Positions 1-64,000 of a stretch of 64,000 nt of DNA are shown here, one piece after another. The position numbers and the translations under genes are program-made. The notes below the pieces were generated by a model. That model was not told where the DNA came from, ran no database searches, and saw only the letters and a program-made list of their open reading frames with translations. Within the stretch, counting starts at the first letter, position 1. Each line of letters starts with the position of its first letter. The stretch comes from Lentisphaeria bacterium (lineage in GTDB: Bacteria > Verrucomicrobiota > Lentisphaeria > Victivallales > Victivallaceae), in the NCBI GenBank assembly GCA_900768515.1, contig CAAGDG010000058.1, forward strand, positions 5,663 through 69,662, given 5' to 3'.

Positions 1-1999
1 TACACGGTCGGACGCTCCTGCTCGGAGGGCTTCAGCCCCTTGGCAGCGCACCATTTTTCGAAATATGCGTCATAGGCCTCCCGGATCGGTCCGGTGCAAC
101 CGGTTCCGAGCGAGAGAATGGTGTTTTCATTGAGCAGACTGATGCCGATGAACACCGGATCCTCCGCCCAGGTCAGACCGGTGTAGGGATTCCGGTGGGT
201 GAAGAGGAGCCGGGCGAAGGTTTTGAGGTTCTCACGGACTTCCGGCAGCAGCATTGCGGCCAGCTTGTAATCGTTCATCTCCTCCAGTTCCGGAATGGAC
301 TTGAATTCGCCGGGCTTGCGGGTCCGGATCGTGTAGAGATCGGTCGTGATGTAAATGCCGCGCTGCTTGAGCGCGTAGACCAGATAATCAAGCTTGTCGA
401 GGTTCTCCGGGTCGGCGGTGGTCGAATTGGCCGGTAGCTGCTTGACGATGTCGCGGTCGTAATGGTGGAAGCGGATCGCGTTGTATCCGATCCGGCTCAG
501 CCGTTCCGCCAGCAGATCCGCCTGTTCCCTGCTGAGGTAGTTGGCCCGGAAGCAGAGGTTGGCGCCGTAGAAACGCACCGGCTTGTCCTGCTTTTCAAAG
601 ACGAACTTGCCGTTCTTCACCTGGAGGAAGCCGTACTTGCCGGCCGGCGCATCCAGCAGAAACGAGAAGTCGAGCGCGGAACCCGCAACGATCGAACGGT
701 CGGTCGAAAACGGCTTCCAGTCATCGGTACGCACAAAACGGAACTGCATCGGCTGCGCGATCGGCACCCGCTGCGCGGAGGCGGAGACGGCGACGATCAT
801 CCAGACCGCCTTCCCGCTCGACTCGAACTCCAGCGCCGCAAGCGGCTTGTCGGGAATTTCAAAACTTGAGGAGTAGAGACCGACCGCGCTCTCCTCGGAG
901 CTGCCGAGCCAGGCGATCTGGCCGTTCGGAAGCTGAACCGGCTGCCACCAGTTGGCGACATCCCGCCCCGACTCGACCGGAGTCGAGTAACGCGAACCAT
1001 CCTTGTAAACCGCGGTCACGGTTCCGGCCGGTTCGCCGCCGGCGGGAGGCCAGGCAACCGCATGCAGCAGGAAGACGGTGCGCACCTTGCCGCCATCCGC
1101 CGGAAGCGTGACCTTCCGCGGGAAATAGGGCCGTCCGCCGCCGCCGAGCACGATGCAGGATTTTCCGTTGTTATTAGCCGGATCGATCACATCGAAGGTC
1201 ACCGGGGCGATTGCGATCTTCCCCGGCTTCATGGCGCTCAGATCGTTGGTCGGCCCCTGGTCGGTCCAGCCTCCCTTGCCGTCCTCGGCGACCTCATCGC
1301 GGAACCCCATATTGACCTGGCGGCGGATATCCAGCGGCTTCACCTCGTAGGGGATGAACCGCATCCGCATCGTGAGCGCGCTTTCGGAGAACACATCCTT
1401 CCCGATCGGCAGCAGAATGCGCGCCGCAAAATCCGCGGAATTGAACACCCGGAAATCGGCAAGCAGCATCGAAACCGGCTCTCCCGGCTCCAGAATCAGG
1501 CGTCCGGTCTGGAGCGGGAACTCCATGCGCCGCACGCCGTCGCGCGAGACGACCGTGGAATCCTTGCCCGGTTCTTCGGGAAAGAGGAACTCCTCGTCGC
1601 CGATCCGGACCGGTTTGCCGAAGGTGCTCCAGGCCGGCAGCTTCAACTCCAGTGACAGCGCCCGGGAGGGAACCGGGGTCGCCGCGGAAAGTTTCCAGCT
1701 CAAATCGTATCCGCCCTCAACCCGCTTCGCCTCGATCCCGCAGTCGGCGGAGCCGCCCGCGGCGAGGGTCCAGACTCCGGAAAAGCGTGTCAGATCCCCG
1801 GACTGTTCCACGGCCGGTTTGTAGCTTCCCCGTTCCGACTGGCCGGTCGGAACCCAGTTTTCTCCGTAATGCTTGAGAGCAAGAGCTGCGGCATCGCCGT
1901 CGATTTTAATGGAACCATCCTTCTGCAGTTCGATCCCGGCGGCAAAACCGCTCACGCCAAGCAAGGTTGCCGCAGCCAGCAGAGAAAATCGCTTCAGCA
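1..1999 (-). CDS. Secreted multidomain putative glycoside hydrolase, paralog A. N-terminal KGGWTDQGPTND domain plus clan GH-A-like TIM barrel. The 3' end runs off the window start.
   Basis: Own translation of the minus strand from ATG at 1999 gives MLKRFSLLAAATLLGVSGFAAG (signal peptide) ... MGFRDEVAEDGKGGWTDQGPTNDLSAM ... FYGANLCF ... GYNAIRFHHYD ... LLNENT. It is colinear with the paralogs at 19335, 25465 and 58910. There is no stop before position 1, so it is absent from the ORF track. Confidence 0.8.
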
Positions 2000-2047
2000 T
2001 AGAAAATCCCTTTCTTTACAGTGAAGGAAAAATGCCAGTTGAAGTTA

Positions 2048-2075
2048 AGTATAACCGCGGAAATTAAATTGTCAA
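2048..2075 (-). promoter_or_regulatory. Sigma70-like promoter for glycosidase paralog A (-35 TTGACA, 16-17 nt spacer, -10 TATACT on the minus strand).
   Basis: Minus strand reads ttgacaatttaatttccgcggttatact about 50 nt upstream of the ATG at 1999. Confidence 0.45.
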
Positions 2076-2202
2076 TCTTCCCGGAGAAAAAAAAATTGTT
2101 TTCTATATCATACGAATAACAGGATCGCGCGAAGGAGAGGCCGCCGGGAGTCGCTCTCCTTCTCGCACAACATTCGTATCGGAAAAAACTCAGGCGGAAA
2201 GC

Positions 2203-2883
2203 TCAGTCCTGCAACTGGTATCCCCAGAAGCGCCCTTCTTCCTCGCTGACACCGGCAACGCCGCTCCACGGAGTCGCATTGACCGGAATCTCACTGTAAC
2301 CGACCCATTCGGCATGAGTGTCGACGAAGACGACATTCACGCCCTGATTGTGCCGGAAGGGGTGGACGTCGGCGGAGATGTCGGCCCGCTGCCCGACCCG
2401 GATCGAAGTATGGTCCATCGCCATCGCCCGCGCCGCGGGTTCCTTGATCCGGGTCACCGAACGGGCCCGGTGATCGCTGGCGAAAAAGATGTTGATCCCA
2501 TACTGTTCCTGGGTGCCGCTGGCGGCGTTTCCATCCCGCTTGGCGGGACCGCTCGGGCACTGGAAGATTCCCCGCGCACGGCCGGCTTCATAATCGAACG
2601 CGCAGTTTTTTTCGAACTCCACCCCGGCATTGATCGCATAAAGATAATCCTGCCAGAAGATGTTGACGGTTCCGGACTGCACTCCGGAGGGCATGGTGAT
2701 CCCGTCGGAATCGGCCAGGTAGAGTGTCATGGTCTGTCCGATCTGTTTGAGATTGCTGGTGCAGCTGATGGTGCGGGCGCGGTCCCGCGCCTTGTTCAAC
2801 GCCGGCAGCAGCATCGCGGCGAGAATGCCGATGATCGCGATCACAACCAGCAGCTCGATCAAGGTGAAAGACTTCCGTGACAT
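2203..2883 (-). CDS. Prepilin-type N-terminal cleavage/methylation domain protein (pseudopilin-like, DUF1559-like H-X9-DG tail).
   Basis: [30 protein letters not shown]-terminus. C-terminal [21 protein letters not shown] lies 7 nt before the second ATG (2883). The upstream regulator's stop overlaps the first ATG (ATGA). Confidence 0.85.
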
Positions 2884-2885
2884 AT

Positions 2886-3988
2886 TCATACCTCCTGCTC
2901 TAATCTTGGGGATGCGACGCTTTTACGAAAAATAACCTCACACGGGATAAACTCCTGACGTTTGGTTCTGCTGCCGGAGCGATTGAGCTCCACCAGGATC
3001 TCCACGGCCCGCGAACCCACATTCGAAAACGGCTGCCGGACCGTCGAAATCCCGAGCGGCGTGAAAAATAGTTGTCGTCAAAGCCGGAAATCGAAACGTC
3101 TTCCGGAACACGTCTGCCCAGTTTTCCAAGTTCGTCGATCACATTGAGCGCAATCTCGTCGTGACAGCAGATCACCGCGCCGGGGGGCTCCGGAAGCGCC
3201 ATCATCTCCCGGATCTGCCGCCTCCCCTGTTCGGTAAGTGGAACATCATCGATCGCCCGATGCCATTCCGGCCGCACCACCTGCCGATCGGCGGTCAGCT
3301 GGTCGATCACACCGCGAAAACGGTGATCGGCGGAATAAACCCCGGGGAACGTCCGGATGCTGCCGATCCGTCGATGCCCCAGTTCGAAAAGGCGGGCAGC
3401 AATCTGCCGGGTCGCGGAATATCCGTCGCTGCCGACGAAATTCCCGCGGATTATGCCGTTGCAGGCGATCGGGGAATCCACCACCACATAAGGAACGTTG
3501 CAGGCCTCCAGAAAATCGAGCAGCTGGTTGCCGTTCCGATAGTAATCCTCGATCGGCCGGGACTGCGGAGCATAGATGACGCCAAGAGGACGCTCGGTCT
3601 TCAGCAAAGAACTCAACTGCTCGGTCGTCGGCAGGTCCCGCAGCCAGTGGCAGCTCAGGGAACAACCGTATTCGACCGCCTTCGTCTCGATTCCGACCGC
3701 GATCTGGGTGCCGAACAAAGCCGCCTCCGCATGCTGCAGAAACATCACGGTCCTGCCGGAAAACTTCGAAACCGAAACATTTCCGACGAAACAGCCGATC
3801 CCGGGGCGGTGTTCGACCACGCCGGATTCCGCCAGTTCGCGCAGGGCGCTCCGGACGGTGCCGCGGGAAACCCGGAACCGGCGGAGCAGCTGCTGTTCCG
3901 TCGGAAGCCGCTGTCCGACCGGCAGCATGCCGGCGGAAATCTCGCGCGCCAGAGTCTGTATCACTTCCTGTCTCGGTGAGTTTCCCAT
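2886..3988 (-). CDS. AraR-type transcriptional regulator (GntR-family HTH plus LacI/GalR-type sugar-binding domain). Frameshifted in the A5 (T5 on the coding strand) run at 3064-3068.
   Basis: N-terminus [57 protein letters not shown] is a GntR HTH. The middle is a LacI-like periplasmic-binding fold. The main frame degenerates after [10 protein letters not shown] third frame continues [31 protein letters not shown] (the canonical LacI/PurR C-terminus, compare YFTPALTTIHQP) down to the TGA at 2886-2888. One extra T in the T-run restores the frame. The start is placed at the MGNSPRQ Met (3988); an alternative start is at 4030. Confidence 0.7.
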
Positions 3989-4031
3989 CTGCTTTCCCGC
4001 TTTTCTCGGGTTTGTTTTTTCACTGTCCATA

Positions 4032-4060
4032 ATTATAATGAATTTATACCATTCTGACAA
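4032..4060 (-). promoter_or_regulatory. Sigma70-like promoter of the AraR-like regulator (-35 TTGTCA, 17 nt, -10 TATAAT on the minus strand).
   Basis: Minus strand reads ttgtca-gaatggtataaattcat-tataat just upstream of the coding region. This implies the 3988 start with a ~35-nt leader carrying GGGAAAG. Confidence 0.4.
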
Positions 4061-4086
4061 TCAAACGGGGGAAATAAATACAATTT

Positions 4087-4104
4087 TTGTACAATGTTGT
4101 ACAA
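4087..4104. promoter_or_regulatory. AraR-like operator: TTGTACAATGTTGTACAA, two TTGTACAA palindromic half-sites.
   Basis: Seen in sequence upstream of the regulator promoter. Fits the GntR NyGTNxACNy core and resembles the B. subtilis AraR box ATTTGTACGTACAAAT. Confidence 0.45.
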
Positions 4105-4311
4105 AACAACAGGCGGAATTCTTTCCCTCTTCACCGCTTCTCCGCGTTTTTCCTCGAATGAAATTGGGAAACCGCCGCCGGAAACGACCCAAATAAAAAA
4201 GCGGCCCAGAAAAATATCTGCGCCGCGGATGGAGAAAAAGAGACCGGCCCCGCCGGAGGGAATTCGCCGGGGGAAATGCGCCGGGACAAACCGGCAGCAT
4301 CCCCCTTCCGC

Positions 4312-5301
4312 TCAGCCGAGAATGCGCTCGATTCCGGCAAGTTCCTCCGCCGTGAAGTCGAGGTTCCGCAGTCCGGCGACCACGTCGCGGATCTGCTCGG
4401 GACGGCTGGCGCCGATCAGCGCGGAAGTGACCCCGGGACGCCCCAGCAGCCAGGCGATCGCCATCTCCGCCAGCGTCTGTCCGCGCCCGGCGGCAATCCC
4501 GTTCAGCGCCCGGATCTTCGCCATGACCTCATCGGTCAGCGCCTCCGGCTTCAGGAAACCGCCGCGGGCGGCCCGGGAATCGGCCGGGACGCCGTTGAGA
4601 TAACGGTCGGTGAGCATCCCCTGATTCAGCGGCGAGAAGACGATTCCTCCGACGCCCTCCTCCACCAGCAGCCGGAACGACCCCTGTTGCTCGTGTTTGC
4701 GGTCGAGCATGTTGGCCCGGATCTGGTGGATCACAAACGGCGTCTTCAACTCGCGCAGTACCGCGATCGCCTGCCGCGCCGCCTCGGGGCCGTAGTTCGA
4801 AATGCCGGCGTAGAGCGCCCGGCCGGAACGCACGATCTGGTCGAGCGCCAGCATCGACTCCTCCACCGGCGTATCCGGATCGGGCCGGTGGTGGTAGAAG
4901 ATGTCCACGTAATCGACGCCCATCCGTTTCAGGCTCTGGTCACAGCTGGCGATCAGATACTTGCGCGAACCGTGGTCGCCGTAGGGTCCCGGCCACATCC
5001 CGTACCCGGCCTTGGTGGAAATGATCAGTTCGTCGCGGAACGGCTTCAGGTCCTGGGCGAGAATCCGGCCGAAGGTGATCTCCGCCGAACCCGGTTCGGG
5101 ACCGTAGTTGTTCGCCAGGTCGAAGTGGGTGATTCCGAGATCGAACGCGGTCTGCGCCATCTTCCGGCAGTTCTCGTAACGGTCGACGCTTCCGAAGTTG
5201 TGCCAGAGTCCGAGCGAAACCAGCGGCAGCATCAGTCCGCTCCGCCCGCAGCGGCGGTACTGCATCGACTCATATCGTTTTTCATCCGGCTTGTAGAACA
5301 T
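4312..5301 (-). CDS. Aldo/keto reductase (YghZ / L-glyceraldehyde-3-phosphate reductase-like, Kv-beta type).
   Basis: MFYKPDEKRYESMQYRRCGRSGLMLPLVSLGLWHNFG N-terminus and an AKR barrel throughout. RBS GAAAGGA lies before the ATG at 5301. Confidence 0.85.
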   Translation of the reverse strand: MFYKPDEKRYESMQYRRCGRSGLMLPLVSLGLWHNFGSVDRYENCRKMAQTAFDLGITHFDLANNYGPEPGSAEITFGRILAQDLKPFRDELIISTKAGYGMWPGPYGDHGSRKYLIASCDQSLKRMGVDYVDIFYHHRPDPDTPVEESMLALDQIVRSGRALYAGISNYGPEAARQAIAVLRELKTPFVIHQIRANMLDRKHEQQGSFRLLVEEGVGGIVFSPLNQGMLTDRYLNGVPADSRAARGGFLKPEALTDEVMAKIRALNGIAAGRGQTLAEMAIAWLLGRPGVTSALIGASRPEQIRDVVAGLRNLDFTAEELAGIERILG

Positions 5302-5325
5302 GTGCGCATCCTTTCTCAATTCAAC

Positions 5326-6507
5326 TCACGACTGGGGAAAACGGTAGAGGACCTCATCCAGTCTGCCCGCCACTCCGAGCTCCCGCAGGAAACGGAAGTG
5401 CGGCAGAAAGAATCCCACTTCATAAAGATTGTGCGAATCGCTGCCGAACGAAAGTTTCACCCCCTTCTTCACGCAGAGCGAAAAGAACTCCGGCTCGGGA
5501 TTGTTGTGGTGAAAATTGATCTCGGCGGCGACGCCGTAACGCTTCAGCAGCTCCGCGACCGGTTCGAAAAGCTCCTCCGGAACCGGCTGCCGGAGTCCGA
5601 ATGGAAACACCCGGAAAGGGTGCGCGAGAATCTGCACGCCGTACCGCAGCAGCGATTCGGTCCGGAACAGGAACTCCCGCTTCACCGCCTCCCGGTCGTC
5701 CTTCCGGGAGAGATGGTGGACCGCCCCCAGCCGCACCTGCGCCAGCCGCCGGTCGGAATCCTCCAGCAGCGCGTCGCCGTTGCCGTCGACATCGATCTCA
5801 AATCCGCGAAGGAAACGACCGTGCCCCTCCCCTTCGCGCCACGCTCCGACAAGTTGCGGAACCCGCGACGGAATCCCGCTCTCCGCCCGGTCGCGCCAGA
5901 CGCCGCGCCCCGGCCAGTAAAGCTCGGGAGAAAAGTAGAGCTGCCCGGAGTGTTCGGAGAACGAGAGCGCCTCCAGATTGGAGAGCCGCGCCATCTCCAG
6001 CGCCTTTCGGACATCCATATTCTCGCTGCAGTACGCGACCCGGGTATGCACATGAAAATCGATCAATCCCGGAACCTTCGGCTCCACCATCGGACAGCAT
6101 TCCACCCGCACACTCCCGTCGGCGGCTAGCTCCGCCACCAGTGCGTTGAAGGGAGGCTCTCCGAACCCGGGCAGTTCCCCGGCGGCATTCCGGATCCGCT
6201 CCAGCAGAGCGGCGGGGGTCTCCCGCCCCCGGTCGGTCTCGATTTCGGCGGGAAGCTCCGGCAGTTCGACCGATGCCGGACGCGCGAGGTAGAGAACCGG
6301 GACCTTCCGCTCGAACCGTTTTTCCGACGCCCGGAGCGTCTCCAGAAAATCCGGCTCCGCAGCGCCGTTTCCGACCGTCAGTTCTCCGGAAACCAGCACC
6401 AGCTGCACCGGGACGAACCGGTCGAAAACGCGGATTGCCCGCAGCAGAAACAACTCCCGCAGATCCCCGCTGCGGTGGCGGAGATTGTGAATCACCGCGA
6501 CTTTCAT
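5326..6507 (-). CDS. PHP-domain (polymerase/histidinol-phosphatase-like) metal-dependent phosphoesterase with an N-terminal extension.
   Basis: LIDFHVHTRVAYCSENMDV...LSFSEHSG PHP motifs. AGGAGG RBS present. Confidence 0.7.
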   Translation of the reverse strand: MKVAVIHNLRHRSGDLRELFLLRAIRVFDRFVPVQLVLVSGELTVGNGAAEPDFLETLRASEKRFERKVPVLYLARPASVELPELPAEIETDRGRETPAALLERIRNAAGELPGFGEPPFNALVAELAADGSVRVECCPMVEPKVPGLIDFHVHTRVAYCSENMDVRKALEMARLSNLEALSFSEHSGQLYFSPELYWPGRGVWRDRAESGIPSRVPQLVGAWREGEGHGRFLRGFEIDVDGNGDALLEDSDRRLAQVRLGAVHHLSRKDDREAVKREFLFRTESLLRYGVQILAHPFRVFPFGLRQPVPEELFEPVAELLKRYGVAAEINFHHNNPEPEFFSLCVKKGVKLSFGSDSHNLYEVGFFLPHFRFLRELGVAGRLDEVLYRFPQS

Positions 6508-6529
6508 GGCTCCTCCTGATCCGAACGTT

Positions 6530-7213
6530 CTACTTCCAATTCAGAACCGGCCAGCCGGCCGCCTCCGCCACGCGCCGCAGCGCCCCTGAGGGGTTGACCG
6601 CGTGGGGAAAACCGACCGCTTCGAGAATATCCCGGTCGTTGATGCTGTCGCCATAGTAGGCGAACCGGGAGAGCGGAATTTTCATGTCATCCGCCAGAGT
6701 CCGGAGAATCCGGACCTTGCCGGCACCGGCGCCGTAGATGCCGGCGATCCTGCCGGTGCAGCGCCCATCCTCCGTCTCCAGCCGGGTCCCGGCCAGGAGC
6801 GGAATTCCGAAATAGTCCGCCACCGGACGCGCCAGCCGGTCGTTGGTCGAAGTGAGAATGCCGAGCCGCGCCCCCCGGTCGCGCAGTTCCGCGACCAGCG
6901 CCATCGCGTCGTCGTAGACATGCGGCAGAATCCGTTCGCGAAAATGGAGCCGGCTGAGTTCATCCACCTCCTCCACGCTCCGCCCGGCGAACTCCCGCAG
7001 TTGAAAGCGGAGGAACGCGTCGACATCCATCGTTCCGGCATTGTAGTCCTCGAAGAAGCGCTCCGCCTCCTCCAGCGCAGACGCGGGAGCGAGACCGTGT
7101 TCCACCGCGAACTCCTTCCAGGTGACGTCGCAGTCCGCCCCGATCAGGGTGTGGTCCATGTCGAAAAACCAGCACTCCGGAAGCGGCGCCCTCTCCGGTT
7201 TCAGCTCCTTCAT
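6530..7213 (-). CDS. HAD-superfamily hydrolase (HAD-IB-like).
   Basis: FFDMDHTL motif I and YGDSINDRDIL motif IV. The start ATG overlaps the stop of the upstream phosphohexomutase (ATGA). Confidence 0.8.
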   Translation of the reverse strand: MKELKPERAPLPECWFFDMDHTLIGADCDVTWKEFAVEHGLAPASALEEAERFFEDYNAGTMDVDAFLRFQLREFAGRSVEEVDELSRLHFRERILPHVYDDAMALVAELRDRGARLGILTSTNDRLARPVADYFGIPLLAGTRLETEDGRCTGRIAGIYGAGAGKVRILRTLADDMKIPLSRFAYYGDSINDRDILEAVGFPHAVNPSGALRRVAEAAGWPVLNWK

Positions 7214-8576
7214 CCCAGCATCTCCTGTATCTCCCCGGTGAACCGGCGGAGCAGCTCCTCCGCCCGGCCCGGATCCGAACTTTCAACGTTGAGCCGCAGA
7301 ATCGGTTCGGTATTCGAGGAGCGCAGCAGCACCCGCCCCTCCGGCAGATCGAAACGCAGCCCGTCGAAGGTCAGAGGCTGACAATCCGCATAGGTGTGCG
7401 TCAGCGTCTCGATCACCTCCCGCGAACGGATCGGCGGAAGCGTAAAACGGGTGGAGAGATTGCAGAACGGCGGGAAGTCGCCGACAATTTCCGAAAGTTT
7501 CCGCTCCGAAAAAGCCAGCCGTTCCAGCACCAGCGCCATCGCCGTAAAACTGTCGCGCCCGGGGTGGACCCGGCGGTAGATCACGCCGCCGCAGTTGCCC
7601 TCGCCGCCGATGCAGCTGTCGCATTCGATCATCTTCTCGACCACGTTGATCTCCCCGACCTTGGCGCACTCCAGCTTGCAGCCGTAGGAACGGGTGATCT
7701 CCTCGACCAGGCGCGAGGTCTGCATGTTGACCACCACCGGACCGGGATCGCCGCCGTCGAGCACCTGATCGACCGCCAGCGCGACCGTGAAATGCGGATT
7801 CAACGCCTCGCCGCGGTCGGTGACCACAGTCAGCCGGTCCCCATCCGGATCCTGCCCGAAACCGACGTCGCAGGATTCGCGGCGGACCGTTTCACACAGT
7901 TCGCCCAGATTCTCGGGGAGCGGTTCCGGCGGCCGGTTGAAACCGCCGTAGATCTCATCATTGAGAGTGAAAACCTCGCAGCCGAGCTTCCGCAGAAATT
8001 CCGCGCTGCAGAGCGAACCAACCCCGTTGGCGCAATCGACCGCCACCCGGAACTTCCGGGCGCGGATGGCATTGACATCCACCACTTCGAAGATCCGTTC
8101 CGCATGCCGTTCGAACATCCCTTCCATCCGGCTGACGCTCCGCAACGCCTCCTCGCTCCGATAGGGGAGCGACCCCTGGCTGTAGAGATCGAAGAGTTCC
8201 GACGCCTCGCCGGAGGCCAGAAACGTCCCCCGGGGACCGATGAACTTCAAGGCGTTCCAGTCCGCCGGATTGTGGCTGGCGGTGATCGCCACCCCGCCGG
8301 AGGCCCCGGAATCGGTCACCGCGAACTGTATGGTCGGGGTCGGCACCACGCCGAGCTTGACCACCTGGCAGCCCGCGGACAGCAGCCCGGCGGTCAGCGC
8401 ATCCTCAAACATCTCCCCGGTGGCCCGGGTGTCGCGCCCGACCACAATCCGGCCGCCGCCGAGATAGAACCCGAACGCGGCGCCCAGCTCCATGACCAGA
8501 TGGGCGGTCAACCCCTCGCCGACGATGCCGCGCACACCGCTCTCGGAAAATTTCAATGTATTGATTCTGTTCACCT
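7210..8576 (-). CDS. Phosphohexomutase (phosphomannomutase/phosphoglucomutase/GlmM family), catalytically intact.
   Basis: Carries TASHNP (phosphoserine loop), FGQDPDGDRL (Mg loop), GGEGNGG (sugar loop) and RSSNTEP (phosphate loop). Probable GTG start at 8576 or 8582, 6-12 nt after the stop of the upstream paralog. The track ORF 7210..9132 over-extends the 5' end. Confidence 0.8.
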
Positions 8577-8588
8577 TCACCGCCCCCG

Positions 8589-9965
8589 CTAACTCATGAG
8601 CCGTTCCCAGACCAGCCGGGCGCGCCAGGCGCGTTCGGCGGCGAGATCGCCGTTCTTCGATTCCGAAATCAACCGGAGCACCGCCTCGGTGCCGGAGAGC
8701 CGCAAGCTTAAAAATCCATCCGGCCAGTCGAAGCGCAGTCCATCCGTCTCCGAAAGCGCGACCTCCTCCCCGAACTCCCGGCGCAGCTGCCGCAGCAGCC
8801 GGTAGGCGTGCGGAGAATCGGCGGCGATGGACTGTTTCACCATGTGAAAACGGGGAAGTTTTCCCAGCTGCGCACTCAACGGCTCCTCGCGGACCGCCAC
8901 CGATTCCAGCAGAAGTCCCGCCATCAGAAACGCATCGAACCCCAGCAGTTTCGAGGTCGTGAAACTGCCGCTGCCCTCCCCGGCGAGCACCGCGCCGGAG
9001 GAACGCATCAGATCGATCACGCTCGCCTGTCCGACCCGGGACCGCAGAAGCCGGCAGCGGTGCTTTGCGACCACCTCGTCGAGAGTCCGGCTGCTGCAGA
9101 TGTTGCTGACCACCGCGGAACCCGGTTCGCACCGGTCCAGGAAGTAGTCGGCCGCAAGCGGATAGGTCAACTCCTCACTCAACGGTTCCCCGGAGTCGCT
9201 GACCACCCCCATCCGGCTCATGTCGCGGTTGAACACCAGGCCGGCCGCCGCTCCCAGCGGAACGATGATCGAACGGATCGGCGCCTCGCTTCGCGGACGC
9301 GGCTCCGGATCGCGCGGAACCACCGCCGACGGCATGTCGTTGATCGCGATCAGCTTGAGGTTCAAAAGCGATGCGAAACGCTGCGCGTATTGGGCGCCGG
9401 CGCCGTTGCAGAAATCCCCGACCACGGTCAGGCCGGCGGCGGCGATCCGGTCGCAATCGAGCGACTTCTTCAGAAAGTTCCAATACGCTTCAATCTGGGC
9501 CGGGTCGATCCGGCTCGGAGCCGGAATCAGCCGCGCGGTCGCATAGTGGAACCGACGGGCATGGTAGAGGTCGAACAGCTCCCGCTGCCGCAGCGGATCG
9601 AAATACGAACCGTCCGCCGCCAGCGGAATCAATGCATTCCAGCCGGCCGCCTGATGCCCCCCGGTAATCAGAATCCCGCCGTCATAGCGGAACCGGGCAA
9701 TCAGATAGTGCATCATTCCGGCGGTCAGAATTCCGCCGTCGACCACCGAACACCCCCCGCCGGCGAGCGATGCGGAGACCGCGCACTGAAGCAGTTCGGC
9801 CGAACCGCGCGGATCGATGCCGACCAGGATCCGCGCCCCCTCCCCCGCCATCGTCGCAAAAGCGGCCGCGAAATCCCCGGCCGCCGCGGGAGTGAGGCCG
9901 GGCCCGACCACCCCCCGCATTCCGGCAGCGCCGATGCTGAGCTGCCGTGTCTTGTAGTTCTGCAT
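8589..9965 (-). CDS. Phosphohexomutase-family paralog with degenerate catalytic Ser and Mg-binding loops (putative pseudoenzyme).
   Basis: Same four-domain architecture. The phosphoserine motif reads ITGGHQAAGWNAL instead of TASHNP. The DxDxDR loop reads NRDMSRM. The sugar loop (AGEGSGS) and phosphate loop (RLSGTEA) are retained. Confidence 0.75.
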   Translation of the reverse strand: MQNYKTRQLSIGAAGMRGVVGPGLTPAAAGDFAAAFATMAGEGARILVGIDPRGSAELLQCAVSASLAGGGCSVVDGGILTAGMMHYLIARFRYDGGILITGGHQAAGWNALIPLAADGSYFDPLRQRELFDLYHARRFHYATARLIPAPSRIDPAQIEAYWNFLKKSLDCDRIAAAGLTVVGDFCNGAGAQYAQRFASLLNLKLIAINDMPSAVVPRDPEPRPRSEAPIRSIIVPLGAAAGLVFNRDMSRMGVVSDSGEPLSEELTYPLAADYFLDRCEPGSAVVSNICSSRTLDEVVAKHRCRLLRSRVGQASVIDLMRSSGAVLAGEGSGSFTTSKLLGFDAFLMAGLLLESVAVREEPLSAQLGKLPRFHMVKQSIAADSPHAYRLLRQLRREFGEEVALSETDGLRFDWPDGFLSLRLSGTEAVLRLISESKNGDLAAERAWRARLVWERLMS

Positions 9966-10105
9966 TTTTTAAACCCCGATTCCCGGATCGCCCTGCGACC
10001 GCCTGATTTTTTTACAGAATAAAAATAACATCGATCACGCCGAATTGCCAGCCGGCAAAGCGATTTTTTCCTGCCGGATTTCCCGCCGGAGCGGGTGGCG
10101 ACAGG

Positions 10106-10134
10106 TTGACAACCCGCACCGGCAGGTGTATATT
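10106..10134 (+). promoter_or_regulatory. Sigma70-like promoter (TTGACA, 17 nt, TATATT) for the IscU-like/GGGtGRT operon.
   Basis: ttgaca-acccgcaccggcaggtg-tatatt, 47 nt before the AAGGAGA-ATG at 10181. Confidence 0.55.
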
Positions 10135-10180
10135 ACTGAAAATCCGCACCGTAAACCAAATCCTCGTAAGGAGAACCAAC

Positions 10181-10885
10181 ATGAGTTGTCCGTATCAGTG
10201 CTCGCACGAAGTTGAGCAGATGTGCCGCGTCGCCAAAGGCGCCAAGCATGGTCCGGCCCCGATTCCGGAAGAAGGGAAGTGGGTCAAATCCAAGGAAATT
10301 TCCGACGTTTCCGGCCTCACCCACGGCGTGGGCTGGTGTGCGCCGCAGCAGGGCGCCTGCAAGCTGACGCTGAACGTCAAGAACGGCGTGATCCAGGAGG
10401 CGCTGGTCGAAACCCTCGGCTGCTCCGGCATGACCCACTCCGCCGCGATGGCGTCGGAGATTCTGCCGGGCAAGACCATTCTCGAAGCGCTGAACTCCGA
10501 CCTGGTCTGCGACGCGATCAACGTCGCGATGCGCGAACTCTTCAAGCAGATCGTCTACGGCCGTTCCCAGACCGCGTTCAGCGAGAACGGTCTTCCGATC
10601 GGCGCCGGACTCGAGGACCTCGGCAAGGGACTGCGTTCCCAGGTCGGAACCATGTTCTCGACCCTGGAGAAGGGGCCGCGCTATCTGGAGATGGCCGAAG
10701 GCTACGTGCTCGAACTCGGACTCGACGAGAACAGCGAAATCATCGGTTACAAGTTCGTCCACCTCGGCAAGATGATGGAGGCGATCCGCAAGGGCGTCGA
10801 ACCGGCGGAGGCGTTCAAATCGAACGTCAAGAGCTACGGCCGCTTCGATGAGGCCGTCAAGAAGATCGACCCGCGCAAGGAATAA
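10181..10885 (+). CDS. IscU/NifU-N-like Fe-S scaffold-fold protein with a Cys-rich N-terminal extension and a ~100-aa C-terminal extension.
   Basis: GVGWCAPQQGACKLTLNVKNGVIQEALVETLGCSGMTHSAAMASEILPGKTILEA...LVCDAINVA aligns with IscU GAPACGDVMKLQIKV..GCGSAIASS...GKSLDEA...HCSILAEDAI, with all three Cys conserved. Extra N-terminal CPYQC...C. Start at MSCPYQ with RBS AAGGAGA. Confidence 0.7.
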   Translation: MSCPYQCSHEVEQMCRVAKGAKHGPAPIPEEGKWVKSKEISDVSGLTHGVGWCAPQQGACKLTLNVKNGVIQEALVETLGCSGMTHSAAMASEILPGKTILEALNSDLVCDAINVAMRELFKQIVYGRSQTAFSENGLPIGAGLEDLGKGLRSQVGTMFSTLEKGPRYLEMAEGYVLELGLDENSEIIGYKFVHLGKMMEAIRKGVEPAEAFKSNVKSYGRFDEAVKKIDPRKE

Positions 10886-10899
10886 AGGAGTCCAACGTC

Positions 10900-11898
10900 A
10901 TGAGCGTGAAATTTGAAGGTTACGAGCGCCGGATCGCCCAAATCGAAAAAGCGCTGAAGGAATACGGTCTCGAATCGCTCGAAGCGGCCCGCGACCTCTG
11001 TCTCTCGAAGGGTGTCAACGTCGAGGAGATCGTCCGCGGCGTGCAGCCGATCGCGTTTGAAAACGCGGTCTGGGCCTACACCCTCGGCGCCGCCATCGCG
11101 CTGAAGAAGAACTCGAAGAACGCCGCCGAAGCCGCTGAAAACATCGGCATCGGACTGCAGGCGTTCTGCATCCCGGGTTCGGTCGCCGCCAACCGCGAAG
11201 TCGGTCTCGGCCACGGCAACCTCGCCGCGATGCTGCTGCGCGACGAAACCAAGTGCTTCTGCTTCCTCGCCGGTCACGAATCGTTCGCGGCGGCGGAGGG
11301 TGCGATCGGCATCGCCAAGACCGCCAACAAGGTCCGCAAGGAGCCGCTCCGCGTGATCCTGAACGGCCTCGGCAAGGACGCCGCCTACATCATCAGCCGG
11401 ATCAACGGCTTCACCTACGTCGAAACCGAATACGACTACTACACCGGCGATCTCAAGGAGGTCTTTGAGAAGGCGTTCTCCAACGGTCCGAAGGCGGCGG
11501 TCAAGTGCTACGGCGCGGACGACGTCTCCGAGGGCGTTGCGATCATGATCAAAGAGGGCGTCGACGTCTCCATCACCGGAAACTCGACCAACCCGACCCG
11601 CTTCCAGCATCCGGTCGCCGGCACCTACAAGAAATGGGCGATCGAACACGGCCGCAAATACTTCAGCGTTGCCTCCGGCGGCGGCACCGGCCGCACGCTG
11701 CATCCGGACAACATGGCTGCCGGTCCGGCCAGCTACGGCATGACCGACACCATGGGCCGCATGCACGGCGATGCGCAGTTCGCGGGTTCGTCGAGCGTCC
11801 CGGCGCACGTCGAAATGATGGGGCTGATCGGCATGGGCAACAACCCGATGGTCGGCGCCTCGGTCGCCGTCGCGGTGGCCGTTTCCCAGGCGAAGTAA
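10900..11898 (+). CDS. GGGtGRT-family protein (uncharacterised family).
   Basis: Contains the literal SGGGTGRT motif. 332 aa. Lies 14 nt downstream of the IscU-like gene with its own AAGGAG RBS. Confidence 0.8.
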   Translation: MSVKFEGYERRIAQIEKALKEYGLESLEAARDLCLSKGVNVEEIVRGVQPIAFENAVWAYTLGAAIALKKNSKNAAEAAENIGIGLQAFCIPGSVAANREVGLGHGNLAAMLLRDETKCFCFLAGHESFAAAEGAIGIAKTANKVRKEPLRVILNGLGKDAAYIISRINGFTYVETEYDYYTGDLKEVFEKAFSNGPKAAVKCYGADDVSEGVAIMIKEGVDVSITGNSTNPTRFQHPVAGTYKKWAIEHGRKYFSVASGGGTGRTLHPDNMAAGPASYGMTDTMGRMHGDAQFAGSSSVPAHVEMMGLIGMGNNPMVGASVAVAVAVSQAK

Positions 11899-11919
11899 TC
11901 TTTGCCGCCGGAATTCAGC

Positions 11920-11952
11920 GGCGCTCCGTCTCCGGACGGGGCGCCGTTTTTT
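11920..11952 (+). terminator. Intrinsic terminator after the GGGtGRT gene.
   Basis: GGCGCTCCGTC-tccg-GACGGGGCGCC hairpin followed by TTTTTT. Confidence 0.6.
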
Positions 11953-12059
11953 CGTCCGGCGATTCCTGAATCAGGGAGTTTTCGCCAATCGAATTTGCAT
12001 CCCGCCTTCCGGAATGATATAATAAACCAGGGAGAAACGACGTTAGACGTCAGACAGAG

Positions 12060-12572
12060 ATGATGGCGGGTTCCGGAAAAAAGATCGATGCGATGGAGAA
12101 AGCGCTGCGCATTCTCAATTTCCGCGCCTGCTCCGAACTGGAGCTGCGCAGGAAACTGCGGACTGCCGGCTACTCCTCCACGGAGACGGCCGACGCGATC
12201 GAACGCTGCAGAAAGCTCGGGGTCCTGAACGACCGGCTGCTGGCGGAGGATTACGCGCGGAGCCTCTCCGACCGCGGCTGCGGCGCACGGATGGTCCGGT
12301 TCCGCCTCGGCCGCCGGGGACTCGGCACGCGGAGCATCGAAGCCGCGCTCGAAGCGACCGCGGAGGGCGAGGCGGAAGCCTGCCGCCGGGCACTGGCGGC
12401 CAAACTGCGCACGCTCGAACGAGAAAGCGATCCGCGCAGAAAACGGGAGAAGGCGTTCCGGTTTCTGGCGGGACGGGGATTTTCCGCCGACCGGATCCGG
12501 GAGGCGTTTGCAGAAGCCGACTTTTCCGGCGGAACAACGGAGAAATGCGACGATGAGAATTTTACTGATTGA
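12060..12572 (+). CDS. recX: RecX-family regulatory protein.
   Basis: KALRILNFRACSELELRRKLRTAGYS and three helical repeats typical of RecX. No recA in the window. Confidence 0.65.
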   Translation: MMAGSGKKIDAMEKALRILNFRACSELELRRKLRTAGYSSTETADAIERCRKLGVLNDRLLAEDYARSLSDRGCGARMVRFRLGRRGLGTRSIEAALEATAEGEAEACRRALAAKLRTLERESDPRRKREKAFRFLAGRGFSADRIREAFAEADFSGGTTEKCDDENFTD

Positions 12573-13245
12573 GGATGACGCCCGTACCGCGGAATTCATC
12601 CTGAAAGGGCTGGCCCAGTCCGGATACACCACGATCCACGCCTCCGACGGGGCGGACGGCCTCTTCAAGGCGCGCCATGAAAACTGCGACCTGGCGATCA
12701 TCGACATCATGCTGCCGAAGATGGACGGCTTCACCGTGATCGAGAAACTGCGCGCCGCGGGTTCCACCCTGCCGGTGATCGTGCTCAGCGCCCGCAATTC
12801 GGTCGAGGACCGGATCAAGGGACTCCAGAACGGCGGTGACGACTACCTGGTCAAACCGTTTTCCTTCTCGGAACTGCTCGCCCGGATCCAGGCGCTGCTG
12901 CGCCGCGCCGCCTCCACCGCGGAACCGACCACCATCACGGTCGGAGACCTCTCGATCGACCTGCTCGCGCGAAAGGTCTACCGGGGAACGGAGCGGATCG
13001 ACATCCAGCCCCTCGAATTCAGCCTGCTCGAATACCTCGCCCGCAACGCCGGGCGCGTTGTCTCCAAAACCATGATCATGGACCACGTCTGGGAGTACAA
13101 TTTCGACCCGCAGACCAACATCGTGGAGACCCGGATGTGCCGGCTCCGCGAGAAAATCGATAAGCCATTCGCGGAAAAGTTGATTCATACGGTACGGGGA
13201 TTCGGCTATGTGCTCGAACCGCAGGCGGATTTTCAGCACCGTTAA
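12553..13245 (+). CDS. OmpR-family response regulator (REC plus winged-helix).
   Basis: MRILLIEDD...DLAIIDIMLPKMDG...LSAR. C-terminal trans_reg_C (VRGFGYVL). GGAGAAA RBS. Overlaps the recX 3' end. Confidence 0.85.
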   Translation: MRILLIEDDARTAEFILKGLAQSGYTTIHASDGADGLFKARHENCDLAIIDIMLPKMDGFTVIEKLRAAGSTLPVIVLSARNSVEDRIKGLQNGGDDYLVKPFSFSELLARIQALLRRAASTAEPTTITVGDLSIDLLARKVYRGTERIDIQPLEFSLLEYLARNAGRVVSKTMIMDHVWEYNFDPQTNIVETRMCRLREKIDKPFAEKLIHTVRGFGYVLEPQADFQHR

Positions 13246-14827
13246 GTTCCGGATCGCGTTCTGGTACGCGGTGCTCTTCGCCGTGACCGGCGCGGTTTCC
13301 CTGGCGTTCGTCTTCGTCGAACTGCGGCGGACCATGCTCCGGGGAATTGACCGCGCCCTCGAACGGGGTGTCCGAAACTACCAGATCGAATACCTGACCG
13401 GGAAACGGCATCAGCTGTTCGACCGCGAAGTGCCGCTCGACCGCCTCGCGCCGGAAGCCCGCCGCGCCTTCGAAGAACGGTTTCCGGGAGTGCAGCTGCT
13501 GCTCGTCTTTGAAACCCGAAACGCCGGGGGGCTCTACCAGACCGCCTTCGGGACCGTGAATCATCAGCTCTTTGAGCTGCGGCTCGAATCGGACGGCAGC
13601 GTCTACTCCCGCCGGATCGATCCGGCCTATCATCTGCCCCTGCTGCGGCAGACGCTCGATGACGCCGCACGGGCGGAGGGCGCCAACAACCTGGTCTGCC
13701 GGCTGCTTTCCGCCTCCGGCAAGGTCGAGGCTGGCACCCCGCTGAGTCCCGGCAACGGGTTTCCGCCGGCGGACCCGGCAAAACAGACCCTCCGCACAGT
13801 CGGCCAATACCGGGTTCTGCAGCTGCCGCTCTTCGACGGAGGGGTTCTCGAAGCCGCCCGCTCTCTGGAGGCGACGGACCGGCTGCTGCGCGAATATGTG
13901 CTGACCGCGTCCGGAGTCTTCCTCGCACTGCTCGCAGTCTCTCTGCTGGTCGGCTGGCTGCTGGCCGGAAAGTTCCTCGCCGGCATCCGGAGAGTCAGCC
14001 AGGCCGCCCGGGAGATCGCCGGCGGAGATTTCAGCCGCCGGGTCGAATCCCACGGCGACGGCAGCGAAATCGAAGAGCTGGTCGAAGCCTTCAACACCAT
14101 GAACGCCAACACGGAACGGCTGTTTGAAGAACTCCGCACCGTCACCGACGACGTCGCCCACGACCTGCGTACGCCCCTGACCCGGATCCGGGGACTTGCC
14201 GAAATCACGGTCAGCGGACCGCAGGAGCTGGCACGCTACCAGGAGATGGCCGCGGTCACGGCGGAAGAGTGTGCCGGCATGCTGCAGATCATCAACACCA
14301 TGCTCGAAATCACCCGGATGGAACACGCGATCGAGACGCTCGAGCGCAACCGGCTCGACTGGGCGGAACTGCTCCGCCGCGCGGAAGAACTCTACCAGCC
14401 TTCCGCCGAAGATCTCGGAATCCGTCTGGAGTTCCGTCTTCCGGAACACGCCTGGGTCTTCGCCGACCGGCTCAAGCTCCAGCGCGCAGCCGCCAACCTT
14501 CTCGACAACGCACTCAAATTCACCCCCTCCGGCGGAACCGTCACCGTCACACTGGAACCGGAAGAAACCCAATGGCTGCTGCGGGTCGCCGATACCGGCT
14601 GCGGCATCGCGCCGGAAAACATCGAGCATGTATTCGAGCGTTTTTTCCGCAGCGATCCCAGTCGCTCCCGCCCCGGGAACGGACTCGGACTGTCGCTGGT
14701 CCGGGCGATCGCCCTCGCGCACGGCGGCAGTGTCGAAGTTTCAAGCGAACTGGGCAGAGGAACCGAATTCCGTTTCCGCCTTCCGAAGGCAGAAGAACTC
14801 CCCGGAGAAACGGAGAATGGGAAATGA
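13208..14827 (+). CDS. Sensor histidine kinase (2 TM, HAMP, HisKA, HATPase).
   Basis: HDLRTPLTRIRGLAEI H-box. GLGLSLV / GTEFRFRLP ATPase motifs. Start overlaps the RR by 38 nt. Confidence 0.85.
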   Translation: MCSNRRRIFSTVKFRIAFWYAVLFAVTGAVSLAFVFVELRRTMLRGIDRALERGVRNYQIEYLTGKRHQLFDREVPLDRLAPEARRAFEERFPGVQLLLVFETRNAGGLYQTAFGTVNHQLFELRLESDGSVYSRRIDPAYHLPLLRQTLDDAARAEGANNLVCRLLSASGKVEAGTPLSPGNGFPPADPAKQTLRTVGQYRVLQLPLFDGGVLEAARSLEATDRLLREYVLTASGVFLALLAVSLLVGWLLAGKFLAGIRRVSQAAREIAGGDFSRRVESHGDGSEIEELVEAFNTMNANTERLFEELRTVTDDVAHDLRTPLTRIRGLAEITVSGPQELARYQEMAAVTAEECAGMLQIINTMLEITRMEHAIETLERNRLDWAELLRRAEELYQPSAEDLGIRLEFRLPEHAWVFADRLKLQRAAANLLDNALKFTPSGGTVTVTLEPEETQWLLRVADTGCGIAPENIEHVFERFFRSDPSRSRPGNGLGLSLVRAIALAHGGSVEVSSELGRGTEFRFRLPKAEELPGETENGK

Positions 14828-15429
14828 GCAGACGCCGCCGCCTCGCCGCACTCTTGCTGTTCCTCTTATGCTGTGGCAGGCTGCCGGCGGGCGGGATCCC
14901 ATACGACGAGCTGCCGGGGGCGTTTGACGCGCCGGCAACCCCGCTGCAGCTCGGCGTGTTCCCGGCAGTTGCGCTCTTCGATTCCGGCACCCCGGTTTAC
15001 GGCGCCGCCCTCGGCATGCCCATGCTCATGCAGGGGAAGGTCCGCGGAATTCAGGTCGGCGGAGTCGCCGCCATAACCGGGTCCGTCATCGGCGTGACTG
15101 TCGCGCCGATCAATATTTATGACGAAAACTTCGGCATCGCCATCGGCATGCTCAATCTTGCGGCGCACGACTTCGGCGGCGGCCAGATCGGAATCTGGAA
15201 CACCTCCCTCTCCCGCGACGAAAAAAGCTTTCAACTCGGCGGAGTCAACATCGCGGCGGCAGACGGCGTCCAAATCGGAGGAATCAACGCCGCGACAGGA
15301 AACAACGTGCAGTTCGGCATCGTCAACCGTTCCGGTTCCGGGCTGCAGTTCGGACTGCTCAATTACAGCGACAACCCCGATGCCTGGCTGCCGTTCACCC
15401 TGCTCTTCAACTTTGTTCCGGAAAACTGA
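14824..15429 (+). CDS. Small secreted/lipoprotein with seven tandem ~13-aa [ILF]GG[IV]N...G.Q repeats.
   Basis: MSRRRRLAALLLFLLCCG signal/lipobox. Repeats QVGGV, IAIGMLN, QIGIWN, QLGGVNI, QIGGINA, QFGIVN, QFGLLN. ATG overlaps the HK stop (ATGA). The track ORF 14269..15429 is over-extended antisense/in-frame noise. Confidence 0.7.
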   Translation: MSRRRRLAALLLFLLCCGRLPAGGIPYDELPGAFDAPATPLQLGVFPAVALFDSGTPVYGAALGMPMLMQGKVRGIQVGGVAAITGSVIGVTVAPINIYDENFGIAIGMLNLAAHDFGGGQIGIWNTSLSRDEKSFQLGGVNIAAADGVQIGGINAATGNNVQFGIVNRSGSGLQFGLLNYSDNPDAWLPFTLLFNFVPEN

Positions 15430-15454
15430 TCCCGTGTGGAAGCATTTTTCTCCA

Positions 15455-15617
15455 GATTGCCGATTTGTAATCCGACGGCAATCTTCCGGCAACTCCCGCC
15501 ATCTATATTGGAGCAGTAGAAGGCGGAAACGCCGACTGAGAGATTGACCCCCATCTCCCAAAACTGCCGGGTTTCGGAGACACCCCAACTCCGAAACCCG
15601 GCCTCTTTTTTCTGTTT
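15455..15617 (+). repeat. Copy 1 of a ~150-nt structured intergenic element (candidate sRNA): 9-bp stem AGATTGCCG-N13-CGGCAATCT, then a conserved TTGAC..CCCCCAT.CCCAA block, then a terminator.
   Basis: Seen in sequence. Shares ordered conserved blocks with copy 2 at 15776..15962. Confidence 0.5.
15567..15617 (+). terminator. Intrinsic terminator (end of element copy 1).
   Basis: CCGGGTTTCGGAG-acaccccaa-CTCCGAAACCCGG followed by CCTCTTTTTTCTGTTTT. Confidence 0.65.
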
Positions 15618-15775
15618 TGCCGGGACTGCGGGAACGTTTTCAAGGAAAATACGCCTTTCGCGCCGGCGACAGCGTCCCGGCCAGGATTCGGACCGGCGGC
15701 GAAAACAAAAGGTGTCCGACGGCGAAAACCGGCTTTCGCCGCCGGGTTTCGGGCGGAAATGACAGAAAAAAGGGA

Positions 15776-15962
15776 AGATTGCCGATTTGCAATTTTCCGG
15801 CAATCTTCCAGACAACTTACGACATTATTTTAGAGAACAGTAGGCAGCGATCCATTCCGAATGCGGGAAACCGCCGGAATGTTGACATAGCCCCCATTCC
15901 CAACCCCGCCGGGTTTTCCGCGTGACCTGACCCCTCGCGCGGAGAACCCGGCACTTTTTTTG
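15776..15962 (+). repeat. Copy 2 of the structured intergenic element (candidate sRNA).
   Basis: AGATTGCCGATTTGCAATTTTCCGGCAATCTTCC ... GTTGACATAGCCCCCATTCCCAACCCCGCCGGGTTTTCCGCG...CGCGGAGAACCCGGCACTTTTTTTG. The terminator stem differs from copy 1 but pairing is preserved. Confidence 0.5.
15908..15962 (+). terminator. Intrinsic terminator (end of element copy 2).
   Basis: GCCGGGTTTTCCGCG...CGCGGAGAACCCGGC hairpin followed by ACTTTTTTTG. Confidence 0.65.
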
Positions 15963-15965
15963 TCT

Positions 15966-17312
15966 TCACTTTTCCAGCTGGAAGAGAAAGACGTTTCTGG
16001 CCCCCTTCGAAAGCTGCAGCTTCCGGCGGACCAGGCCGCCGTCGGTGGAAATCTCCACATCGTAGTCGCCGTAGAAACCGTGGAAACGGTTGTCGCCGCC
16101 CGGAACGAAATTGATCTCCGTCTCGGTCCGCCACTCTTCGCGGATCAGGCGGCGCAGCACCTTGTAGGCCGGTTTCGGCGTGAAGTCGTAATTGACCAGT
16201 CCGGCCCGGAGCCGATTCTCCCCCTCCTCCGACCCCGGAGGAGCATAGGCGGCGGTGCCGTCGACCAGATTCCACCAGGTGATCCCCTCCACCGCCGCAT
16301 GGCTGAACCAGAGCCGGTAGAGCTTCTCCGTCGCCAGCTCCTGGAAACGGTCGCCGTCACCGAGGGAACGGCGGCTGATCACGCTGACCTCGGAAAGGTT
16401 GACCGGTACGCCCAGCTTTCCGAAAAGGTCGAGCACCGCCAGAAGATTGCGGGGACGCAGCGGAACCTCCGCCTCCTGCAGCATCGTGTCGAACATGTGG
16501 TACTGGACGCCGAATCCGCCGAGACGGAAACCGTGCTCCAGCAGCCGCTGCGCCAGCAGAAACGAGGCGGTATTGTCCCCCTGGAAACTCCACCAGGCGC
16601 GGTCGTCGTTGTAGATGAGCTGGCTGTCCGGGAACAGCTCCGCGGCCCGGCGGAAGGCGTAATCGACGTATCCGTCGCCGAGTTCGGGGATGTCGGGACG
16701 CAGCAGCGGGAAGCGCGTCTGCGCCTCGTTGACGGTATCCCAGATGTGAATCCGGTCCGCATAACGCGCCGCGATCGCCCGCATCCGGCGGTCGAGCGCG
16801 GAACGAAATCCCGCCACGGTGGTCGGAATCCACTTCGGCAGGAACTGATGCCAGCAGAGCGGATGCCCCTTCGGAATCAGGCCGAAACGGTCGCAGAACT
16901 CCAGCACCCGGTCCGGCGGCGGGCGGCGGTAGATCGGCGGAGAATGCCGTTCGAAGCGGGGCTTTCCCTCTTCCGGCTCGAGGTCGGACCAGTAGAACGG
17001 AATCACTGCGTGGTTGAAAACCGCGGCGAAGGTCTGCTCGTAGGCCTCATTCTGTTCCGCCTCCGGGAACTGGTCCACCATGAAGGCGTTGCAGCCGAAT
17101 TTGAATTCACTGCCGGTCTGCCGCAGCCGGACCCGGCCGCCCGGCAGAGGCTTTCCCGCGGCATCCAGAAGCTCGACCCGCCCGAATCCCTTGCGGTTGC
17201 ATTCGGTTCCGGTCCGGATGCGGAACTCCACCTCGGAATCCTCCTCCAGGAGATACTTCAGAATTCGCACCGCCTCCTCGGACATCCCTTTCTCAACCAT
17301 CTTTTCCTCCAC
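15966..17312 (-). CDS. Glycoside hydrolase family 10 (endo-1,4-beta-xylanase-like), cytoplasmic (no signal peptide).
   Basis: IHIWDTVNEA (acid/base motif), IYNDDRAWW (YNDY-like), NLSEVSV (nucleophile region). Confidence 0.75.
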   Translation of the reverse strand: MEEKMVEKGMSEEAVRILKYLLEEDSEVEFRIRTGTECNRKGFGRVELLDAAGKPLPGGRVRLRQTGSEFKFGCNAFMVDQFPEAEQNEAYEQTFAAVFNHAVIPFYWSDLEPEEGKPRFERHSPPIYRRPPPDRVLEFCDRFGLIPKGHPLCWHQFLPKWIPTTVAGFRSALDRRMRAIAARYADRIHIWDTVNEAQTRFPLLRPDIPELGDGYVDYAFRRAAELFPDSQLIYNDDRAWWSFQGDNTASFLLAQRLLEHGFRLGGFGVQYHMFDTMLQEAEVPLRPRNLLAVLDLFGKLGVPVNLSEVSVISRRSLGDGDRFQELATEKLYRLWFSHAAVEGITWWNLVDGTAAYAPPGSEEGENRLRAGLVNYDFTPKPAYKVLRRLIREEWRTETEINFVPGGDNRFHGFYGDYDVEISTDGGLVRRKLQLSKGARNVFLFQLEK

Positions 17313-17507
17313 ATTTGAACAATTTCAGATTTTGCCGTTTCCATTCAGGAAACAACATCTTGAAAATCAATTTCAATATAGTGCCGGCCAGTGGGAAAAC
17401 AATCCCCGGTTTCTGAAAAAAAGGATTTTTTCAACCTCAACTTTACTTTTTATTCAGATATGAATAACCATCTCGAAAATAGAACAGGAAAAAACCGTTT
17501 ATCCCCC

Positions 17508-17536
17508 TTGACAATTCCGCGGTGATCATTCATAAT
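17508..17536 (+). promoter_or_regulatory. Sigma70-like promoter (TTGACA, 17 nt, CATAAT) driving the pilin-like/pilin-like/glycosidase B operon.
   Basis: cccccTTGACAattccgcggtgatcattCATAATatt in an AT-rich divergent intergenic region. Confidence 0.55.
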
Positions 17537-17612
17537 ATTAGTAAAGGTTGCAATACAGCTTGAGTAAAGAAAAGTCTTTCGACGGATGTTCAACCAAAAG
17601 AGCGGGGATTCC

Positions 17613-18338
17613 ATGAAAAAGTCATTCACGCTGATCGAACTGTTGGTGGTTATTGCGATCATCGCCATCCTCGCGGCAATGCTTTTGCCGGCGTTGAACC
17701 GGGCGCGGGAGACAGCGCACGCCATCCGCTGTACCGCCAATTTCAAACAGTTCGGCACGGCCAATGTCATGTATGCCGATTCGTTCGACGGCAACTGTGT
17801 TCCGATCCGGATGAAAAACAGTTCCTACGCCACGATGTGGACCCGCAACCGGGCTTTCTTCGACTGCCTCGGAACCAGCTGCGATGTCGACGCCGGTTCC
17901 CCCGGTCAGATCAGCACAAAGGACAGTAAAGGCGCCGCCGGGCTGATCTGTCCGATGGCAACGCATGGACTGGAAAAGAAGGATATCTCCTACTGCTACG
18001 CCTTTCAGCGCACCGGTTTTGACGATGACAGCTCGATCTCCGATTTCTGGGGAAGCTCGGTCGTCGCCTCCTATTCGCTCGGCAGGGTGAAAACCCCCTC
18101 CGAAAAAATCGCGTTCAATGAGGCGGTGAACTGGACTTCGGACTATGCCGGCGCCGACCCGTCCAGCGCATCCGGCTACTGGACGATCGGGGAAACCTAC
18201 ACCGGCGGTTCCTTCACCGCTTATCGCCACGACGGGCAGCAGGCGGTCAACATCGGATTCTTCGACGGACACGCCGCAAAGCTCCGCTGGAAGGAAATTT
18301 ACGGAAATGATGAACTGAAACTCAAATGGCGTTGCTAG
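17613..18338 (+). CDS. Prepilin-type N-terminal methylation domain protein (DUF1559-like).
   Basis: [34 protein letters not shown]-terminal [18 protein letters not shown]. The start at the second Met gives the canonical short leader. Confidence 0.85.
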
Positions 18339-18431
18339 GCCGATGAATAACTGTCCAAGGAGATGAAAGACATGTACCTGACCAGAAGAAAGTTCTCGCC
18401 CCGATACATTGAGAACAATGCCGGGAAAAAC

Positions 18432-19214
18432 ATGAAAATCCCTCTCCGGTTCACCCTGATCGAGCTGCTGGTGGTCATCGCGATCATCGCCATCCTCGCT
18501 TCCATGCTGCTGCCGGCGCTGAATCAGGCGCGCGACTCCGCCCGCTCCTCCAACTGCAAAAGCAATCTCAAACAGCTCGGCACCGCCATGGCGATGTACC
18601 AGGGCAGTTTCGACGACTTCTTCCCGGTCTCCAGCTACAAGGGGGATGTCGGTCCATTTTGGAACGCGGTGCTGGTCAAAGACGGATTTATCGACCGCTG
18701 GGTGATGAACTGCCCCGGCCGCGGCGTCTATTCCGGCAGCGGAGCTGATATGGCGAAACAATGGCATGAGCGCGGATTCGAAGAACCGGATTCCCTCTCC
18801 GACGGGGCCTGGCGTTATATCGATTACGGTTACAATCACCAGCAGATCGGCTGCAACGGCGCCGGAAACTACCAGGAGACCGCCAAGGTGACGCAGCTGC
18901 GTTCCCAGACCATTGTGGCGGTGGATGCCGCGGCCCAGGGGAGAACCCTCGGCGACGCGACGCCCGCCGGATTCTTCCGGGCGAATCCCTACTACTCCAC
19001 GCCGGACAACGGTCCGCAGGCCTGGCCGGCCCACGCCAACAACAGTGAATGCAACGTGCTCTATTCCGATGGACACGTCCGCGGCATCAAGGGACAGGGT
19101 TCCGGCGAGACCGCGGCAAAATCCTTCTCCGAGAAAAAAGGAACTCCGCTCTGGGGATACTACACCAACGAACGGGACAAGGATATGGACGGCTCCGACT
19201 GGGACCGCCATTGA
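18432..19214 (+). CDS. Prepilin-type N-terminal methylation domain protein (DUF1559-like).
   Basis: [36 protein letters not shown]-terminal [18 protein letters not shown]. An alternative upstream ATG at 18372 has AAGGAG 9 nt before it. Confidence 0.8.
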
Positions 19215-19334
19215 ACCTTGTCTCTTCTGCACCGGACGGTTTTGCGGCCGATCCGGTGTGCTGTGATTGTATGACATCAAAGTTTTGCCAGACGACGACG
19301 ACAACCCAACCATATTCAGAACAGGAGCAGTTTT

Positions 19335-22300
19335 ATGCTGAAACAAGTCCTTGCCGGAGCCGCCGTCTTTCTGACGGTTGTCTCGGCGCCCGCCGCAGAG
19401 AATATATTCACCTCCGACTCCAGCAGCGCCGTCAAAGTGGATGGAATCTCATTCCGGCTGACCCACTGGAATCCCGCCTGGTCGATGACGTCCCAAAGTG
19501 AGTCGACGCTCTCCTTCCCCGGAGAGGCTGGCAGTACGGTTCCGGGCCGCGGCAATGTCCGAAACGGGGTGTTCCGGGTACGTGACGGCGAGTATCAGGT
19601 GACGGAGGCGGTCGATCTCGCCAAACCCGGAACGGCAAAACTCTCCTTCGAACTGACCAACCCTGCCGGGATCGACGCCGCCAGCGTGGCGGTGGTCGCC
19701 ACCCTGCCTCTGAAGATGTTCGAAAACCGGCAGATTCTCTTCAACGGGAAAAATGTGAGTTTCGGTCCCGAATTCAATGACAAGAACTGGCAGACCTGGG
19801 TGGAAAAAAGCAATCGTCCCACCGAAGTGATCCTTCCTCTCAAGAGCGGGAAACTGGTGATCACGGGAAATTTCTCCGCGCAGCTGCAGGACAACCGCCG
19901 GTTTGACGGCTCCAACTGGGAACTCCGCCTCCAGTTCACCCCCGGGAGCGGCAAGTTCAAAAAAGCCCGGTTCGACGCGGTATTTTCCTTCCAGCCCCAC
20001 GTCTCGACGCCGATCGACCTGCGCAGCGCCTGCAACATGGGGTTCAAGGACGAGGTTGACGGCGACCGGAAGGGTGGCTGGACCGACCAGGGTCCCGACA
20101 ACGACCTCGCCATGATGACGCTCGGGAAACAGAAGCTCGCGGGAATCAATTTCGATGTCATCGACCCCGCCCGGAACGACGGACGCTCCTGCATCGTGCT
20201 CCGCGGCAAGGAGCGCCCCTATTTTCCGGACTCCGTGACGGTCAAGTCCGGCGGAGCGAAGGGGCGCTACCTCTATCTCCTGAACGCCGTCGCCTGGGAA
20301 CCCAAGTCGGCGACCCGGATCGGCACGGTCGAAGTCCGATACACCGACGGGAAGAGCACGACGCTCCCCCTGGTCAGCGGAACCGACACCGCGAACTTCT
20401 GGATGCCCCGGCAGATCCCCAACGCCGCGGTCGCCTGGCGCAACAGCAACGACAGCGCGAACATCGGACTTTACGCGACCCGTTTCCCGCTCTCCGGGAA
20501 AGCGATTGACAGCCTGACCTTCCGCAGCGCCGGAGACGCGGTCTGGATGATCGTCGGCGCCACGCTCTCCGACGACGAAATCACTCCGGAAATGGAAGGC
20601 CCCCTTGTGATGCAGGCCAATCCGGACTGGGTCCCGATTCAAAATGCCAAGGATATCGTTCCAGGCAGCGTGCTCGACTTCTCGTTCCTGCTCGACAAAC
20701 CGGCGGGGAAGTATGGATTCATCCGGAACGTCAACGGTGAATTCCAGTTTGAAAAACGCCCGGGCAAACCGGCCCGCTTCTTCGGCGCCAACATCTGCTT
20801 CACCACAAACTTCATGGAGAAGAAGTTCGTGGACCGCATGACCGACGAATTCGCCGCGACCGGCTACAACATCATTCGACTGCACCACTACGACCACGCG
20901 GTGGTTGCCCGTAAGAACCGCACGTCAACCTCGCTCGACCCGGCCATGATCGACAAAATGGACTACCTGCTCGCCTCCTGCAAGGAGCGCGGCATCTACG
21001 TGACGCTCGATCTTTTCATCTACCGGCGGCTTGAAAAAGGGGAAATTCCGGAGTTCCCGGACCATGAGGTCGATTTCGTGGAATTCAAGGCGCTTGCCTT
21101 CGTCAATGAAAACGCGATGAAGAACTTCGAGACCTTCAGCGCCAATCTGATGAATCATGTGAACCCCTACACCAAACTCGCATGGAAGGACGATCCGGCG
21201 ATCGTGACCATCAGTCTGATCAACGAGGACACCCTGTCCGCCACCTACTACCGCTATGATTTCATCCGCCAGATCTACGACCGGAAGTTCGAGGAGTACG
21301 TCAAAGCGAACCGTCTGACGCTGAACGAAGACAACCGGCGGCAGCTTTTCGAGCGGTTCCTGAATGAAACCTACAGCCGCGGCTACCAGCGCATGTCCAA
21401 ATTCCTCCGGTCGATCGGGGTCAAGGCGCTGCTCACCGACCAGAACTACATCACCAACATTTCGGCCACCGTGCTGCGCGACCAGCAGGATTTCGTGGAC
21501 AACCACTTCTACTGGGGGCATCCGCAATTCCTCGGCGGCAACTGGAAACTGCCCGCCGCAGTCGAAACGTCAAGCGCGGCCGGCGCCTACGCCGGAGGGA
21601 TTTCCGGAATGTTTCCGTCGCGAATCTTCGGCAAGCCCTTCACCATCACGGAATGGGACTATGTGAACCCCAATCCGTTCAACGTGGAGGGTTCCTTCCT
21701 GGTCGGCGCCTATTCCGCGCTGCAGAACTACGGCGGTCTCTGCCGCTTCGCCTACGCGCATTCGAGCGACAGAGTGACCCGGGACCAGTCGGCGATCCGC
21801 TTCTTCGATGTCTCCAACGATCCGCTGCGAATTCTCTCCGAACGGGCCGGAACGCTCTTCTTCCTGCGCGGGGACGTGAAGAGTTCGGAGGTCTGCTTCC
21901 CATATCTCCTGAACCGGAACTATCTTGACATTCCGGGACATCCCGCCAACCATCCGCAGATCATCAACCGGCTCGGTCTGATCGGCAGAACCGGAACCAT
22001 TTTCGACGCCGGCAAGAGTCCGGAAGGAACGCGCGCGCTCTTCACCTCGGTCCCCTTCCAGGGGAAGAGCCGCTATCCGGTGATCAACACGTCGGGAGGA
22101 ATCGGAAATCTGCTTCAACAGCTCCTGCAGCAGAAGATCATCTCTTCCGCCAACTACGATCCAGCGACCCAGCGCTTCACCAGCTCCACCGGCGAGCTTG
22201 AGATCACCCGCAAAACCAGAACCTTCCGGGCGGTCACGCCGCGCAGCGAGGGATTCGTGGCCCCGGCCCAGACCAGACTTGCCGGAAAGTTCGCCGAGAT

Positions 22301-22661
22301 CGTGAACGGGAATACCTTCAGCGCCATTCTGGTCGCCGCCGTGGACGACCGGCCGCTCGCCGGAAGCGACCGCATTCTGATTCTCCATCTGACCGATGTG
22401 AAGAACACTGGAATGAAATTCGCGGGGCAGGACATGTCCGTGCTGCAGTCCTGGGGCACGCTGCCCCTGCTGATGCGCCGCGGCGAAGCGGAGATCACGC
22501 TGGCCGCCCGGCCGGGCATGAAACTCTACGCCTGCGGTTTCGACGGCAGCCGGAAATTCGAGGTGCCGACCGAACCGGCCGGCAACGGGAAGATCCGGTT
22601 CACTGCGAAGAACGTCACCGATCAGGGAGCGATCGTCGCCTACGAACTGGTCCGGGAGTAA
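19335..22661 (+). CDS. Secreted multidomain putative glycoside hydrolase, paralog B (1108 aa).
   Basis: Signal peptide MLKQVLAGAAVFLTVVSAPAAE. MGFKDEVDGDRKGGWTDQGPDNDLAMM. FFGANICF...GYNIIRLHHYDH...GIYVTLDLF...WKDDPAIVTISLINED...ITEWDY (clan GH-A-like NE[DP] and TE motifs). AGGAG RBS. Confidence 0.85.
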   Translation: MLKQVLAGAAVFLTVVSAPAAENIFTSDSSSAVKVDGISFRLTHWNPAWSMTSQSESTLSFPGEAGSTVPGRGNVRNGVFRVRDGEYQVTEAVDLAKPGTAKLSFELTNPAGIDAASVAVVATLPLKMFENRQILFNGKNVSFGPEFNDKNWQTWVEKSNRPTEVILPLKSGKLVITGNFSAQLQDNRRFDGSNWELRLQFTPGSGKFKKARFDAVFSFQPHVSTPIDLRSACNMGFKDEVDGDRKGGWTDQGPDNDLAMMTLGKQKLAGINFDVIDPARNDGRSCIVLRGKERPYFPDSVTVKSGGAKGRYLYLLNAVAWEPKSATRIGTVEVRYTDGKSTTLPLVSGTDTANFWMPRQIPNAAVAWRNSNDSANIGLYATRFPLSGKAIDSLTFRSAGDAVWMIVGATLSDDEITPEMEGPLVMQANPDWVPIQNAKDIVPGSVLDFSFLLDKPAGKYGFIRNVNGEFQFEKRPGKPARFFGANICFTTNFMEKKFVDRMTDEFAATGYNIIRLHHYDHAVVARKNRTSTSLDPAMIDKMDYLLASCKERGIYVTLDLFIYRRLEKGEIPEFPDHEVDFVEFKALAFVNENAMKNFETFSANLMNHVNPYTKLAWKDDPAIVTISLINEDTLSATYYRYDFIRQIYDRKFEEYVKANRLTLNEDNRRQLFERFLNETYSRGYQRMSKFLRSIGVKALLTDQNYITNISATVLRDQQDFVDNHFYWGHPQFLGGNWKLPAAVETSSAAGAYAGGISGMFPSRIFGKPFTITEWDYVNPNPFNVEGSFLVGAYSALQNYGGLCRFAYAHSSDRVTRDQSAIRFFDVSNDPLRILSERAGTLFFLRGDVKSSEVCFPYLLNRNYLDIPGHPANHPQIINRLGLIGRTGTIFDAGKSPEGTRALFTSVPFQGKSRYPVINTSGGIGNLLQQLLQQKIISSANYDPATQRFTSSTGELEITRKTRTFRAVTPRSEGFVAPAQTRLAGKFAEIVNGNTFSAILVAAVDDRPLAGSDRILILHLTDVKNTGMKFAGQDMSVLQSWGTLPLLMRRGEAEITLAARPGMKLYACGFDGSRKFEVPTEPAGNGKIRFTAKNVTDQGAIVAYELVRE

Positions 22662-22810
22662 CCCGATAATCCGGGAAACCGGAAGATCCACGCGGGGTCC
22701 GGTGCGCGGAAAGCGCCCGGGCCCCCGTTTCTCCGGCCGGAGCGGAAACTCTCCTCTGCTCTCCACCCCCTCCCCCCGCAACACACGGTCCAACTTCCGG
22801 AAACTGAAAT

Positions 22811-23695
22811 ATGCACGTTTTTCATCTAAAGGATCTGGCGACGCCGACCCATCCCGAGATCGCGCTGACGCTCCAGCGCTGGCGCCGGGCGAACAACTCG
22901 GGCGAACACCGACATGACGGCGTCGAGATCGTTTTCGTGCTCTCCGGCAGCGGGGTCAACTTTCTGGACGGTCGTCCTTTTCCGATCATCGCAGGGGACC
23001 TCTATGTGGTCAACCGGGGAGCGGTCCACTCGTTCTATTCCAACAATGAACTGATCTTCTACAACCTGCTCTTTTCCTTTTCCCTTTTCAGCCGGCGGGA
23101 GCAGGAGGAGTTCCGGAGAATTCCGGAATTTGAGCGGGTCTTCGCTCCGGCGCTCACCCGGGGGGCGGGGTTCGACAAGCTTTCGCTCCCACCGGCGGCC
23201 GCGGAACGTCTCCGGGAACTTTTCGAAGCACTGAACCGGGAACTGCGCACCGCCGCTCCCGGCAGCCGCCTCGGGGTCCGCGCCACGCTGATGCTGCTGA
23301 TCGTCGAAATCTGCCGCTGTGCGGCGGCGCCCCCCTCCCCGCTGGCGGCGGCGAAAGACAATCACCACTCCCCGCTGACCCGGATCATCGATTTTCTGAA
23401 TGCGAACTTCCGGCGGCCGCTCGACCTCTCCGAACTGGCGGAGGCGGCGGGTCTGAGTCCGACCTACGTCGGGGAGTTCTTCCGGAACCGCACCGGAATT
23501 CCGCTGGTACGCCACCTGACCACGCTGCGGATCGACGAGGCGCGCAGGCTGCTCGCCCGCCGCCCCGAATGGAACATCACCGAAATCGCCGCCCGGTGCG
23601 GATTCGAAGACTCCGGTTACTTCACCCGGGTGTTCCGCGCCGCGACCGGGGAGACTCCCACGCAATATCGGAAAAAAATCAGGGAAAAACTCTGA
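22811..23695 (+). CDS. AraC-family transcriptional regulator (cupin sensor plus HTH_AraC).
   Basis: N-terminal cupin (GDLYVVNRGAVHSF). C-terminal LSELAEAAGLSPTYVGEFFRNRTG...YFTRVFRAATGETPTQYR. Confidence 0.85.
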   Translation: MHVFHLKDLATPTHPEIALTLQRWRRANNSGEHRHDGVEIVFVLSGSGVNFLDGRPFPIIAGDLYVVNRGAVHSFYSNNELIFYNLLFSFSLFSRREQEEFRRIPEFERVFAPALTRGAGFDKLSLPPAAAERLRELFEALNRELRTAAPGSRLGVRATLMLLIVEICRCAAAPPSPLAAAKDNHHSPLTRIIDFLNANFRRPLDLSELAEAAGLSPTYVGEFFRNRTGIPLVRHLTTLRIDEARRLLARRPEWNITEIAARCGFEDSGYFTRVFRAATGETPTQYRKKIREKL

Positions 23696-23850
23696 TTATC
23701 TTTGTTTTTTTCCTTTTAAAATCCTGTTTTTTCCTTTTATTCTTATAGTTTCCGTCCTCTCCGGGGTTTATATTGGAAAGAAAGATGCGGGCGCCTTCCA
23801 TCCCGGATGGTCCGGGAGAAGCCGTCCGCCGCGACAAGGAGAAACGAAAT

Positions 23851-23925
23851 ATGTTCGACACCTGTCAGAAATCGCGCCAGAGCCTGAACCGCGCCGAATA
23901 CCGCGACAAAGTGCTCGGATGCTGA
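23851..23925 (+). other. 5' fragment (24 codons) of the ADP-ribosylglycohydrolase gene, ending at an in-frame TGA (23923-23925).
   Basis: AAGGAGAAAcgaaatATG start. MFDTCQKSRQSLNRAEYRDKVLGC* then continues in the SAME frame as TGKNIGGTLGAPIEGRREMFDLT. RDKVLGC.TGKNIGGTLGAPIEG matches the family N-terminal motif RD.ilGcLlGlAvGDAlGaPvE. Confidence 0.6.
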
Positions 23926-23979
23926 ACCGGGAAGAATATCGGCGGCACTCTCGGCGCTCCGATCGAAGGACGCCGCGAA

Positions 23980-25389
23980 ATGTTCGATCTGACGTTCTAC
24001 AAACAGGACCTCAACGGGACTCCGGCTCCGAACGACGATCTCGATCTGCAGCTGGTCTGGCTCCAGGCCGCCGAGGAGCGCGGCGTCTACCAGCTCAACG
24101 AACGGGTGCTCGGTGAGTACTGGATGGCGCACATCACCGGACCGTGGAACGAGTACGGAATCGGCAAGGCAAACATGGCCAACGGATTCCAGCCCCCGCT
24201 CTCCGGAGCGCTCAACAACGGCCAGTGGAAGAACAGCAACGGTGCCTGGATCCGTTCGGAAATCTGGGCGTGCCTCTTCCCCGGTTCACCGGACGACGTG
24301 CTGGAGTTCGCGTGGTACGACTCCTGCGTCGACCACGCCGGCGACGGAATCTACGCCGAACTTTTCACCGCCGCGCTGGAGTCTGCAGCCTTCGTGGTCC
24401 AGGACATCCGACGGCTGATTGAAATCGCGTTGTCCAAGATCCCGGCCGACTGCCGTGTCGCCCGCAGCGTCAAGCTCGCCTGCCGCGAATATGACGCCGG
24501 TCGTTCGCTCGCCGACGCGCGCAACGCGATCGTCGCAGACAGCACCGACCTCGGCTGGTTCCAGGCGCCGGCCAATGTCGCCTTCGCCATTCTCGGCCTG
24601 CTCTACGGCGAAGGGGATTTCGGCAAATCGCTCTGCTGCGCGGTCAACTGCGGCGACGACACCGACTGCACCGGCGCGACCGTGGGGTCGGTGCTGGGGA
24701 TTCTCCTCGGCCGTTCCGGAATTCCGTCAAAATGGAGCGATCCGATCGGAGAGAGCATCCAGACCGTCGCGATCAACCGCTTCCGGCTCGATGTGCCCGC
24801 CACCATCAGCGAACTGACCGACCGGGTGGTCCGCCTCGCGGAGGAGACGGCGCGCTGGAATCCGACCCTGCCCGGTTTCACCGACGACGGCGGCGGCTTC
24901 GACGCGGGGTACCTTGCCGGACTTGATTCCGACAAATGCGCCCGTAAACGGATTTGGAACCGCTCCAGCTTTGCACAGACTTATCCCCTCCCGTGGGGCG
25001 AAATCACCGTGACGTTTGAAAACGAACCGCAGATCGCGACGGGAGAATCGCTGAAGATGTGTCTTTCGATCTCTCCTCTCGTATACGACGACAAAGTGGT
25101 CCACCTGGAGTGGGGACTGCCGGAAGGCTGGAGCGCTTCTCCGGGCGAGGTGTTTTCCATGCTGACGCGGATGGGGCAGACCCAGTCGATCGAATGCGAA
25201 CTCACCGCCGGAACCTTCTCCGGCGCGGTCGAATACCTGCCGCTGACCATCCGGCTCGCCGGCCGGTTCAATCCGCTGGTGGTGATGGTTCCGATCCAGC
25301 AGAAAGGGTGCGCCAACAACGAATTCCCGGAAGTCAACCAGTCGTATTACGACATCCGGGACCGTCTCCTCGCCAGACGGCGGGGCTGA
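23980..25389 (+). CDS. ADP-ribosylglycohydrolase-family protein (DraG/ARH-like) with a C-terminal extension. Largest uninterrupted ORF.
   Basis: GDDTDCTGATVGSVLG and the overall ARH fold pattern. The gene almost certainly begins at 23851 (see the fragment feature). Confidence 0.8.
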   Translation: MFDLTFYKQDLNGTPAPNDDLDLQLVWLQAAEERGVYQLNERVLGEYWMAHITGPWNEYGIGKANMANGFQPPLSGALNNGQWKNSNGAWIRSEIWACLFPGSPDDVLEFAWYDSCVDHAGDGIYAELFTAALESAAFVVQDIRRLIEIALSKIPADCRVARSVKLACREYDAGRSLADARNAIVADSTDLGWFQAPANVAFAILGLLYGEGDFGKSLCCAVNCGDDTDCTGATVGSVLGILLGRSGIPSKWSDPIGESIQTVAINRFRLDVPATISELTDRVVRLAEETARWNPTLPGFTDDGGGFDAGYLAGLDSDKCARKRIWNRSSFAQTYPLPWGEITVTFENEPQIATGESLKMCLSISPLVYDDKVVHLEWGLPEGWSASPGEVFSMLTRMGQTQSIECELTAGTFSGAVEYLPLTIRLAGRFNPLVVMVPIQQKGCANNEFPEVNQSYYDIRDRLLARRRG

Positions 25390-25464
25390 TTCCGAAGCGC
25401 CTGGGAAACAACGGCCTCCCCGGGAACTTCCGGGGAGGCCGTTTTGCGAAACATTCCTCGTTGT

Positions 25465-28400
25465 CTATTTCCGCGCAAGTTCGAAGAAGACGGTCGGCTC
25501 CTTCAACTTCGCGGTATCGACCCGGAACTCCACCGTGTCGCCGCTCCTGCGTACCGGTGCAATCTCCTCGGTACGCTCCCCCTCCGGCGTCAGCGCCCAG
25601 AGACGGAGCGAACCAGCGTTCCGGTTGCGAAGCACAAAGGCGAAGCTGCCGGTCCGCAGCAGAACCGGAGAACCGCCGATGTTGCGCAACGTCCTCAGAT
25701 CGGCATCATCGAAGACCATGTTGGAATTGAGCGCGTCCGTCGCATAGACCACCGCAATCCGTTCGGCATCGCGAAGCGGCCGGTCGCCGTCGATCGAAAC
25801 CGCGGAGAGATTGCCGCGCCGGCTCATCTCGCGCACTTCGAAATCGGGGAGGCGGTATTGGGTCCCGGCCTCGGCGCAGACTCCCTGCAGCCGCGGCGTG
25901 TTGACCGAAAGCAGCCGTTTGCGGACATCCAGGAAGAGTTCGCCGGTGGCGTTTTCAAACAGTTCATTGGCGACGTCGGTCCGGTTCTCCGCCGGCAGCA
26001 ACCCCTGCCGCTTCAGCTCCTCCAGCGCGGGGCCGAGCTTGAAGTTGCCGGAGGCGGTATCGGAAATCAAGGCGTACCCTTCAGCATGGCTGACCACCGC
26101 GCTGCCGCCGTCACCGGCCAGAACCGCCTCGCCGGGGCGGGCCGGGAAGGGTTCCCGCCCGGAGGCGACCACGTCGGTCGAAAACCCGGTCACCAGCGCG
26201 AGACGCGACTGCGTGGCGCTGACGCTGTCGCCGAATTCGAACCGCCGGAACATCTCATCCGCGTTGAACCGGACCCGCACACCGCGGTCGGCCGGCTTCA
26301 CATCCCCGCGGCGGAAGAGGAAGAACGTCAGGAACTCCGACGCCTGCTGCACCGGATCGGACATCGACAGGAACGGATTGATCCGCTCGACCGGAACCAC
26401 ACTCTGCGGCTGCGCAAACTGCGTCAGACCGTCGAAATTCTGGAACGCGGCATAAGCGCCGGTCACAAACGCCTGTTCGTAACGGTAGCGGTTCCAGAAG
26501 GTGTGCGCGTGCTCGGTGACCACGATCGGCTTGCCGGCCAGCCGCGTCGAAACGAATCCCCGGAACTGCCCGCCGGCGTTCGAAAGCGAACTCTCCTGCG
26601 AAATGGTCGAACCCGGCTGCATGTAGTTGGTCGGATGTGCATGGTATCCATTCATCGTGACCGCATCCATCTCGCTTCGGATCAACGAGTAGCGTCTGGC
26701 ACGACCCATGTTGTAGTTGCTGATGATTCCGCGGTAGCCGAGTTCGCGCAGCGTCTTGCTGTACCAGCGGAAGGTATCGCCTTCCACCGCGGTCAGAAAT
26801 TCGTTGACGTCGCGTCCGAGGGCGTTCTTCGCCTGCACGCTTTCCGGCGTGAAGATCGGAACCGCGTCGAAGGAGCCATAGTTGCTGCCATGCGCGGCAT
26901 TCAGCTTCTCAATCGACGGATACCTGGAGCGGAGGAACTCCCGCCAGCGCGGGGTCAGACCGGTCCAGTCGTCCGGCCAGATGAAGGCGAACTCCTGTTC
27001 ATTGAACCCCTGCACCATCGCCAGAACCGGATCGTCGATCAACCGGGTTCCGGTGTAGGGATTGACCCGGCACAGCAGCTCCTGGATTCCGCGCCGCCAG
27101 TGCTCCCGTGCGACCGGATCGTAGTGCATGCTCAGTTTGAAATAGCTCTTCCGGGAGTGTTCCGGCCGCCACGGAGAACCGGGCAGGTAGCCCCGCCACG
27201 AACTCATCGCATCGAAGTTGAGATAGATGCCGTTCTCCTTCATGCAGTAGATCAGGTAATCGAAATGATCGAGGTTTTCCGGAGAGAATTCAAACGCCTT
27301 CTCGCTTCTCAAAACCAGAACCGCATCCAGAAAGTGAGTCCGGGTCATATTATAACCGGCCCGGCGAAGCCGCTGCGTGTAGGCGGCGATCTTCTCATGG
27401 GTGTCCAACTGGGGACCGGCGACATCGGCCCGGCCGATGAAGGCGTCGGTGCCTTCACAGCTTGAGAGGAAACGGGCCGGACGGTCCGGTTCCTTTTCAA
27501 ACGCCAGCTGGCCGGCGGCATTCACGATCACCCGGCCGAGCTCTCCGACCTTGTGGAACGGCAGAAAACCGGAGCGGTCGAGCGCCGAACCGGCGATGAT
27601 CCCCCGCTCGTTCCGGTAGCGGAACGGCCGCCAGACCTCGTCGGCAGTGATCCGCACCTGTTTCGCACGCGGCGGTTCGTAGACGGAATCCGACAGCGTG
27701 GCGGCCAGCACGATCCAGATCGAACCGGAACCGGCACTCTCCAGGACAACTTCCTTCACCGGACCAAACTTCTCCGGCAGCTGGAACCGCGAAACATAAG
27801 CGCCAACCCGGTTGCTGGAGTTGAGCCATGTGGCGCCGACGGCGCCGTTCTCCAGCGATTTCGGACTCCACCAGTCGCCGACATCACGCCCGGAACGGAT
27901 TTCAAAGCTTTGTTTCCGGCCGTTCTCCCCGGTCACAACAAGGCGGCCGACCTCGCCCGGCGCCGCCCAGCAGAGGGTGTGAAGCAAATAGAGGTTGCGC
28001 CCTTCCAGCCGGCGCTCTCCGGCCGGAAGCACCACCCGCTCCGGCCCGTTCGGGAACCGGGCGGAACGCATCGTAAGAACCGTCTTCCCGCCGTTGGCAT
28101 CCGGTTCGAGCAGCCGGAACGGAACGTTTGCAAACAGTTCCTGCTTGCGATCGAGGTTGGCGGCGTCATTTTCCGGTCCCTGGTCGGACCAGCCGCCCTT
28201 TCCATCCCCCGGCGTCGGATCGGCGTAGCCCATGTTGGCGGCCTTCCGGAAATCCAGAAAGCTGTCGACCACCCCGACCGAAAGATTCCGGAACCGGATC
28301 TGACCGGAGGTATCCTGCAATCCGAGCGCAATGTTCGCAGAGTCAAGATCGAAAGGCAGTGAGACCATGAACTCCACCGGCATCCAGTCGTAGCTGCCGG

Positions 28401-28776
28401 TGCGCATCTTCCCCTGCGGGTAGAAGTGCTTGCCGCCGGAACTGTATTCCAGCATGAATTTCCCGCCGTTCCAGGGATTGCCCGGCTCGGCGATCTCCTT
28501 CCCCGCCGTCTCCACCCGGCAGCGGACCCGGGATCCGGCGAGCGCAGCAGTGTCAAGTTTGCCGAAAGCGCCGGTTATGCCCCGTGAAACCTTGTCCGGC
28601 GCGACTTCAACCAGCAACGATTTTTCGGAAAGACGCGCACCGCCGGGCACCAGGTAAAAAGCGGAGCCGGCGGATTTCCCGCCAAAAGACTCCTCCAGCA
28701 CCGGGGCGGCAGACAATGCGATGGTTCCCGCGGCAAGCGCGGCAACCCCTTCCAGCAATCCGAACTTCAGCCTCAT
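25465..28776 (-). CDS. Secreted multidomain putative glycoside hydrolase, paralog C (~1103 aa).
   Basis: Start at MRLKFGLLEGVAALAAGTIALSAAPV (AGGGAG RBS). MGYADPTPGDGKGGWSDQGPENDAANL. FLSSCEGT...GYNMTRTHFLD...FNEQEF...VTEHAHTFWN. The antisense 673-aa ORF 25444..27465 is rejected. Confidence 0.85.
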   Translation of the reverse strand: MRLKFGLLEGVAALAAGTIALSAAPVLEESFGGKSAGSAFYLVPGGARLSEKSLLVEVAPDKVSRGITGAFGKLDTAALAGSRVRCRVETAGKEIAEPGNPWNGGKFMLEYSSGGKHFYPQGKMRTGSYDWMPVEFMVSLPFDLDSANIALGLQDTSGQIRFRNLSVGVVDSFLDFRKAANMGYADPTPGDGKGGWSDQGPENDAANLDRKQELFANVPFRLLEPDANGGKTVLTMRSARFPNGPERVVLPAGERRLEGRNLYLLHTLCWAAPGEVGRLVVTGENGRKQSFEIRSGRDVGDWWSPKSLENGAVGATWLNSSNRVGAYVSRFQLPEKFGPVKEVVLESAGSGSIWIVLAATLSDSVYEPPRAKQVRITADEVWRPFRYRNERGIIAGSALDRSGFLPFHKVGELGRVIVNAAGQLAFEKEPDRPARFLSSCEGTDAFIGRADVAGPQLDTHEKIAAYTQRLRRAGYNMTRTHFLDAVLVLRSEKAFEFSPENLDHFDYLIYCMKENGIYLNFDAMSSWRGYLPGSPWRPEHSRKSYFKLSMHYDPVAREHWRRGIQELLCRVNPYTGTRLIDDPVLAMVQGFNEQEFAFIWPDDWTGLTPRWREFLRSRYPSIEKLNAAHGSNYGSFDAVPIFTPESVQAKNALGRDVNEFLTAVEGDTFRWYSKTLRELGYRGIISNYNMGRARRYSLIRSEMDAVTMNGYHAHPTNYMQPGSTISQESSLSNAGGQFRGFVSTRLAGKPIVVTEHAHTFWNRYRYEQAFVTGAYAAFQNFDGLTQFAQPQSVVPVERINPFLSMSDPVQQASEFLTFFLFRRGDVKPADRGVRVRFNADEMFRRFEFGDSVSATQSRLALVTGFSTDVVASGREPFPARPGEAVLAGDGGSAVVSHAEGYALISDTASGNFKLGPALEELKRQGLLPAENRTDVANELFENATGELFLDVRKRLLSVNTPRLQGVCAEAGTQYRLPDFEVREMSRRGNLSAVSIDGDRPLRDAERIAVVYATDALNSNMVFDDADLRTLRNIGGSPVLLRTGSFAFVLRNRNAGSLRLWALTPEGERTEEIAPVRRSGDTVEFRVDTAKLKEPTVFFELARK

Positions 28777-28943
28777 CGATGATCTCCCTGGTTCATGGTA
28801 CAGGTGGCATTCCGGCAGAAAAAAACCGGTATTTTGTAATATGTTACCCTGTTCTCCATCAAAATACAAGCATCGTTTCTCCGGTTTTTTTCATCTTTTT
28901 CAAACCATCATCTTTTTAGGGATGACAGCCCGGCCGATTTTTC

Positions 28944-28971
28944 TTGTATTTTCGGCAGAAGGCATTATATT
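28944..28971 (+). promoter_or_regulatory. Possible sigma70-like promoter for cstA (TTGTAT, 16 nt, TATATT).
   Basis: ttgtat-tttcggcagaaggcat-tatatt about 47 nt upstream of the cstA ATG. Confidence 0.3.
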
Positions 28972-29017
28972 AATCAAGTTACAATGTTTTGAAAAAAACA
29001 ATCTGAAAGGCGGAAAA

Positions 29018-30484
29018 ATGTTACTGTTTCTGGTGGGTCTGGCAATTCTGATTATCGGCTACTTCACCTACGGGAAATTCGTCGAAAAGGTTCTCGCCCC
29101 CGACGACCGCGAAACTCCTGCAAAGAGATGTTACGACGGCGTCGATTACCTCTGTCTGCCACACTGGAAAAACATGCTGATTCAGCTGCTCAACATCGCC
29201 GGCGTCGGCCCGGTGATCGGCGTGATCCTCGGGATCAAATTCGGCGTGATCGCATTTCTGATCATTCCGATCGGCAACATCATCGGCGGTTCGGTCCACG
29301 ACTTCGTCTCGGGCATGATGACGCTGCGCCACAACGGATCCAACCTGCCCGGCCTGATCCGCATGACCACCGGAAAGTGTTTCTACTGGCTGTTTTCAGC
29401 ATTCATGGTCTTTCTGCTGCTGCTGGTGGTGGCGGTCTTCATCAACATTCCGGCCAAGCTGATCGACGGCTTCTGGCCTTCGACCGCGCTTTTCTGGACC
29501 GCGGTGCTCTGCATCTTCCTCTACTACATTGCCGCAACGCTCTTCCCGATCGACAAGATCATCGGCAGAGTCTACCCCTTCTTCGGAGCGCTGCTGATTC
29601 TCGGCACGCTGGCGATCTTCGTGGTCCTCTTCTGGGAGGCGCTCCGGAATCCGGCGCTGCTGCAGGAGAGCGAGGCGTTCCGGCAGCAGATGTTCACACC
29701 CGAAAACAACAACCCGATCCTGCCGATGCTCTTCGTGACCATCGCCTGCGGTATTCTCTCCGGCTTCCACGCCACCCAGTCGCCGATCATCGCCCGTACC
29801 ATGGCCCATGAAAATCAGGCGCGTTCCTCCTTCTACGGCATGATGGTCGTCGAAGGTCTGATCGGAATGATCTGGGCCGCCGCCGGACTCGCAATCTACA
29901 ACCTCTATCCGGAACTGATGAGTAAAGATCCCACCGTCGCGCTCAAGAGCATTACCGACCACTTCCTCGGAACCGGAGTCGGCGCCGTCACCGTGATCAG
30001 CGTGATCATCCTGGCGATCACCTCCGGAGACACTGCGATGCGGAGCCTCCGTCTGAGCCTCGGCGAGATGTGCTCGGTTCCGCAGAAGCAGATCCGCAAC
30101 CGGCTGCTGCTCTGTCTGCCGCTGATCGTGGTGGTTTCGCTGCTGCTCTGGTGGTCCAACCTGAGCGCCTCCACCTTCAAGCAGCTCTGGAACTACTTCG
30201 CCTGGGGCAACCAGGTGCTGGCCGCCTGTACGCTGACCGCGGCGACGGTCTGGCTGACCGCCCAGCGCAAGCCGGGCTGGATCACCGCGCTCCCCGGCGC
30301 ATTCATGATTTTCATCGTGACCACCTACATTCTCTGGATTTCTCCGGAACACGGCGGCCCGGTCGGATTCGGAATGGAGCTTAAACACGCCTATCTGGTC
30401 GCGGCGTTCCTGGCCGCCATGACGATTCTCTGGGCCTACCGGCACGGAGAGAAGATGCTTGGGAAATTCGATTCCATCGACTGA
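29018..30484 (+). CDS. cstA: Carbon starvation protein A (CstA peptide/pyruvate transporter family).
   Basis: MLLFLVGLAILIIGYFTYGKFVEKVLAPDD...NIAGVGPVIG...GSVHDF, a multi-TM CstA N-terminus. Start at internal Met 29018 with RBS AAAGGCGGA. The upstream 100 codons of the track ORF overlap the divergent gene region. Confidence 0.85.
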   Translation: MLLFLVGLAILIIGYFTYGKFVEKVLAPDDRETPAKRCYDGVDYLCLPHWKNMLIQLLNIAGVGPVIGVILGIKFGVIAFLIIPIGNIIGGSVHDFVSGMMTLRHNGSNLPGLIRMTTGKCFYWLFSAFMVFLLLLVVAVFINIPAKLIDGFWPSTALFWTAVLCIFLYYIAATLFPIDKIIGRVYPFFGALLILGTLAIFVVLFWEALRNPALLQESEAFRQQMFTPENNNPILPMLFVTIACGILSGFHATQSPIIARTMAHENQARSSFYGMMVVEGLIGMIWAAAGLAIYNLYPELMSKDPTVALKSITDHFLGTGVGAVTVISVIILAITSGDTAMRSLRLSLGEMCSVPQKQIRNRLLLCLPLIVVVSLLLWWSNLSASTFKQLWNYFAWGNQVLAACTLTAATVWLTAQRKPGWITALPGAFMIFIVTTYILWISPEHGGPVGFGMELKHAYLVAAFLAAMTILWAYRHGEKMLGKFDSID

Positions 30485-30550
30485 AGAATCCTTCGCGAGC
30501 GGCACCGTCTGCGGCAATTTTCCACCGGAGCGATGTTGTCAACTCCGTGT

Positions 30551-31432
30551 TCAGTCGCGCTTCGACGCCGGGGGGAAAGGTTCCACCCGGCAGCCGCGCA
30601 ATCCGAAACGGGATGAAAGCAGTTCATCTCCCGGCGCCGGCCGGGAGACCGGCGCGGCAACCGCCGCCGGCACGCCGGTGAACTCCGGCCGGTCCAGCAG
30701 CGTCTGCAGCAGCGGGCGGGCCATCTCCGGATCCACCGGTTTCCGGCAGATCGCCAGAATCAGCCGCGGTTTCGACTCGCGAACAATCGCGGCGGAACGA
30801 ACCTCTTCCGGCGTGGTCGCAACGCGGCCGGCAAGCAGCAGACCATCGTCGGAGAACTCCACCTGCAACACCTCCTCCGGTTGAAATTCGTCAAGCAGTT
30901 TTGCCCTCCGGTTCAGGTAGTCGCGCATCGCCTGCCAGTCGACTTTGCGAAGCAGCTCCGGAAGGTTGCCGTAAATGCCGGCATGATGACCGTAGCGGGG
31001 TTCGACCATTTCCGCGAGCGCCTGTTCGAGCGTCCAGTTTTCAAAGACGATCCGGCCGGCGGCCACCACCACGCCGGTCCGATTGGAACCATGCCAGCAG
31101 TGAATCAGGATCGGTTTCGGCGCACATTGAACGATTTCCAGCGCATTGCGCAGATCCTTCTCCGAAACCGAACCGGCATTGAGCCGGAGCCGGTATTCCG
31201 TCAGTCCGGAATTGAGCAGCTTCCGGGCATCGGAGTGGAAATGCCGCAGATTAAGTACGCTTTTGTACCCCCGCCGGGCCAGTTCCCGGAACTGTGCGGC
31301 GGTCGGCTGACCCGACCGGCTGATCTTCAGTTCGGTACTGACAACGTGAAAATTGACCGGGAGCTCTCCCTCCTCCGCGGCCAGAAACAGCGACGCCGCC
31401 AGCATCTGGAGAAACAGAAAAAACTTGCGCAT
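30551..31432 (-). CDS. Secreted protein-tyrosine/dual-specificity phosphatase-like protein (CX5R).
   Basis: Signal peptide MRKFFLFLQMLAASLFLAAEEG. P-loop HCWHGSNRTG. ~120-aa C-terminal extension. Confidence 0.7.
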   Translation of the reverse strand: MRKFFLFLQMLAASLFLAAEEGELPVNFHVVSTELKISRSGQPTAAQFRELARRGYKSVLNLRHFHSDARKLLNSGLTEYRLRLNAGSVSEKDLRNALEIVQCAPKPILIHCWHGSNRTGVVVAAGRIVFENWTLEQALAEMVEPRYGHHAGIYGNLPELLRKVDWQAMRDYLNRRAKLLDEFQPEEVLQVEFSDDGLLLAGRVATTPEEVRSAAIVRESKPRLILAICRKPVDPEMARPLLQTLLDRPEFTGVPAAVAAPVSRPAPGDELLSSRFGLRGCRVEPFPPASKRD

Positions 31433-31458
31433 TGCGTCATCCTCCCTCTTTCAATGGT

Positions 31459-33612
31459 TCACTGATCCTCACCCCACGGAAACCAGAACAGCTTCCCCCG
31501 GAGTCGCCCGTGATCCACCTCATGCTCGTAAAGGCCGAAAAGAACGCTGATCCGGCGGCGTTCCGGGGAGTTCTGGTAGAGGAAGCCGGGCAGCTGATAC
31601 TCCGAAGACTCCCCCCTGCGGCGTTCCTGATAGAGAAACCCGAGCACCGACACGTCGCGGTCGCCGTCGATTTCATCGGCGTGAAAGAGACAAGTGTTCA
31701 TCTTCCAGTCCCCGCCGCAGCGGACGTAGTTGAAGAGCAGCAGCGGCAAGAGGTCGAGCGAGAAAAACTCCCTGTCCTCACAGTAATATTGGGCGATGGT
31801 CTCTGCGAGCGTTTCGCACGACTCCAGATCGCCGGGGGGCGCCAGGCTCAGAAAGCGCAGCTCCTTCGCCAACGCTTTCCGGCTGGCGTCGACCTCCGCC
31901 CGGATTCTGAGCCGGAAACTTTCATCGGGATTCCGGCAGTCGTGTTCTCTCTGGAACGCCGCCTCACAGCGGTGCAACGCACGGACGATCCGGTCCAGCC
32001 GCCGCCGATCGACGCCGTCGCGCCAGACCCGGCAGCGGCCGCTCTCCCAGCCGGAGAGGAGCGGCAGGATCACACTTTCGTCGGAGACCAGCTTGCGGCT
32101 GGAGCTGTAAAGCGCGATCTGCCTCTCCGGGTCTGAAGCGGAGGTCGGCAGAGAACATTCCGGCTCCCGGTCGACACGGCGCTGATAGCCGAGTCCGCAC
32201 AGAAAATAGACATTTTCATCCTCCAAACTGAGAACCGGCGAGGCAAACAGCGTCCGGGAAAGCGCACTTGAGTTGCGGGTGACCAGCGGCCAGAGGGTGA
32301 AGGAGACCTCTTCCCCTTCCCTCCGCCAGATCCAGAGCGGCCAGAGACAGGAGTAGCCGACCTGTTCCGGAGCAATGACTTCTCCGCTTTCAGGATCGCG
32401 CCGTTCCGGCTTGCTGGAGCTGATCCAGAGAATCGTCCCCAGATTGAGAATCCTCTCCTTCGCGCTGTTCCGGTAGAAGTAGAAGGGGAGCAGCGCGTTT
32501 TCCCCTTCGACACGCCAGAACAGCGGGAAAAAGCCGTACCCGGGCCTCCGGCGCTTCCACCAGGCCGGACCGACCCACGAGAGCTCCTTCCCCCGGCCGA
32601 AGAGCGGGAAGAGCCCGAAGGTTCCCGACGGAACATTCCACCACACCGGACCGGCGAATCCCCACTGCGGGAACTGCCACAACACCGGAAAAAAGCCGCG
32701 ACTGCCCGCCGACGTCCACCAGAGCGGGCCGACGTAATTGAAGGAATCGCTCCAGTAGGAGAGCGGGAATACGCCGCCCTCGCCGGTCACCCCCTCCCGG
32801 GTGCGCCACCAGACCGGACCGAGATTCGAAAACTCCGCCCCCCGCATTCCCAGCGGGAAAACACCCCAGCTCCCCTCCAGAGACCACCAGACCGGACCGA
32901 CGTAACTGAAGAACTTCCAGAAGGGAACCATCTCTCCGGCAGCCGCCGGATCGCCGCCGGTGCAGCCGACAACCAGTCGACTGAGCGGAAAAAACCAGAA
33001 CTCCCCGTTCCGGAAATCCATCCAGATCAGCGGGAAAAGACCGCCCGAGCGGGAGTTGCGGTTCCACCACGCCAGCGCAACGTGGTTGAATGTGGAACTG
33101 AAGCCTGCCGCCGGAACCACCCCCCATGAGCCGGTTTCGCGGTTCCACCACGCCAGCGCAACATGATTGAACGTGGAACTGAAGCCTGCCGCCGGAACCA
33201 CCCCCCATGAGCCGGTTTCGCGGTTCCACCACGCCGGCACAACATAACTGAGTCCGGGGGTGAACCATCCCACCGGGAAGAGTCCGCCGCGCTTCAGGGG
33301 CGGCTGAAACCAGAGCGGTCCATAGTAACGGAAATCCGGTCCGTGGTGAAACAGGGGAAACACGCCGAAACTGCCGGAACGCCAGTAACCATTCAAAAAC
33401 GCCAATCCTTCGGCATTCCGGCTGAAAACCGGCCAGAGAATCGTAAGCCGGTCACGATCCGCATAGCAGAGCGGCCACAGGTTGACCTTTGTCCCGTCAA
33501 ACTGGATTGCGCCATGGTCCCGGTCCTCCCCCGTCCGAAGAGAGGCACAGCCGCCGAGGAGGAAAACCATCGCCAGGCATCCGGAAAAGACAATTCGTGC
33601 AGCTCCCCGCAT
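31459..33612 (-). CDS. Lipoprotein with many Trp-rich ~20-aa repeats (GP.WW...G.FPL).
   Basis: Lipobox LLGGCAS. Repeats YVGPVWWSLEGSWGVFPL, NLGPVWWRTREG..GVFPL, YVGPLWWTSAGSRGFFPV, FAGPVWWNVPSGTFGLFPLF, WVGPAWWKRRRPGYGFFPLF. Strong AGGAAGGAG RBS before the ATG at 33612. Confidence 0.75.
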   Translation of the reverse strand: MRGAARIVFSGCLAMVFLLGGCASLRTGEDRDHGAIQFDGTKVNLWPLCYADRDRLTILWPVFSRNAEGLAFLNGYWRSGSFGVFPLFHHGPDFRYYGPLWFQPPLKRGGLFPVGWFTPGLSYVVPAWWNRETGSWGVVPAAGFSSTFNHVALAWWNRETGSWGVVPAAGFSSTFNHVALAWWNRNSRSGGLFPLIWMDFRNGEFWFFPLSRLVVGCTGGDPAAAGEMVPFWKFFSYVGPVWWSLEGSWGVFPLGMRGAEFSNLGPVWWRTREGVTGEGGVFPLSYWSDSFNYVGPLWWTSAGSRGFFPVLWQFPQWGFAGPVWWNVPSGTFGLFPLFGRGKELSWVGPAWWKRRRPGYGFFPLFWRVEGENALLPFYFYRNSAKERILNLGTILWISSSKPERRDPESGEVIAPEQVGYSCLWPLWIWRREGEEVSFTLWPLVTRNSSALSRTLFASPVLSLEDENVYFLCGLGYQRRVDREPECSLPTSASDPERQIALYSSSRKLVSDESVILPLLSGWESGRCRVWRDGVDRRRLDRIVRALHRCEAAFQREHDCRNPDESFRLRIRAEVDASRKALAKELRFLSLAPPGDLESCETLAETIAQYYCEDREFFSLDLLPLLLFNYVRCGGDWKMNTCLFHADEIDGDRDVSVLGFLYQERRRGESSEYQLPGFLYQNSPERRRISVLFGLYEHEVDHGRLRGKLFWFPWGEDQ
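33061..33245. repeat. Near-perfect 81-bp tandem duplication (2.3 copies) inside the Trp-repeat lipoprotein gene.
   Basis: gttccaccacgccagcgcaacgtggttgaatgtggaactgaagcctgccgccggaaccaccccccatgagccggtttcgcg is repeated with 3 mismatches. It encodes the duplicated 27-aa VVPAAGFSSTFNHVALAWWNRETGSWG. Confidence 0.8.
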
Positions 33613-33660
33613 CCCGTTCTCCTTCCTCACGTTGTGCCGAAAACTCCGGCGGCGGCCCGG

Positions 33661-34149
33661 TCAGCAGCGGCCGCGGACAATCGCGGCAAAGGATGCGCCG
33701 ATCAGTCCGGCCAGAGCCGAAGGCGCCATCTCCACCTGCGTACCGATCCGCCCGCCGCTGAAGATGATGGTGTCGAATGCCTGCGCGGAAACGTCGATCA
33801 CCGTCGGGAACCGTTTCTTCATTCCGATCGGAGAACATCCGCCCCGGACGTAACCGGTCAAAGCGGTGATCTCGGCCACGTGAATCATCTCGACCGACTT
33901 CACCCCGACCGCTGCTGCGGCGGCCTTCAGATCGAGCTCCTCCGCCACCGGAAGCATGAAGACGAAACACTCCCGGCCGCACCGGGTCACCAGCGTCTTG
34001 AACACCCGCTCCGGAGACTGGCCGAGCAGTTCGGCCACGGTCACGCCGTCGACCGCCTCCCCGTCGCGGTGCGGATACAAATAATGCGCATACGGGATCT
34101 TCGCCTGATCCAGGATGCGCATCACGTTGGTCTTTTCGAACTTTCCCAT
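33661..34149 (-). CDS. ybaK: Cys-tRNA(Pro)/Cys-tRNA(Cys) deacylase YbaK.
   Basis: Aligns along its length with E. coli YbaK (KTNVMRILDQAKIPYA...VEMIHVAEITALTGYVRGGCSPIGMKKRFPTVID). Confidence 0.8.
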   Translation of the reverse strand: MGKFEKTNVMRILDQAKIPYAHYLYPHRDGEAVDGVTVAELLGQSPERVFKTLVTRCGRECFVFMLPVAEELDLKAAAAAVGVKSVEMIHVAEITALTGYVRGGCSPIGMKKRFPTVIDVSAQAFDTIIFSGGRIGTQVEMAPSALAGLIGASFAAIVRGRC

Positions 34150-34159
34150 CAGCCGGAAT

Positions 34160-35035
34160 CTATTTGAGGTCGCCAACCCGCTTCATCGCCGCGATCAGTT
34201 TCTCACGGTGTTCGGCGGAGAGTTCGCACAGCGGCAGCCGGTACTCCTCCTTCATCCAACCGGCCATCGCCATCGCCGCCTTGATCGGAATCGGATTGGT
34301 CTCGATAAACTGGTCCCGGAAGAAGCAGTAGAGCCGCCGGTGCAGCTCCAGCGCCTTGCCGTAATCGCCGGAGAGCGCCGCCGACACCATCTCGGTCATC
34401 GCCGCCGGATAGAGGTTCGAAGTCACGCTGATCACGCCCCGGCCGCCGACCGCGATCATCGGCAGCGCCAGCGAATCGTCGCCGCTCAACACCGTGATGT
34501 CGCAGAGATCGAGAATCGCGGAAACCCGGTCCACGCTCCCGGCCGCCTCCTTCACCGCGACCACCATCGGATTTTTTGAAAGCCGCGCCACCGTCGCTTC
34601 CGCGATCGGAACGCCGCTGCGACCGGGCACGTTGTAGAGCACGACCGGAAGCCCGACCTCGTCGGCCACCGTGGAAAAGTGGCGGTAAAGCCCTTCCTGG
34701 GTCGGCTTGTTGTAGTAGGGAGTCACCTGAAGCGTCGCATCGGCGCCGGCCGCCTTCGCCTCGCGGGTCAGGTGGACCGCCTCCGCGGTGGAATTCGCGC
34801 CGGTTCCGGCGATGATCTGGCAGCGACCTGCCGCCTGTTCGATCACGGTTTCGATCACTTTGAGGTGTTCCTCGCAGGTCAGTGTCGGCGACTCGCCGGT
34901 GGTCCCGACCGGAACGATTCCGGCGACGCCGCCGGCAACCTGCTGATCGACGATGCGCCGCAGTGCGGCATAGTCCACCTGTCCGCCGTCGAAGGGAGTG
35001 ACCAGCGCGGTGTAGACGCCTTCCAAATGAATCAT
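34160..35035 (-). CDS. dapA: 4-hydroxy-tetrahydrodipicolinate synthase.
   Basis: GVYTALVTPF...GIVPVGTTGESPTL...YNVPGRSG, the canonical DapA. Confidence 0.9.
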   Translation of the reverse strand: MIHLEGVYTALVTPFDGGQVDYAALRRIVDQQVAGGVAGIVPVGTTGESPTLTCEEHLKVIETVIEQAAGRCQIIAGTGANSTAEAVHLTREAKAAGADATLQVTPYYNKPTQEGLYRHFSTVADEVGLPVVLYNVPGRSGVPIAEATVARLSKNPMVVAVKEAAGSVDRVSAILDLCDITVLSGDDSLALPMIAVGGRGVISVTSNLYPAAMTEMVSAALSGDYGKALELHRRLYCFFRDQFIETNPIPIKAAMAMAGWMKEEYRLPLCELSAEHREKLIAAMKRVGDLK

Positions 35036-35117
35036 TTTATCCGCTCCAAGAGTATTGTGTTGAAATCGTCACGGTTCCGGCATCCGCTCCTGATCCGCAT
35101 CCGCCGGGATTCTTCCA

Positions 35118-35153
35118 TTGATTTAACATAATTCGATTCCGGAATGAAATCAA
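35118..35153. promoter_or_regulatory. Inverted repeat TTGATTT...ATTCCGGAAT...AAATCAA in the dapA / lipoprotein divergent region.
   Basis: Perfect 10-bp palindrome ATTCCGGAAT (35136-35145) nested in the outer 7-bp arms. Seen in sequence only. Confidence 0.25.
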
Positions 35154-35261
35154 TAGTGTTTTGCCATTTTTGATTTGAAAAACAGCAGTTGCGCCGCTAA
35201 TTTATGCGGAGGGGGGCACGAAAGTCCGGGCCACCTCGACAGCCAGGGAGGAGTTACCGCC

Positions 35262-35762
35262 GTGAAAAAAATGATGAAAATGTGCTGCGCCGCCGCGCTC
35301 CTTGCCCTCTGCGGCTGCGTCTCGTTCGAGTATGAGGGGAATCGGGAACCGAATCCCACCAGCGACGTTCAGGTCTACACCGACGCCACCCGGATCGACC
35401 GCCCCTATCAGGTGCTCGGCCGAGCCTCCGCCTCCGGAAGCTACCTCGACGTCTCCCGCGAGAAACTTCAGGCCAAACTGGTTTCGGAAGCCAGGAAACA
35501 CGGAGCCGACGCCATTCTGATCACGGAGCAGCAGGTCGTTTCCGACGGGGTCCAGCGCAACGCCCCGCTATTCGAGAGCGCGTTCGACTACGACGACACC
35601 AGCCGCAGCTGGCGGCAGATCTACAAGGACGTTGACCTCAATTACGGCAGTGTGCGGGGAACTCCGACCGATACCACAACCCTGACCAGTTACCGCCGGA
35701 TTCTGCGTGCGGAATTTCTGAAATACTCCCCGCAGACGACGCCGGAAGCGGATCGGCCGTAA
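35262..35762 (+). CDS. Small lipoprotein, unknown function.
   Basis: GGGAGGAG RBS then GTG/ATG. MKKMMKMCCAAALLALCGC lipobox. ~165 aa. Confidence 0.6.
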   Translation: MKKMMKMCCAAALLALCGCVSFEYEGNREPNPTSDVQVYTDATRIDRPYQVLGRASASGSYLDVSREKLQAKLVSEARKHGADAILITEQQVVSDGVQRNAPLFESAFDYDDTSRSWRQIYKDVDLNYGSVRGTPTDTTTLTSYRRILRAEFLKYSPQTTPEADRP

Positions 35763-35773
35763 CCCGCCTTTCC

Positions 35774-35828
35774 CGAAAAATCAGCGCCCCGCCGGAACGA
35801 TCCGCAGCGGGGCGCGAAATTTTTTTAC
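35774..35828. terminator. Bidirectional intrinsic terminator between convergent genes.
   Basis: GCGCCCCGC-cggaacgatccgca-GCGGGGCGC flanked by an A-run (5') and TTTTTTT (3'). Confidence 0.6.
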
Positions 35829-35844
35829 AACCCGGCGGCGGGGA

Positions 35845-38061
35845 TCACTTTCCCTCCTTCCGGGAACCGTCGGCGATCATTGCGGCAAGATCGGCGGCAA
35901 CGGCAGCGGCCTCCCGCAGAGCGGGATCGGTGTTTTCACTCTTATCCTTCTGCTGCTCCGCCCGGCCGCCCTGCAGGGAATCCACACCGGAACCGGAAAC
36001 ACTCTGTTCGAGTTTGTCGGCCTCCTCCTGAACGCTCTTTTCCTGCTGATATTCGTGCCAGCGCGCCTCTTCGTTGAGCGAAATCTCCTTCTTGTCGCGG
36101 AACTTTTTAAACAGTTCAATCTGCTTTTTCAGTTTATTGAACTCCGGATTTGCGGCCACCCGTTCTTCCGAAGCTTTTTTCAGCAAAGCGATGCGATGCT
36201 CCAGCACCGGATCGATCCGCTGATAAGATGCGGGAGCGATCGAATCCCAGGGTAGATGATGATCCATGAAAAGTTCGCCGACCTCCATCTGCTCAGTCAG
36301 GCTCGGCAGCTGAATGTCCGGCTCGATCCCGAGCTGCTGGACCGATCCGCCGGCGATCCGGTAGAACATCGCGGTCTCGTAGGTCGCGGCCCCGGCCGGG
36401 AAGTTCTGCCCGATGAACTTCAAATAGCGGTCCAGCGGAGCGACTTCCAGCACGGTTCCCTTTCCGAAGGTCCGGCTGTCGCCCACCACCACCGCCCGGC
36501 AGTAATCCCGGAGCGCAGCGGTGAAAATCTCCGCCGCGGAAGCGGTCAATTTGCTGGTGATGATCACCAGCGGACCGGCGTACACCTGTTCAGGATCATC
36601 GTCGCTGGCAACCTTGATCTGCCGGTTCGAGGTGCGGGTCTGCACCACCGGGCCGGTCGGAATGAACAATCCGGTCAGCAAAATCGCCTCCGGCAAACTG
36701 CCGCCGCCGTTGCGGCGCAGGTCCATGACCACCGCGTCAACCTTGTCCTTCTTGAACGATTCCAGAATCCGGCGCACGTCGCGGGTGCAGCTTTTGAAAT
36801 CGGCATCGCCGCGGTAGGCGGCATCGAAATCCATATAGAAACTGGGCAGTTCGATCACGCCGATCTTCCACGGTTCGCCGCCGCCCTTGCGCGGAATCGT
36901 GAGAATCCGGCCGCTGGCTTCGCTCTCTTTGAGTTCAACCTTGTCCCGGGTGATGGTGATGGTCTCCGGGACCGCGTTGCGCCCCTTGGCGCCGGGGAGC
37001 ACCGTCAGCGTGACCTTGCTCCCCGCCGGACCGCGGATCAGCTTGACCGCGTTGGAGACCGACATGTCGACCACGTCGACCGCTTCACCACCCTCCTGGG
37101 CGACGGCAATGATCCGGTCCTCGACCTTCAGGTCGCCCTGCTTCGCCGCCGGACCGCCGGGCACGATGCCGACCACACGGATGTAACCGTCGTCACTGGT
37201 CAAAGTCGCTCCGATCCCGGTCAGCGACAGACTCATCGAGATGTCGAAATCCTCATCCAGCTTGGGCGGCATGTAGTTGGAATGGGGGCCAAACACTTCG
37301 GCCAGCGCATTGAGATAGAGTCCCAGAATATCCAGCCGGTCCTTCTGGTCAATCTCATTGCCGATGTCGCGGAGGCGGCGCAGCACTTTTTCCTCCGGAC
37401 TCTTGCCCTCCCACTGAGCGACGACGGAAGCGGCGGCCTCCTGTTCCTTCTCCTTCTGGTCAACCTCTTTCTTTTCGGCGGCTTTCCGGGCGCGCTCCTC
37501 GGCGGCGGCCCGTTCCGAAAGCCGGTAGTAGAGCAGATCGTTCTTGAGCCGCTTCATCCAGAGCTCCCGCAGCTCCTTCTCATCGGCGGGACGCGGCAGC
37601 TTGCGGCGGTCCGGCACGAAAGTCTCGTCGGAGGTGAAATCGACCGGCGTCTTGAGCCGCTCCTCCGCAAAGATCCGGAACTCCCGGTTCCGGCGGCGGA
37701 ACAGGTCGTAAACGCGGAATGCGAAATCCACTTTCCCCGCCTTGAGATTGGATGCGAGCAGGTCCCGTTCCGGCAGAAATTCGGCCACATCCTTGGCGGT
37801 AAAGACGATATGGTTCGGATCGAGCAGATCAAAGTAGGCGTCGAAAAGCTGATGCGAAAACTGCGTATCCAGCGCCTGAGGGCGGTAGTGGCTGTTTTCG
37901 AAGAGCCTCGATGTGAGCCGGGCGATCGCGCCGAGCTGTTCGTCGGTATAGGATGCGCCTCCTTTTGCCGGAGCCGTCGGCGCCGCGGCGGGAAGCAGGA
38001 ACATGACAAAGAGAAACGCGACAAACAAAGAGAAGCGTATCAGCTGTTTTCTGATTTCCAT
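35845..38061 (-). CDS. Carboxyl-terminal processing (tail-specific) protease, S41 family, with PDZ and a long K/E-rich C-terminal region.
   Basis: PDZ (VVGIVPGGPAAKQGDLKVEDRIIAV). DLRRNGGGSL and TSKLTASAAEIF S41 catalytic motifs. Start at MEIRKQ with a TM signal anchor and RBS GCGAGGAA. Confidence 0.8.
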   Translation of the reverse strand: MEIRKQLIRFSLFVAFLFVMFLLPAAAPTAPAKGGASYTDEQLGAIARLTSRLFENSHYRPQALDTQFSHQLFDAYFDLLDPNHIVFTAKDVAEFLPERDLLASNLKAGKVDFAFRVYDLFRRRNREFRIFAEERLKTPVDFTSDETFVPDRRKLPRPADEKELRELWMKRLKNDLLYYRLSERAAAEERARKAAEKKEVDQKEKEQEAAASVVAQWEGKSPEEKVLRRLRDIGNEIDQKDRLDILGLYLNALAEVFGPHSNYMPPKLDEDFDISMSLSLTGIGATLTSDDGYIRVVGIVPGGPAAKQGDLKVEDRIIAVAQEGGEAVDVVDMSVSNAVKLIRGPAGSKVTLTVLPGAKGRNAVPETITITRDKVELKESEASGRILTIPRKGGGEPWKIGVIELPSFYMDFDAAYRGDADFKSCTRDVRRILESFKKDKVDAVVMDLRRNGGGSLPEAILLTGLFIPTGPVVQTRTSNRQIKVASDDDPEQVYAGPLVIITSKLTASAAEIFTAALRDYCRAVVVGDSRTFGKGTVLEVAPLDRYLKFIGQNFPAGAATYETAMFYRIAGGSVQQLGIEPDIQLPSLTEQMEVGELFMDHHLPWDSIAPASYQRIDPVLEHRIALLKKASEERVAANPEFNKLKKQIELFKKFRDKKEISLNEEARWHEYQQEKSVQEEADKLEQSVSGSGVDSLQGGRAEQQKDKSENTDPALREAAAVAADLAAMIADGSRKEGK

Positions 38062-38249
38062 AAAAAAGTTCCTCGCAGGAATTACCGGTTGCATATTATG
38101 AATATTCGTTAATGTAACACATCTTAACAAATTTTGAAAGCGGAAAACGGACACTTCGCTTTTTTTTTCCGTTTAAAAAGCTATATTAGATCAAAAACGG
38201 TCCGGACAGCCGCCGGGACCCCGGTCCGGAAAAAATGTCCGGCTGCACA

Positions 38250-38261
38250 CGGACCGGTCCG
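38250..38261. promoter_or_regulatory. Perfect 12-bp palindrome CGGACCGGTCCG within a cluster of four GGTCCGG direct repeats, in the leader of the GH13-GDE gene.
   Basis: GGTCCGG at about 38199, 38223, 38236 (TGTCCGG) and 38256. The palindrome lies 3 nt before the AGGAAGGAG RBS. Confidence 0.3.
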
Positions 38262-38278
38262 GCAGGAAGGAGCCTGAC

Positions 38279-41200
38279 ATGCTGCAACAGAGTATCCGTC
38301 CGGAAAGGACGATTTTTCACTGCGGAGACACCGTGACATTCCGGCTTTCGGCAACCGGCGGCCGCCCCGGAAGGGCGGTGCTGCGTTCAAACATCGGCAG
38401 AGCCGCAGTCCGCAGGCAGGAACTGATCCGCTTCACCGAGGAGCAGCACCGGCCCGACGGACTCGACTGGTTCGACCGGGAGATGATCCCCGACGGGCCG
38501 GACGCCTTCCGGTTGACCCTGCCCCTCACGGAAGTCGGCATTTTCGAGGCGAAATGCTTCTTTTTCCCGGAGAACGGCAGCGCCCTGGAGTGGGCGGAGG
38601 GCGAGAATTTCCGCCTGAAGGTGGAAAGCGCCGCCAGCATCTGCGCAAACACCATCTACTGCGCTTTTGTCCGCCAGTTCGGGCCGAACCGCGACCTGCC
38701 CTTCGCGCCGGCGGAAGCGCCCGGCGTCGAGGAACTGGACCGGGCCGGCTACACGGTGATCCCCCCTTCCGGCACCTTTCGCGGTCTGATCGGGGAACTC
38801 GACCATATTTTCGGGGCGCTGGGGTGCAGGATTCTCCAGCTTCTGCCGATCCACCCGGCGCCGACCCAATACGGGCGGATGGGCCGTTTCGGCAGTCCGT
38901 TCGCGGCGATCGACTACTTCAACGTCGATCCGGCGCTGGCCGAATTCGACCGGAAACGCACCCCGATGGAACAGTTCGGCGAACTGGTGGACGCCGTCCA
39001 CGGCCGCGACGGCCGGATCTTCCTCGACATCCCGGTCAACCACACCGGTTGGGCTTCGAAACTCCAGGAGGAACACCCCGACTACTTCGTGCGGCGCACC
39101 GACGGAACTTTCGAAAGTCCCGGCGCCTGGGGCGTCGAATGGGCCGACCTCTGCAAACTCAACTACCGCGACGCCAAAGTCCGCGAACTGATGGCCAAGG
39201 TCTTCCTCTTCTGGTGCGGCCGGGGCGTGGACGGCTTCCGGTGTGACGCCGGATACATGCTCCCGGAGGCGGCGTGGGACTACATCGTCGCCCGGGTCCG
39301 GCGGGAATATCCCGACACCGTTTTTCTGCTCGAAGGACTCGGCGGGCCGCTCGCCGTGCAGGAGCGGCTGCTCGGCAGCTCCGGGCTCGACTGGGGATAC
39401 TCCGAACTCTTTCAGCAGTACACCCGGGACCAGATCGCCGGCGGGTTTCCCTACATCGACCGCTGCAGCCGCCGTTTCGGCTCCCTGATCCATTTTGCGG
39501 AGACCCACGACAACAACCGGCTGGCGGCGACCTCGCAGACCTTTTCCCGGCTCCGGTTTCTGGTCACGGCGCTGCTCTCGGAAGGGGGCGGCTTCGGCTT
39601 CGCCAACGGCGCGGAATTTTTCGCCGCGGAAAAAATCGACGTCCACGGCAGCAATGGACTCAACTGGGGGGCGGAACCCAATCTGGTCCCCCTGATCCGG
39701 CAGTTGAACACCCTGCTGGCCGACCACCCCGCCTTTCTTCCGGAGGCGGAAGTGGAGCTGATCCAGACCGGACCGGGCAACGTGATCGCGGCGCGCCGTT
39801 CCGCGCCGGACGGCGCCCGTCTGCTGATTCTGCTGAATCTGGATTGCGAACACGCTGCGATCGTCCAGTGGCCCCGGGATGCGGTCCGGGAGGAGTCGGG
39901 CACCGACCTGCTCGGCGGCGGCCCGGTCCGTTTCCAGCGCGAAGGGGCGGTCTGTTCGGCGACGCTCCCTCCCGGAGCCGGATTCTGCATCGCCTTCGAC
40001 GACTACCGGATTCCAACGCTCCCCCCGGACCGGGAACCGCCCCGGGTGGCCGCTCAGCGGGCCGACGCCATGGCACTGGCCGCATTCGCCGCCCTCGCCG
40101 GTCCCCGGCGCGAACCTCCGGAGAATGCCGGGCAAAAAATGCTCGAAAATCCCGCGGAGTTCTGCCGCCGGGCCGCTGAACTGCCGCTGCCGCCGGTCAC
40201 TCGCTGGCGCGCGGAACGCGATCCCCGCCGGCGGGTCATGGTTCCTCCGGGTGATTTGCTGCTGATCGAATGCGAACGCCGTTTCCGCTTCCGGATCGTC
40301 GAAGCGCGGGAGACCGTCGCATCCGGCGGCGGCCTGACCGGACCGGACGGCGGCCGCTTTGCGCTGACAACGCTTCCCGCCAATCCGGGAGGCGCCGCCC
40401 GGGTGCTCCGGCTCGAAATCGCCATGTTCGATGAATCGGGCCGGACCGAACGCGCTTCCGGGGAACTGGTGCTCCTGCCGAAGGCGTCGGAATGCCGGAT
40501 CCGGCTCTCCGCCGACGCCCGGGAGCTGGAAAAGCGCCGTCTCTTCGCCTTCGCCTCCAACGACACCGGCGGTCTGAGCTACTTCCGGGCGGCCTGGGGA
40601 GAACTCTCCAGCAAGTACGAGGCGGTGCTTGCCGCCAATGCGAATCCCGACTATCCGGTTGACCGCCACACCATGCTGACCCGTCTGCGGATGTGGGTCC
40701 GGGTCAACGGCTTCTCCCAGAAAGTGGACGTCGATTCGCTCGAACGCTTCACCGCCGATCCCGGCAACCGCGCCCGCTGGGAGTTCGCCATCCCGGTCGG
40801 ACAGGGGTGCAGAATGCGGTTCGACATCGAATTTGAAGGGGCGCTCTCCGGCGACGCGGTCCGCTTCCGGATCCACCGCCACCGCAGTTCCGGTCCCGGG
40901 GAGCCGGAGGACGCGACCCCGGCCACAATCATCGTGCGCCCCGACCTGGAAGACCGGATCAACCACGAGGTCACCAAAGCATTCACCGGTCCGGAGCAGC
41001 GCTTTCCGGCGGCGGTCCGGCCGCTGCCGAACGGTTTTGATTTCGCTCCGGCGGAACGCAACCTCTCGTTCCGGATGGAACCGGGAAGCTTCACGTCACA
41101 GCCGGAGTGGTACTACATGGTGGACCTCCCCGCGGAACGTGACTACGGGCTGGAGGACAAAACCGACCTCTTCAGCCCCGGCTACGGAGAGTTTCTCCTC

Positions 41201-42490
41201 CGGGGTGGCGACTGCGGCGTGCTGACCGCGATCGTGACCACCAGCCGCACCCGGGACCTGCCGATCCGCTGGCCGGACCCGGCGGAACCGGCCGGAGAGT
41301 GCGCCCCCGGCGACCTCTACCTGCCGGCGCTCCGGCGTTTCGTAACCCGACGCGACCGCTTCTCAACGGTGATCGCCGGATATCCGTGGTTCCTCGACTG
41401 GGGTCGCGACACCTTGATCGCCCTGCGCGGACTGGCCGGATCCGAATTCCGGGAGGAGTCCGCCGCGATCCTCCGGCAGTTCGCCTGCTTTGAACGCAAA
41501 GGAACCATCCCCAACATGATCCGCGGCCTCGACGACGCCAACCGCGACACCAGCGACGCTCCGCTCTACCTCGTCGTCGCGGTCCGCGACTGGATCGGGG
41601 CGACCGGCGACCGTTCTCTGCTCGACGCCGACTGCGGCGGCAGAACGTTGCGCGAAGTGCTCCGTTCCATCGTCGACAACTATCAGGCGGGAACGCCCAA
41701 CGGCATCGCCATGGATCCGAAGAGCAAACTTGTCTTCAGTCCCTCTCACTTCACCTGGATGGACACCAACTTCCCCGCCGGAACCCCCCGGGAGGGATAT
41801 CCGATCGAAATCCAGGCGCTCTGGTACGCGGCACTCGAATTTCTCGGCGAAGAGGATCGGACGCTGCGATCCCTGGCCGACGAGGTCGCGGCCGGCATTG
41901 AACGGCTCTTCTTCACCCACCCGGACGGCCGCTGCGCCGACTGCCTGCACGCCGGAGCGGGAACCCCGGCGGCAAACGCCTCTCCGGACGACCACATCCG
42001 GCCCAACCAGCTTCTCGCGCTGACACTCGGCGCGGTCCGGGCCCCTGAGAAGCGGCGGCGGATTCTGGAAGCCTGCGAGGAGCTGCTGGTGCCGGGAGGC
42101 ATCCGCTCTCTGGCCGACCGGCCGGTGAGTTTCCAGCTCCCGGTCCGGCTGGACGGCAGACTGCTCAACGATCCGGAGCGTCCCTACCGCGGCCATTACA
42201 GCGGCCCCGAAAACACCTCGCGCAAAGTCGCCTACCACAACGGGACCGTCTGGTGCTGGCCCTTCCCCGCCTACTGTGAAGCGCTCTACCTGACCGGCGG
42301 GGAACCTGTGCGCGAGCGGGCGCTGGCACTGCTGCTCTCGGCCGCACACTACTTTGAATCGACCGTCCCCGGCGAACTGCCGGAGGTCGCCGACGGGGAC
42401 GCTCCCCACCGCGCGGGCGGCTGTTTCGCCCAGGCGTGGAGCGTGTCGGAGTTCTTCCGCGTCCTCCGGCTGCTGAACGCGGAGAGGTAG
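38279..42490 (+). CDS. Fusion protein of 1403 aa. N-terminal GH13 alpha-amylase-family catalytic module (GlgE/amylosucrase-like, with an N-terminal beta-sandwich). C-terminal amylo-alpha-1,6-glucosidase (GDE_C, (alpha/alpha)6) module.
   Basis: GH13 regions: IFLDIPVNHTGW (I), GFRCDAGYM (II, nucleophile Asp), FLLEGLG (III), FAETHDN (IV). The C-terminal half has GYPWFLDWGRDTLIAL and WCWPFPAYCEAL, signatures of glycogen-debranching-enzyme C-domains. Confidence 0.8.
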   Translation: MLQQSIRPERTIFHCGDTVTFRLSATGGRPGRAVLRSNIGRAAVRRQELIRFTEEQHRPDGLDWFDREMIPDGPDAFRLTLPLTEVGIFEAKCFFFPENGSALEWAEGENFRLKVESAASICANTIYCAFVRQFGPNRDLPFAPAEAPGVEELDRAGYTVIPPSGTFRGLIGELDHIFGALGCRILQLLPIHPAPTQYGRMGRFGSPFAAIDYFNVDPALAEFDRKRTPMEQFGELVDAVHGRDGRIFLDIPVNHTGWASKLQEEHPDYFVRRTDGTFESPGAWGVEWADLCKLNYRDAKVRELMAKVFLFWCGRGVDGFRCDAGYMLPEAAWDYIVARVRREYPDTVFLLEGLGGPLAVQERLLGSSGLDWGYSELFQQYTRDQIAGGFPYIDRCSRRFGSLIHFAETHDNNRLAATSQTFSRLRFLVTALLSEGGGFGFANGAEFFAAEKIDVHGSNGLNWGAEPNLVPLIRQLNTLLADHPAFLPEAEVELIQTGPGNVIAARRSAPDGARLLILLNLDCEHAAIVQWPRDAVREESGTDLLGGGPVRFQREGAVCSATLPPGAGFCIAFDDYRIPTLPPDREPPRVAAQRADAMALAAFAALAGPRREPPENAGQKMLENPAEFCRRAAELPLPPVTRWRAERDPRRRVMVPPGDLLLIECERRFRFRIVEARETVASGGGLTGPDGGRFALTTLPANPGGAARVLRLEIAMFDESGRTERASGELVLLPKASECRIRLSADARELEKRRLFAFASNDTGGLSYFRAAWGELSSKYEAVLAANANPDYPVDRHTMLTRLRMWVRVNGFSQKVDVDSLERFTADPGNRARWEFAIPVGQGCRMRFDIEFEGALSGDAVRFRIHRHRSSGPGEPEDATPATIIVRPDLEDRINHEVTKAFTGPEQRFPAAVRPLPNGFDFAPAERNLSFRMEPGSFTSQPEWYYMVDLPAERDYGLEDKTDLFSPGYGEFLLRGGDCGVLTAIVTTSRTRDLPIRWPDPAEPAGECAPGDLYLPALRRFVTRRDRFSTVIAGYPWFLDWGRDTLIALRGLAGSEFREESAAILRQFACFERKGTIPNMIRGLDDANRDTSDAPLYLVVAVRDWIGATGDRSLLDADCGGRTLREVLRSIVDNYQAGTPNGIAMDPKSKLVFSPSHFTWMDTNFPAGTPREGYPIEIQALWYAALEFLGEEDRTLRSLADEVAAGIERLFFTHPDGRCADCLHAGAGTPAANASPDDHIRPNQLLALTLGAVRAPEKRRRILEACEELLVPGGIRSLADRPVSFQLPVRLDGRLLNDPERPYRGHYSGPENTSRKVAYHNGTVWCWPFPAYCEALYLTGGEPVRERALALLLSAAHYFESTVPGELPEVADGDAPHRAGGCFAQAWSVSEFFRVLRLLNAER

Positions 42491-42494
42491 CGAA

Positions 42495-44018
42495 ATGAAG
42501 CTGCTCTGGCGCAACCTCTGGCTGGCCGACGGATCCGGCTCCCCCCTTCGCCGCCGCTGTGTGCTGACCGACGGGGACGAAGTGGTCGCGGTGGAACCGG
42601 AGATCACCGCCTCCGCCGCCGACCGGACCGTCGAAATCGACGGAAAAATCCTGGCGCCGGGATTCCTCGACGTCCACAGCCACTCCGATCTTTCAATTCT
42701 GGCCCGGCCGGAGGGATTCGGCAAGATTTCGCAGGGGGTGACCGGAGAGGTCGTGGGAAACTGCGGACTCTCCCCCTTCCCGATCACGCCGCGCAACCGG
42801 GAGCACCTCCAGCAGCTCTGGCGGAAAAACGGCGTTGAAATCACCTGGGACGACTGCGCCGGTTACCTCGGAGAACTCCGCCGCCGCGGGGTGCGGCTCC
42901 GGATCACTCCCCTCTGCGGCCACAATACGCTGCGCGCCGCCGTCGCGGGGTACGAACAGCGGGAACTCTCCGGGAAACAGCTTGAAGAGATGGAGCAACT
43001 GCTTGAAACCGCACTCCGGCAGGGGGCGGCGGGACTCTCGACCGGACTGCTCTACGTGCCGGGAGAGTTCGCCACCGACGAGGAGCTGTTCCGACTGCTC
43101 CGGGTCGTGCAGCGCCACAACGCGCTCCACGCCACCCATCTGCGCAGCGAAGGAGACCGGTTGCTCGAATCACTGGAGTCGACGCTCGAAACCGCCCGAA
43201 GAGCCGGTCTCGAACGGCTCCAGATCAGCCACTTCAAAACCGCGGGCGCCGCCAACTGGGGAAAACTCGACGCCGCAATCATGCTGCTCGAAGCAGCCCG
43301 GAACGGAGGAATGAAACTCTTTGTCGACCGCTATCCCTACACCGAATCGATGACCCAGCTGAGCGTGATCCTGCCGGGAAAGTGGAGTTCGCTCGACGAC
43401 TCCGCCCTCATGCGGCGCCTGGAGACGCCGGAAGAGGCGGTCCGGCTCGAACAGGAGCTGACCGACTCTCGGAGCACTGACTCCTGGCGCACGGTCCGGC
43501 TGATCGGGACCGCAGCCCCCGCCTTCCAGCGCTACGCCGGCTGGACCTTCGACCGGATCGCCGCGGCGGAAAATCAGCCGCCCGCCGCCGTCGCGGTCCG
43601 GATTCTGGCGGCCGACGCGACCGGCGCCGGCGCCGGATTCCGCGGCATGTCCGAGGAGAATCTCTCCCGGATTCTGGCGCTCGACTGGTGCGTCTGCGGC
43701 AGCGACGAGAATGCGCGGCCCGCCGACGACTCCATCGGTCGCGGACACCCCCGCGCCTTCGGAAGTTTCCCGCGGTTTCTGCGGATGCGGCTCGACGCCG
43801 GGGAGTCCATCGAATCAGCGGTCCGCCGGCTCACCGCGCTTCCCGCTGAAATCTTCCAGCGCGAAAGGCAGGGACGGATCGCACCGGGATTCCACGCCGA
43901 TTTTGCAGCGTTCGACCCGGATACGATCAACTCCTCCGCAGATTTTCTCTCTCCTCACACGCCGGCCGAAGGCATTCTGCTGACCGCGATCGGCGGCGAA
44001 ATCATCTACCGCCCCTGA
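42495..44018 (+). CDS. N-acyl-D-amino-acid deacylase (D-aminoacylase) family amidohydrolase.
   Basis: APGFLDVHSHSD, GVTGEVVGNCGLSP, and the family C-terminal region. 5 nt after the preceding gene. Confidence 0.8.
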   Translation: MKLLWRNLWLADGSGSPLRRRCVLTDGDEVVAVEPEITASAADRTVEIDGKILAPGFLDVHSHSDLSILARPEGFGKISQGVTGEVVGNCGLSPFPITPRNREHLQQLWRKNGVEITWDDCAGYLGELRRRGVRLRITPLCGHNTLRAAVAGYEQRELSGKQLEEMEQLLETALRQGAAGLSTGLLYVPGEFATDEELFRLLRVVQRHNALHATHLRSEGDRLLESLESTLETARRAGLERLQISHFKTAGAANWGKLDAAIMLLEAARNGGMKLFVDRYPYTESMTQLSVILPGKWSSLDDSALMRRLETPEEAVRLEQELTDSRSTDSWRTVRLIGTAAPAFQRYAGWTFDRIAAAENQPPAAVAVRILAADATGAGAGFRGMSEENLSRILALDWCVCGSDENARPADDSIGRGHPRAFGSFPRFLRMRLDAGESIESAVRRLTALPAEIFQRERQGRIAPGFHADFAAFDPDTINSSADFLSPHTPAEGILLTAIGGEIIYRP

Positions 44019-44040
44019 GGAGAAATCCCGAACACGACAA

Positions 44041-44080
44041 CAGGGGCGTTCCCCCGAAAAGGAACGCCCCCGTATGTTTT
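44041..44080. terminator. Terminator hairpin between convergent genes.
   Basis: GGGGCGTTCC-cccgaaaag-GAACGCCCCC then GTATGTTTTC. Confidence 0.55.
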
Positions 44081-44100
44081 CTACCGGTTCCGGCGGGAAG

Positions 44101-45408
44101 TTACTTCGCCGCCTTGTCCAGCTCCGCCGCGTTGGCGAGCAGAGTGGACCAGACCGCCGCCTGCTTGTCGCTCGCGGCGGCGCGAACCAGCTGGACCATC
44201 TTGACCGCCGTCAACTGCCCGGCGGCGGGGACGGTCATGGTGGTGGTCACGTGTCCATCCGCGTAACCGACCAGCAGCTTGCCGCCTTCCAGCTGAGCCA
44301 GCAGCAACGGAACCTCGGAAGGCGTGGAGAATGCGATCGGACGGAGGTTCTTGCCAAGATAGATGAAATCATTCCCGGAGAGCAGATCTTCCGAAGTAAA
44401 ATCTTTAAGCCCGGCAAGCGTGGGGGGCAGTTTTCCGTCGTTTTCATCCATGTACATCATGCACCCGAGCAGGATCTGCTTTGCATTGGAAACCTTGAGA
44501 TTCGCCTGAGCGCGGGTCCGGGCACCCATGACCCCCTCGTTCACAGCCTTGATGAACTTGTCGAATTCCGAAGGCGGTAGCGACGACTCCAGCTTGAGCG
44601 TCCCCTTGTCGGCAACCAGTTCCAGATCCTTGAGCGCCGCCTGCGCTTCCGGCGGGGCCGCCAGTTTGGCCTGTCCGAGGAACATGTCGAGCATGCCCTT
44701 CGCCTCCAGCGCGGCGTCGGCGTCGGAGAACTGGCAGGCAAGAGCAGTGACCAGCGTCTTGTCCCCCTTCTCCTGGACGGAGAGGGTCACCGACTGGAGC
44801 TTTTTCGCGAATGGCGGAACCTGCGGCATCGTGGCCACCACCGTGCTCGGATCGACCGCGGCCAGCACCAGACTCTTGTCAAACTGCTGCGAAAGCGCAA
44901 ACTTGTTCTTTCCCTCCGCCTTGAAAGGGAACTCCCAGTCGCCGTCGACGTTGAACATCAGCAGGTCGGAATCGACCAGGACAATGTGCGTCTCAGGCTC
45001 TCCCGGCATCTTCAATCCGGGTTTGCCGCCGAACTCGGCCGCGGCACCTTCCTTCTTGAGGGCTTCGAAAATCCGACCGGCGCGGCCATCGGTGGTACGG
45101 ATCACGACACCACCTTTCTGCACTTCAGCGGAGAACTCGCCAAAGCCGAGATACTCCGCCTCAAAATCCGAAGGTTTCAACCCGACCTTCGCCATCTCCT
45201 GTTCCAGTTTCCTGCCATCCGCATCCTGAGAAACCATCTGAATGATCTTGTCGGTCAGCGGATGCGCCTTGAGCTTGACGCCATCCACGCCGACCACCAG
45301 ATTGGCTCCTTCCGGAACGTACTTCGCAAGCGGCTCATCCCCGCACCCCGCCACCAGCAGGCAGAGCGCCGCGGCAGCAGCACAACCGATTCTTCCCAGC
45401 AATTTCAT
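44101..45408 (-). CDS. Lipoprotein. The N-terminal domain is paralogous to the neighbouring secreted protein. The C-terminal ~110 aa resemble the DUF1559 H-X9-DG tail of pseudopilin-like proteins.
   Basis: MMKLLGRIGCAAAAALCLLVAGCG lipobox (GGAGG RBS). C-terminal NAKQILLGCMMYMDENDGKLPP...LLVGYADGHVTT, compare FFDGHAA / YSDGHVRG in the pilin-like genes. Confidence 0.7.
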   Translation of the reverse strand: MKLLGRIGCAAAAALCLLVAGCGDEPLAKYVPEGANLVVGVDGVKLKAHPLTDKIIQMVSQDADGRKLEQEMAKVGLKPSDFEAEYLGFGEFSAEVQKGGVVIRTTDGRAGRIFEALKKEGAAAEFGGKPGLKMPGEPETHIVLVDSDLLMFNVDGDWEFPFKAEGKNKFALSQQFDKSLVLAAVDPSTVVATMPQVPPFAKKLQSVTLSVQEKGDKTLVTALACQFSDADAALEAKGMLDMFLGQAKLAAPPEAQAALKDLELVADKGTLKLESSLPPSEFDKFIKAVNEGVMGARTRAQANLKVSNAKQILLGCMMYMDENDGKLPPTLAGLKDFTSEDLLSGNDFIYLGKNLRPIAFSTPSEVPLLLAQLEGGKLLVGYADGHVTTTMTVPAAGQLTAVKMVQLVRAAASDKQAAVWSTLLANAAELDKAAK

Positions 45409-45481
45409 CATTCCCTCCCTTGTTGATAGTAACCGCCGAACTCCGGCCCCTGCCCCGGGGACAATCCTCCACGGCGAAACC

Positions 45482-46432
45482 TCATTCGACTTCGGCATCC
45501 TCTCTGAATACGATTCCGGTCAAAAGCTCCGGCAGCTCTCCGATCAGCTGCAGAAGCAGTTCATCTTCAAAGCTCCGCGCCAGCATCAGGCGCGCACCAT
45601 CGGACTTGAGTTCAAGCCCGTCGAACAACTTCTGTTCCGTTCCGTCAAAAGAGGTGCGACCGGCCGCAATCCACGCCTCCAGAAGCCTGGAAACCGTCAC
45701 CGCGCTCTCCGAATCGGAAAAATCCGCACAGATCCGCAGCTCCAACCTCCCCGCCCGGTCCGACAAAAGCAGATCGAACATTTCCAGATCCCGAAATTCC
45801 TGCGGGAAAGCACCCCCCTGCATCTCCATCACGGAAAACAATCCGCGCGGCAGAACGAGCATGCGAACCAGATTTCCCCCCATGGCACGCCCCTCCAGCA
45901 GCGGCGGGACCTCCCGGGATTTCGTCTGCGGAACCGGAGTGATTCCAACCATTACCATGAGCAGATTCTTCCCTTCCAGAAGAAGCGCGGAGTCCGGCCG
46001 GAAATATCCGCCCCGCACAACCAGAAGTTTCTGCCCGGCAATCAGGCTGCTCTGCACATTGGACCGCATCGAGCTGTTCCGCTGCGCCACCTCAAAAAGC
46101 CGCATTGCTCCGCCGTCGACGGTCTCAAGCACCATTCCTCCGGTTTCCGTGACCGTGTTGGCGTAAAACAAATAGCGCCCGAGAAAATCCTCCCATTGAA
46201 AACCGGCGTTCCGCACCCGGTCACACAGCTTCTTCCACTTTGAATTTCCATCCGGCGCACTGTGCGTCTCAAACGCCCGCCGAACCTGCGGATGGTTACA
46301 CAGCGCCGGAAGATCCACCATCAGCACCAGATCTGAATTCCGGGCCGCCAGCGGTTCGAGCGCATAGGGTGTCACGGCAGGAGCGGCGCACCAACACATC
46401 GTCACAGATACAACAACGGAAAAAAATTTCAT
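45482..46432 (-). CDS. Secreted hypothetical protein (paralog of the N-terminal domain of 44101..45408).
   Basis: MKFFSVVVSVTMCWCAAPA signal. Shared pattern EPLA..[NS][DL]LV.[GM]VD...HP......DG......VG[LF]...[DE]F..YL.....TGG.V..T.DG.A.R.FEA with the neighbour. Confidence 0.6.
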   Translation of the reverse strand: MKFFSVVVSVTMCWCAAPAVTPYALEPLAARNSDLVLMVDLPALCNHPQVRRAFETHSAPDGNSKWKKLCDRVRNAGFQWEDFLGRYLFYANTVTETGGMVLETVDGGAMRLFEVAQRNSSMRSNVQSSLIAGQKLLVVRGGYFRPDSALLLEGKNLLMVMVGITPVPQTKSREVPPLLEGRAMGGNLVRMLVLPRGLFSVMEMQGGAFPQEFRDLEMFDLLLSDRAGRLELRICADFSDSESAVTVSRLLEAWIAAGRTSFDGTEQKLFDGLELKSDGARLMLARSFEDELLLQLIGELPELLTGIVFREDAEVE

Positions 46433-46627
46433 CGCCGCCTCTCGCCCGGCTCCCGGACCAGCCATCCATCCTGGTGACGAATGCCGGAGAAACACCTTCC
46501 GCCAAGCCATCCGGGATTCAGAAGGAGTCCGGAAACACTTTCGCGCCCGCTTCATAACAATAGCTCCATTCCCGGTGTTTTCAAACAGGAAACCGGTTTT
46601 TTATACTCAAAAATGGAAGTTTTTTTA

Positions 46628-46660
46628 ACAAAAAAACGGGGGACTTTCCGCCCCCCGCCG
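46628..46660 (-). terminator. Intrinsic terminator after the ABC-transporter operon (minus strand).
   Basis: Minus strand reads CGGGGGGCGGAAAGTCCCCCG hairpin followed by TTTTTTTG. Confidence 0.55.
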
Positions 46661-46680
46661 GATTTTGGCAGGAAAAAACC

Positions 46681-47529
46681 TCAGCCTTTGACGCCGCCAA
46701 GCATGATTCCCTTGACCAGCTGTTTCTGCATCGCGACGAAGATCACAATCATCGGAAGCACGCTCATCGCCACCGCCGCCATCAGCAAGTTGGTCTGCTG
46801 GCCGGCCGAGGAGTCGAACGACAGCATGCCGATCGGAAGCGTGTACTTGTCCGGACTCTTCATCAGAACCAGCGGCCAGAACAGGCTGTTGTAGCAGCCG
46901 ATGAAACTGAAAATGGTCAGCGTGACCAGCGCCGGACGGGCCAGCGGCAGCACCACGTCCCAGTAGAGCTGCCACTTGGTGGCGCCGTCGATCTCCGCAG
47001 CCTCATCGAGGGATTTCGGAATGTTCATCATGAACTGCCGCATCAGAAAAGTGCCGAACGCCGAAAACGCACCCGGCAGAATCAGTCCGACATAGGTGTC
47101 GACCAGATGCAGCCGGATCATGTTCTGATAGTTCGGAATCATCATCACCAGCCCCGGCAGCATCATCGTCGCCAGGTAGAGGAAGAACACCTGATCGCGG
47201 CCCTTCCAGCGCAGCCGCGAAAAACTGAACGCAGCCAGACTGCTGGTGAACACCTGCAGAAACGTGGTCCAGCAGGCGACAAAGACCGTGTTCCAGTACC
47301 AGCGGCCGAAGAAGATTCCCGGCATGGAGAACACATCCCGGTAGTTCTCCCAGCGGAGGATCCCGTCGGAGGGAAGCCAGCTGTCGAGATTCACTTCGCT
47401 CAACAGCTTCAGACTCGCCAGAATCATCCAGGTGAACGGCAGCACCAGAAGCGTCGCCATCAGCGTCAACACCACATTCAAGCTCAGGAGCTTGCAGAAA
47501 TTACTGAAAAACTTGCTATTCTCTCTCAT
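46681..47529 (-). CDS. Carbohydrate ABC transporter permease (MalG-like).
   Basis: Six TM segments. EAA loop DEAAEIDGATKWQ. Confidence 0.85.
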   Translation of the reverse strand: MRENSKFFSNFCKLLSLNVVLTLMATLLVLPFTWMILASLKLLSEVNLDSWLPSDGILRWENYRDVFSMPGIFFGRWYWNTVFVACWTTFLQVFTSSLAAFSFSRLRWKGRDQVFFLYLATMMLPGLVMMIPNYQNMIRLHLVDTYVGLILPGAFSAFGTFLMRQFMMNIPKSLDEAAEIDGATKWQLYWDVVLPLARPALVTLTIFSFIGCYNSLFWPLVLMKSPDKYTLPIGMLSFDSSAGQQTNLLMAAVAMSVLPMIVIFVAMQKQLVKGIMLGGVKG

Positions 47530-47548
47530 TGCGATTCCCCACTCCCGA

Positions 47549-49153
47549 CTATTCGTTGGTGTAACGATTGCCGAACTTCCAGTTGAACATCGTCACGACA
47601 AAAACCAGCAGGAACAGCAGCCAGGAAACCGCCGAAGCGTACCCGAGCCGGCCGGTGCCGAATCCCTGCGTGTAAATGTAGTAGGCGAGCGTCGTGGTCG
47701 AACCCGCCGGTCCGCCCTGCGTCATCACCCGCGCCATTTCAAAACCGCCCTGCAGTCCGTAAATGATCGCCATGATCATGATGAAGAACGTCACGTTCGA
47801 AAGCTGCGGCCAGGTGATGTTCCAGAACCGCTGCCACGGAGTCGCGCCGTCGATGTCGGCCGCCTCGTACAACTCCTGCGGCACTCCGGAGAGCCCCGCC
47901 AGATAGAGCAGCATGTTGTTCGAACCGATCGCCCCCCAGAACCCCATGATCAGGATCGATGGTTTCGCCCAGTAGTAGTCGGAGAGCCATTTCGGCGGCT
48001 CCAGTCCGGCCGGAAGCGGATCTCCATTCACGTCAAGCACCATCTCCGGCAGAATCCAGAATACGCAGGCCATGCCGATCATCGCCATGAAACCGACCAT
48101 TGCGGAGCCGTCCACAATCGCGGAATCCCCGATCCCGCGGTCGAGGATGCACCGGTACTTCCGCCCCAGGGAGACCCGCCAGATCACCCAGATCCAGGCC
48201 GCTGCCAGCACCAGTCCGGCGAAGAGCAGCACCCACGAGGCGTTGGCGCTCAGCATCGAGGTGTCGGGCAGCACGTCGCCGGCGCCCTTCGCCGCGGCCT
48301 CGCTCCGGACCGCGAAATCGCGCATCATCCCCCAGGAGGGAGAACACCACCAGTAGCTGAAGAAGAGCGGAATCGACAGCAGCGTCAATCCGAGAAAAAC
48401 GCTGAACGTTCCGCACTCTCCATCCCGCCACAGCCGCAGCTTGCGGCGCACCATGTTCAGGAAGAACGCCCCCATCAGCAGCACCAGCACCACGCCGATC
48501 ACACCGCAGGCGGGGGAGATCACGATCGCCACCGGCGTCAATGCGTCCAGCACCGGACGCAACGCGTTGTTGATCGGCCCGGTCAGCGGATTGTAAAGCT
48601 TTTTCCAGAGGATGTAGGTGGCCACACCCGCGGTGAAGTACGGAAAATAGAAGAGCGTCCGGAAGACCGTCTTTCCCCCGACCGAACCGATCACGAAAAT
48701 CGCGGCGAGAAGCGAGACGATCAGAATCGTCATCGCGGTCGCGCCGAGCCCGACACAGACCAGAACCGCACAGCTGGCGACCAGCACCGCGGTGGCGACG
48801 GCGATCCCCCAGATCCGGCGTTTGTGGTTGCCGTTCATCTCCCAGTTGAGCAGCAGCGCCGCGCAGAGACTCCCCGCGACGCCGAAGGGAATGCCGATCA
48901 TCAGGAAGAAGGTGTTCCCGAAATACTGGGTGAAATCCGGATCGGTGAAGAGCTTCACGAAGTTGTCGAATCCGACGAAACTGATCGGTTCGGTCCGGAA
49001 CACGTTGTGCATCTCAAGATTCCAGTCGGTGAACGCCATGTAGATGCTCATCACCAGGGGAATCACGGTAAAGGAGAGGAATCCGAGAACGTTCGGCAGC
49101 AGGAATCCCACGCCGATGGCAATTTCCTTGACGTCTTTCTTTTTGATCCCCAT
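47549..49153 (-). CDS. Carbohydrate ABC transporter permease (MalF-like, long form).
   Basis: YEAADIDGATPWQRFWNITWPQL EAA loop. Start at MGIKKK (GGGAGGGG RBS), 1 nt after the SBP stop. Confidence 0.8.
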   Translation of the reverse strand: MGIKKKDVKEIAIGVGFLLPNVLGFLSFTVIPLVMSIYMAFTDWNLEMHNVFRTEPISFVGFDNFVKLFTDPDFTQYFGNTFFLMIGIPFGVAGSLCAALLLNWEMNGNHKRRIWGIAVATAVLVASCAVLVCVGLGATAMTILIVSLLAAIFVIGSVGGKTVFRTLFYFPYFTAGVATYILWKKLYNPLTGPINNALRPVLDALTPVAIVISPACGVIGVVLVLLMGAFFLNMVRRKLRLWRDGECGTFSVFLGLTLLSIPLFFSYWWCSPSWGMMRDFAVRSEAAAKGAGDVLPDTSMLSANASWVLLFAGLVLAAAWIWVIWRVSLGRKYRCILDRGIGDSAIVDGSAMVGFMAMIGMACVFWILPEMVLDVNGDPLPAGLEPPKWLSDYYWAKPSILIMGFWGAIGSNNMLLYLAGLSGVPQELYEAADIDGATPWQRFWNITWPQLSNVTFFIMIMAIIYGLQGGFEMARVMTQGGPAGSTTTLAYYIYTQGFGTGRLGYASAVSWLLFLLVFVVTMFNWKFGNRYTNE

Positions 49154-49154
49154 T

Positions 49155-50684
49155 TTACTTGTCCCCTCCCGGAGCCGCGCCCTCGTCGAGCATCCCCTTT
49201 GCACGATAATATTTAACATAGAACGGATTCTTGATCCACTGGACCGGAATCTTCTTGCCGAGCTTCTTGTACTCGTCGATCTTCTGCTGGATCGCCCAGT
49301 CCTCCTCCCACTGCTTCATGACCTTGGGATTGGCCTCCTTCGAATTTTCGATCTCAAAGTTGTAACGGTCCTCGAGGAAGGCGACCGCCTCTTCCAGCGT
49401 GGCGCGGTCGTTGAAGTAACGGTTCAGCGAATTCTGCAGCCAGTTGGTCGTACCGGTCTTTACGTAGGGACTCCAGTTGCCGGGAATTGCGATCGTCTCC
49501 GCCCACTGGAACTCCAGCGCGCTGGTGTCGCGCTCGTTCGGCCGCTGCTTCTCGATTTCCGGAATGCTGTCGCGGACCACGTCGAGATTCGGCGGCAGTC
49601 CGTCGGCCATGTCGATGATGTACTGATTGTACTCCCGGCTGGCGAGAAACTCGAGGAAGAGCAGTCCCAGCTCCTTGTACTTGCTCCCCTTGTAAAGCAC
49701 CGCCGAACGCGAGGAGATCGGCAGATTCTTGAACTCGTACATCGGCAGCTGACTGACCGCGAAATTGATGTCGCGCCCGGTCTTCTCCTCGTCCTCGCGG
49801 AAGCGGATCAGGCAGTAGCGGCCCATCACGATCATCGCGTACTTTCCGGAAAGGAAGTTCGAATAATCGCCGCCGCCGTAACCGGCGTCGGTATTCATCG
49901 CCGCCACGTCGGCGGCGGTCGGCGCGATGTGATCCTTGTAGGTCCACTTGTGGAAGAGGGCAAACGCATCCCGGAAATATTCATGGTTGCCGATGCAGCG
50001 GGTCAGGGTTTCGTTGTAAAGGTCCAGCCCGCGGCTGCGCACGATCGACATGATCATCGCACACCCCCAGCCGCTGTCGAGCGACTGGGTGAAGAAGTAC
50101 TCCTGCCGGGCCTTGCCCTCATTCGCCCGCTTCACATATTCGACGCCCATCTTTTCGAACTCCTCGGGGGTCCACTCCAACGGAGGCCGCTCGTCGAAAC
50201 CGAAACGTTTGAGGGTGTCAAGATTGATCCACATGCTGACCGTCGCGCCGTTGCAGGGATACCCGTACTGACGGCCATTGTCGTCGGTCAGCAGCCGCGC
50301 CATTCCGGTATAAGTCGTATCCAGCCCGAATCCACGCGCCTTCGCCTCTTCGGTCACGTCGGTACAGACGCCGAGCTGCTGGTATCCGATCAGGTCGCCG
50401 GTATCGAAGATGTCGCCGGCCATGCCGGAGACCGCCTGAATCAAAGTACTCTGATTGTTCGCCGTCTCCACACGGACCCGGACCTTCGCGCGCCCGTCCG
50501 GAGTTACGTGGCCGTTTTTGATCAGCCACTGTTCAAAGAGTTTGACCTGATCCTCCCGCTGCGGATTGGCGTCGGTACGCCATGTGATCATCGGGATGTC
50601 GGACTCCCGCTCGGCACTGGAGTAAATCGTATAAAACGACGCCGCCACCAGAACCAGCAGGATGCTTAGAAACAGTGTTTTCAT
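49155..50684 (-). CDS. Extracellular solute-binding protein, family 1 (sugar ABC transporter), N-terminal TM anchor.
   Basis: MKTLFLSILLVLVAASFY anchor. SBP_bac_1-like length and motifs. Confidence 0.8.
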   Translation of the reverse strand: MKTLFLSILLVLVAASFYTIYSSAERESDIPMITWRTDANPQREDQVKLFEQWLIKNGHVTPDGRAKVRVRVETANNQSTLIQAVSGMAGDIFDTGDLIGYQQLGVCTDVTEEAKARGFGLDTTYTGMARLLTDDNGRQYGYPCNGATVSMWINLDTLKRFGFDERPPLEWTPEEFEKMGVEYVKRANEGKARQEYFFTQSLDSGWGCAMIMSIVRSRGLDLYNETLTRCIGNHEYFRDAFALFHKWTYKDHIAPTAADVAAMNTDAGYGGGDYSNFLSGKYAMIVMGRYCLIRFREDEEKTGRDINFAVSQLPMYEFKNLPISSRSAVLYKGSKYKELGLLFLEFLASREYNQYIIDMADGLPPNLDVVRDSIPEIEKQRPNERDTSALEFQWAETIAIPGNWSPYVKTGTTNWLQNSLNRYFNDRATLEEAVAFLEDRYNFEIENSKEANPKVMKQWEEDWAIQQKIDEYKKLGKKIPVQWIKNPFYVKYYRAKGMLDEGAAPGGDK

Positions 50685-50783
50685 TTTTGTTTCTCTCTCG
50701 CTGTTATTTCGATTACCTTAAATATTAAAACTTAAAATATAATCACAGGAAAAAATACACCGGAATGCCGTTTTTTTCAATCC

Positions 50784-50795
50784 TGTACCGGTACA
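50784..50795. promoter_or_regulatory. AraR-like box TGTACCGGTACA (perfect palindrome) in the divergent promoter region of the ABC-transporter operon and the DUF1846 gene.
   Basis: Seen in sequence: tttcaatccTGTACCGGTACAaaaaaaa. Same TGTAC/GTACA half-sites as the box at 4087. Confidence 0.45.
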
Positions 50796-50928
50796 AAAAA
50801 AATATTTTTTTGGAGAAAACCGCGCCGTGTCCGAGGAAATTCCCGGAAAGGCATCTTGAAAAAAGCAGGAACTCCGGATATATTCAAAAGAATAAACATT
50901 CACCTCTCCAAGCGGGCAGAAAAATTTT

Positions 50929-52443
50929 ATGAAACTCGGATTCGACAGCGAGAAATATCTCCGGGAACAGTCTCAGGCCATTCTGGAACGGGCCGGGAAA
51001 TTTGACGACAAACTCTATCTGGAATTCGGAGGGAAGCTGCTCTGCGACTTTCACGCCGCCCGCGTTCTGCCCGGATTCGACCCCGACACCAAAATCAAAC
51101 TCCTGCAGCGGCTCAAGGACAAGATCGACATCGTGATCTGCATTTATGCCGGCGACATCGAACAGCACAAGATGCGCGCCGACTTCGGCCTCTCCTACGA
51201 CGCCGACACCATGCGCACCATCGATGATCTGCGCGAACGCGGCCTCGACGTCCGGGCCGTGGTGGTCACGCGGTATCAGAATCAACCGACCGTCCGGACC
51301 TTCATCAACCGTCTCGGTCGCAGCGGAATCAAAGTCTACACCCACCGCCCGATCGAAGGGTATCCGACCGATCTGGATTCGATCGTCAGCCGGCGCGGGT
51401 ACGGCGCCAACGAATACATCGAAACCGAACGGCCCATCGTGGTGGTCACCGGTCCCGGCGCCAACTCCGGAAAGATGGCGACCTGCCTCTCGCAGGTCTA
51501 CCACGAACACCAGCGCGGCGTCAAGGCGGGTTACGCGAAATTCGAAACGTTCCCGGTCTGGAACCTGCCGCTCAACCACCCGGTCAACCTCGCCTATGAG
51601 GCGGCTACGGCAGATCTCGGGGACCTCAACATGGTCGACCCCTTCCACCTCGAGGCGTATCACCAGACCGCGATCAACTACAACCGCGACGTGGAGATCT
51701 TTCCGGTCGTCAAACGGATTTGCGCCCGGATCATGCCGCCGGAGCAGCTCTACCAGTCGCCGACCGACATGGGGGTCAACCGGGTCGGATTCGCGATCAC
51801 CGACGACGAAGTCTGCCGCCAGGCGTCGATTCAGGAGATTATCCGCCGTTATTTCCGCAGCATGTGCGACTACGCGACCGGCGCCTCCGACAAGACGCCC
51901 GCCGACCGGATCAAGCTCCTGATGGACGATCTCGGCATCACCGAGCTGGACCGCAAGGTGGTGGCTCCCGCCCGCGCCGCCGCCAAGGCCGCCGAATCCC
52001 AGCCGGACAAGGGCAGCCACAACGTCTACTGCGGCGCCGCGCTCGAACTGCCGGACGGCGTCATCATCACCGGGAAGAACTCGCCGCTCCTGCACGCGGC
52101 GTCAAGCTGCATCCTCAACGCGATCAAGCATCTGGCATCGCTTCCGGACGATCTCATGCTGATCAGTCCCGAGGTGATCGACTCGGTCGGGACCCTCAAG
52201 AAGGAGATCCTCAAAAACCGTGAGATCAGCCTGAATCTGGCCGAGACCCTGACCGCGTTGAGCGTCAGCGTTCCCTCCAATCCGGCCGCCCGGCTGGCGA
52301 TGTGCAAACTCAAACTGCTCGCCGGCTGCGAAATGCACATCAGCCATCTGGTGTCCGGCGGCGACGAGGTGGGACTGCGCAAGCTCGGCATCCATCTGAC
52401 CAGCGAACCCAGATTCATCAGCCGCAATCTTTTCATGGAATAA
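50929..52443 (+). CDS. DUF1846 (UPF0371) family protein.
   Basis: MKLGFDSEKYLREQSQAILERAGKFDDKLYLEFGGKL..DFHAARVLPGFDPDTK matches the recalled UPF0371 N-terminus. ~500 aa as is typical for the family. Confidence 0.65.
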   Translation: MKLGFDSEKYLREQSQAILERAGKFDDKLYLEFGGKLLCDFHAARVLPGFDPDTKIKLLQRLKDKIDIVICIYAGDIEQHKMRADFGLSYDADTMRTIDDLRERGLDVRAVVVTRYQNQPTVRTFINRLGRSGIKVYTHRPIEGYPTDLDSIVSRRGYGANEYIETERPIVVVTGPGANSGKMATCLSQVYHEHQRGVKAGYAKFETFPVWNLPLNHPVNLAYEAATADLGDLNMVDPFHLEAYHQTAINYNRDVEIFPVVKRICARIMPPEQLYQSPTDMGVNRVGFAITDDEVCRQASIQEIIRRYFRSMCDYATGASDKTPADRIKLLMDDLGITELDRKVVAPARAAAKAAESQPDKGSHNVYCGAALELPDGVIITGKNSPLLHAASSCILNAIKHLASLPDDLMLISPEVIDSVGTLKKEILKNREISLNLAETLTALSVSVPSNPAARLAMCKLKLLAGCEMHISHLVSGGDEVGLRKLGIHLTSEPRFISRNLFME

Positions 52444-52465
52444 CAACCGACGGAGGATTGTCACC

Positions 52466-53659
52466 GTGGAATTCGTACCCAATTACGATGAGACGAAGGC
52501 CGGACACCTGCCGTGGCCTTCGCCGCTGCGCCGGCCCGACGGCAGCTTTGTCCGTTCCGCGACCGAATGGAACAACTCCCGGCGCGAGGAGGTCCGCAGA
52601 ACCATCTCCGACTGGCTCTTCGGAGAACTTCCACCCCGCCCGGAATCGGTCCGTTACGAACTGCGGCGCGAAGTCGGCGATGCCCTCGGCGGCGCGGCAA
52701 TCCGCCGGGAGGTGCGAATTCATCTCGAGCACCGCGGCAGACACCATACCGTCGATGTGCTCTGGTACCTGCCGCGCTATGCGAAACGCCCCTGTCCGGC
52801 GGTCGTTGGACTGAACTTCAAAGGGAACGCCGCCTGCACGACGGAGAAGGATATCCTGCCCTCCGAAAGCTGGTGGCATCCGGAGGAGTCGACTCCCGGC
52901 TGCCAGGCCGGCCGCTGGTGTTTCCCCGACCTGATCGAAGCGGGTTTCAGCGTGGCGACCGCCACCCGCGGCGACCTCTTTCCGGACCGGGAAGACGGAC
53001 GCGCCGACAGCGTCTTCCGGCTCTTTCACGCTCCCGACAAGCTCACGCCGGAAAACCGCGACCTGACCGCGATCAGCGCCTGGGCCTACGGATATTCGCT
53101 GCTGTTTGATCTGGTTTCCGGCGATGCTGCCATCGATAGCAATCGAATCTGGGCGCACGGGCACTCCCGGCTCGGGAAGACCGCGCTCTGGGCGGCCGCG
53201 AATGACTTGCGGTTCGCCGGCGCCGTCAGCAACGACTCCGGCTGCTGCGGCGCGGCGCCCTGCCGCCGGAACATCGGGGAGACGCCGGAATTCATCACGA
53301 ACACTTTCCCGTGGTGGTTCCGCCGCAAAATCGATGCCTACGTGAAGCGGACCGGAGAACTGCCGTTCGATCAGAACTGGCTTCTGGCGCTCGTCGCGCC
53401 GCGGCCGCTGCTGGTCGCCAGCGCGACCGAAGATCTCTGGGCCGATCCCCGCGGGGAATTTCTGACCGCGCGGCAGGTCGGCGAAGTCTACGCGCTCTTC
53501 GGCAGCGACGGACTCGGCCCGAATGCCGAATGGCCGCCGCCGGAGACCCCGCTCTTCGGGGACGGCGTCGGCTACTATCTGCGCACCGGCAAACACGACG
53601 TGACCCCGGTCGACTGGAAATTCGTGATCGAATTCATCCGGCTCAACCATCATCTCTGA
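52466..53659 (+). CDS. Carbohydrate esterase family 15 (4-O-methyl-glucuronoyl methylesterase-like), no signal peptide.
   Basis: GHSRLGKTALWAAANDLRFAGAVSNDSGCCG matches the CE15 G[CH]SR.GK....A..D.R.A......SG.GG block. GTG start with GGAGGA RBS. Confidence 0.65.
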   Translation: MEFVPNYDETKAGHLPWPSPLRRPDGSFVRSATEWNNSRREEVRRTISDWLFGELPPRPESVRYELRREVGDALGGAAIRREVRIHLEHRGRHHTVDVLWYLPRYAKRPCPAVVGLNFKGNAACTTEKDILPSESWWHPEESTPGCQAGRWCFPDLIEAGFSVATATRGDLFPDREDGRADSVFRLFHAPDKLTPENRDLTAISAWAYGYSLLFDLVSGDAAIDSNRIWAHGHSRLGKTALWAAANDLRFAGAVSNDSGCCGAAPCRRNIGETPEFITNTFPWWFRRKIDAYVKRTGELPFDQNWLLALVAPRPLLVASATEDLWADPRGEFLTARQVGEVYALFGSDGLGPNAEWPPPETPLFGDGVGYYLRTGKHDVTPVDWKFVIEFIRLNHHL

Positions 53660-53698
53660 ACGAAAAATCAACCTTCAAAGAATTTATGGAGAACATCA

Positions 53699-55200
53699 TG
53701 GAACAGTTATCCCGCAAACTTCTGCCTTCGATCCACACCGCCGGTCTGGAAATCGGTCCGCGCGAGGAGTACCCGGTCAAGGTCATGCAGTTCGGCGAAG
53801 GCAACTTCCTGCGCGCCTTCATCGACTGGATGATCGACAAATCCAACGAGGCGGGCAAATTCGGCGGCATGGTCCAGCTGGTCCAGCCGCTGCCGCAGGG
53901 GATGGCCGACTTCATCAACCGCCAGGACGGTCTCTACACGCTGATCCTGCGCGGAATGGAGAACGGCAGGGCCGCCGAATACAAGCGGATCATCACCTGC
54001 GTCAAGGGATGCCTCAAAACCGACTCCGAATGGCAGAAGGTGGTCGAATGCGCCTGCCTCCCCTCCCTGGAGGTGGTTTTCTCGAACACCACGGAAGCCG
54101 GCATCGAATACAAGCCGGAAGCCTATGAACCCGGCAAGACCCCGGTCACCTATCCGGCCAAACTGACGAGCCTGCTCTTTGAGCGGTTCAAATCCGGTGC
54201 GAAGGGGCTGCTCTTCGTCCCCTGCGAACTGATCGACAAGAACGGCGCCAAACTGCGTGAATGCATCCTCAAATACGCGGCGGACTGGAAGCTCGGCGAG
54301 GCGTTCGAATCCTATGTCAAGAACGACTGCGCCTTCCTGAACACCCTGGTCGACCGGATCGTCGCCGGCTATCCCCGCGCCGAGGCCGCCGCCTACTGCG
54401 AAAAGCTCGGCTATCAGGACAACCTCCTGGACTGTGGCGAAATCTTCCACCTCTTCGTGATCGAAGGCGATGAGAAGTACCGGAAGGTGCTCCCGTTCGC
54501 CGAAGCCGGACTCCATGTGGTCTGGACCGCCAACCAGACCCCCTACCGGAGCCGCAAGGTCCGCTTCCTGAACGGCGGTCACACTTCGAGCGTGCTCGGC
54601 GCTTATCTGGCCGGATTCGATTTCGTCGACCAGATGACCGGCGATGCGCTGTTCGGCAAGTACCTGCGCACTGCGCTGTTCGAAGAGGTCTTCCCGACCG
54701 TCCAGCTTCCCGATGATGAGAAGAAGGCGTTTGCGGAGTCGATCATCGACCGCTTCCTGAACCCCTTCGCCAACCACCAGCTCATCTCGATTTCGCTGAA
54801 CTCGATCTCGAAGTGGCAGGTCCGCGTGCTCCCCTCGCTGCTCGACTACCAGAAGGAGTCCGGACGGCTGCCGAAGGTGCTCACCTTCTCGCTGGCCGCA
54901 CTGCTCGCCTTCTACCGCGGCAGCCGCGACGCCGAAGGGAACTGGTCGGGCAAGCGCGCCAAGGGCGCCTATCCGATCAAGGACGACGACGCGAAAATCG
55001 CCTTCATCAATGAATGCTATGCCGAACTGGACAAGACCGGCGACTACGACGCCTTCGCCAAAGCGGTGCTCGGACGCGCGGACTTCTGGGGAATGGACCT
55101 CAACACGGTTCCGGGCCTCGCCGCGGCCACCGCCGCCAACCTCCGGAAAATCCAAACCGCCGGCATCGTCAAGGCGGTCGAAGAACTGCTGGAGGCGTAA
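53699..55200 (+). CDS. uxaB: Tagaturonate reductase (altronate oxidoreductase).
   Basis: VMQFGEGNFLRAFIDWMID N-terminal Rossmann motif of UxaB/mannitol-DH family. ~500 aa. Confidence 0.8.
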
Positions 55201-55201
55201 G

Positions 55202-56704
55202 ATGAACGAAGCTCCCCGCTACATCCGGATCGGACGCTCCGACAACGTCGCGGTCGCGCTGACCGACCTTCCCGCCGGCGAAACTATCCGGATCGGGGAG
55301 CTGGAGGTCAAGCTTCGCAATGCGATCGGACGCGGCCACAAGTTCGCGCTGACCGCGATTCCAGCCGGATCGCCGGTCATCAAATATGACATGCCGATCG
55401 GCGAGGCGACCAGTGACATCGAACCGGGCTCCTTCGTCCACACCCACAACATCAAGACCCGACTCTCGGGCCAGCTCGAATACACCTATGAACCGGTTCC
55501 GGCGACCTCGCTGCCGAAGGTGGAAGGCAGAACCTTCCGCGGCTACCGCCGGGCGGACGGAACCGTCGGAATCCGCAACGATCTCTGGATCATTCCGACC
55601 GTCGGGTGCGTGAACAAGCTCGCCGAAAACCTGGCGAAAGAGTTCTCGAAACGCCTTCCCGACGGCGACGTGCGGCGGGTTCTGGCCTTTCCCCACCCCT
55701 ACGGCTGTTCGCAGCTCGGCGACGACCACGCCACCACCGCCAACATGCTGGCGTCGCTGGTCCGGCATCCGAATGCCGGCGGCGTCCTGGTGGTCGCGCT
55801 CGGATGCGAGAACAACACGCTGGAAAGTTTCCGGGAACGGCTCGGCAGCTTCGACGAGTCGCGGGTGCGGTTCCTGAAAGCGCAGGAGGACGGCGGAGAG
55901 TTTGAGAAGGGACTGGCGCTTCTGGAGGAACTGCGCGAACAGGCTGCGCGCCAGAAACGGGTCGAAATCCCCGCGTCGGAACTCAAAGTCGGCCTCAAAT
56001 GCGGCGGCTCCGACGGGCTTTCCGGGATCACCGCCAATCCGCTGATCGGCCGTTTCTCCGATTTGCTGGTCGCGGCGGGCGGCACCACGGTGCTGACCGA
56101 GGTTCCTGAGATGTTCGGCGCCGAAACGCTGCTGATGAACCGCTGCGTCGACCGCAAGGTCTTCGACGAATGCGTGAAGATGATCAACGGGTTCAAAGAG
56201 TACTTCCTGCGCCACAACCAGGTGGTCTACGAGAACCCCTCCCCCGGCAACAAGGCCGGCGGAATCTCGACGCTGGAGGAGAAGTCGCTCGGCTGTACCC
56301 AGAAGGGCGGCACCAGCCAGGTCACCGACGTGCTCCACTACGGGGAGCAGCTCCGCACGCCGGGACTGAATCTGCTGACCGGTCCCGGAAACGACATGGT
56401 GGCGACCACGGTGCTGGCCGCGGCCGGCGCCCAGCTGGTGCTCTTCAGCACCGGGCGGGGGACGCCGTTCGGCGGACCGGTCCCGACCGTCAAGATTGCG
56501 ACCAACAGCGAACTGGCCGAGCGCAAGCCGAACTGGATCGACTTCAACGCCGGGAAACTGGTCAAAGGGGGAACCGACCTCGAAACCCTCGGGGCGGAAC
56601 TCTTTGAATATGTTCTCAAACTCGCCTCGGGCGAGGTCGAGGCGCGCAACGAAACCTACGGTTATCAGGAGATCGCCATTTTCAAGGACGGCGTCACTTT
56701 ATAA
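55202..56704 (+). CDS. uxaA: Altronate dehydratase.
   Basis: N-terminal SAF domain, then the UxaA/GarD dehydratase core (GCENN, KCGGSDG). ATG overlaps the uxaB stop (TAAgATG). GGAGG RBS. Confidence 0.8.
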   Translation: MNEAPRYIRIGRSDNVAVALTDLPAGETIRIGELEVKLRNAIGRGHKFALTAIPAGSPVIKYDMPIGEATSDIEPGSFVHTHNIKTRLSGQLEYTYEPVPATSLPKVEGRTFRGYRRADGTVGIRNDLWIIPTVGCVNKLAENLAKEFSKRLPDGDVRRVLAFPHPYGCSQLGDDHATTANMLASLVRHPNAGGVLVVALGCENNTLESFRERLGSFDESRVRFLKAQEDGGEFEKGLALLEELREQAARQKRVEIPASELKVGLKCGGSDGLSGITANPLIGRFSDLLVAAGGTTVLTEVPEMFGAETLLMNRCVDRKVFDECVKMINGFKEYFLRHNQVVYENPSPGNKAGGISTLEEKSLGCTQKGGTSQVTDVLHYGEQLRTPGLNLLTGPGNDMVATTVLAAAGAQLVLFSTGRGTPFGGPVPTVKIATNSELAERKPNWIDFNAGKLVKGGTDLETLGAELFEYVLKLASGEVEARNETYGYQEIAIFKDGVTL

Positions 56705-56733
56705 CAGATCCTTCAACCAGGAGAACCGGAAAC

Positions 56734-58659
56734 ATGAAGCTCCTTCGAATCGCATTGATCACTCTCTGCCTTTCGGCGGGGCTTCCTTTTGTCGGAACGG
56801 CGGCCCGTCCGGAACGCTACCCGGAAATCCGGGTGAAGTCCTCCGAAGTCAAAATGAGGCTCAAGCGCATGAACCGCAAGCATCCCCGTCTCTTCGTCGG
56901 CCGGGAGGGATTCGCGGCCCTGGACCGCGTCCGCCGTTTTCCCGAAGGCCGCGCACTGGCGGAAAAGGTGATCAGCGACGCGGAAACCCTGTTGAAAGAA
57001 CCGGTGAAAACCCGGCAGATGGAGGGCCGGCGGCTGCTCTCCGTGAGCCGGGCCGTCCTGTTCCGGGTGACTACGCTTTCGGCGGCGTTTCACCTGACCA
57101 ACCGGGGAAAGTTTGCTAAGCGCGCCATCCGGGAGATGCTGGCCGCCGCCGAATTCAGCGACTGGAATCCCTCACACTTCCTCGACGTCGGTGAGATGAC
57201 ATTGGCACTGGCGATCGGATACGACTGGCTTTACGATCAGCTCACCGAAAAAGAGCGCGAAACCATCGCGGAGGCGATCATTGAAAAGGGGTTGAAACCC
57301 TCCTTCCGGGGAAAGCAGTTCTGGATCTCCGGTACCAACAACTGGAATCAGGTCTGCCACGCCGGCATGGCCGCCGGTGCGCTGGCGGTCTATCGAGAGG
57401 AGCCCGATCTGGCGGAGCAGGTGATCGAACGGGCGGTCAACAACCTGCCGAAAGCGATGAAGAGCGGATACTATCCGAACGGAGCTTATCCGGAAGGACC
57501 GATGTACTGGGGGTACGGAACCGATTTCAACGTGGTGCTGCTGGCGATGTTCGACGCCGCATTCGGGCAGGACTTCGGGCTTTCCGCCCTGCCCGGCTTC
57601 GACAAGACCGGAGATTTCATCCTGGCAACCTGCGGACCGACCGGAAAACTCTTCTGCTACGCCGACTGCACCGAACGCGGCAGCATCTCCTTCGCCACGA
57701 TCTGGCTTGCGCACAAATTCCGGCGGCCGGGGTGGATAGGCCCCCAGCAGCAGCAGGCCCTGCGGGAACACTGTGAGCGACGTCCCGCCCGGCTCGGCGG
57801 CGACGGGAACCGGCTGCTTCCCCTGGCGCTGCTCTATCTCGATCCGCCGGCGGAAACAACCCGGCAGCCGCTCAGCTACTTCAGCGGCGAAGGCGCCGCG
57901 GTTCCGATTGCGACGTTCCGGAGCGGCTGGGATCCGGACGCAAGCTATCTGGCAATCAAAGGCGGTTCCCCCTCCGCCTCGCACGGACACATGGATGCCG
58001 GATCTTTCATCTTCGAATCCGACCAGGTCCGCTGGGCGGTCGACCTCGGCATGGAGAACTACACCCGGGTCGAGGCGCTGAAGGACAAACTGAACATCAA
58101 CCTCTGGGACGGGGCGCAGGAGGGGGGACGCTGGAAACTTTTCCGGCTCGGCCCGCAGAGTCACAACATTCTGAGAATCGGAAACGAACTCCAGCTGGTC
58201 GACGGGAACGCGGAGATTTCCGATGTCTCCGCCTCGGGCGCCGTCATGGATCTGACGCCGCTCTACAAAAACTCCGCCTCTTCGGTCATCCGCAGTTTCC
58301 AGCTGCTTCCTTCCCGGGAAGTGGTGATCGAAGACCGGCTCTCCGGAGTCAAAAAAGGAGCAATGGTGCGCTGGCAGATGGCAACCCCTTCCCGGATCAA
58401 AATCCGGGGAAACAGGGCGATTCTCCGCCAGGGGGACAAAACGCTGGAGCTGACCGCCTCCGACGGCCGCTGGAGCGAGGTCGACGCGGCGACACTGCTG
58501 ACTCCGGAACTCGACGCCCCGGTTCGCGATCTGCGGATGCTCTACCTCGACCTGCCGCCGGTGCGCAACGGCGCGACGGGGGTTCGGGTGGTGCTTACCC
58601 CCGGAAGCGTCCCGGCGGGAAAGCGGATGAATCCGGCGGAGACGTCGCCGCATCTGTGA
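56734..58659 (+). CDS. Secreted heparinase II/III-like / alginate-lyase-superfamily polysaccharide lyase.
   Basis: Signal peptide MKLLRIALITLCLSAGLPFVGTAA. (alpha/alpha)-toroid N-half with WNQVCHAG. Beta-sandwich C-half (HGHMDAGSF). Confidence 0.55.
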   Translation: MKLLRIALITLCLSAGLPFVGTAARPERYPEIRVKSSEVKMRLKRMNRKHPRLFVGREGFAALDRVRRFPEGRALAEKVISDAETLLKEPVKTRQMEGRRLLSVSRAVLFRVTTLSAAFHLTNRGKFAKRAIREMLAAAEFSDWNPSHFLDVGEMTLALAIGYDWLYDQLTEKERETIAEAIIEKGLKPSFRGKQFWISGTNNWNQVCHAGMAAGALAVYREEPDLAEQVIERAVNNLPKAMKSGYYPNGAYPEGPMYWGYGTDFNVVLLAMFDAAFGQDFGLSALPGFDKTGDFILATCGPTGKLFCYADCTERGSISFATIWLAHKFRRPGWIGPQQQQALREHCERRPARLGGDGNRLLPLALLYLDPPAETTRQPLSYFSGEGAAVPIATFRSGWDPDASYLAIKGGSPSASHGHMDAGSFIFESDQVRWAVDLGMENYTRVEALKDKLNINLWDGAQEGGRWKLFRLGPQSHNILRIGNELQLVDGNAEISDVSASGAVMDLTPLYKNSASSVIRSFQLLPSREVVIEDRLSGVKKGAMVRWQMATPSRIKIRGNRAILRQGDKTLELTASDGRWSEVDAATLLTPELDAPVRDLRMLYLDLPPVRNGATGVRVVLTPGSVPAGKRMNPAETSPHL

Positions 58660-58706
58660 ACGGCGCGGCAGCTTGTTTCCATTTTCCATAAAATTGACCT
58701 CCAAAC

Positions 58707-58735
58707 TTGACTTTTCCCGATCCGCCAAGTATAAT
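58707..58735 (+). promoter_or_regulatory. Sigma70-like promoter (TTGACT, 17 nt, TATAAT) for glycosidase paralog D.
   Basis: ttgact-tttcccgatccgccaag-tataat, about 175 nt before the ATG at 58910. Confidence 0.55.
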
Positions 58736-58909
58736 GTCTGACAATGCGGGAAGCTGGGAAACTCATTCGCAAAATCGTGGAAGCTCCTGCCGGGGCCGCG
58801 GATTCCGTCCGTTCTCCGGCAAGGGGGGAATTCCGCAAGCGGTTTTCCAGCCGCCGCCTGCTTGAAACGGATTGACTCTCTCCACAACAAACAAGGGAAA
58901 GGAAACGGA

Positions 58910-61900
58910 ATGGGCAAACGACTCTTACTGCTGCTGGCACTGGCTGCCGCCTGGATGACAACAGGAGCGGCGGAACTGCCGCAGGCCGTCAAACTGAACA
59001 AGGACGGATCTTTGAGAATCGGTTCGGCCAACCTCCTGGTTCAGGTCTACAGTGACAAGTGGGCTACCGGCTCCTGGGAGGTGGACGGCGGGAAGATCGG
59101 CCGCTCCGGCGGCGAGGCCTCCGGCGTGATCAAACTTTCCGGCAAGGAGATCAAAGTCACTGAATCGATCCAGCCGCTGAATTCCAACAGTTTCCGTTAC
59201 ACGGTCAACGCGGCCTTCCCCGAACCGATGAAGATTGCGGTGTTCTGCGCGACGCTGCAGCTTCCGACCGGAGTCGGTCCCTTCAATGTGACGGTAGACG
59301 GCAAAAAGCTCGACCTGCCCGAGAAGTTCAACGACAAGCCGATCAAGGGGGTCAACGCGGCCAAATCGCTGGAGGCGGTTCTGACCGGCGGAGTCACCAT
59401 CCGGGTCGAAGGCAATTTCCGGCTCGCGGTGCAGGATCACCGCAAGTTCAAAAATGAACGCATGGGACTCCGCCTCTACGGCACCCCCGGCTCCGGTACG
59501 ATCGACAAGAGCCTGATCGACCTGACGGTCACGGTCAACTCGGTCAAATCCACTCCGGTGGACATCTCCCAAGCGGTGAATTTCGGCTTCGCCGACGAGC
59601 AGGCCAACGACGGCAAGGGAGGCTGGAGCGATCAGGGGCCGACCAACGATCTTCGTTCCTTCACCAAACGGAAAGTCGAAGTGGAAAGTGTCCGGTTCAA
59701 CATCATCGATCCGGCCAAAAACAACGGGAAAGCCGCGATTGTGATGGGCCGCACCGTCGACAAGAGTCCGGTCAAAGTTGAGCTTCCCGCGAACACCAGG
59801 GCGCGTGGAATCGCCCTGCTGCATGCCTCGGCCTGGACTCCTGCCGGCAAAAAACCGCTCGGCACCATCAATGTGACTTACGCGGATGGTTCCGTCGAGA
59901 AGATTCCGGTTTCGCTGCAGGATGACAGCGGCAACTGGTGGAGTCCGATGCCCCGCTCGAATGCGGCGGTCGCCTGGAAACACGAGAACCAGAGCGCGAG
60001 CATCGGGCTCTACGCCGCCCCGTTCGAACTCAAGCGTGACGATCCGCGGAGCGTGGAATTCGAACTCAATACCGCCCCGGAACACGCGGATGCGATGTGG
60101 ATGATCGCGGGGGTCACGCTGCTCGACCGCCCGATGCGCTTCACCTTCTATTCGAACGATGTCCAGATCGTCGCAGGCAAGAAGTGGCAGCAGCTCGAAT
60201 TCAGTAAGGAGATCGTCGCGGGCAGTCCGCTGGATTTCTCGCGCTACGTGGAAGCCCCCGCCGGCAAATACGGTTCGATCATCGCCCGTCCCGACGGCAC
60301 GCTCGCGTTTGAAAACGCTCCGGAGAAACGGGTCCGGCTGTTCGGCGCCAACCTCTGCTTCTCGGCAAGCTACCTCGAGAAGGAGGAGGCCGACCGTCTC
60401 GCAAAAACCTTCCGGATGCTCGGTTACAATGCGGTCCGGATCCACCACCACGACACCGAAATTCTCGACAGTAACGCCGAGGACTCTCTGACCTTCGATC
60501 CGGCCAAGGTCGACAAACTCGATTACCTGGTCTACGCAATGAGCCGGGAAGGACTCTACGTAACCACCGACCTCTACACCAACCGGGTCTTCAAACCCGG
60601 CGACAACATTCCGGAATGCAAGACCTACAAGGAGCGCCAAATGAAGGCGCTGCTCCCGGTCAGCCAGGCTGCGATGGACAACTGGAAGGCGTTCAGCCGC
60701 AAGCTGCTCGAACACCGCAATCCCTACACCGGGAAACGCTGGAAGGAGGATCCGGCCATCTACTCCTACAACCTGGTCAACGAGGAGACGCTCAGCAGCA
60801 ACTGGCGTTCTGTCCAGATGAGCGACGTCTATCTCGAACGTTACGACAAGTGGGTGAAACAGCGCGGTTACGAAAAGAGCGACCGGCGCTTCCGGCAGTT
60901 CCTGAACGAACTTCAGGACAAGGTGCTCGCCGAACAGCTCCGCTATCTGCGTGACGAGCTCCAGGTCAAACCGCTGCTGACCAGCCTCAACTATCAGCAT
61001 CAGACCAATCTGGTTCAGCTCCGTCACCGGTTTGATCTGGTCGACAACCACAACTATCATGACCATCCCTCCTTCCCGCAGGAGAAGTGGCAGATGCCGA
61101 AGGCGTACAGCCAGCGCTGCGCAACCCAGCAGAAGGCTTCGCTTCCGCGCAACATGATGCCGACCAGAATCTTCGACAAGCCCTTCATGGTGACGGAATT
61201 CAACTATGTGAACCCGAACATCTACCGCGCCGAGGGCGGCCCGCTGATCGGCGGTTACGCCGCGCTGCAGGACTGGGATGCCCTCTATCGTTTCGCCTGG
61301 AGCCACAGCCGCAACTCCGTGATCAACCTCGGGGCTCCCGGCGGGTTCGACGCCGCGAACGATCCCCTCGCACAGCTCTCCGACCGGATCTCGGTCCTGC
61401 TGTTCCGCCGGGGTGACGTGGAACCGGCGAAGGAGAAGTACGCCTATGTGGTGCCGGCGAACCTCTTCGACACGGATGAACCGCTCTCCTTCCCGCGGGA
61501 ATTCTCGGAACTCGGTCTGATCGCCCAGATCGGTTCGGTCTACGCGAACAACCCGGTTCCGGCCGGCGTGGTCCGTCTGAATTTCGCCGATTCGACCAAC
61601 CCCGCCGCGCTGGTGAACAAAACCGTTGCAAAACTCTGGGAGAAGTGCCTGAAAGAGGGCGTCGCGGAAAGTGCGACCGGCCAGCTCCTCCTCAACTCCG
61701 AGGCGAAAACTTTTGTCGTGCGGACCCCGCGCGCCGAAACGCTGACGCTGCCCGGCGGCGACCTCGCCGGAAACTGGATGGCTCTGCGCAACGCCTCCGC
61801 GTTCCAGACGGTTGCGGCGCTTTCGCTCGACGACCTGCCGCTGGATGAGAGCAAGAGCATCCTGCTGCTCCAGCTGACCAACATCGTCAACACCGACGCG

Positions 61901-62140
61901 GTGTTCGGCAATCCGGAATTCACGCTCCACCGCAAAGGCGGACGGCTTCCGATCCTTGCCGAACGCGGCACCGCGACCGTGGAAATCCAATCGGCGACGC
62001 CCTTCAAGGTCACCGCGCTCAAAACCGACGGTTCGCCGGCTGGCGAGATCAAGGGAAAAGTTGAGAACGGCAAGTTCGTCTTCCAGGCGGACACCGCCAG
62101 CTTCCCGTGCGGCGTGATGGCGATGCACCTGACCCGCTGA
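58910..62140 (+). CDS. Secreted multidomain putative glycoside hydrolase, paralog D (~1076 aa).
   Basis: MGKRLLLLLALAAAWMTTGAAE signal. FGFADEQANDGKGGWSDQGPTNDLRSF. LFGANLCFSAS...GYNAVRIHHHDT...LYVTTDLY...WKEDPAIYSYNLVNEE...VTEFNYVNPN. The antisense 1077-aa ORF 58925..62158 is rejected. Confidence 0.85.
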   Translation: MGKRLLLLLALAAAWMTTGAAELPQAVKLNKDGSLRIGSANLLVQVYSDKWATGSWEVDGGKIGRSGGEASGVIKLSGKEIKVTESIQPLNSNSFRYTVNAAFPEPMKIAVFCATLQLPTGVGPFNVTVDGKKLDLPEKFNDKPIKGVNAAKSLEAVLTGGVTIRVEGNFRLAVQDHRKFKNERMGLRLYGTPGSGTIDKSLIDLTVTVNSVKSTPVDISQAVNFGFADEQANDGKGGWSDQGPTNDLRSFTKRKVEVESVRFNIIDPAKNNGKAAIVMGRTVDKSPVKVELPANTRARGIALLHASAWTPAGKKPLGTINVTYADGSVEKIPVSLQDDSGNWWSPMPRSNAAVAWKHENQSASIGLYAAPFELKRDDPRSVEFELNTAPEHADAMWMIAGVTLLDRPMRFTFYSNDVQIVAGKKWQQLEFSKEIVAGSPLDFSRYVEAPAGKYGSIIARPDGTLAFENAPEKRVRLFGANLCFSASYLEKEEADRLAKTFRMLGYNAVRIHHHDTEILDSNAEDSLTFDPAKVDKLDYLVYAMSREGLYVTTDLYTNRVFKPGDNIPECKTYKERQMKALLPVSQAAMDNWKAFSRKLLEHRNPYTGKRWKEDPAIYSYNLVNEETLSSNWRSVQMSDVYLERYDKWVKQRGYEKSDRRFRQFLNELQDKVLAEQLRYLRDELQVKPLLTSLNYQHQTNLVQLRHRFDLVDNHNYHDHPSFPQEKWQMPKAYSQRCATQQKASLPRNMMPTRIFDKPFMVTEFNYVNPNIYRAEGGPLIGGYAALQDWDALYRFAWSHSRNSVINLGAPGGFDAANDPLAQLSDRISVLLFRRGDVEPAKEKYAYVVPANLFDTDEPLSFPREFSELGLIAQIGSVYANNPVPAGVVRLNFADSTNPAALVNKTVAKLWEKCLKEGVAESATGQLLLNSEAKTFVVRTPRAETLTLPGGDLAGNWMALRNASAFQTVAALSLDDLPLDESKSILLLQLTNIVNTDAVFGNPEFTLHRKGGRLPILAERGTATVEIQSATPFKVTALKTDGSPAGEIKGKVENGKFVFQADTASFPCGVMAMHLTR

Positions 62141-62366
62141 CCAACCGGATGCGGACAATCCTCCCCGGCTCCTCGCGGAGCCGGGGATTTTTCGTACCCG
62201 GGAAACCGCCGGCCGGGAAAAGCCGTTTCCGGATCCGGAAATCTTCTCCGGCGATGAAAAAAAATGTTTCTTGCCGGAAAAATGAAAATTCCGGTTGCAA
62301 TTCGAAACTTAAGAAGATATGTTCCCGTCGTGCGCATCGACAACCGACATCGTGAGGAGGAAGAAC

Positions 62367-63740
62367 ATGGGGAAAGCGTATCTCTGGGGTGCCCTCGCCG
62401 TTGCGGTCGCCCTGGGCGGCGGCTGCCGGAACGGCGGATGGCAAAGTTCGGACAACAGCAATTTTCAAGCCGTGATTTCGCAGGCGGGGGAACGGGTATT
62501 TCCGGCGGTGGTTTACATTCGGGTGGTCCGAAGCAACCTGACCGATGGGAAGGCCAGCAACCAGGTGGTTTCCGGTTCCGGGGTGGTGATTTCGCCACAG
62601 GGCGAGGTGCTGACCAACTTCCATGTGATCGATAAGGCGCTGGAGATCCGCTGTCTGCTCAACGACGGATCGGCCCGAAACGCAACGCTGGTCGGCGCCG
62701 ATAAGGAGATCGACCTCGCACTGCTTCAGCTCAGCCGGAATCCCGGGGAAGACGAACTGAGGCTTCCCGCCGCGAAACTCTCCAGAAATAAAACCCTCCG
62801 CGAGGGGGATTTCGTGATGGCGATGGGGGCTCCCTGGGGGTTGAACCGATCGGTCTCCATCGGCATCATCTCCTGCGCCGCCCGCTATCTTCCGGAGAAC
62901 AGTCAGTATACGCTCTGGTATCAGACTGACGCGGCGATTTCGCCCGGAAACTCCGGCGGCCCCCTGGTCGACACCGCCGGAAATGTGGTTGGACTCAACA
63001 CGCTCGGGTCCCTGATCGGCGGCAACCTCGGCTTCACGCTTCCGACGCCGACCATCCTCGACGTTCTGCCGCGGCTGCGGGAGTACGGCCGGGTCAACTG
63101 GTCCTGGTTCGGATTTCAGCTGCAGCCGCTGCGGGACTTCGACCGCAACATCTACTTCAACTATTCGGACGGCGTGATCGTCTCCGACACCGAACCGGGC
63201 AGTCCCGCCCGGAAGGCCGGTTTCCTGCCCGATGACCGGATCACCGCCATGAACGGCACGCCGGTTACGGTCCGGACCGGCGAGGAGATGCCCGGATTCC
63301 GGCGGACGCTCGGACTGCTCCCATTCGACGAACCGGTCCGGTTCACCGTAGTCCGCGACGGAAAGGAACAGGAGATCCCGGTGGCGCCGACTCCCAAAGG
63401 CGAGGTCGAGGGCGACGAACTGGCCTGTCCGCGCTGGGGGCTGACCTTCAAAGTGATCAACCGTTTCGACACCCCGCAGCACTACTTCCACCGGGAACAG
63501 GGGCTCTACGTCTTCGGCGTCGCCTTTCCGGGCAACGCCCAGGACGCCGGAATCGAAACGGATGACATCCTGATCGCGGTGAACGGCGAATCGGTCGAAA
63601 CGATTTCCAAACTCAAAACCATCTACGACCGCGCCGTCGCCGACGTGGAAAATGCGCCGCGGGTCACGCTCTCGCTGCTCCGGAACGGACAGCTGATTCA
63701 GAAAATTTTAGATTTTTCCATTGATTACGACAAGGAATAA
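62367..63740 (+). CDS. HtrA/DegP-family serine protease (trypsin-like S1C plus two PDZ), lipoprotein-type signal.
   Basis: GNSGGPLV catalytic Ser motif, NFHVI His region, LGGGC lipobox. GAGGAGGAAG RBS before the ATG at 62367. Confidence 0.85.
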   Translation: MGKAYLWGALAVAVALGGGCRNGGWQSSDNSNFQAVISQAGERVFPAVVYIRVVRSNLTDGKASNQVVSGSGVVISPQGEVLTNFHVIDKALEIRCLLNDGSARNATLVGADKEIDLALLQLSRNPGEDELRLPAAKLSRNKTLREGDFVMAMGAPWGLNRSVSIGIISCAARYLPENSQYTLWYQTDAAISPGNSGGPLVDTAGNVVGLNTLGSLIGGNLGFTLPTPTILDVLPRLREYGRVNWSWFGFQLQPLRDFDRNIYFNYSDGVIVSDTEPGSPARKAGFLPDDRITAMNGTPVTVRTGEEMPGFRRTLGLLPFDEPVRFTVVRDGKEQEIPVAPTPKGEVEGDELACPRWGLTFKVINRFDTPQHYFHREQGLYVFGVAFPGNAQDAGIETDDILIAVNGESVETISKLKTIYDRAVADVENAPRVTLSLLRNGQLIQKILDFSIDYDKE

Positions 63741-63746
63741 CGCAAC

Positions 63747-64000
63747 ATGAAAATGAAAGACAGAACCCTTCTATTCTTTGCCGCCGTCTGCTGCGCCGGC
63801 ACCCTCGCGGCCGCAGAACCGCCCCCGGGTTCCCCGTCCGGCGGGGAAGACCAGAACCTCGAAACCGGCAAACTGGTCGAACTCAACCGGAACCTTCAGG
63901 AAAAGCTCTCCTCCTCGCTGGTGGAGGCGGACTACTTTCTCAAGCAGGATGAGACCGGCCAGCGTCCGGAGATCCAGATCGGCTACTTATGCCCCTCCTG
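63747..64000 (+). CDS. Secreted hypothetical protein, 5' end only (continues beyond the window).
   Basis: MKMKDRTLLFFAAVCCAGTLAAAEPPPGSP signal peptide. Open to the window end. Confidence 0.5.
   Translation, partial: MKMKDRTLLFFAAVCCAGTLAAAEPPPGSPSGGEDQNLETGKLVELNRNLQEKLSSSLVEADYFLKQDETGQRPEIQIGYLCPS

What the first reader, a model, noticed from the sequence alone, without database searches (positions are those of the whole stretch)
8589..9965. Tandem phosphohexomutase paralogs, the upstream copy lacking catalytic Ser and Mg ligands
Two adjacent, same-strand phosphoglucomutase/phosphomannomutase-family genes sit 6-12 nt apart. The downstream one has all four canonical loops (TASHNP, DPDGDR, GEGNGG, RSSNTEP). 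The upstream one keeps the sugar and phosphate loops (AGEGSGS, RLSGTEA) but has TGGHQAA in place of TASHNP (no phosphoserine) and NRDMSRM in place of DxDxDR. This looks like a ligand-binding pseudoenzyme co-transcribed with its active paralog, a HAD phosphatase, a PHP phosphoesterase and an aldo-keto reductase. It is possibly a regulatory or chaperone subunit, or a sugar-phosphate sensor.
Basis: partly seen in the sequence, partly recalled or inferred. Interest (0 to 1): 0.55.

Follow-up and report, generated by a model that had tools for sequence, protein, structure and literature searches.

The report
Serine-less partner of a sugar-phosphate mutase
A sugar-phosphate mutase gene sits next to a sister copy that lost its catalytic serine and most metal ligands long ago, yet the copy is kept under strong selection and coupled to the working gene in two bacterial phyla, so it is probably a non-catalytic partner subunit of a kind not described for this enzyme family.

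Summary
Gene A (8589-9965, minus strand) and gene B (7210-8580, minus strand) are full-length four-domain phosphohexomutase paralogs, 30% identical and 8 nt apart. B has every catalytic motif. A has Gly in place of the phosphoserine, N-R-D-M-S-R in place of DxDxDR, and Ile in place of the catalytic Lys.

A is neither an error nor a decaying gene:
- About 100 orthologs, down to 35% identity, all lack the serine.
- dN/dS is 0.10 for A and 0.13 for B.
- A and B diverge at the same rate across 73 genomes.
- The AlphaFold model is confident and matches archaeal PGM/PMM (TM 0.91).

In 90 of 96 testable genomes (Lentisphaerota, Kiritimatiellia, Verrucomicrobiota, Aminicenantes) A lies directly upstream of a canonical B, usually with touching stop and start codons. 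Other lineages have lost only the serine, and they show the same pairing.

Best reading: A is a phosphotransfer-dead but still ligand-binding subunit that assembles with B. The closest solved homolog is a stable tetramer. The complex and the role of A are inferred, not shown. The PHP and aldo-keto reductase genes are lineage-specific neighbours. I found no published description. I rate it a new variant of a known kind (a pseudoenzyme partner).

The parts
8589..9965 (-). Gene A: four-domain alpha-D-phosphohexomutase paralog, 458 aa, lacking the phosphoserine nucleophile. Proposed non-catalytic partner subunit.
   Evidence: Pfam domains I-III pass and domain IV is borderline. TIGR03990 scores 285 bits against a cut-off of 439. 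AF2 pLDDT is 94.4 and TM is 0.91 to 9du5. dN/dS is 0.096.
9636..9668 (-). Ex-phosphoserine loop of A, residues 100-110 (ITGGHQAAGWN). G103 replaces the catalytic Ser and H104 is invariant. Three residues further on, I113 replaces the catalytic Lys.
   Evidence: Alignments to 1wqa and 4il8. Family column counts: G 88, A 6, R 1, S 0. Among loci, 100 of 100 lack Ser.
9213..9230 (-). Ex-metal loop of A, residues 246-251 (NRDMSR) in place of DxDxDR. Only the middle Asp and the Arg are kept.
   Evidence: The family consensus is [N/S]-S-D-x-[S/G]-R, with D248 and R251 invariant.
8964..8981 (-). Sugar-binding loop of A, residues 329-334 (GEGSGS), retained. Ser at 332 is typical of A; B has Asn there.
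8682..8702 (-). Phosphate-binding loop of A, residues 422-428 (RLSGTEA). R422 and T426 are invariant and S424 is mostly kept. The Asn of RxSNTEP is lost.
8581..8588 (-). 8-nt spacer between the stop codon of A and the GTG start of B.
   Evidence: In relatives the two genes overlap by 1-11 nt or abut.
7210..8580 (-). Gene B: canonical archaeal-type phosphohexomutase, 456 aa (predicted phosphoglucosamine mutase or PGM/PMM), with all four catalytic loops.
   Evidence: Pfam domains I-IV pass. TIGR03990 scores 460 bits against a cut-off of 439. 1wqa scores 266 bits. 83 of 85 orthologous partners are fully canonical.
6530..7213 (-). HAD-IB family hydrolase, overlapping the stop of B by 4 nt. It travels with the pair in part of the Lentisphaerota. 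Its role is unknown.
5326..6507 (-). Weak PHP-like protein. It is in the same probable operon here, but a homolog was found only in the 88%-identical relative.
4312..5319 (-). Aldo-keto reductase resembling L-glyceraldehyde-3-phosphate reductase. It is the last gene of the probable operon and is lineage-specific.
4244..4256 (-). Terminator-like GC hairpin followed by a T-run, downstream of the reductase gene.
   Evidence: This is a consensus match only. The total number of such matches does not exceed the shuffled expectation.

Best explanation
Gene A encodes a conserved paralog of the neighbouring canonical phosphohexomutase B that can no longer transfer phosphate. An old duplication produced the pair. 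The upstream copy first lost the phosphoserine (Ser to Gly), then two of its three metal-binding Asp, the catalytic Lys and several other residues that are conserved in B. It kept the fold, the sugar-loop Glu and Ser, the phosphate-loop Arg, Ser and Thr, and the N-terminal Arg.

A and B are made together from translationally coupled genes. They most likely assemble into a hetero-oligomer, either an AB dimer or an A2B2 tetramer like the homotetramer of the closest solved homolog. In that complex B would do the mutase chemistry. A would contribute a remodelled cleft that still binds a ligand, plausibly a sugar phosphate or sugar 1,6-bisphosphate, and would stabilise, activate or regulate B. This is the 'prozyme' type of arrangement.

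Shown: loss of the catalytic residues, conservation, purifying selection, an intact predicted fold, and synteny with tight gene spacing.
Inferred: the physical complex, ligand binding by A, and any effect on B.
For: - Catalytic residues are lost in A and present in B.
- The family was retrieved by overall similarity, and none of 95 members has Ser at the nucleophile position. H104, D248, R251, R422 and T426 are invariant.
- Among loci from GTDB genomes, 100 of 100 A copies lack Ser, while 83 of 85 partners are fully canonical.
- Purifying selection: dN/dS is 0.096 for A and 0.131 for B.
- A and B evolve at the same rate (distance ratio 0.98-1.06, r = 0.93) across 73 genome pairs.
- The fold is intact: pLDDT 94.4 and TM 0.91 to 9du5.
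- Synteny: 6 of 6 diverse contigs and 90 of 96 testable GTDB loci have B directly downstream.
- In 79 of 90 loci the N-terminal GxRG motif of B starts only 23-65 nt after the stop of A, which implies overlapping or abutting genes.
- A is monophyletic relative to the B sequences used to root the tree.
- Lineages with only Ser to Gly (L132), or Ser to Gly plus DxDxE (L133), also sit upstream of a canonical paralog.
- The closest solved homolog is a stable D2 tetramer (PMC11940775).
Against: - No tool here could test a physical A-B interaction. The structure tool predicts single chains only, and no natural A-B fusion was seen.
- In one Victivallis subclade A is no longer next to B (L040, L052, L061, L084, L087, L120, L131). 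In L129 one gene is inserted between them. Cis-coupling is therefore not obligatory.
- The replacement residues are themselves conserved (G103, N246, S247, S250, Q313, F343, Y161). That would also fit a new activity rather than a dead site.
- The substrate of B is not established. It could be GlcN, Glc or Man phosphate.
Confidence: 0.55

Rival explanations
1. A is a free-standing protein that binds a sugar phosphate or sugar bisphosphate (a sensor, buffer or carrier). It does not form a complex with B. The adjacency reflects only shared regulation or shared pathway.
For: The ligand-contact residues of the sugar and phosphate loops are conserved. A persists as an intact, conserved gene where it is unlinked from B.
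Against: A-then-B order with touching or overlapping stop and start codons is kept across two phyla and down to 35% identity. That pattern is more typical of subunits made in fixed ratio. The homologs are obligate oligomers.
Confidence: 0.17
2. A is an active enzyme with altered chemistry. One possibility is metal-independent phosphoryl transfer through the invariant His104, which sits next to the former serine. Another is a different reaction on a phosphosugar.
For: His104, Asp248 and Arg251 are invariant. The substitutes for the lost residues are specific and conserved rather than drifting (G103; [N/S]-S-D-x-[S/G]-R). A is as constrained as B.
Against: - The loss is broad: the equivalents of Lys118, Asp242 and Asp246, plus the H339, R342 and N423 that are conserved in B.
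- Position 250 is Gly in about 17% of members, so it cannot be an essential ligand.
- The graded series starts with loss of the nucleophile alone while everything else is intact. That looks like inactivation first and remodelling later.
- No precedent was found in the literature searches.
Confidence: 0.13
3. A is a sequencing or assembly artefact, or a recently inactivated gene on its way to being lost.
For: None beyond the missing catalytic residues.
Against: - An identical protein occurs in an independent assembly, and about 100 orthologs share the same substitutions.
- dN/dS is 0.096.
- The reading frame is intact and the structure model is confident.
Confidence: 0.01

Closest known systems
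Archaeal-type phosphohexomutases: T. kodakarensis PGM/PMM (9DU5), P. horikoshii PH0923 (1WQA), S. tokodaii ST0242 (2F7L), and NCBIfam TIGR03990 'Arch_GlmM'
   Same: Same subfamily by sequence and fold. A has TM 0.89-0.92 to these structures and they are its best PDB sequence hits. B passes the TIGR03990 cut-off. These homologs are oligomers.
   Different: All of them carry TASHN, DxDxDR and the Lys, and they are homo-oligomers encoded by a single gene. A lacks these residues, scores 285 bits against the 439 cut-off, and is paired with a second gene.
Vertebrate PGM5 (aciculin) and Paramecium parafusin, the non-enzymatic or signalling members of the superfamily
   Same: They are members of the same superfamily that have been recruited to roles other than catalysis.
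   Different: They belong to the eukaryotic PGM1 branch (TM about 0.77, 16% identity). PGM5 keeps TASH and all four active-site loops (PMC5570346). They bind cytoskeletal or exocytosis partners, not a paralogous enzyme.
'Prozyme'-type pseudoenzyme partners, such as T. brucei AdoMetDC prozyme (PMC5201418), and the non-catalytic GlgD subunit of Firmicute ADP-glucose pyrophosphorylase (from my own knowledge, not checked here)
   Same: A catalytically dead paralog is kept under selection and works as a subunit of its active sister enzyme. In the GlgC/GlgD case the two genes are also adjacent in one operon.
   Different: These are unrelated folds and reactions. For the A/B pair the complex and any activating effect are only inferred.
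Bacterial GlmM (TIGR01455) and its regulatory complex with the c-di-AMP cyclase CdaA (7OJS, 7OLH, 9G69)
   Same: A phosphohexomutase acts as a protein-protein interaction partner through its dimeric form.
   Different: GlmM is catalytically competent in that complex and its partner is not a paralog. A and B are only distantly related to bacterial GlmM (A scores 99 bits and B 216 bits against a cut-off of 447).

Membership tests
alpha-D-phosphohexomutase superfamily (homology and fold) | Four-domain architecture (Pfam PGM_PMM_I, II, III, IV) | tested here: met
   Domains I-III are above the gathering cut-off. Domain IV scores 22.7 bits against a cut-off of 23.1. The AF2 model superposes on 9du5, 1wqa and 2f7l at TM 0.89-0.92 over the full length.
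alpha-D-phosphohexomutase, catalytically competent enzyme | Phosphoserine loop T-[AG]-S-H-N with the Ser nucleophile | tested here: not met
   G103 aligns with Ser108 of PaPMM/PGM and with the Ser of 1wqa. None of 95 family members and none of 100 locus copies has Ser there.
alpha-D-phosphohexomutase, catalytically competent enzyme | Metal-binding loop D-x-D-x-D-R | tested here: not met
   The loop reads N-R-D-M-S-R. Only the middle Asp and the Arg are kept.
alpha-D-phosphohexomutase, catalytically competent enzyme | Conserved catalytic Lys after the W/Y-N-G/A-x motif (Lys118 in PaPMM/PGM) | tested here: not met
   The residue is I113 here and I, V or T across the family. Lys is present in 83 of 85 B partners.
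alpha-D-phosphohexomutase, catalytically competent enzyme | Sugar-binding loop G-E-x-[SN]-G | tested here: met
   The loop reads GEGSGS. E330 is Glu in 82 and Asp in 16 of 98 family sequences, and S332 is Ser in 90.
alpha-D-phosphohexomutase, catalytically competent enzyme | Phosphate-binding loop R-x-S-[NG]-T-E-P | tested here: inconclusive
   The loop reads RLSGTEA. R422 and T426 are invariant and S424 is Ser in 86 of 98 family sequences. The Asn conserved in B and the Pro are not kept.
NCBIfam TIGR03990 archaeal-type phosphoglucosamine mutase (equivalog) | Whole-protein score at or above the curated cut-off of 439 bits | tested here: not met
   A scores 285.5 bits. B scores 460.5 bits and passes.
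Pseudoenzyme partner of an active paralog ('prozyme' type) | Paralog of an active enzyme, with catalytic residues lost in a conserved way | tested here: met
Pseudoenzyme partner of an active paralog ('prozyme' type) | Maintained by purifying selection | tested here: met
   dN/dS is 0.096. The evolutionary rate equals that of B.
Pseudoenzyme partner of an active paralog ('prozyme' type) | Conserved genomic coupling with the active paralog | tested here: met
   90 of 96 testable loci have B downstream. 79 of 90 have near-zero spacing. The exceptions are confined to one Victivallis subclade.
Pseudoenzyme partner of an active paralog ('prozyme' type) | Physical complex with the active paralog, and an effect on its activity | not testable with these tools
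   Only single-chain structure prediction is offered. There is no interaction or activity data. Oligomerisation is known only for the homolog 9DU5.

The most novel reading that the evidence does not exclude
A is not dead but re-purposed. In the former phosphoserine-Mg2+ site the acidic ligands have been replaced by neutral hydrogen-bond donors (Gly103 backbone amide, His104, Asn246, Ser247, Ser250, Arg251). That site could act as a metal-free pocket for a second phosphate. A would then bind hexose or hexosamine 1,6-bisphosphate specifically and hold or hand over this obligatory activator to B, as a built-in priming or reservoir subunit. Alternatively it could transfer phosphate through His104. 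Either way this would be a heteromeric phosphohexomutase with divided labour, spread across PVC bacteria and Aminicenantes.
Probability: 0.15. Interest if true: 0.8.

Novelty: new variant of a known kind. Interest (0 to 1): 0.62.

Why it matters
The alpha-D-phosphohexomutases are usually described as enzymes with four universally conserved active-site loops. Even the inactive human PGM5 keeps them (PMC5570346). They are also described as the products of a single gene.

This family has no nucleophile, yet it evolves as slowly as its canonical neighbour and stays coupled to it in at least two phyla. That points to a two-gene, probably heteromeric, form of an enzyme. If B is the cell's phosphoglucosamine mutase, this enzyme feeds cell-wall and polysaccharide precursor synthesis in Lentisphaerota, Kiritimatiellia, Verrucomicrobiota and Aminicenantes.

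It also offers a natural stepwise series for studying how a pseudoenzyme subunit arises: Ser to Gly alone, then loss of a metal ligand, then the fully remodelled site.

There is a practical annotation point. The NCBI records seen here call A 'hypothetical protein' and the JGI records call it 'phosphomannomutase'. Neither name is adequate.

Tried and rejected
I replaced it with a hand-made degenerate DNA pattern for G242...[S]D.[SG]R...E.LSEE.
The version extended by L270 worked. The pattern misses the window itself, because R247 is a CGN codon, and it misses L003.
- The pattern encodes the degenerate metal loop. Metal-loop counts in those loci are therefore true by construction. The Ser-loop state and the adjacency of B are independent of the pattern.
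- The listing of cluster members gave almost no taxonomy.
- The first dN/dS script printed nothing, because the closest GTDB loci lack an adjacent B. I solved this by fetching the 88%-identical relative L130.
- Six full-text literature searches were run. The five aimed at this question (Ser-less or pseudoenzyme phosphohexomutases, heterodimeric GlmM) found nothing relevant. The sixth located the 9DU5 paper.
- I considered that a nearby Ser or Thr might act as a substitute nucleophile and rejected it. Position 101 is Thr or Ser in 76 of 95 members but Gly in 19, and position 102 is Gly or Ala. Only His104 is invariant.
- I considered that PHP, the reductase and HAD form one conserved pathway with the pair and rejected it for PHP and the reductase.
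- I looked for natural A-B fusion proteins. None appeared in the hit lists (lengths up to 516 aa). The long stop-to-stop ORFs are read-through in GC-rich DNA, not fusions.

Full report
**1. What is in the window**

The minus strand carries a tight row of five genes.
- A: 8589-9965, 458 aa.
- B: 7210-8580, 456 aa, GTG start, 8 nt after the TAG of A.
- A HAD-IB hydrolase: 6530-7213, overlapping the stop of B by 4 nt.
- A weak PHP-like protein: 5326-6507.
- An aldo-keto reductase: 4312-5319.

A terminator-like hairpin follows at 4256-4244. It is a consensus match only.

A and B are the only phosphohexomutase-family genes in the 64 kb. Both have the PGM_PMM domains. Domain IV of A scores 22.7 bits against a cut-off of 23.1. 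Both are closest to the archaeal-type model TIGR03990. B passes it (460 bits, cut-off 439) and A does not (285 bits). A and B are 30% identical over 446 aa.

**2. The catalytic residues**

I aligned A to P. horikoshii 1wqa and to P. aeruginosa PMM/PGM (4il8, native numbering).
- Lost: G103 replaces the phosphoserine (Ser108). I113 replaces Lys118. N246 and S250 replace the metal ligands Asp242 and Asp246.
- Kept: H104 (His109), D248 (Asp244), R251 (Arg247), E330 and S332 (Glu325 and Ser327), R422, S424 and T426 (Arg421, Ser423 and Thr425), and R17 (Arg20).

B has every canonical residue.

**3. Not an error and not decay**

- An identical protein exists in an independent assembly.
- A similarity search returned about 97 relatives, down to 35% identity. 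None of the 95 informative sequences has Ser at position 103 (G 88, A 6, R 1). H104, D248, R251, R422 and T426 are invariant. The metal loop reads [N/S]-S-D-x-[S/G]-R.
- Against the 88%-identical relative L130, dN/dS is 0.096 for A and 0.131 for B.
- Over 73 genomes that have both genes, A and B diverge at the same rate (distance ratio 0.98-1.06). Their pairwise distances correlate with r = 0.93.
- The AlphaFold2 model of A is confident (pLDDT 94.4, pTM 0.92). It superposes on T. kodakarensis PGM/PMM 9du5, on 1wqa and on 2f7l at TM 0.89-0.92.

**4. The pairing is the conserved feature**

- Six diverse contigs all show A followed immediately by a canonical paralog. The junctions overlap or abut (ATGA, TGATG).
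- I scanned one genome per GTDB species with a degenerate DNA pattern. Of these, 118 carry an A gene. The other two, both Actinomycetota, are chance matches.
- Of the 96 loci with enough downstream sequence to test, 90 have B next on the same strand.
- In 79 of those 90, the N-terminal GxRG motif of B begins only 23-65 nt after the stop of A. In B that motif sits about 11-15 residues in. The genes must therefore overlap or nearly touch.
- 83 of 85 partners are fully canonical (Ser, His, DxDxDR, Lys).
- The taxa named in the records are Lentisphaerota (Victivallales, Lentisphaeria), Kiritimatiellia, Verrucomicrobiota and Candidatus Aminicenantes (Acidobacteriota). Some MAGs labelled 'Eubacteriales' or 'Armatimonadetes' cluster inside the Aminicenantes group.
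- In a neighbour-joining tree, A is monophyletic relative to the B sequences used for rooting.

The pattern encodes the degenerate metal loop, so that feature is selected by construction in these loci. The Ser-loop state and the adjacency of B are independent of it.

**5. Exceptions and intermediates**

- All A genes without an adjacent B fall in one Victivallis subclade: L040, L052, L061, L084, L087, L120 and L131. That subclade also contains the window and L130, where the genes are adjacent. It also contains L129, where a 227-aa membrane-protein gene is inserted between A and B. Unlinking is therefore a derived, local event. A stays intact where it happens.
- A profile search of 1.84 billion cluster representatives found further non-canonical relatives.
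- P0158 has only Ser to Gly (ITAGHG, with DADGDR and the Lys intact). P0135 has Ser to Gly plus DADGER. Both lie directly upstream of a canonical paralog (L132, L133).
- All the upstream copies aligned read GEGSG (GDGSG or GEGCG in three) where the canonical B copies read GE-G/H-N-G or GEGGSG.
- The series reads as loss of the nucleophile first, then progressive remodelling of the metal site and loss of the Lys.

**6. How the pocket of A differs from B**

- A has lost several residues that are conserved in B, beyond the Ser, the Lys and the two Asp. These are the N-P of TASHNP, H339, R342 (Phe in A) and N423.
- A has its own conserved set: Y161, R223, E260, E265, Q313, S332, F343 and K377.
- The cleft is thus remodelled and constrained, not drifting. 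This argues for ligand binding, or less probably for a new activity, and against a purely structural filler role.

**7. Mechanism proposed**

The closest solved homolog is a stable D2 homotetramer, built as a dimer of dimers (PMC11940775). The pair also shows tight gene spacing, fixed gene order and equal evolutionary rates.

The most economical reading is a hetero-oligomer. B carries out the phosphoserine- and Mg-dependent mutase reaction. A is a non-catalytic, ligand-binding partner, as in 'prozyme' systems (PMC5201418). I put this at about 0.55.

The rivals are:
- a free-standing binder or sensor (about 0.17);
- a neo-functionalised enzyme, for example one using His104 (about 0.13);
- an artefact or a decaying gene (about 0.01).

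The complex, ligand binding by A and any effect on B are inferences. No tool available here could test them.

**8. The rest of the operon**

A HAD-IB gene follows B in about 13 Lentisphaerota loci. A homolog of the PHP-like gene was found only in L130. Homologs of the reductase follow the pair only in L130 and L103. The conserved unit is A-B, sometimes A-B-HAD. The PHP and reductase genes are local additions.

**9. Comparison with what is known**

- No paper describing a Ser-less bacterial phosphohexomutase or a heteromeric one was found.
- The known non-enzymatic members of the superfamily, PGM5 and parafusin, are eukaryotic PGM1-branch proteins. PGM5 keeps TASH and all the loops.
- The NCBI records seen here label A 'hypothetical protein' and the JGI records label it 'phosphomannomutase'.
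- I file A as a member of the superfamily by fold and homology. It is not a competent mutase and not a TIGR03990 member. It is a new variant of the pseudoenzyme-partner theme.

**10. Verdict**

The scope is much wider than one genome. Interest is 0.62.

Noticed in passing
L132 5001-7933 and L133 5001-7811: These are intermediate forms of the upstream paralog. One has only Ser to Gly, with the metal loop and the Lys intact. The other has Ser to Gly plus DxDxE. Each sits directly upstream of a canonical paralog, which gives a stepwise series of degeneration.
   Followed up: partly
L131 8001-9374; L040, L052, L061, L084, L087, L120; L129 5518-8000: In one Victivallis subclade the Ser-less gene is unlinked from B. 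In L131 it follows enolase. In L129 a 227-aa membrane-protein gene is inserted between A and B. Where B lies in these genomes is unknown.
   Followed up: partly
L008 6397-7767 and L122 (B partner): In one gut Lentisphaeria clade the 'canonical' partner is itself aberrant: TASQH, DPDGDS, and SYS[GE]S in place of SNTEP. The Ser is kept. Whether either copy is active there is unclear.
   Followed up: no
L024 and L086 (both from assembly JBATYS01, Aminicenantaceae): One MAG carries two separate A-B pairs on different contigs. This could be real paralogy, strain mixture or contamination.
   Followed up: no
window 10106-11898 (+): A divergently transcribed pair lies upstream of A: a weak NifU/IscU-like protein and a GGGtGRT-family protein (PF14057, E 2e-195) of unknown function. 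A strong sigma-70-like match (TTGACA-17-TATATT) at 10106-10134 overlaps the mechanical TTG start. The real start of the first gene is therefore probably further downstream.
   Followed up: no
window 6530-7213 (-) and about 13 Lentisphaerota loci (for example L003 10740-11399): A HAD-IB hydrolase (TIGR01490) follows B immediately, often overlapping its stop codon, in part of the Lentisphaerota. It may belong to the same functional unit, but its substrate is unknown.
   Followed up: partly
window 2900-4060 (-), 12060-14827 (+), 15966-17312 (-): The neighbouring genes are a GntR/periplasmic-binding-type regulator, RecX, an OmpR-type response regulator with a HAMP histidine kinase, and a GH10 xylanase-family protein. 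In the 88% relative L130 a PMT-family glycosyltransferase gene lies between the reductase and the GntR gene. It is absent from the window.
   Followed up: no
L016, L042, L043, L050, L053, L054, L071, L088, L117, L123, L126 (record titles 'uncultured Eubacteriales'); L116 ('Armatimonadetes'): The A proteins of these MAGs cluster inside the Aminicenantes clade in the tree. Their record-level taxonomy is probably wrong.
   Followed up: no

Follow-up and report, generated by a model that had tools for sequence, protein, structure and literature searches.

Two tandem candidate small RNA genes with putative HprR/CusR-type operator boxes downstream of a two-component system operon in a Lentisphaeria bacterium

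A 64-kb stretch of DNA from a Lentisphaeria bacterium, here called the window, contains a gap of 536 bp (15430-15965) flanked by convergent genes (Table 1). Upstream of the gap, an operon on the + strand comprises a response regulator (RR) gene, a sensor histidine kinase (HK) gene whose start overlaps the 3' end of the RR gene, and a lipoprotein-like gene with which the operon ends at 15429. On the other side, the 3' end of a GH10 glycoside hydrolase gene on the - strand is located at 15966, convergent toward the operon. The GH10 gene only bounds the gap and is outside the regulatory system. No hairpin followed by a T-run was found between the stop codon of the lipoprotein gene and the first operator box; read-through from the operon would thus stop at the terminator of the first unit described below.

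Table 1. Genes, putative regulatory elements and predicted RNAs at the locus (positions in the window).
Feature	Position	Strand	Remarks
OmpR/PhoB-type response regulator gene, 230 aa	12553..13245	+	Pfam Response_reg + Trans_reg_C
Candidate U2 target, kinase translation initiation region	13191..13211	+	GGU..GGGGAU..GGCUAUGU, covering AUG; weak lead
Sensor histidine kinase gene, 539 aa	13208..14827	+	HAMP-HisKA-HATPase_c, domain matches
Lipoprotein-like gene, 201 aa	14824..15429	+	LA_2272-type surface repeat; ends the operon
Box 1, candidate regulator operator	15454..15493	+	four half-sites, 11-bp period
-10-like hexamer TATATT, U1 promoter	15504..15509	+	without -35 consensus
Predicted sRNA U1, ~97 nt	15515..15611	+	5' end predicted from -10 position
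Box 2, second operator copy	15776..15816	+
-10-like hexamer TATTTT, U2 promoter	15826..15831	+	48-nt offset as in other boxes
Predicted sRNA U2, ~124 nt	15838..15961	+	start predicted from -10 position
GH10 glycoside hydrolase gene	15966..17300	-	Pfam PF00331, E = 4.9e-30

The gap harbors two units on the + strand, at 15454-15612 and 15776-15962, which contain the predicted RNAs U1 and U2 and show 75% column identity when aligned. Both begin with the inverted repeat AGATTGCCG-N13-CGGCAATCT, which is found exactly twice in the 64 kb (15454-15484 and 15776-15806). By shuffling, 0.05 matches are expected, and none of 100 shuffles reached two. An earlier note on this DNA had described a duplicated element with shared blocks and terminators; the two units are real, the quoted start at 15455 being one base late. 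Among the shared blocks, both units contain TTGAC and GCCGGGTTT exactly as quoted and the block CCCCCAT[CT]CCCAA is present, but U1 contains GCAGTAG in place of the reported ACAGTAG, and its C-rich block, CCCCCATCTCCCAA, exceeds the quoted pattern by one base. The whole-unit fold z-scores of -6.9 and -6.2 are both dominated by the palindrome and the terminators.

Each unit ends with a strong hairpin and a T-run, confirming that both have an intrinsic terminator of their own. Terminator 1 consists of a perfect 14-bp stem (15566-15579/15589-15602) with a 9-nt loop followed by T6 (15606-15611), and terminator 2 of an 18-bp stem (15908-15925/15935-15952; 89% complementary), also with a 9-nt loop, followed by T7 (15955-15961). 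Neither was detected by a simple terminator scan, solely because that scan allows loops of ≤8 nt. The differences between the two terminator stems, previously read as the covariation expected of a functional RNA, do exist, but they prove only that both hairpins were kept as terminators. A REP-like or mobile intergenic repeat was considered and rejected: the 64 kb contain only two copies, both inside the gap, and a comparison of species links the box to the kinase gene or to the promoters of specific cargo genes.

The repeat belongs to a longer array of half-sites with the pattern ATTRC-N6-GYAAT-N6-GCAAT and a period of 11 bp. Box 1 comprises the half-sites ATTGC (15456-60), GTAAT (15467-71), GCAAT (15478-82) and GCAAC (15489-93); box 2 comprises ATTGC (15778-82), GCAAT (15789-93) and GCAAT (15800-04), with a degenerate fourth half-site ACAAC (15812-16). 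The fourth half-site would fall within the promoter spacer. The arms of the 9-bp stem reported earlier are half-sites 1 and 3, and half-site 2, itself conserved, is located in the supposed loop. Half-sites 1 and 2 form the sequence ATTGCCG-AT-TTGTAAT in U1 and ATTGCCG-AT-TTGCAAT in U2. The clade consensus ATTRCMR-NN-TTGYAAT was compared with the published box of E. coli HprR/CusR, CATTACAAAATTGTAATG (PMC9302797; bioRxiv 10.1101/2021.09.09.459708): a box of this inverted-repeat type is found upstream of the promoter in both units, and a match in one further genome (L027) is identical to the E. coli box. The E. coli hiuH and cusC promoters were also read directly. Their inverted repeat ATnACAA-NN-TTGTnAT is alike, a third half-site (GTAAG and GTCAC, respectively) follows in register 11 bp on, and TAnnnT is located at offset 49, compared with 48 for U1 and U2. 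The boxes of U1 and U2 differ in the half-site G(C/T)AAT and the left arm ATTGC. Furthermore, the E. coli promoters drive protein operons divergent from the genes of the two-component system, whereas those of U1 and U2 are co-directional, located downstream of the kinase gene and predicted to drive non-coding RNAs.

All 21 non-redundant Lentisphaeria boxes have a TAnnnT hexamer at offset 48, counted from the A of ATTRC, compared with an average of 0.3 at the other offsets; the pattern used for the box search did not include the hexamer. A scan with the sigma-70 consensus revealed no complete promoter at the units because the -35 element is absent, as is expected of an activator-dependent promoter. 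CGGCAAT-N4-CCGGCAA (GG-N10-GC) was also considered as a sigma-54 promoter and rejected, since its -12 element is poor and the TAnnnT at fixed distance fits a sigma-70 -10 element. Each unit would be composed of about 60 bp of promoter/operator and a transcript, and the geometry of box and -10 hexamer predicts transcripts of ~97 nt and ~124 nt, not of ~150 nt as proposed before.

The RR gave its best NCBIfam match with TIGR01387 cztR_silR_copR (269.3 bits, just below the cutoff of 279.2), followed by HprR (235.9; cutoff 353) and CusR (230; cutoff 420), and its identity to E. coli HprR is 48%. The best match of the kinase was the heavy-metal sensor kinase family TIGR01386 (229.6 bits, below the cutoff of 292.55). 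By best score, and with all scores below the curated cutoffs, the RR resembles the heavy-metal/HprR/CusR-like subfamily. As judged from these scores and the box sequence, regulator and box point to one family, and we infer that this regulator binds the box. The inverted repeat had been considered a binding site of the adjacent OmpR-type regulator as an alternative to an RNA element. The better-supported reading is that of a promoter with a putative DNA site at which the neighbouring regulator docks, not of an RNA hairpin.

Orthologues of the kinase form a series from 74% down to ~48% identity, and in at least eight Victivallales lineages (L011, L012/13, L014/15, L016, L022, L023, L028, L033, L035, L036 and L038) the box immediately follows the orthologous kinase gene on its 3' side. 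Kinases with 42-45% identity (L017-L019) are without a downstream box and probably belong to paralogous systems. A box scan across genomes gave 22 matches, 16 of them in Lentisphaeria/Victivallales. Additionally, in two lineages the 16-bp palindrome alone precedes the RR gene, where autoregulation would be expected. In Victivallales lineages the box would drive either terminator-ended non-coding units or small secreted/membrane proteins.

The predicted RNA U1 contains a GNRA-type hairpin GGCG-GAAA-CGCC (15522-15533), an unpaired C-rich segment CCCCCAUCUCCCAA (15548-15561), and the terminator (15566-15602) with the loop ACACCCCAA, followed by U6. U2 is predicted to carry a two-tier hairpin at 15853-15881 (CAUUCCG...GCGG-GAAA-CCGC...CGGAAUG), an unpaired segment UUGACAUAGCCCCCAUUCCCAACCCC (15882-15907), and its terminator (15908-15952) with the loop CCUGACCCC and a final U7. 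Thirteen box-driven, terminator-ended units, some of them near-identical, were examined for unpaired positions: 203 were C, 150 A, 80 U and 50 G, with 19 runs of ≥4 C and no run of ≥4 G. C-rich loops are partly expected, as the genome is GC-rich.

Both units are kept as a pair in a second species, L011, the kinase of which is 74% identical. The unpaired segment and the terminator loop of U2 are conserved there, and in the outer stem of the U2 5' hairpin two pairs change on both sides (AU->GC, UA->CG). Such compensatory changes are few, with one or two double changes per unit and two sequences per unit. The comparison with homologues suggested earlier thus yielded a conserved pair, few compensatory stem changes and no ORF conserved between window and L011, which supports the existence of two paralogous, terminator-ended and apparently non-coding units. 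Homologues of U1 and U2 are carried by these two species only. A metagenome scan for the sRNA core CCATYN{0,1}CCCAAMMCYGCCGGGYTT returned the window species (L042) only and no additional homologues for covariation; three other core matches, by eye located in ribosomal-protein-like genes, were rejected as apparent chance. A distant homology of U2 to the units of the L016/L022/L023 type was also considered, but MAFFT/RNAalifold gave an incoherent result with a positive covariation term, and it is not claimed.

A search of the 64-kb window against Rfam 15, as the earlier note had recommended, gave no family at gathering score, so the element is absent from Rfam. At E <= 10, the best match within the units was Scr3202 (23.8 bits vs 52), essentially a terminator match, and in eight related loci the sole Rfam match was an unrelated TPP riboswitch. 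By sequence, both units have the features of an independent transcription unit, namely an own promoter, a Rho-independent terminator and no conserved ORF.

We consider it probable that the two units are tandem paralogous sRNA genes with own activator-dependent sigma-70-type promoters that are controlled by the regulator encoded upstream. The kinase would sense a periplasmic or envelope signal, metal or oxidant stress being plausible by family resemblance, and would phosphorylate the response regulator. The regulator would bind the array of GYAAT half-sites with 11-bp spacing: half-sites 1 and 2 would form the HprR/CusR-type inverted repeat, with its centre ~52 bp ahead of the start site, half-site 3 would take the place of the -35 element, and RNA polymerase would be recruited to the TAnnnT -10 hexamer. 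Transcription would then proceed over the lengths given above to the strong intrinsic terminator. The predicted RNAs share a layout: a 5' hairpin comes first, then the unpaired segment CCCCCAUYUCCCAA, rich in C and poor in G, and last a terminator whose loop is C-rich. The exposed C-runs of the RNAs would most likely pair with G-rich Shine-Dalgarno regions and repress translation, making U1 and U2 the non-coding arm of the regulon. As no terminator precedes box 1, the U1 terminator would also end the operon transcript, and U1 would be organized like 3'-UTR sRNAs that have a promoter of their own. The start sites, the stable accumulation of the RNAs and a trans-acting anti-Shine-Dalgarno mechanism with its targets are what we infer from this arrangement.

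An alternative with a small probability is that the gap contains regulatory DNA and terminators only, the boxes acting as decoys or insulators, the hairpins as operon terminators and the short transcripts being functionless. The convergent genes flanking the gap both need terminators, the target search in the window found none (see below), and terminator covariation alone does not establish an sRNA function. However, the segments from -10 hexamer to terminator are the best-conserved DNA of the region. Between window and L011 the U1 core is ~98% identical (by eye from the alignment), as compared to a nucleotide identity of 88.5% for the RR gene, 81% for GH10, 76% for the HK and 62% for the lipoprotein gene; the RNA cores are about as conserved as the flanking genes, or more so. 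The spacer between U1 and U2 is unalignable, while two full promoter-terminator units were kept paired in both species. On the minus strand, neither terminator is followed by a U-run, so that both hairpins would be poor terminators for GH10. Finally, the design of promoter and terminator without an ORF recurs in other lineages with unrelated sequences.

Quite improbable is a structured RNA of ~150 nt with a 5' hairpin AGAUUGCCG/CGGCAAUCU, originating from an unseen upstream promoter or from operon read-through, in which the earlier note had placed the 9-bp stem. A stem of 9-12 bp is indeed perfect in both copies and the fold is stable; moreover, no terminator separates the operon from box 1, and the hairpin would be part of any read-through transcript. 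Against this, its arms are two of three to four half-sites in an 11-bp period with a conserved half-site in the 'loop', and in 21 of 21 boxes the -10 hexamer follows downstream of the stem at a fixed distance. The box also precedes protein-coding genes in other species, and both box and promoter geometry match those of E. coli HprR/CusR. In addition, the palindrome arms change between species without compensation, U1 of L011 reading AAATTGCCG...CGGCAACCT.

That the units encode small proteins or dual-function RNAs, as the corresponding locus of some Victivallis genomes does, appears very unlikely. Elsewhere the box precedes genes for peptides of 21-37 aa and for acidic secreted proteins of 85-157 aa, the V. 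vadensis-type unit contains a 22-aa hydrophobic ORF, and a TTG-initiated 72-aa ORF overlaps U1. However, the latter is the only ORF of U1, which lacks ATG and GTG; it extends through the terminator and is frameshifted in L011 by a 1-nt indel in the C-run. The sole ATG ORF of U2 comprises 9 codons, lies within the hairpin and is not conserved in L011, and no suitably placed Shine-Dalgarno-like sequence was found in U1 or U2. Regulator-dependent antisense or interfering transcription into GH10, with U1 and U2 as incidental leaders, is hardly credible: U2 is indeed directed toward the GH10 3' end, with its terminator immediately next to the stop codon of that gene, but the 18-bp GC-rich stem of this terminator, with U7, should terminate efficiently, downstream of U1 lies U2 and not a gene, and elsewhere the neighbour gene varies (LpxK, SecDF or a hypothetical protein) while the unit of box and cargo remains beside the kinase gene.

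Returning to two sRNA genes as the preferred reading, the unpaired regions are C-rich and G-poor, and U1 and U2 would therefore probably base-pair with G-rich ribosome-binding sites of target mRNAs. Within the 64-kb window, sequences complementary to the C-rich segments, exactly or nearly, were self matches only, the top matches of a sliding duplex scan fell into apparent coding regions with ordinary tail energies, and no convincing target site was found. For 12 nearby genes, pairing of the start regions with the sRNAs was analyzed in 48 comparisons. Duplex energies of the whole sRNAs were uninformative. The sole standout was the duplex of U2 (15884-15906) with the kinase start at -22.9 kcal/mol, with an empirical p = 0.006 per 45-nt window that is not significant after correction for 48 comparisons; an 8-nt exact complement such as ACATAGCC, shared by U2 and the kinase region, was matched in 16 of 300 shuffles.

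Several known sRNAs resemble U1 and U2. OmrA/OmrB of Enterobacteriaceae (RF00079) are likewise encoded by two adjacent, partially homologous genes in one intergenic region. They are activated by an OmpR-family two-component system and have shared ends and a divergent centre (PMC2588501). Their feedback on the ompR-envZ mRNA parallels the weak U2-kinase lead. There is no similarity in sequence or structure and no Rfam match even at E <= 10. OmrA/B are located away from envZ-ompR and use a 5'-end seed with Hfq, whereas U1 and U2 lie directly 3' of the kinase operon and their candidate seed is the internal C-rich segment. RsaE/RoxS of Firmicutes, of ~100 nt, has several C-rich loop or unpaired regions which pair with G-rich Shine-Dalgarno sequences, and is activated by the two-component regulator ResD/SrrA binding upstream of the promoter (PMC4409812). 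U1 and U2 share the size class and the C-rich unpaired regions, and two-component control is predicted for them. The sequences are unrelated and give no Rfam match, phylum and regulator subfamily differ, and RsaE/RoxS is a single-copy gene as opposed to a pair.

U1 by itself resembles DapZ/MicL-type 3'-UTR sRNAs with an own promoter, and CpxQ. It shares a terminator with the upstream operon and has its own promoter after the last stop codon, and it would be an envelope-type regulon output from the 3' end of the operon of a regulon member. In contrast to the DapZ/MicL type, its promoter is intergenic (25 nt past the final stop codon of the operon) and not located within a coding sequence, and a second full unit follows. 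The CcsR1-4 or 'cuckoo' RNAs of Rhodobacter (RF02791) are short, stress-induced sRNAs arranged in tandem, with loops that carry C-rich CCUCCUCCC anti-Shine-Dalgarno motifs. U1 and U2 share the tandem copies and C-rich loops, but the CcsR RNAs are co-transcribed with a DUF1127 gene from one RpoHI/HII promoter. The sole RF02791 match in the region (16214-16303; 12.8 bits vs a gathering score of 65.3) is outside both units. U1 and U2 are predicted to be additions, absent from Rfam, to a known kind, that of paralogous sRNAs controlled by a two-component system.

A further, speculative and rather doubtful proposal concerns the position directly downstream of the kinase gene, which may serve as a conserved slot: the feedback module in it would be activated by the regulator, and its cargo would be interchangeable. 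RNA and peptide solutions would replace each other at one locus, and E. coli, Lentisphaerota, Spirochaetota and Desulfobacterota would have the HprR/CusR-type promoter geometry of three half-sites in common. In the window species the cargo is two predicted sRNAs, with unpaired ACAUAGCC...AUUCCC of U2 being antisense to the start codon and Shine-Dalgarno sequence of the kinase (13191-13211). In one relative the cargo is an mRNA leader in which 10 nt are exactly complementary to the start region of that relative's own kinase, and Victivallis carries small hydrophobic or acidic peptides, in concept MgrB-like. The feedback hypothesis is testable in cultured Victivallis vadensis DSM 14823, whose orthologous two-component system likewise has a box immediately behind the kinase gene (L035/L048).

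The two units would represent a familiar sRNA design in a little-studied gut bacterial phylum. No Rfam match was obtained, and no regulatory RNAs for the group were found in the literature on Victivallis small RNA. Among human-gut members of the PVC group, U1 and U2 would be the first candidate sRNAs whose regulator can be identified. The promoter/operator model has GYAAT half-sites, three to four in number, repeating every 11 bp, and TAnnnT at offset 48; in the form ATTRC-N5-TGYAAT-N4-CGGCAA with TAnnnT at +48 it may serve to read the regulon in any Victivallales genome, and the promoter geometry of E. coli HprR/CusR appears to reach across phyla. One regulator-dependent slot filled with sRNAs or with small secreted/membrane proteins, depending on the lineage, would be a compact natural case of cargo turnover.

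[quoted passage not shown] As the earlier note had described, it harbors two units with a common block order, each ending in a strong hairpin and a T-run; they lie on the + strand and align at 75% column identity. Of the details in the note, the start coordinate was one base late and two quoted blocks were slightly off, the others were confirmed. The motif AGATTGCCG-N13-CGGCAATCT, which heads the units, occurred exactly twice in 64 kb (15454-15484 and 15776-15806; 0.05 expected from shuffles). No terminator precedes box 1, the putative operator of unit 1; therefore, the terminator of unit 1 would serve the operon too. Upstream of the TCS lie a conserved pair encoding a 234-aa protein and a GGGtGRT-family protein, and recX, the 3' end of which overlaps the start of the regulator gene (10106-11898 and 12060-12572); the GGGtGRT pair is also found close to a paralogous TCS in contig L018.

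Features of the gap and of its flanking genes
Feature	Position	Strand	Remarks
OmpR-type response regulator	12553-13245	+	first gene of operon ending 15429
HAMP histidine kinase	13208-14827	+	operon
201-aa lipoprotein-like protein	14824-15429	+	last gene of operon
-10-like hexamer TATATT	15504-15509	+	offset 48 from box 1
Predicted sRNA U1	~15515-15611	+	~97 nt, start inferred from hexamer
Unit 1 terminator	15566-15602	+	14-bp perfect stem, then T6
-10-like hexamer TATTTT	15826-15831	+	offset 48 from box 2
Predicted sRNA U2	~15838-15961	+	~124 nt, start inferred from hexamer
Unit 2 terminator	15908-15952	+	18-bp stem, then T7
GH10 gene	end at 15966	-	other border of gap

The 9-bp stem at the head of each unit had been taken for an RNA hairpin. 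Its arms correspond to half-sites 1 and 3 of a DNA box, and a conserved half-site 2 is located in the supposed loop (ATTGC-N6-G(T/C)AAT-N6-GCAAT plus a weaker fourth site, with an 11-bp period throughout). Judged from its sequence, the stem is a DNA operator rather than an RNA hairpin. The alternative proposal, a binding site of the adjacent OmpR-type regulator, gained support from the HprR/CusR-like box, the subfamily resemblance and the synteny with the TCS, and we infer that the neighboring regulator binds the box. The putative membership of the regulator in the heavy-metal subfamily rests on scores just below curated cutoffs: the top NCBIfam match was TIGR01387 (269.3 bits, cutoff 279.2), followed by HprR and CusR, and identity to Escherichia coli HprR was 48%. 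The top match of the kinase was TIGR01386.

The HprR/CusR box of E. coli, CATTACAAAATTGTAATG (PMC9302797; bioRxiv 10.1101/2021.09.09.459708), has the same design as half-sites 1 and 2 of the clade (consensus ATTRCMR-NN-TTGYAAT). In E. coli K-12, the hiuH promoter (ATTACAAAATTGTAAT; L046 2371-2425) and the cusC promoter (ATGACAATTTTGTCAT; L047 1013-1067) carry GTAAG and GTCAC, respectively, at the place of half-site 3 (11 bp beyond the palindrome), and TATCCT and TAAAGT at offset 49, a geometry read from sequence and not from mapped start sites or footprints. With an offset of 49 in E. coli and 48 here, the geometry is that of known HprR/CusR-dependent promoters, and by its design the predicted promoter is of the HprR/CusR class. 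In two lineages, L012/13/36 and Victivallis vadensis, the regulator gene is preceded by the 16-bp palindrome alone, which is consistent with autoregulation; unlike L012 and V. vadensis, the window species has no palindrome at this position.

In all 21 non-redundant Lentisphaeria boxes, a TAnnnT hexamer follows the A of ATTRC at an offset of exactly 48 nt, with a mean of 0.3 at other offsets. TAnnnT was not part of the box search pattern; the fixed offset provides independent support for reading the element as a promoter. A -35 consensus was absent, and a sigma-70 scan found no promoter at the units; a missing -35 is typical for promoters which need an activator of the OmpR/PhoB family bound at the -35 position. 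Outside the Lentisphaerota, box matches with retained extended CTCCGGCAAT repeats were located at L027 378-300 (-), L041 1744-1660 (-), and L039 4311 (-). In L027 (Spirochaetota) and L041 (Desulfocapsaceae), TAnnnT is also at exactly offset 48, and the boxes lie upstream of an HtrA-like and a MoxR-like gene (by eye). These non-Lentisphaerota loci (8 kb each) yielded no OmpR-family regulator. The promoter class may extend across phyla.

Scanning 185,579 species genomes with the box pattern gave 22 matches, 16 of them in Lentisphaeria/Victivallales, including two in V. vadensis DSM 14823. The contigs of kinase homologues forming a graded identity series were compared for the box and the content downstream of it. 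In every lineage with a kinase at least ~48% identical, the box was located immediately 3' of the kinase gene or of the operon that includes it. It is followed by both units in the second species L011 (kinase identity 74%), by one terminator-ended unit in L012/13/28/36 (53-56%), by a different terminator-ended unit in L016/22/23/33 (~48-55%), and by a gene for a 157-aa acidic secreted protein in L014/15 (50%). Two kinds of cargo were observed: terminator-ended non-coding units, and small secreted or membrane proteins together with a membrane protein resembling family-2 glycosyltransferases (by eye).

In the V. vadensis-type contig L048 (5610-5875), the box 3' of the kinase gene heads a ~190-nt unit with ORFs for a 14-aa acidic and a 22-aa hydrophobic peptide (MSKFTCEVIFIAAASIAVAWLV), ending in a terminator with the loop AUCCCCCCC; this unit may be a dual-function RNA or encode an MgrB-like feedback peptide. 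Another Victivallis genome (L032; 2098 and 1836, -) has two tandem boxes 262 bp apart, each preceding a very short ORF; the encoded peptides, of 36 aa and 21 aa, are signal-peptide- or transmembrane-like. The layout parallels the tandem sRNAs of the window, with protein-coding cargo. At L029 3027 and L037 1103, a palindrome-only copy (ATTGCCGAAAAGCAAT) lies ~800 bp upstream of a full box heading a C-rich sRNA-like unit; no TCS genes were detected in either locus. A TPP riboswitch (RF00059, 65.7 bits) upstream of a Thi4-family gene in L016 (2479-2583, -) is unrelated to the units.

Transcripts were assumed to start ~7 nt after each hexamer. Alignment of the gap with L011 revealed conserved islands at each box, each -10 hexamer and each RNA body, with an unalignable inter-unit spacer of 160-400 bp. 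In either species, the spacer (15612-15775 in the window, 5497-5745 in L011) is made up of short repeats rich in GC. Those of the window are CCGGCGGCGAAAAC / CCGACGGCGAAAAC (15693 and 15716), accompanied by a hairpin spanning 15716-15745; in L011, CCGGCGGCAG(A/G)GG occurs ~six times. The U1 core is ~98% identical to L011 (by eye from the gap alignment), above the nucleotide identity of all flanking genes (regulator 88.5%, GH10 81%, kinase 76%, lipoprotein 62%). The sole U1 ORF begins at a TTG and continues across the terminator, and in L011 a 1-nt indel shifts its frame; the sole U2 ORF comprises 9 codons and is not conserved. Two pairs in the outer stem of the U2 5' hairpin are altered on both sides (AU to GC, UA to CG), with no change in the unpaired segment or in the inner stem (GCGG/CCGC), and the U1 terminator shows one double change. 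As evidence of covariation, these double changes from two sequences per unit are supportive, not decisive. U1 and U2 share a GCGG-GAAA-CCGC-like hairpin, UUGAC, CCCCCAUYUCCCAA, and the terminator base. Orthologous pairs are closer than the paralogous pair; therefore, the duplication is older than the split of the two species. Homologues were sought as well: both units exist in L011, a metagenome scan added none, and U1/U2 are carried by two species only.

[quoted passage not shown] Among predicted unpaired positions of 13 box-driven, terminator-ended units (several lineages, some near-identical), C occurred 203, A 150, U 80, and G 50 times, with 19 C-runs and no G-runs of at least 4. The best-studied C-run sRNA, RsaE/RoxS, is activated by a two-component regulator (PMC4409812). 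Because of the exposed C-rich runs and this likeness, we propose that U1 and U2 would repress translation by anti-SD pairing. No good complement to U1/U2 was found within the 64-kb window. Within 3 mismatches of TTGGGAGATGGGGG, the window has two matches, both inside unit 1: one is exactly complementary, the other has 3 mismatches and is located in the terminator (8.8 expected from shuffles; 100/100 shuffles gave at least 2). Long G-rich/C-rich 14-mers like TTGGGAGATGGGGG seem rarer than expected in the window.

U2 (ACAUAGCC...AUUCCC) can form a duplex of -22.9 kcal/mol with the kinase start region which covers the AUG and is kept in L011; the empirical P-value of 0.006 is not significant after 48 comparisons. 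In the L014 leader, a stretch of 10 nt is exactly complementary to the start region of the L014 kinase, a length attained in 1/300 shuffles. Feedback of U2 or the L014 leader on the kinase start region is a lead, reminiscent of the feedback of OmrA/B on ompR-envZ (PMC2588501).

A search of Rfam, suggested in the earlier note, matched no family in the units or the window; U1/U2 thus belong to neither OmrA/OmrB nor RsaE/RoxS. Their arrangement would resemble both in its working: OmrA/OmrB are likewise neighboring sRNA paralogues controlled by an OmpR-family system, and RsaE/RoxS is likewise C-rich and two-component-controlled. A literature search on small RNAs of Victivallis returned no sRNA studies of the group. 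U1 and U2 would represent the non-coding arm of the TCS regulon. The least ordinary aspect is the single predicted regulator-dependent promoter slot 3' of the kinase gene, which appears to drive sRNAs or small peptides and secreted proteins depending on the lineage.
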